Positions 1-20,387 of a stretch of DNA of 20,387 nt are shown here, piece after piece. The first letter of the stretch is position 1; every line of letters begins with the position of its first letter. A program made the translations under genes and the position numbers. This DNA comes from an uncultured bacterium (GTDB lineage: Bacteria; Lernaellota; Lernaellaia; Lernaellales; Lernaellaceae): NCBI GenBank assembly GCA_964534375.1, contig CAZHPN010000108.1:1-20387 (forward strand). Direction: 5' to 3'. The notes below the pieces were generated by a model that worked only from the letters and a program-made list of their open reading frames with translations, searched no databases and had not been told where the DNA came from.

Positions 1-1
1 C

Positions 2-1108
2 GTGCAGCTTGTTTTCTCTGGCATCGCCTCGGCGACCACGACCGGCCGCGACGAAGAGGAAACCCGCAAGAAAATCACGTCGCTGCTCGAACGCGGCGAG
101 CGCATCATCGTCATCGACAACGTGCGCGCCGGCATCGACTCGGCGCAAATCGCGTCGGCCCTGACTTCGACCGTGTGGACCGATCGCGCCCTTGGCTCGA
201 ATCGCATGATCGCGGCCCCAAACCGCGCCGTGTGGATTTTCACCGGCAACAATCCCGACCTCAGCCTTGAACTCGCGCGGCGGTCAATCCGAATCCGCAT
301 CGACGCGGAAACTGACCGCCCGTTCGAGCGCGTGGGATTCAAACACGACCCGATCAGAGAATGGGCTACAGAAAATCGGCGCGCTTTGATCTCGGCCGCG
401 CTGACTCTCGTGCAGAATTGGAAGGCGTGTGGTTGCGTACCTGAAACCAAGAAGCGCCTCGGCTCGTTTGAGGCGTGGTCGGCCCTCGTCGGCGGCATCC
501 TCGCCGCGGGCGGCGTCCCTGGCTTTCTCGAAAATCAGAGCGACCTCTACGACACAAGCGACTCCAAAACGGCCGACTGGAAAGCCTTTGTCGAACTATG
601 GGGCGAAAAACTTGGCGCGGCGACATATTCTTCGGTTGATTTGGTAGATTTTGCCGTCGAGAATGACATGCTCGCTGAGTTATTAGGCGACGATTCGCGC
701 CGCGTTCAATCAATTCGCATGGGTAAACAGCTTCGGCGGGTCCGTGACACCACTATCCGCAAATGGAAGATCGTTTCGCGCCGGGACCATCACGCAAAAG
801 CGCAACTCTGGAAACTAGAGCCTGTTCACCTTCAAATCCTGCCGCCGCTTGCGGGTAGTGCGGGGAGTGGCGGAAAAGTCGAAACGGCACTACCCGCCGA
901 TCAACTACTTGAAAATAAAGCGTTTGCGGATAGTGCGGGTAGTGATTCTCTTATACTCACACACGAGAAAAAAACTGATGCTTTGTTAAATGCCATAGAC
1001 GAGCCGCGGGGAGCACTACCCGCAACTCCCCGCACTATCCGCAGCCAAAAATTCGACGAAAACAGCGCCGATCAACAAATGAAAATCGACCTCGCAAAAC
1101 TCGATTAG
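2..1108 (+). CDS. Phage primase-associated SF3-like helicase/replication protein, C-terminal part (5' truncated by window)
   Basis: Walker-B-like IIVIDN, then DRALG and motif-C-like WIFTGNN...LARR, typical of phage primase-helicase fusions. Walker A lies upstream of the window. The low-complexity C-terminus coincides with DNA repeats. Confidence 0.75.
   Translation: MQLVFSGIASATTTGRDEEETRKKITSLLERGERIIVIDNVRAGIDSAQIASALTSTVWTDRALGSNRMIAAPNRAVWIFTGNNPDLSLELARRSIRIRIDAETDRPFERVGFKHDPIREWATENRRALISAALTLVQNWKACGCVPETKKRLGSFEAWSALVGGILAAGGVPGFLENQSDLYDTSDSKTADWKAFVELWGEKLGAATYSSVDLVDFAVENDMLAELLGDDSRRVQSIRMGKQLRRVRDTTIRKWKIVSRRDHHAKAQLWKLEPVHLQILPPLAGSAGSGGKVETALPADQLLENKAFADSAGSDSLILTHEKKTDALLNAIDEPRGALPATPRTIRSQKFDENSADQQMKIDLAKLD
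851..1042. repeat. Cluster of 9-bp GCGG(G/A)(T/G)AGT iteron-like repeats in both orientations around AT-rich spacers; putative replication origin
   Basis: + copies at 851, 860, 926, 935 (variant GCGGGGAGC at 1006). - copies at 889-897, 1015-1023, 1025-1033, 1034-1042. 851-861 is the exact reverse complement of 887-897 and 1013-1023. AT-rich DNA at ~901-925 and ~945-1000. Confidence 0.75.
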
Positions 1109-1127
1109 TTATTAGAAGGAGCACGAA

Positions 1128-1253
1128 ATGACCAGAAATCCGCATACGCCGTCAAAGCCTTTCAACCCCTGGCCCTGGCCTGTCTGCATCGCCTGTTACC
1201 TCGCCGGCGCGGCATCAATCCTCGGCTTTTTGTTCTGGCTGGCGAAACCATGA
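1128..1253 (+). CDS. 41-aa single-pass membrane protein (not in ORF track)
   Basis: AAGGAG SD upstream of ATG 1128. Translation MTRNPHTPSKPFNPWPWPVCIACYLAGAASILGFLFWLAKP. The stop overlaps the next start (ATGA, 1250-1253). Confidence 0.7.
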   Translation: MTRNPHTPSKPFNPWPWPVCIACYLAGAASILGFLFWLAKP

Positions 1254-1894
1254 CGCAGCCGGCCGTCGAACCGTTTTTCAACGCCTCGCAATTTCTTTAT
1301 GTTTCGACCTCGCTCGATCACATCTTGCTCGACGACGACAGCACCCAGGACCATGTTGACCCCACGACCAAAAAAATCTACCGCCGCCTCGACCCCGCTT
1401 TCTACTCGTGGATTCGCGCCAGTATGGAAAAACTGAAAACCAAAAAAGACCGCCTCGACCCGGCTTGGATCGACCTCAAGGCGCGGTTCGCCATCCTGCA
1501 CACCTGGGCCGTCGATCACTACGGAATGCAAGCCCTCGTCGATCAGGTCAACAAGAACAACACGGCGCAATACTCGCCGCCGCGCCCCAAAATGCCGGAC
1601 GACCTCACTGACGACGCCGTTGCCGGCTTGTGTGCCCTGCTCTCGTCTCACCCTGACGGCGTTTGCGAGATCGAAGTGAAGTGCAGCGCCGGCCGCTTCA
1701 CGCTCGTCGTGGCGTACTCTGAACCCAAACGCACAGACCGCCTCGAAATTTCCCTGCACGACTTCTCGTACATGGTCGAAATCAAACGCCTGTTCCCCGC
1801 GGCGCACTTCGACCTCTTTGACCAGCAGAAAGCAGCAACAGCCACGGCCGCGAAATCAGCACAACGTCGCTTTCGCTCGACGAGGAAACCATGA
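1250..1894 (+). CDS. Hypothetical phage protein (214 aa)
   Basis: ATGA-coupled at both ends, natural-looking composition, no recognised catalytic motif. Confidence 0.75.
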   Translation: MTQPAVEPFFNASQFLYVSTSLDHILLDDDSTQDHVDPTTKKIYRRLDPAFYSWIRASMEKLKTKKDRLDPAWIDLKARFAILHTWAVDHYGMQALVDQVNKNNTAQYSPPRPKMPDDLTDDAVAGLCALLSSHPDGVCEIEVKCSAGRFTLVVAYSEPKRTDRLEISLHDFSYMVEIKRLFPAAHFDLFDQQKAATATAAKSAQRRFRSTRKP

Positions 1895-2337
1895 TTCACC
1901 GCAAGCAAACGCCTGTTTCCCTGCTCATCACCGGATATTTGATTTACCATCGCCACGGTATGCGGCCCTGCATCACAGACAAGGCGCTCGACGTGCTGAT
2001 GACCGGGATTGTCGCACGAGGCGGTTACAACGTCGGTGAAAAACAAGCAGACATAAAAGCGTTCTGGTCCGCGGTCGGCCTCGCTTTCTGGCGCGCGGAT
2101 AAAGAGCGAAGCATCCTCATTCACTACGCCGCCTATTGCATCGGCGGACGGCAAATAAAATACGTTCGCAAGCAGCTTCACCTTCGTCATCGCGCCGCCT
2201 GGGACTGGATTGATCGCATCGAGTGGAAAATTCAGGGCGAACTCGACCGGCTCGGCATCGAAACCGCGAAAAATGAACATTTTGCCCCGAACCTCTTGCA
2301 TGACCTCGCCGGCGCGCCAGCTTCGGCACTCGACTAA
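1891..2337 (+). CDS. Putative late-gene regulator (Q-like antiterminator or RinA/ArpU-like activator)
   Basis: 148 aa, basic, with a C-terminal HTH-like segment (GRQIKYVRKQLHLRHRAAWDWIDRI). Last gene before the AT-rich promoter region that precedes the packaging genes. Function inferred from position and size. Confidence 0.5.
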   Translation: MIHRKQTPVSLLITGYLIYHRHGMRPCITDKALDVLMTGIVARGGYNVGEKQADIKAFWSAVGLAFWRADKERSILIHYAAYCIGGRQIKYVRKQLHLRHRAAWDWIDRIEWKIQGELDRLGIETAKNEHFAPNLLHDLAGAPASALD

Positions 2338-2344
2338 CCATGCC

Positions 2345-2384
2345 AAAACGCAAGCGTTTTTATTTATTTTACGGATTTCCGTAA
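2345..2384. promoter_or_regulatory. Two 7-2-7 inverted repeats upstream of the late promoter (candidate operator/activator sites)
   Basis: AAAACGC-AA-GCGTTTT (2345-2360) and TTACGGA-TT-TCCGTAA (2369-2384). The second ends 6 bp before the -35 box. Confidence 0.5.
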
Positions 2385-2390
2385 TTTCGC

Positions 2391-2420
2391 TTGACTTCGG
2401 AACTTTGTTTTCCCTAGAAT
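2391..2420 (+). promoter_or_regulatory. Sigma70-type late promoter
   Basis: -35 TTGACT (2391-2396), 18-bp spacer, -10 TAGAAT (2415-2420), with an AT-rich upstream region in an otherwise GC-rich genome. Confidence 0.7.
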
Positions 2421-2468
2421 CCTTACGCTACCGATCAGTACGGGAACCAAGAAAACGCCAGTTGTTGC

Positions 2469-2496
2469 AGCCGGGAATCTTCCCGGCTTTTTCTTT
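2469..2496 (+). terminator. Intrinsic terminator just downstream of the late promoter
   Basis: Stem AGCCGGGA / TCCCGGCT, loop ATCT, followed by TTTTCTTT. Confidence 0.8.
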
Positions 2497-2509
2497 ATGG
2501 AGCGCATTC

Positions 2510-2716
2510 ATGGCGAACCTTGCGGGCCAACAGACGAAAAAACGCGCCTCGTGCATGAACTCGACCGACCGTTCCATTATTTTGTTCGTTCGCTCGCTCA
2601 TCAGATCGCATTTCCCGGCCCGCGATGACCCGTCGCAAAAACGTTTCCTCGACATGATCGCGGAAATTGAAAATACCATCATCGCCAAAATCCGCACCGC
2701 GGAATCGAAAGGCTGA
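2510..2716 (+). CDS. Hypothetical protein (68 aa), first gene of the late operon
   Basis: GGAG at 2499-2502 precedes ATG 2510, in the frame of track ORF 2210..2716. The upstream extension crosses the promoter and terminator and is unlikely to be coding. Confidence 0.55.
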   Translation: MANLAGQQTKKRASCMNSTDRSIILFVRSLIRSHFPARDDPSQKRFLDMIAEIENTIIAKIRTAESKG

Positions 2717-2721
2717 CCACA

Positions 2722-3129
2722 ATGAACCCTGCAATCCAAGCCATCGCCGGAAAATTGCTTTCTCGTAAACTGCTCGGCATGAGCGGCGGCATCGGCGGCC
2801 TCGTCGCCATTGCCCTAGCTGTCGGCGCGGGCACGATTGCCCTGCCTGTCGGCCTCGCTTTTGGCGGGATTGTCGCGGCCCTTACCGCAACGCAGATCAT
2901 CACGCAGTACAAAATCGACATGGCGCAGATCGTCGCGGACGCGAAAGCAAAAGGCATCCCGATCGTGCCGCCTACCATCGGCCAAATCATCAAAGAAATT
3001 ACGGCCCCCACGGTTGAAATTCCTGCGCCGGCGCATAGCGCGCCCTCTGACGCTGCGGCTGGCGCGGGAATCCCTGCCGCGCCGAAAAAAGTTGACCCCT
3101 ACAACCCTGGCCCTGACAACGAAGGCTAA
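2722..3129 (+). CDS. Holin-like membrane protein with Pro/Ala-rich tail
   Basis: N-terminal KLLSRKL, then two hydrophobic segments (aa ~17-60) and a disordered Pro/Ala-rich C-terminus. Resembles SRKF-type small holins. Confidence 0.55.
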   Translation: MNPAIQAIAGKLLSRKLLGMSGGIGGLVAIALAVGAGTIALPVGLAFGGIVAALTATQIITQYKIDMAQIVADAKAKGIPIVPPTIGQIIKEITAPTVEIPAPAHSAPSDAAAGAGIPAAPKKVDPYNPGPDNEG

Positions 3130-3144
3130 AATCGAATTTCCAAA

Positions 3145-3657
3145 ATGACCGAAAAAAAATCCCGCAAGCCTCTGAAAGCCACGGCTGAGGAAACAAAAAA
3201 AAAAGAGCGCGGCACGACGGGCGCGACCTCGCCGGCTTGGAAACCGCTGGATTACGCGAAGATCGAACAGGCGGGTTATGAGGGGCTTTCGGTGCCTTAC
3301 GGCGTGGCGCGGCGGTTGCAAGTCGATTACGACACGGCGCGGCGGCATTTTGACGCCGACCCTTTGTGTTGGGAATCGTATCAGGCGGGACAGGCGCTTT
3401 TTCAGGACCGGCTAGAGCAGTTAGGGCGCGGCAACGCGGTCGGCGACAAGGCCATGCCGGCGCTGAAACCCGGTCAAGCGACGATGTTGATTTTCGCGCT
3501 CAAGTGCAAGGTGAATTGGACCGAGATACAGCGCGTCGAGCACACGGTTGACGTGACTGCAAAGGCGCGGGAACTCGCGGATAAATTCGGCATCAGCATC
3601 GACGAGGCGGAACGGCGGCTTGCCGACAAGCTGGCAACGGTGAAGGTGAAAAAATAA
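3145..3657 (+). CDS. terS: Terminase small subunit
   Basis: Directly upstream of TerL. N-terminal HTH-like segment (GLSVPYGVARRLQVDYDTARRH) and TerS-like ATMLIFALKCKVNW...EH motif. Confidence 0.8.
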   Translation: MTEKKSRKPLKATAEETKKKERGTTGATSPAWKPLDYAKIEQAGYEGLSVPYGVARRLQVDYDTARRHFDADPLCWESYQAGQALFQDRLEQLGRGNAVGDKAMPALKPGQATMLIFALKCKVNWTEIQRVEHTVDVTAKARELADKFGISIDEAERRLADKLATVKVKK

Positions 3658-3680
3658 CGCGCGGAAGGGCGGCGGACGCA

Positions 3681-5207
3681 TTGACCAGCATTGACTACAA
3701 GAAGCTGGCGCAGACCGCCAAACGGCACGCGAAAATGTTGCCCCCTGTCAACGCTGGCGGGCCTACGGCGCTTGACCTCGCCGCGGCGCAAGTCGCCCTA
3801 GAAATTGAGCTTGAACGCGACCGGGCCGCTGGCGTCGGCGTCGAAAGCTGGCGCAACGGCATCGCGTCGTTTGCGCAACATCTGAGCCGCGGCGCGTGGC
3901 AACCCTATCGGCATTGTGTTCATGCCGCGACGGTCATCGAGCGCGAGCTTGCCAAGGGCGCGGCGCGCGTCATCGTGAACATGCCGCCGCGATACGGCAA
4001 GAGCCAACTGTTCTCTTACTGGTTGCCGGCGTGGCTGCTGGATCGCAACCCTGACACGCGCGTTTTGGCGTGCAGCTATTCGGCCGACCTCGCGGTTGAT
4101 TGGGCGTGGAAGGTTCGGAATCTCGCTGAGGAATGCGCCGAGTTGAATTTCGCGGTCGCGCACGGCAAGGGCGACAAAGCATATTGGGGAACGGCCGACC
4201 GTTCGGGCAAGACGCGGACGGGCGGCATCAAAGCGGCCGGCGTCAACGGTTCAATAACAGGCTTCGGCGGCAACGTTCTCATCCTCGACGACCCGGTAAA
4301 GAATTGGGCCGAAGCGCACAGCCCTGCTTTCGACGGCGCTTTCGACGGCTGGTGGGGTTCGACGTTTTTCTCGCGGCTCGAACCGGGCGGCTCAATCGTG
4401 ATCGTGATGACGCGATGGACAGACCACGACCCGACCGCGAAGCTAATCAAGTCCATGCCTGGGAAATGGACGGTAATACGGCTTCCTGAACTTGCCGAGG
4501 ACCACGACCCGTTAGGGCGCGCAATCGGCGAGGCGCTTTGTCCTGAACGTTACCCGTTGACCGAAGTGCTCGAAAAGAAAGAGACGGTTGGCCCCTACGT
4601 TTGGGCTGGTATGCACCAGCAGCGCCCTGCGCCGATTGGCGGCAACATCGTCAAGCGGGACCAATTTCAATACTACACGGAACAGCCGGCGCTCTCGCAG
4701 TTTGAAAAGACCTCGCAGTATTGGGATTTCAACGTCAAAGAGACCGTCCGCGGTTCCTACGTTTGCGGCCAAGTATGGGGCCGACGCGGCGCGGAATACT
4801 GGCTGCTCGACCAAGTACGCGGCCGATGGGGTTATCCAGAAGCACGCGAGGCGGTGCGCTCGCTGTCGTCGAAGTGGCCCGCCGTGATTCAAAAGATGGT
4901 CGAGGCGAAGGCGAACGGCCCTGCGGTCATGGCCGACTTGCAATCGACGATTGACGGCTTCATGCCCTTCGAGCCTTACGGCGACAAGGTGCAGCGGTTC
5001 ATCGGCGTGTCGCCGCTGATTACGGCGCACAACGTTTTCATTCCTGACCCGACCATCGCCCGATGGGTTCACGACTACGTTGACGAGACAACGACGTTCC
5101 CGAACTCGACCAACAACGACCAAGTGGACACTACGAGCATGGCCTTGGCCGATCTCCGCGACTTCAATTTCAAAATCCTCATCGGCAGACCGGATCGAGA
5201 TAACTGA
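3681..5207 (+). CDS. terL: Terminase large subunit (Terminase_6-like)
   Basis: Walker A NMPPRYGKS, Walker B LILDDPVK, coupling motif VMTRW, nuclease motifs WD, VEAKANG and NDQVD. TTG start; in-frame ATG at 3735 is an alternative. Confidence 0.95.
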   Translation: MTSIDYKKLAQTAKRHAKMLPPVNAGGPTALDLAAAQVALEIELERDRAAGVGVESWRNGIASFAQHLSRGAWQPYRHCVHAATVIERELAKGAARVIVNMPPRYGKSQLFSYWLPAWLLDRNPDTRVLACSYSADLAVDWAWKVRNLAEECAELNFAVAHGKGDKAYWGTADRSGKTRTGGIKAAGVNGSITGFGGNVLILDDPVKNWAEAHSPAFDGAFDGWWGSTFFSRLEPGGSIVIVMTRWTDHDPTAKLIKSMPGKWTVIRLPELAEDHDPLGRAIGEALCPERYPLTEVLEKKETVGPYVWAGMHQQRPAPIGGNIVKRDQFQYYTEQPALSQFEKTSQYWDFNVKETVRGSYVCGQVWGRRGAEYWLLDQVRGRWGYPEAREAVRSLSSKWPAVIQKMVEAKANGPAVMADLQSTIDGFMPFEPYGDKVQRFIGVSPLITAHNVFIPDPTIARWVHDYVDETTTFPNSTNNDQVDTTSMALADLRDFNFKILIGRPDRDN

Positions 5208-5209
5208 CA

Positions 5210-6526
5210 ATGTGGCCTTTCTCGACGAAAGCAAAGACGCCGGCCCGCGGCAACGCGGCAAGCGCGACGGATCGCTTGCCTAATTTCGTCGCGGATATTG
5301 CGCCTACGATCGTGCCGGTTTGGCTGGCGAACAAAGCCAAGTACAACGCCTGGAAGATCGACCGCGCCGTTCGTGACGGCATGGTGGCGACGACCTGGGT
5401 GTATGTCTGCGTAACGCGCCTGATGGACGCCGTGGCGTGCGTGCCTTGGAAAGCGAAGCGTCTGACTTCGCCGGGAGTGTACGAGCAGCGGGACGACGAC
5501 CCCCTCGGCGCGCTGATCGCGCGGCCGAACGCCTTTTTCTCGTGGGGTCAACTGGCGAAAATCTGGACCGCGCACATGAACCTGGGCGGCAACGCGGTTT
5601 TCAAGATGGTCATGGTCAACGGCCAATGCGCCGAAATTTGGCCTTTGTTTCCCGATTGCGTGCTGATCTGGCCGGATACGCAAGAGTACATTCAAAAATA
5701 CCAGTACAATTTGAACGGCGTGCTGACCGACATGCCGACCGACGAAATAATCCACGATATGTTTCCGAACCCGGCCGACACGTTTTGGGGTTTGGGGCCA
5801 TTGCAAGCGGCGGCGAAAATCGTGGACACGGACGCCGAGGCGGTCGATTTCAACAAGATCGCTCTGCAAAATTTCGGCGTACCTGACGCCATCGTGTCGT
5901 TCAAGCATCCGCTCAACCAAGTGCAATTTGACGACGCGCGGGCCGCCATCAAAAAGTCGTTTCAGGGGCAAGAAAACGCCCACATGCCGGTCATCATGGG
6001 GAACGACGCCGTTTGGCAGCAGATTACGCAAACGATGAAAGAATTGGATTTTATCGCCTCGCGCCGAATGACCGCGGTTGAAATTTGCGGCGCGTTCAAA
6101 GTGCCGCCCCCGGTCGCGGGCCTGTACGAGTCGGCGGCGCTCAAGGTCGAAACCGCGCGCATGATTTTCTGGCTAGACACGGTTATCCCCTTTCTCGAAG
6201 GGATGAAAAGCGTCCTGAATCGCTCGCTCGCGCCGAAATTCGGCCCTGACGCCTATCTCGATTATGACGTGTCGGGCGTCGAGGCTTTGGCCGCGGTGTT
6301 TTCCGCGAAAGTCGATACGGGTTTCAAGCTCTGGTCGATGGGCGTGCCGTTCAACACGGTCAACCACCAGCTAGGGTTAGGTTTCGACGAAATAGAGGGC
6401 GGCGACATTGGTTGGCTGTCCTCCACGTTGACGCCGGCCGAGGCGAACGCAGGGCCAACGCCTTCTGTGGCGGGCGGCAAGCCTGACGAGCAGCCGGCCG
6501 CGCCACCAAAGGGCGGCGGCGGCTGA
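5210..6526 (+). CDS. Portal protein (HK97-like)
   Basis: Follows TerL. Motifs WVYVCV, RPN, LGGNA, GLGPLQAA, LDFIASR, EICGAFKVPP, GFDEIEGGD. Confidence 0.93.
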   Translation: MWPFSTKAKTPARGNAASATDRLPNFVADIAPTIVPVWLANKAKYNAWKIDRAVRDGMVATTWVYVCVTRLMDAVACVPWKAKRLTSPGVYEQRDDDPLGALIARPNAFFSWGQLAKIWTAHMNLGGNAVFKMVMVNGQCAEIWPLFPDCVLIWPDTQEYIQKYQYNLNGVLTDMPTDEIIHDMFPNPADTFWGLGPLQAAAKIVDTDAEAVDFNKIALQNFGVPDAIVSFKHPLNQVQFDDARAAIKKSFQGQENAHMPVIMGNDAVWQQITQTMKELDFIASRRMTAVEICGAFKVPPPVAGLYESAALKVETARMIFWLDTVIPFLEGMKSVLNRSLAPKFGPDAYLDYDVSGVEALAAVFSAKVDTGFKLWSMGVPFNTVNHQLGLGFDEIEGGDIGWLSSTLTPAEANAGPTPSVAGGKPDEQPAAPPKGGGG

Positions 6527-7638
6527 TGTGCGGCCACTGTGAGGCCAACGCCGCGCTGAACTGCACGAAGGACGGCGACGGTTACAAGCCTCGCCGGCCC
6601 CCGATTGGCAGCGACCCCTACGGCGCGACGAAACCAAGCGCCATACCGCGCCCTGGGCCTCGTGGGCGCGAGATCGTGCCGAAGCCTGGGCTGCCGGCTG
6701 AATACCCCAGGTATTTGAAGCCGATCCCGGTGAACGACCGGGACATAGAGGCGAAGCTGCAAAGCTACGTCAAGGCTCATACCGGGGAGATCGAGCGGTG
6801 GCTGTATTCGACGTGGGAAGCGGACGCCGAGGCGATCAAGTATCAGGAAATCAGCAACGCAATCCGCGACGGCGAATTGCCGAAAGGATGGGTCGAACGC
6901 TGGCAGCAGAGTTACGCGCGTTTCATCAACGACAAGCTCGCGCCGGATTGGGTCGCGTCGATGGCGGCGGGCGGCGGCTACATGGCCGACCAGCTTGCAA
7001 AGAAATTCGGCATCAACGCGCTGTTTCCCGACTCGGCGCAACGGCTGAACGACTGGATCAAGCACCGGGCGGCGGAACTGGCGGTCAATTTCAGCGACCA
7101 GCAGACCTTGGCCGTGCGGGCGCTGATCCGGCATTTGGGCGTCGATGAGGGCATGGGACCAACCGCGCTCGCGCGCTACCTGCGGCCAGTGATCGGCCTG
7201 ACGTTCAAAGAAGAAGCGGCCGTTATGAAATACCGGCAGGCGCAGCTTGCGCTTGGTCGGCCGGAAAAGGCGGTTGAGCATCTTGTCGGCAATTATTCGG
7301 GGTTCCTGCATCGGCGGCGTGCGGAGCGCATTGCGCAAACCGAGCTTTCGTTTGCGTACAACAACGGCGCGCTCGAAGAAATGCGCCACGTCCGCGACAA
7401 GGGAATAATCCGCGACCCGATTGTGAAGAAATGGCTCACGGCAGGGACCGAACACACTTGCGAATTTTGTGAAGGGCTGAACGGTCAAATCGTTGACCTC
7501 GAAGAAACGTACCCCGGCGCGACTGACACGCTTCCAAACACTTACGTCCCGCCGGCTCATCCGAAATGTCAATGCACGTTGCTCTATGAGCTATTGACGA
7601 TAAACGGGCGACCGAACATCTGGCTCGCGGCGGCGTAA
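6526..7638 (+). CDS. Minor head / head morphogenesis protein (Mu gpF / SPP1 gp7-like)
   Basis: RAERIAQTE, KKWLT, CEFCEGLNG and PPAHPKCQC motifs. TGATG overlap with the portal gene. Confidence 0.88.
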   Translation: MCGHCEANAALNCTKDGDGYKPRRPPIGSDPYGATKPSAIPRPGPRGREIVPKPGLPAEYPRYLKPIPVNDRDIEAKLQSYVKAHTGEIERWLYSTWEADAEAIKYQEISNAIRDGELPKGWVERWQQSYARFINDKLAPDWVASMAAGGGYMADQLAKKFGINALFPDSAQRLNDWIKHRAAELAVNFSDQQTLAVRALIRHLGVDEGMGPTALARYLRPVIGLTFKEEAAVMKYRQAQLALGRPEKAVEHLVGNYSGFLHRRRAERIAQTELSFAYNNGALEEMRHVRDKGIIRDPIVKKWLTAGTEHTCEFCEGLNGQIVDLEETYPGATDTLPNTYVPPAHPKCQCTLLYELLTINGRPNIWLAAA

Positions 7639-7664
7639 ATATCATCACAAAATCGAGGCGGCAA

Positions 7665-8564
7665 ATGGCGGGTTTCAAAACGAAATCGGTCCCTTTCGAC
7701 TATCAGGTGAAGGCCGATGGTCGGACGTTTGACGGACACGCGGCGGTTTTCAACAACCTCGATTCATACCGGGATCGGATTTTGCCCGGCGCCTTCGTCA
7801 AAACGATCAAAGAGGGCTTGCCGGCGAATCGGATCAAGGTGCTTTGGCAGCATTGTTGGGACCGGCCTATCGGGTTGCCCCTCAACATGAGCGAGGATTC
7901 GACGGGTCTGCTCGTCGAGGCGCGCGTGTCGGCCGTGCCGGACGGCGACATGGCGCTTCAACTGATGCGCGACAAGGTGGTTGACGCGCTCTCGATTGGC
8001 TACCGCACCGTCAAATTCAACCAGACAAACCCCGGCGACGGCACGCCGCCGATCACCGATCTCGTCGAATTGAAGCTGCGCGAGTTTTCGCCGGTCACAT
8101 TCGGCGCGAACGACCAAGCCCTGATTACAGGCGTGAAGGCGACCGAAACGTTGCGTCAAATTTTGAGCGACGACCCCCAGGCGGTCGCGGCTTTTCTCGC
8201 CGAACTGCAAGAGGCGCAGCGAAAGGCAAAGGCGGCGGGCAATCCCCCGCCGAACGTCGGCGACGTGAAAGCGGGGCGCATGATCTCGGCGGCAAACGCG
8301 AAGATCATCCAAGGCGCATGTGACGCGCTGGCCGCGACGGGCGGCGCGTTGAGCGATTGCAGCGATGCCTTGCAAGCACTCTTGGCCGACTCCGCCAGCG
8401 ACGACGACTCGGCGGCTGGCGGCGACGGGCAGCCCCCTGAGCCGGCTTCGACCACTCAGCAGGGCGACAAGCAAGAGCCGCTACCCTTCAACGTGGACCC
8501 GGCAGCGTTCCAGTCCGCGCTCGAAAAATTGGCAAAGCTGGCGAGCTTGGGACAGCGACCCTAG
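7665..8564 (+). CDS. HK97-family prohead protease with C-terminal scaffold-like extension
   Basis: FDGHAAVFNNLD, PGAF, catalytic His in VLWQH, catalytic Ser in DALSIGY, LREFSPVTFGAN. The extension contains KAGRMISAAN. GAGG SD. Confidence 0.93.
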   Translation: MAGFKTKSVPFDYQVKADGRTFDGHAAVFNNLDSYRDRILPGAFVKTIKEGLPANRIKVLWQHCWDRPIGLPLNMSEDSTGLLVEARVSAVPDGDMALQLMRDKVVDALSIGYRTVKFNQTNPGDGTPPITDLVELKLREFSPVTFGANDQALITGVKATETLRQILSDDPQAVAAFLAELQEAQRKAKAAGNPPPNVGDVKAGRMISAANAKIIQGACDALAATGGALSDCSDALQALLADSASDDDSAAGGDGQPPEPASTTQQGDKQEPLPFNVDPAAFQSALEKLAKLASLGQRP

Positions 8565-8631
8565 CGACAAACGGCCGCGGCCATTCGGCGGCGGTAAGTC
8601 TTCAACATCAAAACGGACGGGGGAAAGAAGC

Positions 8632-10059
8632 ATGACGGCCGAAGAACTGAAAAAACACTTCGACGACGCGATTGCGGCCCTGACGGCTTCGCTCGTGAAG
8701 CGCGACGAGGAAATCAAAAACCTCGGTGACGTGACGGCGGCGACGAAAAAGCAGTTGACGGACGCCGAAGGGCGATTCGACGCGATCACGGCGGAACTGG
8801 CGGGCGCGAAAAAGCGCGCCGACGACCTCGAACTCAAATTCGGGCGTCCCGGCATGGCCCGCGGCCACGGCGGCGAGCGCAAGAGCGCGGCCGATATGTT
8901 CACCGAGAGCGACGAATTCAAAAACATGATGACGAAGAATCTGCTGTCGTGCGGCGCGGTGCCGGTCGGCGACGGGTTCTCGCGGAAAGACTTGTCGGGC
9001 GCGAGCGGCAGCGCCGGCATGGTCGTCATTCCCGACATTCAGGCGACGGTCATCGTGCCGCCGCAGCGCCAGTTTTACTTGCGCGGCCTATTCGGCGGGC
9101 AAACGACCGTGAGCAACCTCGTGGAATTCATCTGCGAAACGGGCTTCGCAAATCTGTTCACGACCCTGGCGGCGGCGGCAGCGGCCGGTGCGCAGCAGAT
9201 CACGGTTGCCAGCGTCGCGGGCCTCTACCGCAACCAAAAGTTGTGGGTCGATGTCGAAGGCCCGTTCTCGATCTCCGACGTGGCGACGGACGGCTCGAAC
9301 GTCGTGTCGCTGAACGCGCCGCTGGTGTCCGCGAAGGTCGCCGGCATGTCGGTCGTGTCGAACACCTACGGCCCGAAGGCCGAAGGGACCGACGCGCCCG
9401 AAATGAACATCACCTACGACCGGCAGACGGTCCCGGTGAAAACCCTTTCGTCCTGGGTGCCTGTGACGCGCCAAATCCTGCTGGACGCGCCGCAGTTGAA
9501 CGCGCTCATCAACATCAAGCTGGCCTACGGCTTGAAGATCACCGAAGAAGAGCAGTTTTTGTACGGCGACGGGACCGGCGAAAGCCTGCTCGGCGTCCTG
9601 AATACCCCGAGCATTCAGCATTACGCCTGGTCGTCGGGCGTCAAGACGGACACGAAAATCGACGCGCTGCGCCGCGCGATGACACTCGCCCGGTTGGCTC
9701 ACTACCCGGTCGATGGCATCATTCTGCACCCCTATGACCTGGAAAGCATCGAACTCATCAAGGACACGATGGGCCGGTACATTTGGGTCAACGTGAACGA
9801 CGGCGGCGTGCCGCGGTTCTGGCGCGTCCCGGCTCTCGAAACCGAAGCGATCCGGCCGGGAACCTCGCTGCTCGGCGCGTTCTCCCTCGGCGCGGCGGTC
9901 GTGGACCGCGAGCAGACCACCGTGCGCGTGAGCGATTCGCACAGCGACTTTTTCGTGAAGGGCAAGATGGCAATTCTGGTCGAGGAACGGCTGGCGCTGA
10001 AAGTCGAGCGGCCGGAAGCGTTCGTCGAAGTCGCCTTCGACGCGCCCCCCTCGTACTAA
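8632..10059 (+). CDS. Major capsid protein, HK97 gp5 family (475 aa) with delta domain and E-loop insertion
   Basis: GGGGGA SD-like sequence before ATG 8632. Coiled-coil N-terminus with probable cleavage at RK119/DLS. Motifs VKTLSSWVPVTRQILLDAPQL, GDGTG, KDTMGRYI and EERLAL are colinear with HK97 gp5. Confidence 0.95.
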   Translation: MTAEELKKHFDDAIAALTASLVKRDEEIKNLGDVTAATKKQLTDAEGRFDAITAELAGAKKRADDLELKFGRPGMARGHGGERKSAADMFTESDEFKNMMTKNLLSCGAVPVGDGFSRKDLSGASGSAGMVVIPDIQATVIVPPQRQFYLRGLFGGQTTVSNLVEFICETGFANLFTTLAAAAAAGAQQITVASVAGLYRNQKLWVDVEGPFSISDVATDGSNVVSLNAPLVSAKVAGMSVVSNTYGPKAEGTDAPEMNITYDRQTVPVKTLSSWVPVTRQILLDAPQLNALINIKLAYGLKITEEEQFLYGDGTGESLLGVLNTPSIQHYAWSSGVKTDTKIDALRRAMTLARLAHYPVDGIILHPYDLESIELIKDTMGRYIWVNVNDGGVPRFWRVPALETEAIRPGTSLLGAFSLGAAVVDREQTTVRVSDSHSDFFVKGKMAILVEERLALKVERPEAFVEVAFDAPPSY

Positions 10060-10069
10060 CCGACCTCCG

Positions 10070-10097
10070 CGAAGGGCGTTAGCGATAACGCCTTTCG
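10070..10097 (+). other. Stable RNA hairpin with GNRA loop after the capsid gene
   Basis: CGAAGGGCGTTA-GCGA-TAACGCCTTTCG, a 12-bp stem with one G-U pair. Confidence 0.7.
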
Positions 10098-10112
10098 ATC
10101 CTGGGTGGTGGT

Positions 10113-10147
10113 GGGGCCGCGTCTGGTCAACGCGGCCCCTTCTTTTC
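10113..10147 (+). terminator. Intrinsic terminator after the major capsid gene
   Basis: GGGGCCGCGT-CTGGTCA-ACGCGGCCCC followed by TTCTTTT. Confidence 0.75.
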
Positions 10148-10177
10148 CCAAACCTAATTCAACGGGGAGCAGAAAAA

Positions 10178-10372
10178 ATGACAAACGTGCAGCGAATTCT
10201 TACCGCGGCTATGACCAACAACCCGAAGGGGGGAATTGCGGCGCTCGCCGGCATCGCCGTCGAGATCGCCACGGTTCCGAATATCTCGTCAACGGCCGTT
10301 CAAGTTTTCAACGGCGCCTCGGTCGTGATTCTGGCGCTCGCCAGCGTCGTGCCGGGCACGATTATTCAGTAA
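10178..10372 (+). CDS. Small holin-like membrane protein (64 aa)
   Basis: GGGGAG SD, two hydrophobic segments after NNPKGG, directly upstream of a peptidoglycan peptidase. Confidence 0.55.
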   Translation: MTNVQRILTAAMTNNPKGGIAALAGIAVEIATVPNISSTAVQVFNGASVVILALASVVPGTIIQ

Positions 10373-10388
10373 AGGGACGGGGAAAAAC

Positions 10389-10808
10389 ATGCAGGGAACA
10401 TTAGACGTTGCCGCGAAATATCTTGGCGTTGCCGAAGCGCCGGCGGGCGCGGCCCCGAATCCGACCATCCTCAAATTTCAGGCGGTCGTTCACAACCCGG
10501 CCGACGACGAAGTGCCTTGGTGCGCCGCTTTCGCCAACGACGTTTTGAGCGAGGCGGGCATCGAGGGAACGAACAAGCCGAATGCGCGCTCGTTCATGGA
10601 TTGGGGCGTCGAAACCGACAATCCCGAACCGGGCGACATTGTGGTTTTCTGGCGCGGCGACCCGAACGGCTGGCAGGGCCACGTTGCGTTTTTCGTGGAA
10701 TTTCTCGAAGGCGCGCTGGTCCGCGTACTCGGCGGCAACCAGCACGACAGCGTTTGCTATGCGAATTTCCCGACCGCGCGTGTTTTGGGTTATCGGCGCG
10801 CGGCGTGA
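10389..10808 (+). CDS. NlpC/P60-like (TIGR02594-type) peptidoglycan peptidase, putative endolysin
   Basis: Family motifs DEVPWCAAF (catalytic Cys), ARSF, PGDIVVF, GHVAF (catalytic His), LGGNQ. Confidence 0.88.
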   Translation: MQGTLDVAAKYLGVAEAPAGAAPNPTILKFQAVVHNPADDEVPWCAAFANDVLSEAGIEGTNKPNARSFMDWGVETDNPEPGDIVVFWRGDPNGWQGHVAFFVEFLEGALVRVLGGNQHDSVCYANFPTARVLGYRRAA

Positions 10809-10826
10809 ACGAAAGAACGGACGGAA

Positions 10827-11228
10827 ATGCAAAACACGAACATGGGCGCGCCGACCAGATTGCGCGCCCTTCGGTCGTTCACGAATCGCACGCCCATCGC
10901 GACCGGCTATCGCGTGCTGCGAATCAGCGCGGGCGCGGTGTTCACGGTAACGTGGCGGCGCGCGGCCGAACTCATCGCGGCGAAAATGGCGGTCGTCTAT
11001 CGGGACGACGACGTGCCGGCGAAACCGCGGCGGGAAACGCCCCACGACGCGCCGCACGGCCCGCAGGATGAGACTTTCGAGACCAAGGCGAATACGGCGA
11101 CGGGCGAACCGCTCGTCGTGCAGAACGGCGTCCCTGGGAAGCGTGGCCGCGGCCGTCCTTCCAACGCGGAACGTGCGGCCTGGGCGGCGGCTGAGGCAGC
11201 GGCCGGGGGCGGCGGGAGCATCCCATGA
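10827..11228 (+). CDS. Small head-associated protein with C-terminal AT-hook-like motif
   Basis: N-domain (RALRSF...GAVFTV...AAELIAAKMA) resembles the small proteins usually encoded right after HK97-type capsids. Disordered tail with KRGRGRPS. Confidence 0.65.
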   Translation: MQNTNMGAPTRLRALRSFTNRTPIATGYRVLRISAGAVFTVTWRRAAELIAAKMAVVYRDDDVPAKPRRETPHDAPHGPQDETFETKANTATGEPLVVQNGVPGKRGRGRPSNAERAAWAAAEAAAGGGGSIP

Positions 11229-11818
11229 TCGACGACCAAAACGAGTGCATCGGCGACAACGGCAACGGGACCGGGGGCAACCAAACCATCGGCGTGCTCG
11301 ATTGCATCTACGGGGAGCGGCGCGTGCCTCTCAAGCCGCCCCCGCCACTCACGGCAATCAACGACCGTTTCGCTATTTCGCTCGACGACGTGCGCGGCTG
11401 GCTTGAATTGCCGGCGTCGTATGACGACGCCTCGCCGGAAAACAAACGCCTCGTGATGATGGCGACGGTCGCAAAGCAGATCGCCGATTCGTTTTGCAAC
11501 AATCCTTTCGTCGATGACCAGGATGCGCCCCTGCCGATCCCCGAAGGCGTGCAGTTTGCGGTGATGAACCTGATTGCCGACCTGTATTGGGAACACAAAG
11601 CGCGGGCGAAAAAGCAGCAGCAGGCGGGCGGCGCCGTGACGCAACGGCGCGCGGGCGAATTGTCGGAAAGCTACGCGGCGGCGGAAAAAACCGAACTGTC
11701 CGCGACGGTTCAAAACGCGCTCTTGCCCTATCGGCTGATGCCGCGCAGCCGCGAGGTCAAGCGGATTACGCGCCTGCCTCTCACGAGCATGAGCGTCATC
11801 CCGGAGAACGGCATGTGA
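11225..11818 (+). CDS. Head-tail connector/adaptor (HK97 gp6-like)
   Basis: ISLDDVRGWL, PIPEGVQFAVMNLIADLY, GELSESY and LLPYR motifs; syntenic position. Confidence 0.8.
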   Translation: MIDDQNECIGDNGNGTGGNQTIGVLDCIYGERRVPLKPPPPLTAINDRFAISLDDVRGWLELPASYDDASPENKRLVMMATVAKQIADSFCNNPFVDDQDAPLPIPEGVQFAVMNLIADLYWEHKARAKKQQQAGGAVTQRRAGELSESYAAAEKTELSATVQNALLPYRLMPRSREVKRITRLPLTSMSVIPENGM

Positions 11819-11819
11819 A

Positions 11820-12368
11820 ATGGGCGGCGACGCGACGACGGACACCGACCGCGGGTGGATCAAAATATCGGAAGCGGCCGAAGCCCTGGCAAAGAGCGCG
11901 GTCGAGGTCGGCATCTTCGGCGGCATTCACAATCTGCTCGGCCAGTCCATCGCCGATTACGCGATCGACAACGAATTCGGCGCGCCGAAGGCGCACATTC
12001 CCGAACGGTCGTTCGTTCGGGCGACGGTGGACCGCAACCGCGGAAAATACGACAAGTTGGTTGACCAGCTAATCGACGACATTCTCGAAGGGCGCGGGAC
12101 CGTGCAGGGCGGTCTCGTCATCCTGGGGATGATGGTCCAGAACGACATAAAGCTGTTCATCACGAACTTTCGCAGCCCGGCCGACGCTCCGGCGACGATT
12201 CTGAAAAAGCTGAACCGGCACGACTTCAAGCGTTTCAAGAAGCTCGGCGTGCTGCCGATTGGCGCGAACCATCCCTTGATTGATACGGGCGCGATGCGAA
12301 ACGCGGTGTTATTCCGCGTCATCGACACGACGGGCGGCGGGCAAGAGCCGGCCGGCGAAGGGGCATGA
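11820..12368 (+). CDS. Neck / virion morphogenesis protein
   Basis: NEFG...IPERSFVR, PATI and PLIDTGAMRNAV motifs typical of myovirus neck genes. Confidence 0.82.
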   Translation: MGGDATTDTDRGWIKISEAAEALAKSAVEVGIFGGIHNLLGQSIADYAIDNEFGAPKAHIPERSFVRATVDRNRGKYDKLVDQLIDDILEGRGTVQGGLVILGMMVQNDIKLFITNFRSPADAPATILKKLNRHDFKRFKKLGVLPIGANHPLIDTGAMRNAVLFRVIDTTGGGQEPAGEGA

Positions 12369-12724
12369 AAATGGTTTTCTTTCTGCTCGCCCCTTTCTCG
12401 GAAGTGTTCTTGCTGCGCCGAACCGCGCCCGGTGTGTTTATCAAAGGGCGATGGGTCGAGGGCGCGACGACGGAAACGCCAGTGACCGGAAGCGTCCAGC
12501 AAGCCAACGACCGCGACATTCAACTGCTGCCGGAAGGCTTGCGCACGAACGAAACGCTCAAGATTTTCACCGAAGTCGAGATTAAGACGGAAAACCAACC
12601 GGCTCACCAAAGCGCCGACGTGATCGTGCGTAAGGGCGTCGAGTATTTAGTGATGAGCGCGGCGACGTTCGGCGCGCCGCTGCCTCACTGGCGCGTCCTG
12701 GCGCGCAAGATCGAGGGACAATGA
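12365..12724 (+). CDS. Head-closure / head-tail joining protein
   Basis: GRWVEG, GSVQ and DIQLLPEGLR motifs; 119 aa; syntenic position. Confidence 0.75.
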   Translation: MKMVFFLLAPFSEVFLLRRTAPGVFIKGRWVEGATTETPVTGSVQQANDRDIQLLPEGLRTNETLKIFTEVEIKTENQPAHQSADVIVRKGVEYLVMSAATFGAPLPHWRVLARKIEGQ

Positions 12725-12906
12725 GCCTTGCAGACGCCCCCACCGCGAAAAACAGCGCGGACGACGACCGCCGGGCGCGCGGCGAAAAAACGATCATTCA
12801 AAGATTCGCGGCCCTCTTGCACGAGGGGGTCGGCCGACCGTGGCGACCGCGCGTGAAACTCGAAGGCGCGACGGCGCATGAACAACGAGAGCGCCGGGGG
12901 CAATAA
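12721..12906 (+). CDS. Hypothetical protein (61 aa)
   Basis: Fills the gap exactly, with an ATGA overlap upstream and a TAATG overlap downstream. GAGG SD. Confidence 0.5.
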   Translation: MSLADAPTAKNSADDDRRARGEKTIIQRFAALLHEGVGRPWRPRVKLEGATAHEQRERRGQ

Positions 12907-13769
12907 TGGCAACGCGCAGACAAATCGAGGACGCGCTGCACGCCTGGTTTGTCGCGGCGACGGGGTACGACGCCGCTCAAGTCATTTGGGCGAATCAAAG
13001 CGCGGTCCCGCCTGAATTGCCTTACGCGACGTTGCAGATCATCGCCGGCCCGACCAGCATCGGCATCTTCGACGACTTATCGACGCCGCCGCGGGGTTCG
13101 CCCTCGGCGGAAGTCATCTTGTCGGGCGTGCGCGAGCAAACGCTGTCCTGCCGGCTGTTCGGCGACGGCGCGAGCGACAAAGCGGAGTTAGTGAATTCTG
13201 CTTTGAGCGAGCCGATTCCGTCGAGCAACTTGCAAGCGGCGCAGATCGTGACGTTCACGCTCAACCGGGGAGAATACTACGCGGCCCATCTCGTAACCCT
13301 CGGCGGCGTCGAGATCGTCGTGCCGGCCGTTCTTTCCTTAATAACCAGCGTCACTCGCGCGCTCTTGGTCGAAAAGATCAACGCAAATCGTTGGTGTAAG
13401 GAAAACAACCTGCACGCCGCCAAGGTCGCGGGACACGGCAACCATCACGAATTCACGGTTACGTCGCGCCGCGGCTGCGAGTTTTCTTTTTCGGCGGGCG
13501 CGACGATGACGGCGGCGTTGACGCAAGCGGCAACCGACATTTCGCTCATCGACACGCCGGCCGGGGTCGTGGACCTGGGCGTGCAACGTGAAACCGACTT
13601 CGAGGACGCGGCGAACATCGACGTGCGCTTTTACATTTCCAAGCACCGCGTCGTGGTCGGCGTTTCGACCATCGAGAGCGTCGAGATCGGCGCAAAGCTA
13701 TTCACTGACGCGGCCGGAACCCGCCACGCCAATAAATTTACTTCGGTTGTCGCACCGAAAACCGAATAA
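12906..13769 (+). CDS. Neck/tail terminator protein with ~97-aa insertion
   Basis: VIWANQ..P..PYATL at the N-terminus and DFEDAANIDVRF...IESVEI at the C-terminus; directly precedes the sheath gene. Confidence 0.75.
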   Translation: MATRRQIEDALHAWFVAATGYDAAQVIWANQSAVPPELPYATLQIIAGPTSIGIFDDLSTPPRGSPSAEVILSGVREQTLSCRLFGDGASDKAELVNSALSEPIPSSNLQAAQIVTFTLNRGEYYAAHLVTLGGVEIVVPAVLSLITSVTRALLVEKINANRWCKENNLHAAKVAGHGNHHEFTVTSRRGCEFSFSAGATMTAALTQAATDISLIDTPAGVVDLGVQRETDFEDAANIDVRFYISKHRVVVGVSTIESVEIGAKLFTDAAGTRHANKFTSVVAPKTE

Positions 13770-13792
13770 CAACGAAATCAGGAGGCCGGAAA

Positions 13793-15478
13793 ATGGGCGC
13801 GTTGACAGACGTCTGTAATGTGAACATCAGCTTGCAGGGCGCCGGCGTGACGCAAGAAGGTTTCGGCACGCTGCTCTGCCTGACGCCGCACGTCGCTTGG
13901 ACGGATCGCGTGAGAGAGTACGCGAGCGCGGCCGACATGCTCACGGACGGGTTCAAACAGTCGGATGCGGCATATCAGGCCGCGGAGATTTATTTCTCGC
14001 CCCTCGTCAACGCGCCGACCAACATCAAAATCGGACGTGTGGCCGTGCAAAAGGTGGCGGTCGCGTTCAGGCAGAGCGTACCTGACCCCACGGTTCCGGG
14101 GACAACGTATACGCTGACGATCAACGGGCGGCCCTGTTCATATACCGCTCCCTCCAATGCCGACCACTCGCAAACAATGGCTTTCGACGGCATCGCCGCG
14201 GCAATCAGCGCGGCATTTCCGGGGGGCGATATTACTACGCGCGTCATGGGGCCGGGATCGGGCATCGTGTTTATGCTCATCCAGAACACCACCGGCGAGC
14301 CGTGGACCGTCGCGCCGGATTCACACCTTCTGATGGCCGTGGGCGGGATCGAGGTTTCGACTAAGAGCATCGGCGTCGGCGACTATTCGTTGACGGCATT
14401 CGGCAAGACGGCAACATACACCGCGGGCAGCAACGACACCGAAGATACGATTCTCGCAGGACTGGCGGCGGCGACCAACATGCAGGGCGCGCCGTATTTC
14501 GCAATCGTGGCCGACGGCAACACGCTGCTGCTGATGTGCTACCCCGGCGACGACACGATTGACCCGATTCAGATGCAGCAAACCATGTCGGCATACGCCG
14601 TGAGCGACAATCTCAACGTCGTCGATTTCGTCGGCGAAACGGTCGCCGCGGCCCTGGCGGCGTGCGTTGACGCCGACTCGGATTTCTACGGCGTGATGGT
14701 CACGACGCGCTCGGCCGACGTGCAGCTTGCCGCGGCGGAATGGATCGAACAGAGCGGTCGTTTGTACGGCACGGCGAGCGCCGACCCGGCTGTTTCCGGC
14801 ACGACGCCCCAGGCCGACACGACCAGCATCGCGGCGCAACTGATGGCCTTGCAGCGTTACCGCACCTGGGGCTTGGACGACCCGAACGCGAACGGCGGGA
14901 ACGGCGACCCCTGGCCCGAAGCGGCTTGGTTCGCCGCCATGCTCCCGATCGACCTCGACGAAGCCACGGCGACGTGGAAGTTCAAGCAACTGGCCGGCGT
15001 GGCGGTCCCGAAGCACACGACGAATCAGATTGCGAATCTCGTCGGCAACCCGCAGCTCGGCAGCGGCGGGAAAAACTGGAATCTCTACGACAGCATCGGC
15101 GGTCAGGGCATCACGCGCGAGGGCAAAGTCTGCGCCGGCGAGTGGATCGACATTATCATGGGGCGCGATTGGCTCGAAGCGCGCATGACCGAGGCGGTTT
15201 TCAACGTGCTGCTCACGTCGGCAAAGGTGCCGTTCACGGACGGCGGCGTTGCGCTCGTGGTCAACCAGATCATCGCGTGCCTCAAGACCGCTTTCAACAC
15301 GCAGTTTTTGGCCTTTGACAGCACCCTCGGCAACCTCGGTTTCTCGCTGACCGTGCCGGCCGTTCTGGACATGAACCCGACCGATCGTTCCAACCGCGTG
15401 TTGAAGGGGATCACTTGGTCGGCGCGCGTCGCCGGCGCGATTCACGTCGCGGACCTGAACGGCGCGATTGCGGCGTAA
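13793..15478 (+). CDS. Tail sheath protein (DUF3383-like)
   Basis: AGGAGG SD. Motifs GFGTLL, YQAAEIYFS, IKIGR, TWKFKQLAGV, GEWIDIIMGRDWL, KVPFTDGG, AGAIH. Confidence 0.9.
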   Translation: MGALTDVCNVNISLQGAGVTQEGFGTLLCLTPHVAWTDRVREYASAADMLTDGFKQSDAAYQAAEIYFSPLVNAPTNIKIGRVAVQKVAVAFRQSVPDPTVPGTTYTLTINGRPCSYTAPSNADHSQTMAFDGIAAAISAAFPGGDITTRVMGPGSGIVFMLIQNTTGEPWTVAPDSHLLMAVGGIEVSTKSIGVGDYSLTAFGKTATYTAGSNDTEDTILAGLAAATNMQGAPYFAIVADGNTLLLMCYPGDDTIDPIQMQQTMSAYAVSDNLNVVDFVGETVAAALAACVDADSDFYGVMVTTRSADVQLAAAEWIEQSGRLYGTASADPAVSGTTPQADTTSIAAQLMALQRYRTWGLDDPNANGGNGDPWPEAAWFAAMLPIDLDEATATWKFKQLAGVAVPKHTTNQIANLVGNPQLGSGGKNWNLYDSIGGQGITREGKVCAGEWIDIIMGRDWLEARMTEAVFNVLLTSAKVPFTDGGVALVVNQIIACLKTAFNTQFLAFDSTLGNLGFSLTVPAVLDMNPTDRSNRVLKGITWSARVAGAIHVADLNGAIAA

Positions 15479-15515
15479 CGGCGCCGCGCCCGCGGCGGGG
15501 CAACCACGCAACAAC

Positions 15516-15551
15516 AAGCGGGCCTGATGCTATTCAGGCCCGCTTTCTTTT
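15516..15551 (+). terminator. Intrinsic terminator between sheath and tube genes
   Basis: AAGCGGGCCTGA-TGCTAT-TCAGGCCCGCTT, a perfect 12-bp stem, followed by TCTTTT. Confidence 0.75.
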
Positions 15552-15565
15552 GAGGGGTAACGGCA

Positions 15566-15991
15566 ATGCAGACGAAAACGTTTGACCTTAAGAAAATGAC
15601 CGTGGCGATTGGCCCGGTTACGCTTGGCGACTTCGCCAAGGGCGACGTTATCAAGGTAATCCGCGACGAGGACACGTTCAAGAAAGAAGTCGGCGCGACC
15701 GGCGAAGTGGGCCGCTCGAAAACGAACAACCGCGCCGGGAAAATCACGTTCTCGTTGCTTTCGACCAGTCCGGCAAACGCGGGCATGTCGGCCGTGATGC
15801 TCTCGGACGAAGTGAGCAACGGCGGCATCGTGCCGATTACGATTATGGACAAGGGCGGCGCTGACGTTCACGTCGCGCCCGAATGCTGGATCGTCAAACC
15901 GCCCGATGCGATTTACAGCAACGAAGTCAAAGACCGCGCCTGGGTTTTCGATTGCAGCGACGTGGATATGTTTTTCGGCGGCAACAAGTAA
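15566..15991 (+). CDS. Tail tube protein (DUF3277-like)
   Basis: 141 aa after the sheath. Motifs TFDLKK, VGATGEV, GKITFSLLSTSPAN, CWIVKPP, RAWVF. Confidence 0.88.
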   Translation: MQTKTFDLKKMTVAIGPVTLGDFAKGDVIKVIRDEDTFKKEVGATGEVGRSKTNNRAGKITFSLLSTSPANAGMSAVMLSDEVSNGGIVPITIMDKGGADVHVAPECWIVKPPDAIYSNEVKDRAWVFDCSDVDMFFGGNK

Positions 15992-16047
15992 AACGGCGCG
16001 CCGCGCGAAGCGTTTGACCCCACCTCCAAAAACCAGCGGAGATACCT

Positions 16048-16482
16048 ATGCCTTTGCAAAATGCAGACCGCCAGATCGACGGCCACAAGTACACGGTGCG
16101 GACCTTTCCGACGCGCGTTTCGCTCGAAATTCTGGCGCGGTTGACGCGGCTGTTCGGGCCGTCGCTGGCGGAATTCGACGAAGACGGTTTCGGCGCAGCC
16201 GCGGCGGCAAAAACGCTCGTCGGCAGTATGGACAAAGTTGACGTTTGCCAACTGGTCTTGGACATGGCCGAAACGCATCACAACGTCCTGGTGGACGGCG
16301 AAAAAATGCAGGGCGAAAACATTTTCGACTTGCATTTCGCCGGTCGCCTGGGCGCGCTTATCGCGCTCGTGACGTTCGTAATGGAGTGCAATTACCGGGA
16401 TTTTTTCGACTTGATGAGAGCCGCCGTCGCTACCGTCAAGAATGCGACGAAGAAGGCGGCAGCGGAAACGGGCCAGCCGTAA
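16048..16482 (+). CDS. Tail assembly chaperone (gpG-like)
   Basis: GGAG SD; lies between tube and tape measure; FDLHFAG and NYRDFF motifs. Confidence 0.82.
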   Translation: MPLQNADRQIDGHKYTVRTFPTRVSLEILARLTRLFGPSLAEFDEDGFGAAAAAKTLVGSMDKVDVCQLVLDMAETHHNVLVDGEKMQGENIFDLHFAGRLGALIALVTFVMECNYRDFFDLMRAAVATVKNATKKAAAETGQP

Positions 16483-16658
16483 CCATCCCCAAGGCGCTGC
16501 AAGCCGATTGGCTCGTTTGGCGAGTCTGGTTGTCGGGCCTCGCCACCCTGCAAGAGATCGACGCGGATTGGTCCCTCGCCGACTTGGTGCAGGCCAACAT
16601 GGCGCTCGACCTGAAAGACCACGCCGAACGGTTGGCGAACAAACCGACCGAAACGTAG
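16048..16658 (+). CDS. Tail assembly chaperone -1 frameshift product (gpGT-like, ~203 aa)
   Basis: Slippery heptamer T TTT TTC at 16401-16407 in the chaperone frame. The -1 frame is open to TAG 16658 and encodes WLVWRVWLSGLATLQEIDADWSLADLVQANMALD, which has no ATG in front of it. Confidence 0.72.
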
Positions 16659-16676
16659 AACCGAACAGGTGCAAAA

Positions 16677-18836
16677 TTGCCAGTCGTTCGTGAACTCATA
16701 ACCCGATGGGGCTTCGCCGCCGACACCGCGAAAGTGACGGCGTTCAACAAGGAGATCGCCGGGGGAAAAGTTGCGGCCAACGAGTCGGCGTCGGCGTACA
16801 GCGGGTTAACCGCCGTCATCGGCAAATACATTGCGGCAATCGGCATCGTCGGCATCGCCACGAAGAAGGCGCTCGACACCGCGAACTTCAAAGACGCGAT
16901 GCTCAACACGATGACGATAGTTGAGGCGACCGGCGACAAGCTGGCGGCAATTCAGGACGGATTGGAAAAAAAGGCGCGGGAACTATCTGATCGGTTCGGG
17001 ATCTCCGCGCAGGAAATCGGCGGCGCGGGTTTCTTCCAAGTGTTGACCGATGGCGCGCAGCCCGCGACAAAAGAATTCGACGCGCTGGCCGAAACGGGCA
17101 TCAAGGTCGCAAAACTCACCAACCAGCAAGTCGCGCCGGCCATCGAAGGGGTTACGGCGCTGCTTCACGGTTTCAACATCGAAGCGACCGACGCGCCGGC
17201 GCTGATGGACAAGTTTTTCAAGGCCGGCAAGCTCGGCATGTCAACGAACGTGCCGCAGATGATGGCCGCGTTGCGTATTTTCGGCCCGACCGCTCGTTTA
17301 GCCAAGATGGACATAAGCGAAGCGATTGCCGTGTTGGGCGGATTCGCCAAAGTAAACTTGAAAGGTGAAGCGGCGGGCGAATCGCTAAATATGTTCCTGA
17401 CGAAGCTGCAAACGCCGACGCCGACCTCCGAACCGTGGTTGCAAAAAATGGGTTGGGATATGCACGACCCGAAGAACCACCCGTTATATGACGCGACCGG
17501 CAAGATGCGGCCGCTGCTCGATATTATCGAGCGATTGCAGCACGGCGTTGCGAAACTCAGCGACGCGCAGCGCAACGAGGCGATGAAGGAACTGTTCGGC
17601 GAACGCATTTGGAAAAAATTTGCCGGCATTTTGAATCTCGACATTGAAACGTTGCGTAAATTCCGCACGGAGATCGCCGGCGCGGGCGGCGACATGGACC
17701 AGGCGCTTGCGGTCAAAATGGATTCGCCGATTGGAAAATTCAACAAACTAAAGGAAAACATCAAAAATTCCTCGATTGAACTGCTGGAAGGTTTGATTCC
17801 GGCCGTCAACGAGTTTATGGCGGATTTGCTCCAAGGAGTGACCGACAACAAGGAAGCCATCCACGACTTCGCCACGGGCGCCGTCGCGGACCTGGGCGAA
17901 ACGATCAAGTGGATTGGCAAATACCGAACGGCCCTTGAGGACGCCGCGAAAATCGTTGTCACGATTTGGGCGGGCGTTACCATTGCCGGCTGGCTTCCGG
18001 CTCTGGCAAAGATCGTCGGGTACGTTATCGGCGCGTTAATTCCGGCGTTCACCCAGGCGACGGTTGCGGTCGCGGCGTTCGCCGGGGAAGGCGCAACGAT
18101 CTTCACGGTCCTGGCGGGTTCTCTCGCCTTGGTCGTCGGCGGCATCGTGGCGCTCGCCGCCGAAATAGGCGGAATAATTTATTATATGTATTCGGCGATT
18201 GCCGCGTGGCAACAGGCCGACGCCCTAATAAAAGCCCAAGGCGAGTCGCGCGTTCAAAACGGCAAAACTTTGAGTTATTACGCCGAAATCGACAGGATGA
18301 CCGGCACGGGCAACCAGAAAGGCACGAAAGAGCAGCGAAACGCCTATGTGAAGGCGCGCAACGCCGGCAAGACCGCCGATGAAGCATGGGAAATCGCGTT
18401 CAAAGACGAAAACGACGCAAACGCGAAAATGTACCGGAAGGGAAAAGACGCCGGGACTAATTGGATGGACGGGCTGCAAAAAGGGCTGAAAGACGGCAAG
18501 GACAAGGCCGAGGACGAACTGAAATTTTTGCATCCCGGCTTCGACAAAGGCACGATGCAGGACTTTGCCGAATTCATACGATCGGGCTACGCGCGCAAGG
18601 GCGGCGGCGAGGCCGACCAGATCGGCGCGTGGCTTGGCGGGCGCAAAGTGCCGCTCGAAACCTTCGGCGGCAAAGCGGGCGGCGGCGTGACGCACGACAA
18701 CCGGACCTACAACATCAACGGGGCGCAAGACCCGGCCGCGGTCGCGGCTGAGATCGGGCGCCTCGACCGCGGCAATACGCTGGACTTTCTCGGCCCTCAG
18801 AAATTGCCGGTGTCGTCAATCCAACCAAATCTCTAA
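16677..18836 (+). CDS. Tape measure protein (TP901-like core), 719 aa
   Basis: TTG start after AGGTG. VRELIT N-terminus, KGEAAGESL and YDATGKMRPL core, helical Ala/Gly-rich body, central hydrophobic segment. Confidence 0.92.
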   Translation: MPVVRELITRWGFAADTAKVTAFNKEIAGGKVAANESASAYSGLTAVIGKYIAAIGIVGIATKKALDTANFKDAMLNTMTIVEATGDKLAAIQDGLEKKARELSDRFGISAQEIGGAGFFQVLTDGAQPATKEFDALAETGIKVAKLTNQQVAPAIEGVTALLHGFNIEATDAPALMDKFFKAGKLGMSTNVPQMMAALRIFGPTARLAKMDISEAIAVLGGFAKVNLKGEAAGESLNMFLTKLQTPTPTSEPWLQKMGWDMHDPKNHPLYDATGKMRPLLDIIERLQHGVAKLSDAQRNEAMKELFGERIWKKFAGILNLDIETLRKFRTEIAGAGGDMDQALAVKMDSPIGKFNKLKENIKNSSIELLEGLIPAVNEFMADLLQGVTDNKEAIHDFATGAVADLGETIKWIGKYRTALEDAAKIVVTIWAGVTIAGWLPALAKIVGYVIGALIPAFTQATVAVAAFAGEGATIFTVLAGSLALVVGGIVALAAEIGGIIYYMYSAIAAWQQADALIKAQGESRVQNGKTLSYYAEIDRMTGTGNQKGTKEQRNAYVKARNAGKTADEAWEIAFKDENDANAKMYRKGKDAGTNWMDGLQKGLKDGKDKAEDELKFLHPGFDKGTMQDFAEFIRSGYARKGGGEADQIGAWLGGRKVPLETFGGKAGGGVTHDNRTYNINGAQDPAAVAAEIGRLDRGNTLDFLGPQKLPVSSIQPNL

Positions 18837-18846
18837 TCGACATACT

Positions 18847-18894
18847 CGGAAGGCCGAAACGGTTTGCGTGTTGCAACCCGTGTGCGGTTTTCCG
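18847..18894 (+). other. Long imperfect RNA hairpin after the tape measure gene
   Basis: CGGAAGGCCG (18847-18856) pairs with CGGTTTTCCG (18885-18894) with two G-U pairs. Inner arms ACGGTTTGCG / TGCAACCCGT. Confidence 0.55.
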
Positions 18895-18913
18895 CTTTCA
18901 AGAAGGGGTCAAT

Positions 18914-19120
18914 ATGCCTACGCAAGTCACGATCACCGATCCGAAACTCGTCGCTTTCGTGGAAGCCCTCGAAGCGAAAAACCCGGAAGCGGCGGCGGTC
19001 GCCGCGGTCCCGGTTGCGACGGAAATCCTCGCCGTGCTTTGGCCGAAGTTGAAGCCGGAACTCGCCGTTGCGGCGACCATTTTGCCTTACGTGGCGCGCG
19101 ATCTGCCGACGCACGTCTAG
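18914..19120 (+). CDS. Hypothetical 68-aa hydrophobic protein (moron-like insert)
   Basis: AAGGGG SD; Ala/Val/Leu/Pro-rich; separated from both neighbours by structured intergenic regions. Confidence 0.65.
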   Translation: MPTQVTITDPKLVAFVEALEAKNPEAAAVAAVPVATEILAVLWPKLKPELAVAATILPYVARDLPTHV

Positions 19121-19134
19121 GCAGATTCAAAACC

Positions 19135-19168
19135 GCAAACCGCCCTGGGGCAACCTGGGGCGGTTTGC
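19135..19168. terminator. 15-bp hairpin with GCAA loop (terminator or mRNA-stabilising stem)
   Basis: GCAAACCGCCCTGGG-GCAA-CCTGGGGCGGTTTGC. The U-tract on + is poor, so direction and role are uncertain. Confidence 0.55.
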
Positions 19169-19190
19169 AATCTCGTTTCGGGAGTAACCG

Positions 19191-19868
19191 ATGCCGCTCG
19201 GTTTTCTGGTCAACGTACCGATCAAAACTCGCTTTCAAGTGAGTGGGACCGGCACCGAGGTTGACCCAATGCAAGCCCTGTTCGGGCAATTCACCGGGGC
19301 GGCGAGCGGCGTGCTGCTCGAACTCGACGCGGCGATCACCGAAGATCACGAGGTCAACGCGGAAACGACCGACTACCCGATTGAAACCGGCGCGATCATT
19401 TCCGACCACTATTTTCTGCGACCGCGAAAATACAGCGTTACGGGCATGGTGAGCGATTCGCCGGTTCAATACTTGTCGGCCCTCTCGACGGGCCTTGGCA
19501 GCGTTACAAACGTCATGGGAATCAGCACCGGCGAGTTGTCGCGCTCGCTGACGGCGTATCAGGCCATGCTCAGTTTGATGGTTTCGGCAACGCCTTTTGA
19601 AGTAGTGACCGGCCTCGATTTTTTGAAAAACATGGTCGTGAGCAGCCTTCGCGTGCCGCGCTCGGCGGTTCTCGGTCGGCAGTTTCGGTTTTCCGCCGAA
19701 CTCAAGCAATTGAACATTTTGAAAAAGGGCAAAGGGTCGAACACGACTGAGGATTTATTCGCCGACACCGACGAACTCGGTTACTTGTCGGGGCAAATTC
19801 CAAACGCGGTCGTCATTGCCGGCGCGGCCCTCTTTCTTGGGCTGGTCGGCTACCAGCTTTTGAAATAA
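19191..19868 (+). CDS. Baseplate / tail tube initiator (Dit-like) protein
   Basis: GGGAG SD. LELDAAITEDH...TDYPIETGAIISDH...P, GMVSDSP, PFEVVTGL and NMVVSSL motifs; follows the tape measure. Confidence 0.8.
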   Translation: MPLGFLVNVPIKTRFQVSGTGTEVDPMQALFGQFTGAASGVLLELDAAITEDHEVNAETTDYPIETGAIISDHYFLRPRKYSVTGMVSDSPVQYLSALSTGLGSVTNVMGISTGELSRSLTAYQAMLSLMVSATPFEVVTGLDFLKNMVVSSLRVPRSAVLGRQFRFSAELKQLNILKKGKGSNTTEDLFADTDELGYLSGQIPNAVVIAGAALFLGLVGYQLLK

Positions 19869-19879
19869 CGGGGCCGACC

Positions 19880-20218
19880 ATGATCGACATTCCAATCAAT
19901 GCAAGCTCGCCGTCGCAAACGATGACGGTCGTGCTCGGCACGCAGACCTTTCGGTTGTCATTCGACTGGAACGGCCGCGAAGAAACCTGGGTCATGGCGA
20001 TTGCCACGAGCGACGACAACGTGCTGCTGGCCGGCGTGAAACTCATCGCGGGCTGGATGCCGTTGCGCTCGGTCGTGATGGCGGGCCTTCCTGACGGCGA
20101 ATTTGTCGTGGTCGATACGACCGGGGCGAACGATCGGGTGACGCGCGACGACCTGGGGCCGGACCTTCGGTTTCGGTTGCTTTTCCTGACGACCGACGAA
20201 ATCGGGGCGGCGGCATAA
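19880..20218 (+). CDS. Small baseplate protein (plug-like)
   Basis: 112 aa with PSQT...L, WN.R...W and LLAGVKLI pattern; typical position between Dit-like and hub genes. Confidence 0.72.
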   Translation: MIDIPINASSPSQTMTVVLGTQTFRLSFDWNGREETWVMAIATSDDNVLLAGVKLIAGWMPLRSVVMAGLPDGEFVVVDTTGANDRVTRDDLGPDLRFRLLFLTTDEIGAAA

Positions 20219-20387
20219 TGTTCGGACGATTGATTTACGTGGCCGTCGATGCGAACACGACGGTGCCGGCGCCAGCGGTCGAGATCATGCCGCGGACCCT
20301 GCGCGTGACGTTCGACGTTGAAAAGAAGATCGACCCCGAACCGAACCGCGTCAAAGTCAGCATTTACAACCTAAACCGGCAAAGTCG
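20218..20387 (+). CDS. Baseplate hub protein, N-terminus (3' truncated; not in ORF track)
   Basis: TAATG overlap. Translation MFGRLIYVAVDANTTVPAPAVEIMPRTLRVTFDVEKKIDPEPNRVKVSIYNLNRQS contains the LRVTFDVEK..PN...IYNL hub motif. Confidence 0.75.
   Translation, partial: MFGRLIYVAVDANTTVPAPAVEIMPRTLRVTFDVEKKIDPEPNRVKVSIYNLNRQS

Follow-up and report, generated by a model that had tools for sequence, protein, structure and literature searches.

A beta-barrel domain in the E-loop, and no chainmail lysine or asparagine, in an HK97-type capsid protein from an uncultured tailed phage

The chainmail of phage HK97 is the textbook form of covalent capsid reinforcement, and insertion domains (I-domains) and decoration proteins are viewed as alternatives to it. 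What, then, holds together the shell of a phage whose HK97-type capsid protein has an additional domain in the E-loop and lacks the crosslink residues a short distance away, and has the one taken the place of the other? This question is raised by a major capsid protein of 475 residues (P0001) encoded on a 20.4-kb contig, the entire length of which (20,387 nucleotides, hereafter the window) was analyzed. An earlier note on this DNA had proposed that the domain replaced covalent chainmail. In our reading, the shell that P0001 builds is probably of the HK97 type but non-covalent, and displays the I-domain, as a part of the subunit, on its surface next to the old crosslink site; the lineage had the domain first and lost the crosslink later.

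The capsid protein and its shell fold

The features relevant for the identity of the protein are as follows.

7665..8564, + strand: prohead maturation protease (S78), directly upstream of the capsid gene (PF04586, E 1.2e-23; phrog_80, E 2.9e-44)
8632..10059, + strand: major capsid protein gene (P0001, 475 aa), HK97/D3 type (PF05065, phmmer, AF2 model)
8632..8988, + strand: N-terminal scaffolding (delta) domain, residues 1 to ~119 (modelled with long helices at 3-31 and 36-71)

The ATG at 8632 is preceded by GGGGGAAAG. An alternative longer capsid frame from 8365 has an unlikely start and overlaps the protease gene.

P0001 matched the Pfam family Phage_capsid (PF05065) with 138.2 bits (cut-off 24.2; E 4.6e-40), the match starting only at residue 244, and it also matched the major head protein family phrog_10 (E 2.9e-56). 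Among PDB chains, phmmer retrieved the capsid proteins of Pseudomonas phage D3 (9osb, E 3.1e-56), Xanthomonas phage phiXacJX1 (9lbm, E 1.3e-54) and HK97 (3qpr, E 4.1e-44). The AF2 model of the whole protein, built from a 120-row alignment, had the HK97 fold, with A-domain, P-domain and its spine helix, E-loop and N-arm (pLDDT 88.0, pTM 0.75). It superposed on HK97 prohead I (8fqk_D) with a Z of 27.1, an rmsd of 2.3, 264 aligned residues and 34% identity, which bears out the earlier description of P0001 as a close relative of gp5, and on D3 prohead 1 (9osb_A) with a Z of 26.1, 272 aligned residues and 41% identity. Among the chains listed, none aligned over more than 272 residues, and therefore no solved relative covers the extra domain. 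The part of the shell outside the insertion is conserved and folds with high confidence. A Foldseek search of BFVD with the whole model returned generic HK97-family capsids only, with poor superposition. A feature look-up (score 0.80) gave SU10_MCP and Crass_capsid clusters as leads and, by structure, capsid, adaptor and neck proteins.

Residues 1-71 were modelled as two long helices, as in the scaffolding domain of HK97 and D3. The alignment to HK97 covers residues 55-180 of P0001, and homology to HK97 K103/S104 places a putative protease cleavage site near K119/D120. Cleavage by the S78 protease encoded next door would remove the scaffolding domain and leave an HK97-fold shell subunit. P0001 shares with HK97 gp5, D3 and phiXacJX1 the Pfam family, the fold, the fused scaffolding domain, the upstream S78 protease and the catalytic glutamate column; it differs from all three in its E-loop insertion, which they do not have, and in carrying alanine and glycine where they have the chainmail lysine and asparagine.

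The residues of the crosslink

The columns of the crosslink residues were set by HMMER alignments of P0001 to HK97, D3 and phiXacJX1; for the first two of the following features they were also read from an alignment of 258 relatives.

9394..9396, + strand: Ala255 (GCG), aligned with the crosslink lysine K169 of HK97
9961..9963, + strand: Gly444 (GGC), aligned with the crosslink asparagine (N356 in HK97, N367 in D3)
9982..9984, + strand: Glu451 (GAG), aligned with E363 of HK97; the catalytic glutamate is kept

These assignments confirmed what had been claimed earlier, namely that K169 is replaced by alanine and N356 by glycine and that E363 is kept. At the two crosslink columns D3 and phiXacJX1 have lysine and asparagine, and the available text of the D3 paper (PMC12749128) gives N367 as the residue crosslinked to the E-loop. 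The retained Glu451 leaves room for other chemistry.

Ala255 and Gly444 are each two base substitutions away from a lysine or asparagine codon, respectively. A sequencing error was excluded because two base changes per residue would be required and the identical protein is encoded on three contigs. A protein with alanine and glycine in place of the pair is not expected to form an isopeptide of the HK97 type. Judging from these residues, the P0001 shell would most likely be held together non-covalently.

A 69-residue insertion in the distal E-loop

The extra domain corresponds to a single feature.

9154..9360, + strand: insertion of 69 aa (I-domain), residues 175-243 (unmatched in every PDB alignment; six-stranded beta-barrel in the model)

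Each PDB capsid match found by phmmer was broken in two, ending at P0001 residues 174-180 and resuming at residue 244, and residues 175-243 had no counterpart in HK97, D3 or phiXacJX1. The roughly 70 extra residues reported earlier are thus 69, and the strings and coordinates quoted for their borders were all correct (ETGFAN ends at 9153, residue 174; TYGPKAEG begins at 9364, residue 245). In HK97 numbering, the insertion falls between N158 and N159. This point is on the outgoing E-loop strand, a few residues short of the tip of the hairpin, and the K169 column follows 11 residues further on. Hence, the earlier placement of the domain in the E-loop stands as far as the distal E-loop is concerned, and needs correction as to the exact tip, since the domain enters after the N158 column and before the tip is reached. 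In the AF2 model, the base of the E-loop was retained (strands 163-170 and 261-268), the distal outgoing strand entered the extra domain, and residues 244-260 came back as coil.

Sequence searches yielded little for the domain itself. Used alone against Pfam, the insertion matched no family at an E of up to 1, and among 11 insertion-bearing homologues the only Pfam hit was a sub-threshold E1_FCCH match in P0130 (18.3 bits, cut-off 29.5). A word-based search with P0001 residues 160-262 found P0001 alone, and tblastn with the same residues gave no match in 50,697 deposited phage genomes. In a locus search, P0122 retrieved 10 loci with matches of 1146-1212 bases, which were relatives without the insertion, and P0196 retrieved none. 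No solved structure in the PDB shows an insertion of the P0001 type.

Fold and structural relatives of the insertion

Modelled alone with 15 homologues, the insertion formed a six-stranded beta-barrel (pLDDT 87.6). This model was compared exhaustively with 48,161 PDB representatives, from which 50 matches were listed. The best structural matches, with Z values from 11.7 to 9.1 and up to 26% identity, were accessory barrels of phage tails: an accessory domain of the Mystique tail tube (9n71; Z 11.7, rmsd 3.9, 77 aligned, 26% identity), which was also the sole Foldseek match to the insertion at an E of up to 0.001, the phage Chi tail tip (8vjh; Z 9.9), a Klebsiella K1 capsule lyase (7w1c; Z 9.7) and the JBD30 baseplate (8rk3; Z 9.1). 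Unlike the P0001 insertion, these barrels belong to tail proteins instead of the E-loop of a capsid protein, and for the most part they have no defined function. Capsid proteins followed with residues 60-151 of the Vibrio phage VP1 protein (Z 8.7, rmsd 4.1, 79 aligned), a segment whose place in the chain suggests that it is an E-loop insertion as well.

The matches to established I-domains were partly of middling Z, and values below 8 can reflect a common arrangement: the P22 I-domain 2m5s reached a Z of 8.2 (rmsd 2.0, 74 aligned), P22 5uu5 a Z of 6.3, the CUS-3 coat protein a Z of 6.6, and residues 76-176 of the phicrAss001 capsid protein (7qof) a Z of 6.8 (rmsd 2.7, 74 aligned), next to a Z of 6.7 for the FCCH region of ubiquitin E1. 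Identity to I-domains of the P22 and crAss001 type was 14-19% in the structural alignments, and the insertion has no Pfam family.

With regard to known capsids, phicrAss001 resembles P0001 in having an HK97-fold protein whose E-loop holds a beta-barrel I-domain. The accessible text of PMC10172136 describes the crAss001 domain as a P22-like beta-barrel, comprising residues 79-180, that makes threefold assemblies on the capsid surface. It differs from P0001 in belonging to another capsid family, in having an auxiliary protein as partner and in an I-domain that is about 30 residues longer, and it has no detectable sequence relation to the P0001 insertion (14% identity). P22, like CUS-3, has the same barrel fold; its I-domain is inserted in the A-domain and not in the E-loop, as given in the available text of PMC10172136 and PMC5701804, and P22 further differs in its separate scaffolding protein and in having no chainmail ancestry. 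As for T4, to whose capsid proteins the domain had been likened, the resemblance of gp23/gp24 holds for the insertion site, while the fold is reported to differ: PMC10172136 describes a similar site and a different fold of one helix and six strands, with which a review of chainmail variants (PMC5701804) agrees. No T4 chain was among the 50 matches listed for the insertion model. The P0001 insertion is therefore precedented in its site by crAss001 and T4, and in its fold by P22 and crAss001.

The kinship with tail barrels bears on the function of the domain. It could be mainly an adhesion module, presented in 60T copies on the head in the manner of the Hoc/Ig-like domains of T4, which would bind host or environmental polymers and contribute little to stability. 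In line with this, the insertion is closest in fold to accessory domains found in tail tubes, tail tips and tailspikes, and the same module occurs outside capsids: with E-values of 1.6e-11 and 9.6e-07 among 64,321 frames, a profile of 100 capsid insertions matched two giant prepilin-type proteins encoded in the same genome bin, which carry N_methyl, fn3 and Ig domains and sit in a minor-pilin cluster. The insertion also evolves faster than the shell, with a median pairwise identity of 28.6% versus 43.4% and the lower value in 4702 of 4950 pairs; such divergence is as expected for an exposed add-on. However, the conserved columns of the 100 insertions are core hydrophobics and turn glycines (G197, present in 97/100, G201, Q202 and T226), among which no patch of polar or aromatic residues suited to binding stands out, and the same fold serves assembly and stability in P22 and crAss001, as stated in the available text of PMC5701804 and PMC10172136. 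We therefore regard a chiefly adhesive domain as unlikely, albeit the rival that deserves most attention. A clamp or decoration role is most likely by analogy with these phages, and surface adhesion is a possible function; the two roles are compatible with each other. A three-copy complex prediction of the isolated I-domain, aimed at a threefold cluster like that of crAss001, scored 0.00 against a mark of 0.42 and counts neither way.

Insertion and crosslink among relatives

Relatives were collected as the best 120 of 269 from a word-indexed search and the best 150 of 6354 from an exhaustive profile search, which gave 258 distinct proteins that were aligned. An insertion of at least 40 residues (range 40-87) at the E-loop site was present in 100 of these 258 best-scoring relatives, a sample that is biased toward the insertion-bearing query and whose members are mutually related and thus not independent. 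Both the lysine and the asparagine were kept in 91/100 proteins with the insertion and in 146/158 without it (odds ratio 0.83, Fisher p 0.82). In the first set of relatives, all 19 of 19 insertion bearers had kept the pair. Among these relatives, insertion and crosslink loss are unassociated. The proposal that the domain replaced covalent chainmail is not supported by these counts, since insertion-bearing homologues do retain K169 and N356, the very finding that the earlier note had named as refuting it.

Crosslink loss has occurred repeatedly within the family, with 21 of the 258 proteins lacking the pair. Glutamate was found at the E363 column in 237/237 proteins with lysine and asparagine and was lost in 6 of the 21 pair-less ones. 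Since the three residues are kept together in relatives, the triad behaves as one functional unit, and it is probably functional in the insertion bearers.

For the placement of P0001, a FastTree phylogeny was computed from the shell columns of the 258 rows, leaving out the insertion, the distal E-loop and the asparagine column. Parsimony on this tree required at least 14 changes of insertion state and at least 15 of crosslink state. P0001 grouped with P0196 and P0204 (support 93). An IQ-TREE quick tree was calculated with 78 of the 258 rows, which comprised all 21 pair-less proteins, 8 more neighbours and 25 random members of each of the two remaining classes. Here P0001 fell into a fork of 12, of which the other 11 have both the insertion and the pair (SH-aLRT 80), with an inner fork of 5 (SH-aLRT 90); none of the branches supporting its placement reached 95. 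The neighbours of P0001 carry the insertion and the triad, and therefore the domain came first and the loss later on the P0001 branch. As far as can be read from these sequences, crosslink loss in P0001 is a later, lineage-specific event.

Such an order of events would also suit a permissive replacement, in which the contacts of the I-domain made the isopeptide dispensable and the domain functionally took over from chainmail: P0001 descends from insertion-bearing, crosslink-competent relatives, its I-domain lies 11 residues from the former lysine, and 9/100 insertion bearers are without the pair. However, loss is equally common without an insertion (12/158 versus 9/100, p 0.82), the other 91 of the 100 bearers retain both features, and independent pairs on the FastTree phylogeny showed no trend between insertion and crosslink. 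A functional takeover of this kind is consequently rather improbable.

A non-covalent shell with a surface domain

The reading that we favor, a non-covalent shell in a lineage that owned its I-domain before the crosslink was lost, can be put as a sequence of steps. The lineage had first gained the I-domain, a small beta-barrel inserted into the distal part of the E-loop 11 residues ahead of the crosslink lysine, and in most relatives this domain exists alongside the Lys-Asn-Glu chainmail triad. On the P0001 branch, both the lysine and the asparagine were then replaced, by Ala255 and Gly444, which probably left a shell without covalent links. Because the domain is 11 residues from the old lysine, it should sit where E-loops cross P-domains at the local threefold axes. 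The surroundings of these axes are where crosslinks or lambda-type decoration trimers act, according to the available text of the D3 paper (PMC12749128). In the assembled particle, the I-domain should thus lie on the outer surface near the local threefold sites, with the E-loops over neighbouring P-domains. Its most likely function there is that of a clamp or decoration integral to the subunit, providing additional contacts at the surface in the way that I-domains do in crAss001 and P22. Its contacts are predicted from its position in the chain and from crAss001. The sequence and model data establish the family of P0001, the insertion with its fold, the replacement of the two residues and the missing association between insertion and loss. 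That the subunits are not crosslinked at all, where the domain is placed on the particle and that it stabilizes the shell are what we infer.

The former active site

A further feature lies close to the old lysine.

9376..9378, + strand: Lys249 at the column of HK97 V163 (HMMER alignment)

This column normally holds valine or threonine, and a basic residue occurs in 4/21 pair-less relatives versus 4/237 pair-bearing ones; the four pair-less cases come from just two lineages, P0001 and a clade of P0069, P0086 and P0161. Moreover, Gly444 is followed by a lysine (Lys445) in P0001, as it is in three pair-less relatives. An ionic contact between Lys249 and Glu451 at the former active site is conceivable.

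Together with the retention of Glu451, these residues could be taken to indicate that the old site holds another lock, either a reversed Lys-Asp isopeptide, formed by Lys443 or Lys445 with Asp254 and Glu451, or a Lys249-Glu451 salt bridge. The enrichment of basic residues, however, traces back to those two lineages only, and the 'TD' that precedes the lysine position is also found in crosslink-competent proteins. The reversed isopeptide is unlikely because Asp254 is not common to the other pair-less proteins. Overall, we give a substitute lock a very low probability, and prefer a shell held without one.

Novelty and meaning

Taken singly, the components are of known kinds: capsid proteins of the HK97 family, E-loop I-domains with a beta-barrel fold, and chainmail loss. 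As far as was searched, what has not been described is a large uncultured branch of the HK97/D3 type that pairs an E-loop I-domain with an intact triad, and that includes a crosslink-free member. In the literature covered, which included few subscription-journal papers, there was no description of an HK97-family capsid in which an E-loop domain and isopeptide bonds occur together, and the PDB copy searched held no structure that combines an E-loop I-domain with the crosslink triad. Among the 258 nearest relatives, loss of the crosslink has happened repeatedly and does not depend on the domain. P0001 is one such loss and offers a convenient comparison with its crosslinking sisters, not a new principle.

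A bolder statement would be that P0001 is a natural chainmail-free derivative within a clade that normally has both I-domain and isopeptide, and that it could do without the covalent bond because of the I-domain, perhaps aided by an ionic lock of Lys249 and Glu451 at the old active site. We consider this unlikely. If it were true that the I-domain made the bond dispensable, P0001 and its crosslinking I-domain relatives would be a matched natural pair for the contribution of chainmail to capsid strength.

The phage setting

The genes around the capsid gene are those of a phage. Upstream, the Pfam matches were, in order, PF03237/PF17289, PF04860, PF04233 and PF04586, which corresponds to the normal order of a head module (large terminase, portal, Mu F-like protein, S78 prohead protease, capsid). 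Downstream are genes for an adaptor, a neck protein, a DUF3383-type sheath, a KPP10-type tube, a chaperone, a tape measure and a Dit-like protein. P0001 comes from an uncultured tailed phage whose gene set is that of a contractile tail.

The window belongs to a bacterial genome bin of 381 contigs. The same stretch was found on two contigs from a viral collection, with 4 and 1 differences in 7425 bases and an identical capsid protein, and a search of 40 related genomes revealed no copy and one weak match only (E 1.1e-4). The window is phage DNA and not a conserved host gene. That the capsid gene is decaying in a defective prophage, its residue losses being neutral damage, is the least credible explanation of all: the contig is binned with a bacterial genome, but the head and tail genes within the window are all open and in order, three nearly identical contigs, including the two from the viral collection, encode one and the same protein, the remainder of the shell is conserved with a high-confidence fold, and the 40 related genomes hold nothing beyond that weak match. 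A functional capsid protein with a non-covalent shell is the reading that we retain.

No decoration protein was recognized adjoining the capsid gene within the window, which is a partial genome, so that one could be encoded elsewhere. A 99-aa frame at 10105-10404 was considered for this role and rejected, as it is arginine-rich, has no family match, is overlapped by a likelier 64-aa hydrophobic frame and appears to be non-coding. The next genes after the capsid gene encode a small hydrophobic protein and a CHAP-domain enzyme.

Distribution of the capsid insertion and the crosslink residues

The β-barrel inserted in the E-loop of the capsid protein is a module common to phage and pilus-associated surface proteins. 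When a profile built from capsid E-loop insertions was run against the same genome bin, it matched two giant proteins of the prepilin type encoded on contig C38, with one module in each (E values of 1.6e-11 and 9.6e-07). Both genes, listed here by position in stretch L005 of that contig, are surrounded by PilX_N and GspH minor-pilin genes:

L005:13918-17868, minus strand, giant prepilin-type protein of 1316 aa with N_methyl, fn3 and Ig domains
L005:6423-9902, minus strand, giant prepilin-type protein of 1159 aa with N_methyl, fn3 and Ig domains

Another sequence type of insertion, of approximately 83 aa and with the pattern '...HGL..G..V.I.GA.Q..YNGT...', was observed at the same E-loop site in the capsid relatives P0056, P0064, P0075 and P0081 (and in P0130, which also gave a sub-threshold match to E1_FCCH). 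The E-loop site appears to be an insertion hot spot for barrels. These capsid relatives retain the crosslink Lys and Asn.

Conservation of the crosslink residues was monitored in an alignment of 258 relatives, comprising the best 120 of 269 from a word-indexed search and the best 150 of 6354 from a profile search. Here, the Lys/Asn/Glu triad covaried strictly: Glu was present at the E363 column in all 237 proteins with both Lys and Asn (237/237), and it was lost in 6 of the 21 without this pair. On a FastTree phylogeny of these relatives, the crosslink state must have changed at least 15 times.

Gene context and extent of the phage genome

Between the capsid and head-tail adaptor genes are two frames; this is an unusual location for a cell-wall hydrolase:

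10178-10372, plus strand, hydrophobic frame of 64 aa
10389-10808, plus strand, CHAP-domain protein of 139 aa (Pfam, 4.8e-9), which also matched phrog_1259, 'baseplate hub subunit and tail lysozyme' (5.1e-27)

The window carries a contractile-type tail module, which includes the following genes:

13793-15478, plus strand, DUF3383 sheath-like protein
15566-15991, plus strand, KPP10_Orf10 tube-like protein
16048-16482, plus strand, tail assembly chaperone
16677-18836, plus strand, tape measure
19191-19868, plus strand, Dit-like protein

Furthermore, an E217 gp28-like collar match, under the cut-off, was found at 12365-12724.

The window (1-20387) is one complete contig out of the 381 in the bin. 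Viral-collection contigs measuring 18.5 and 29.9 kb carry near-identical sequence, so the phage genome extends beyond the window.
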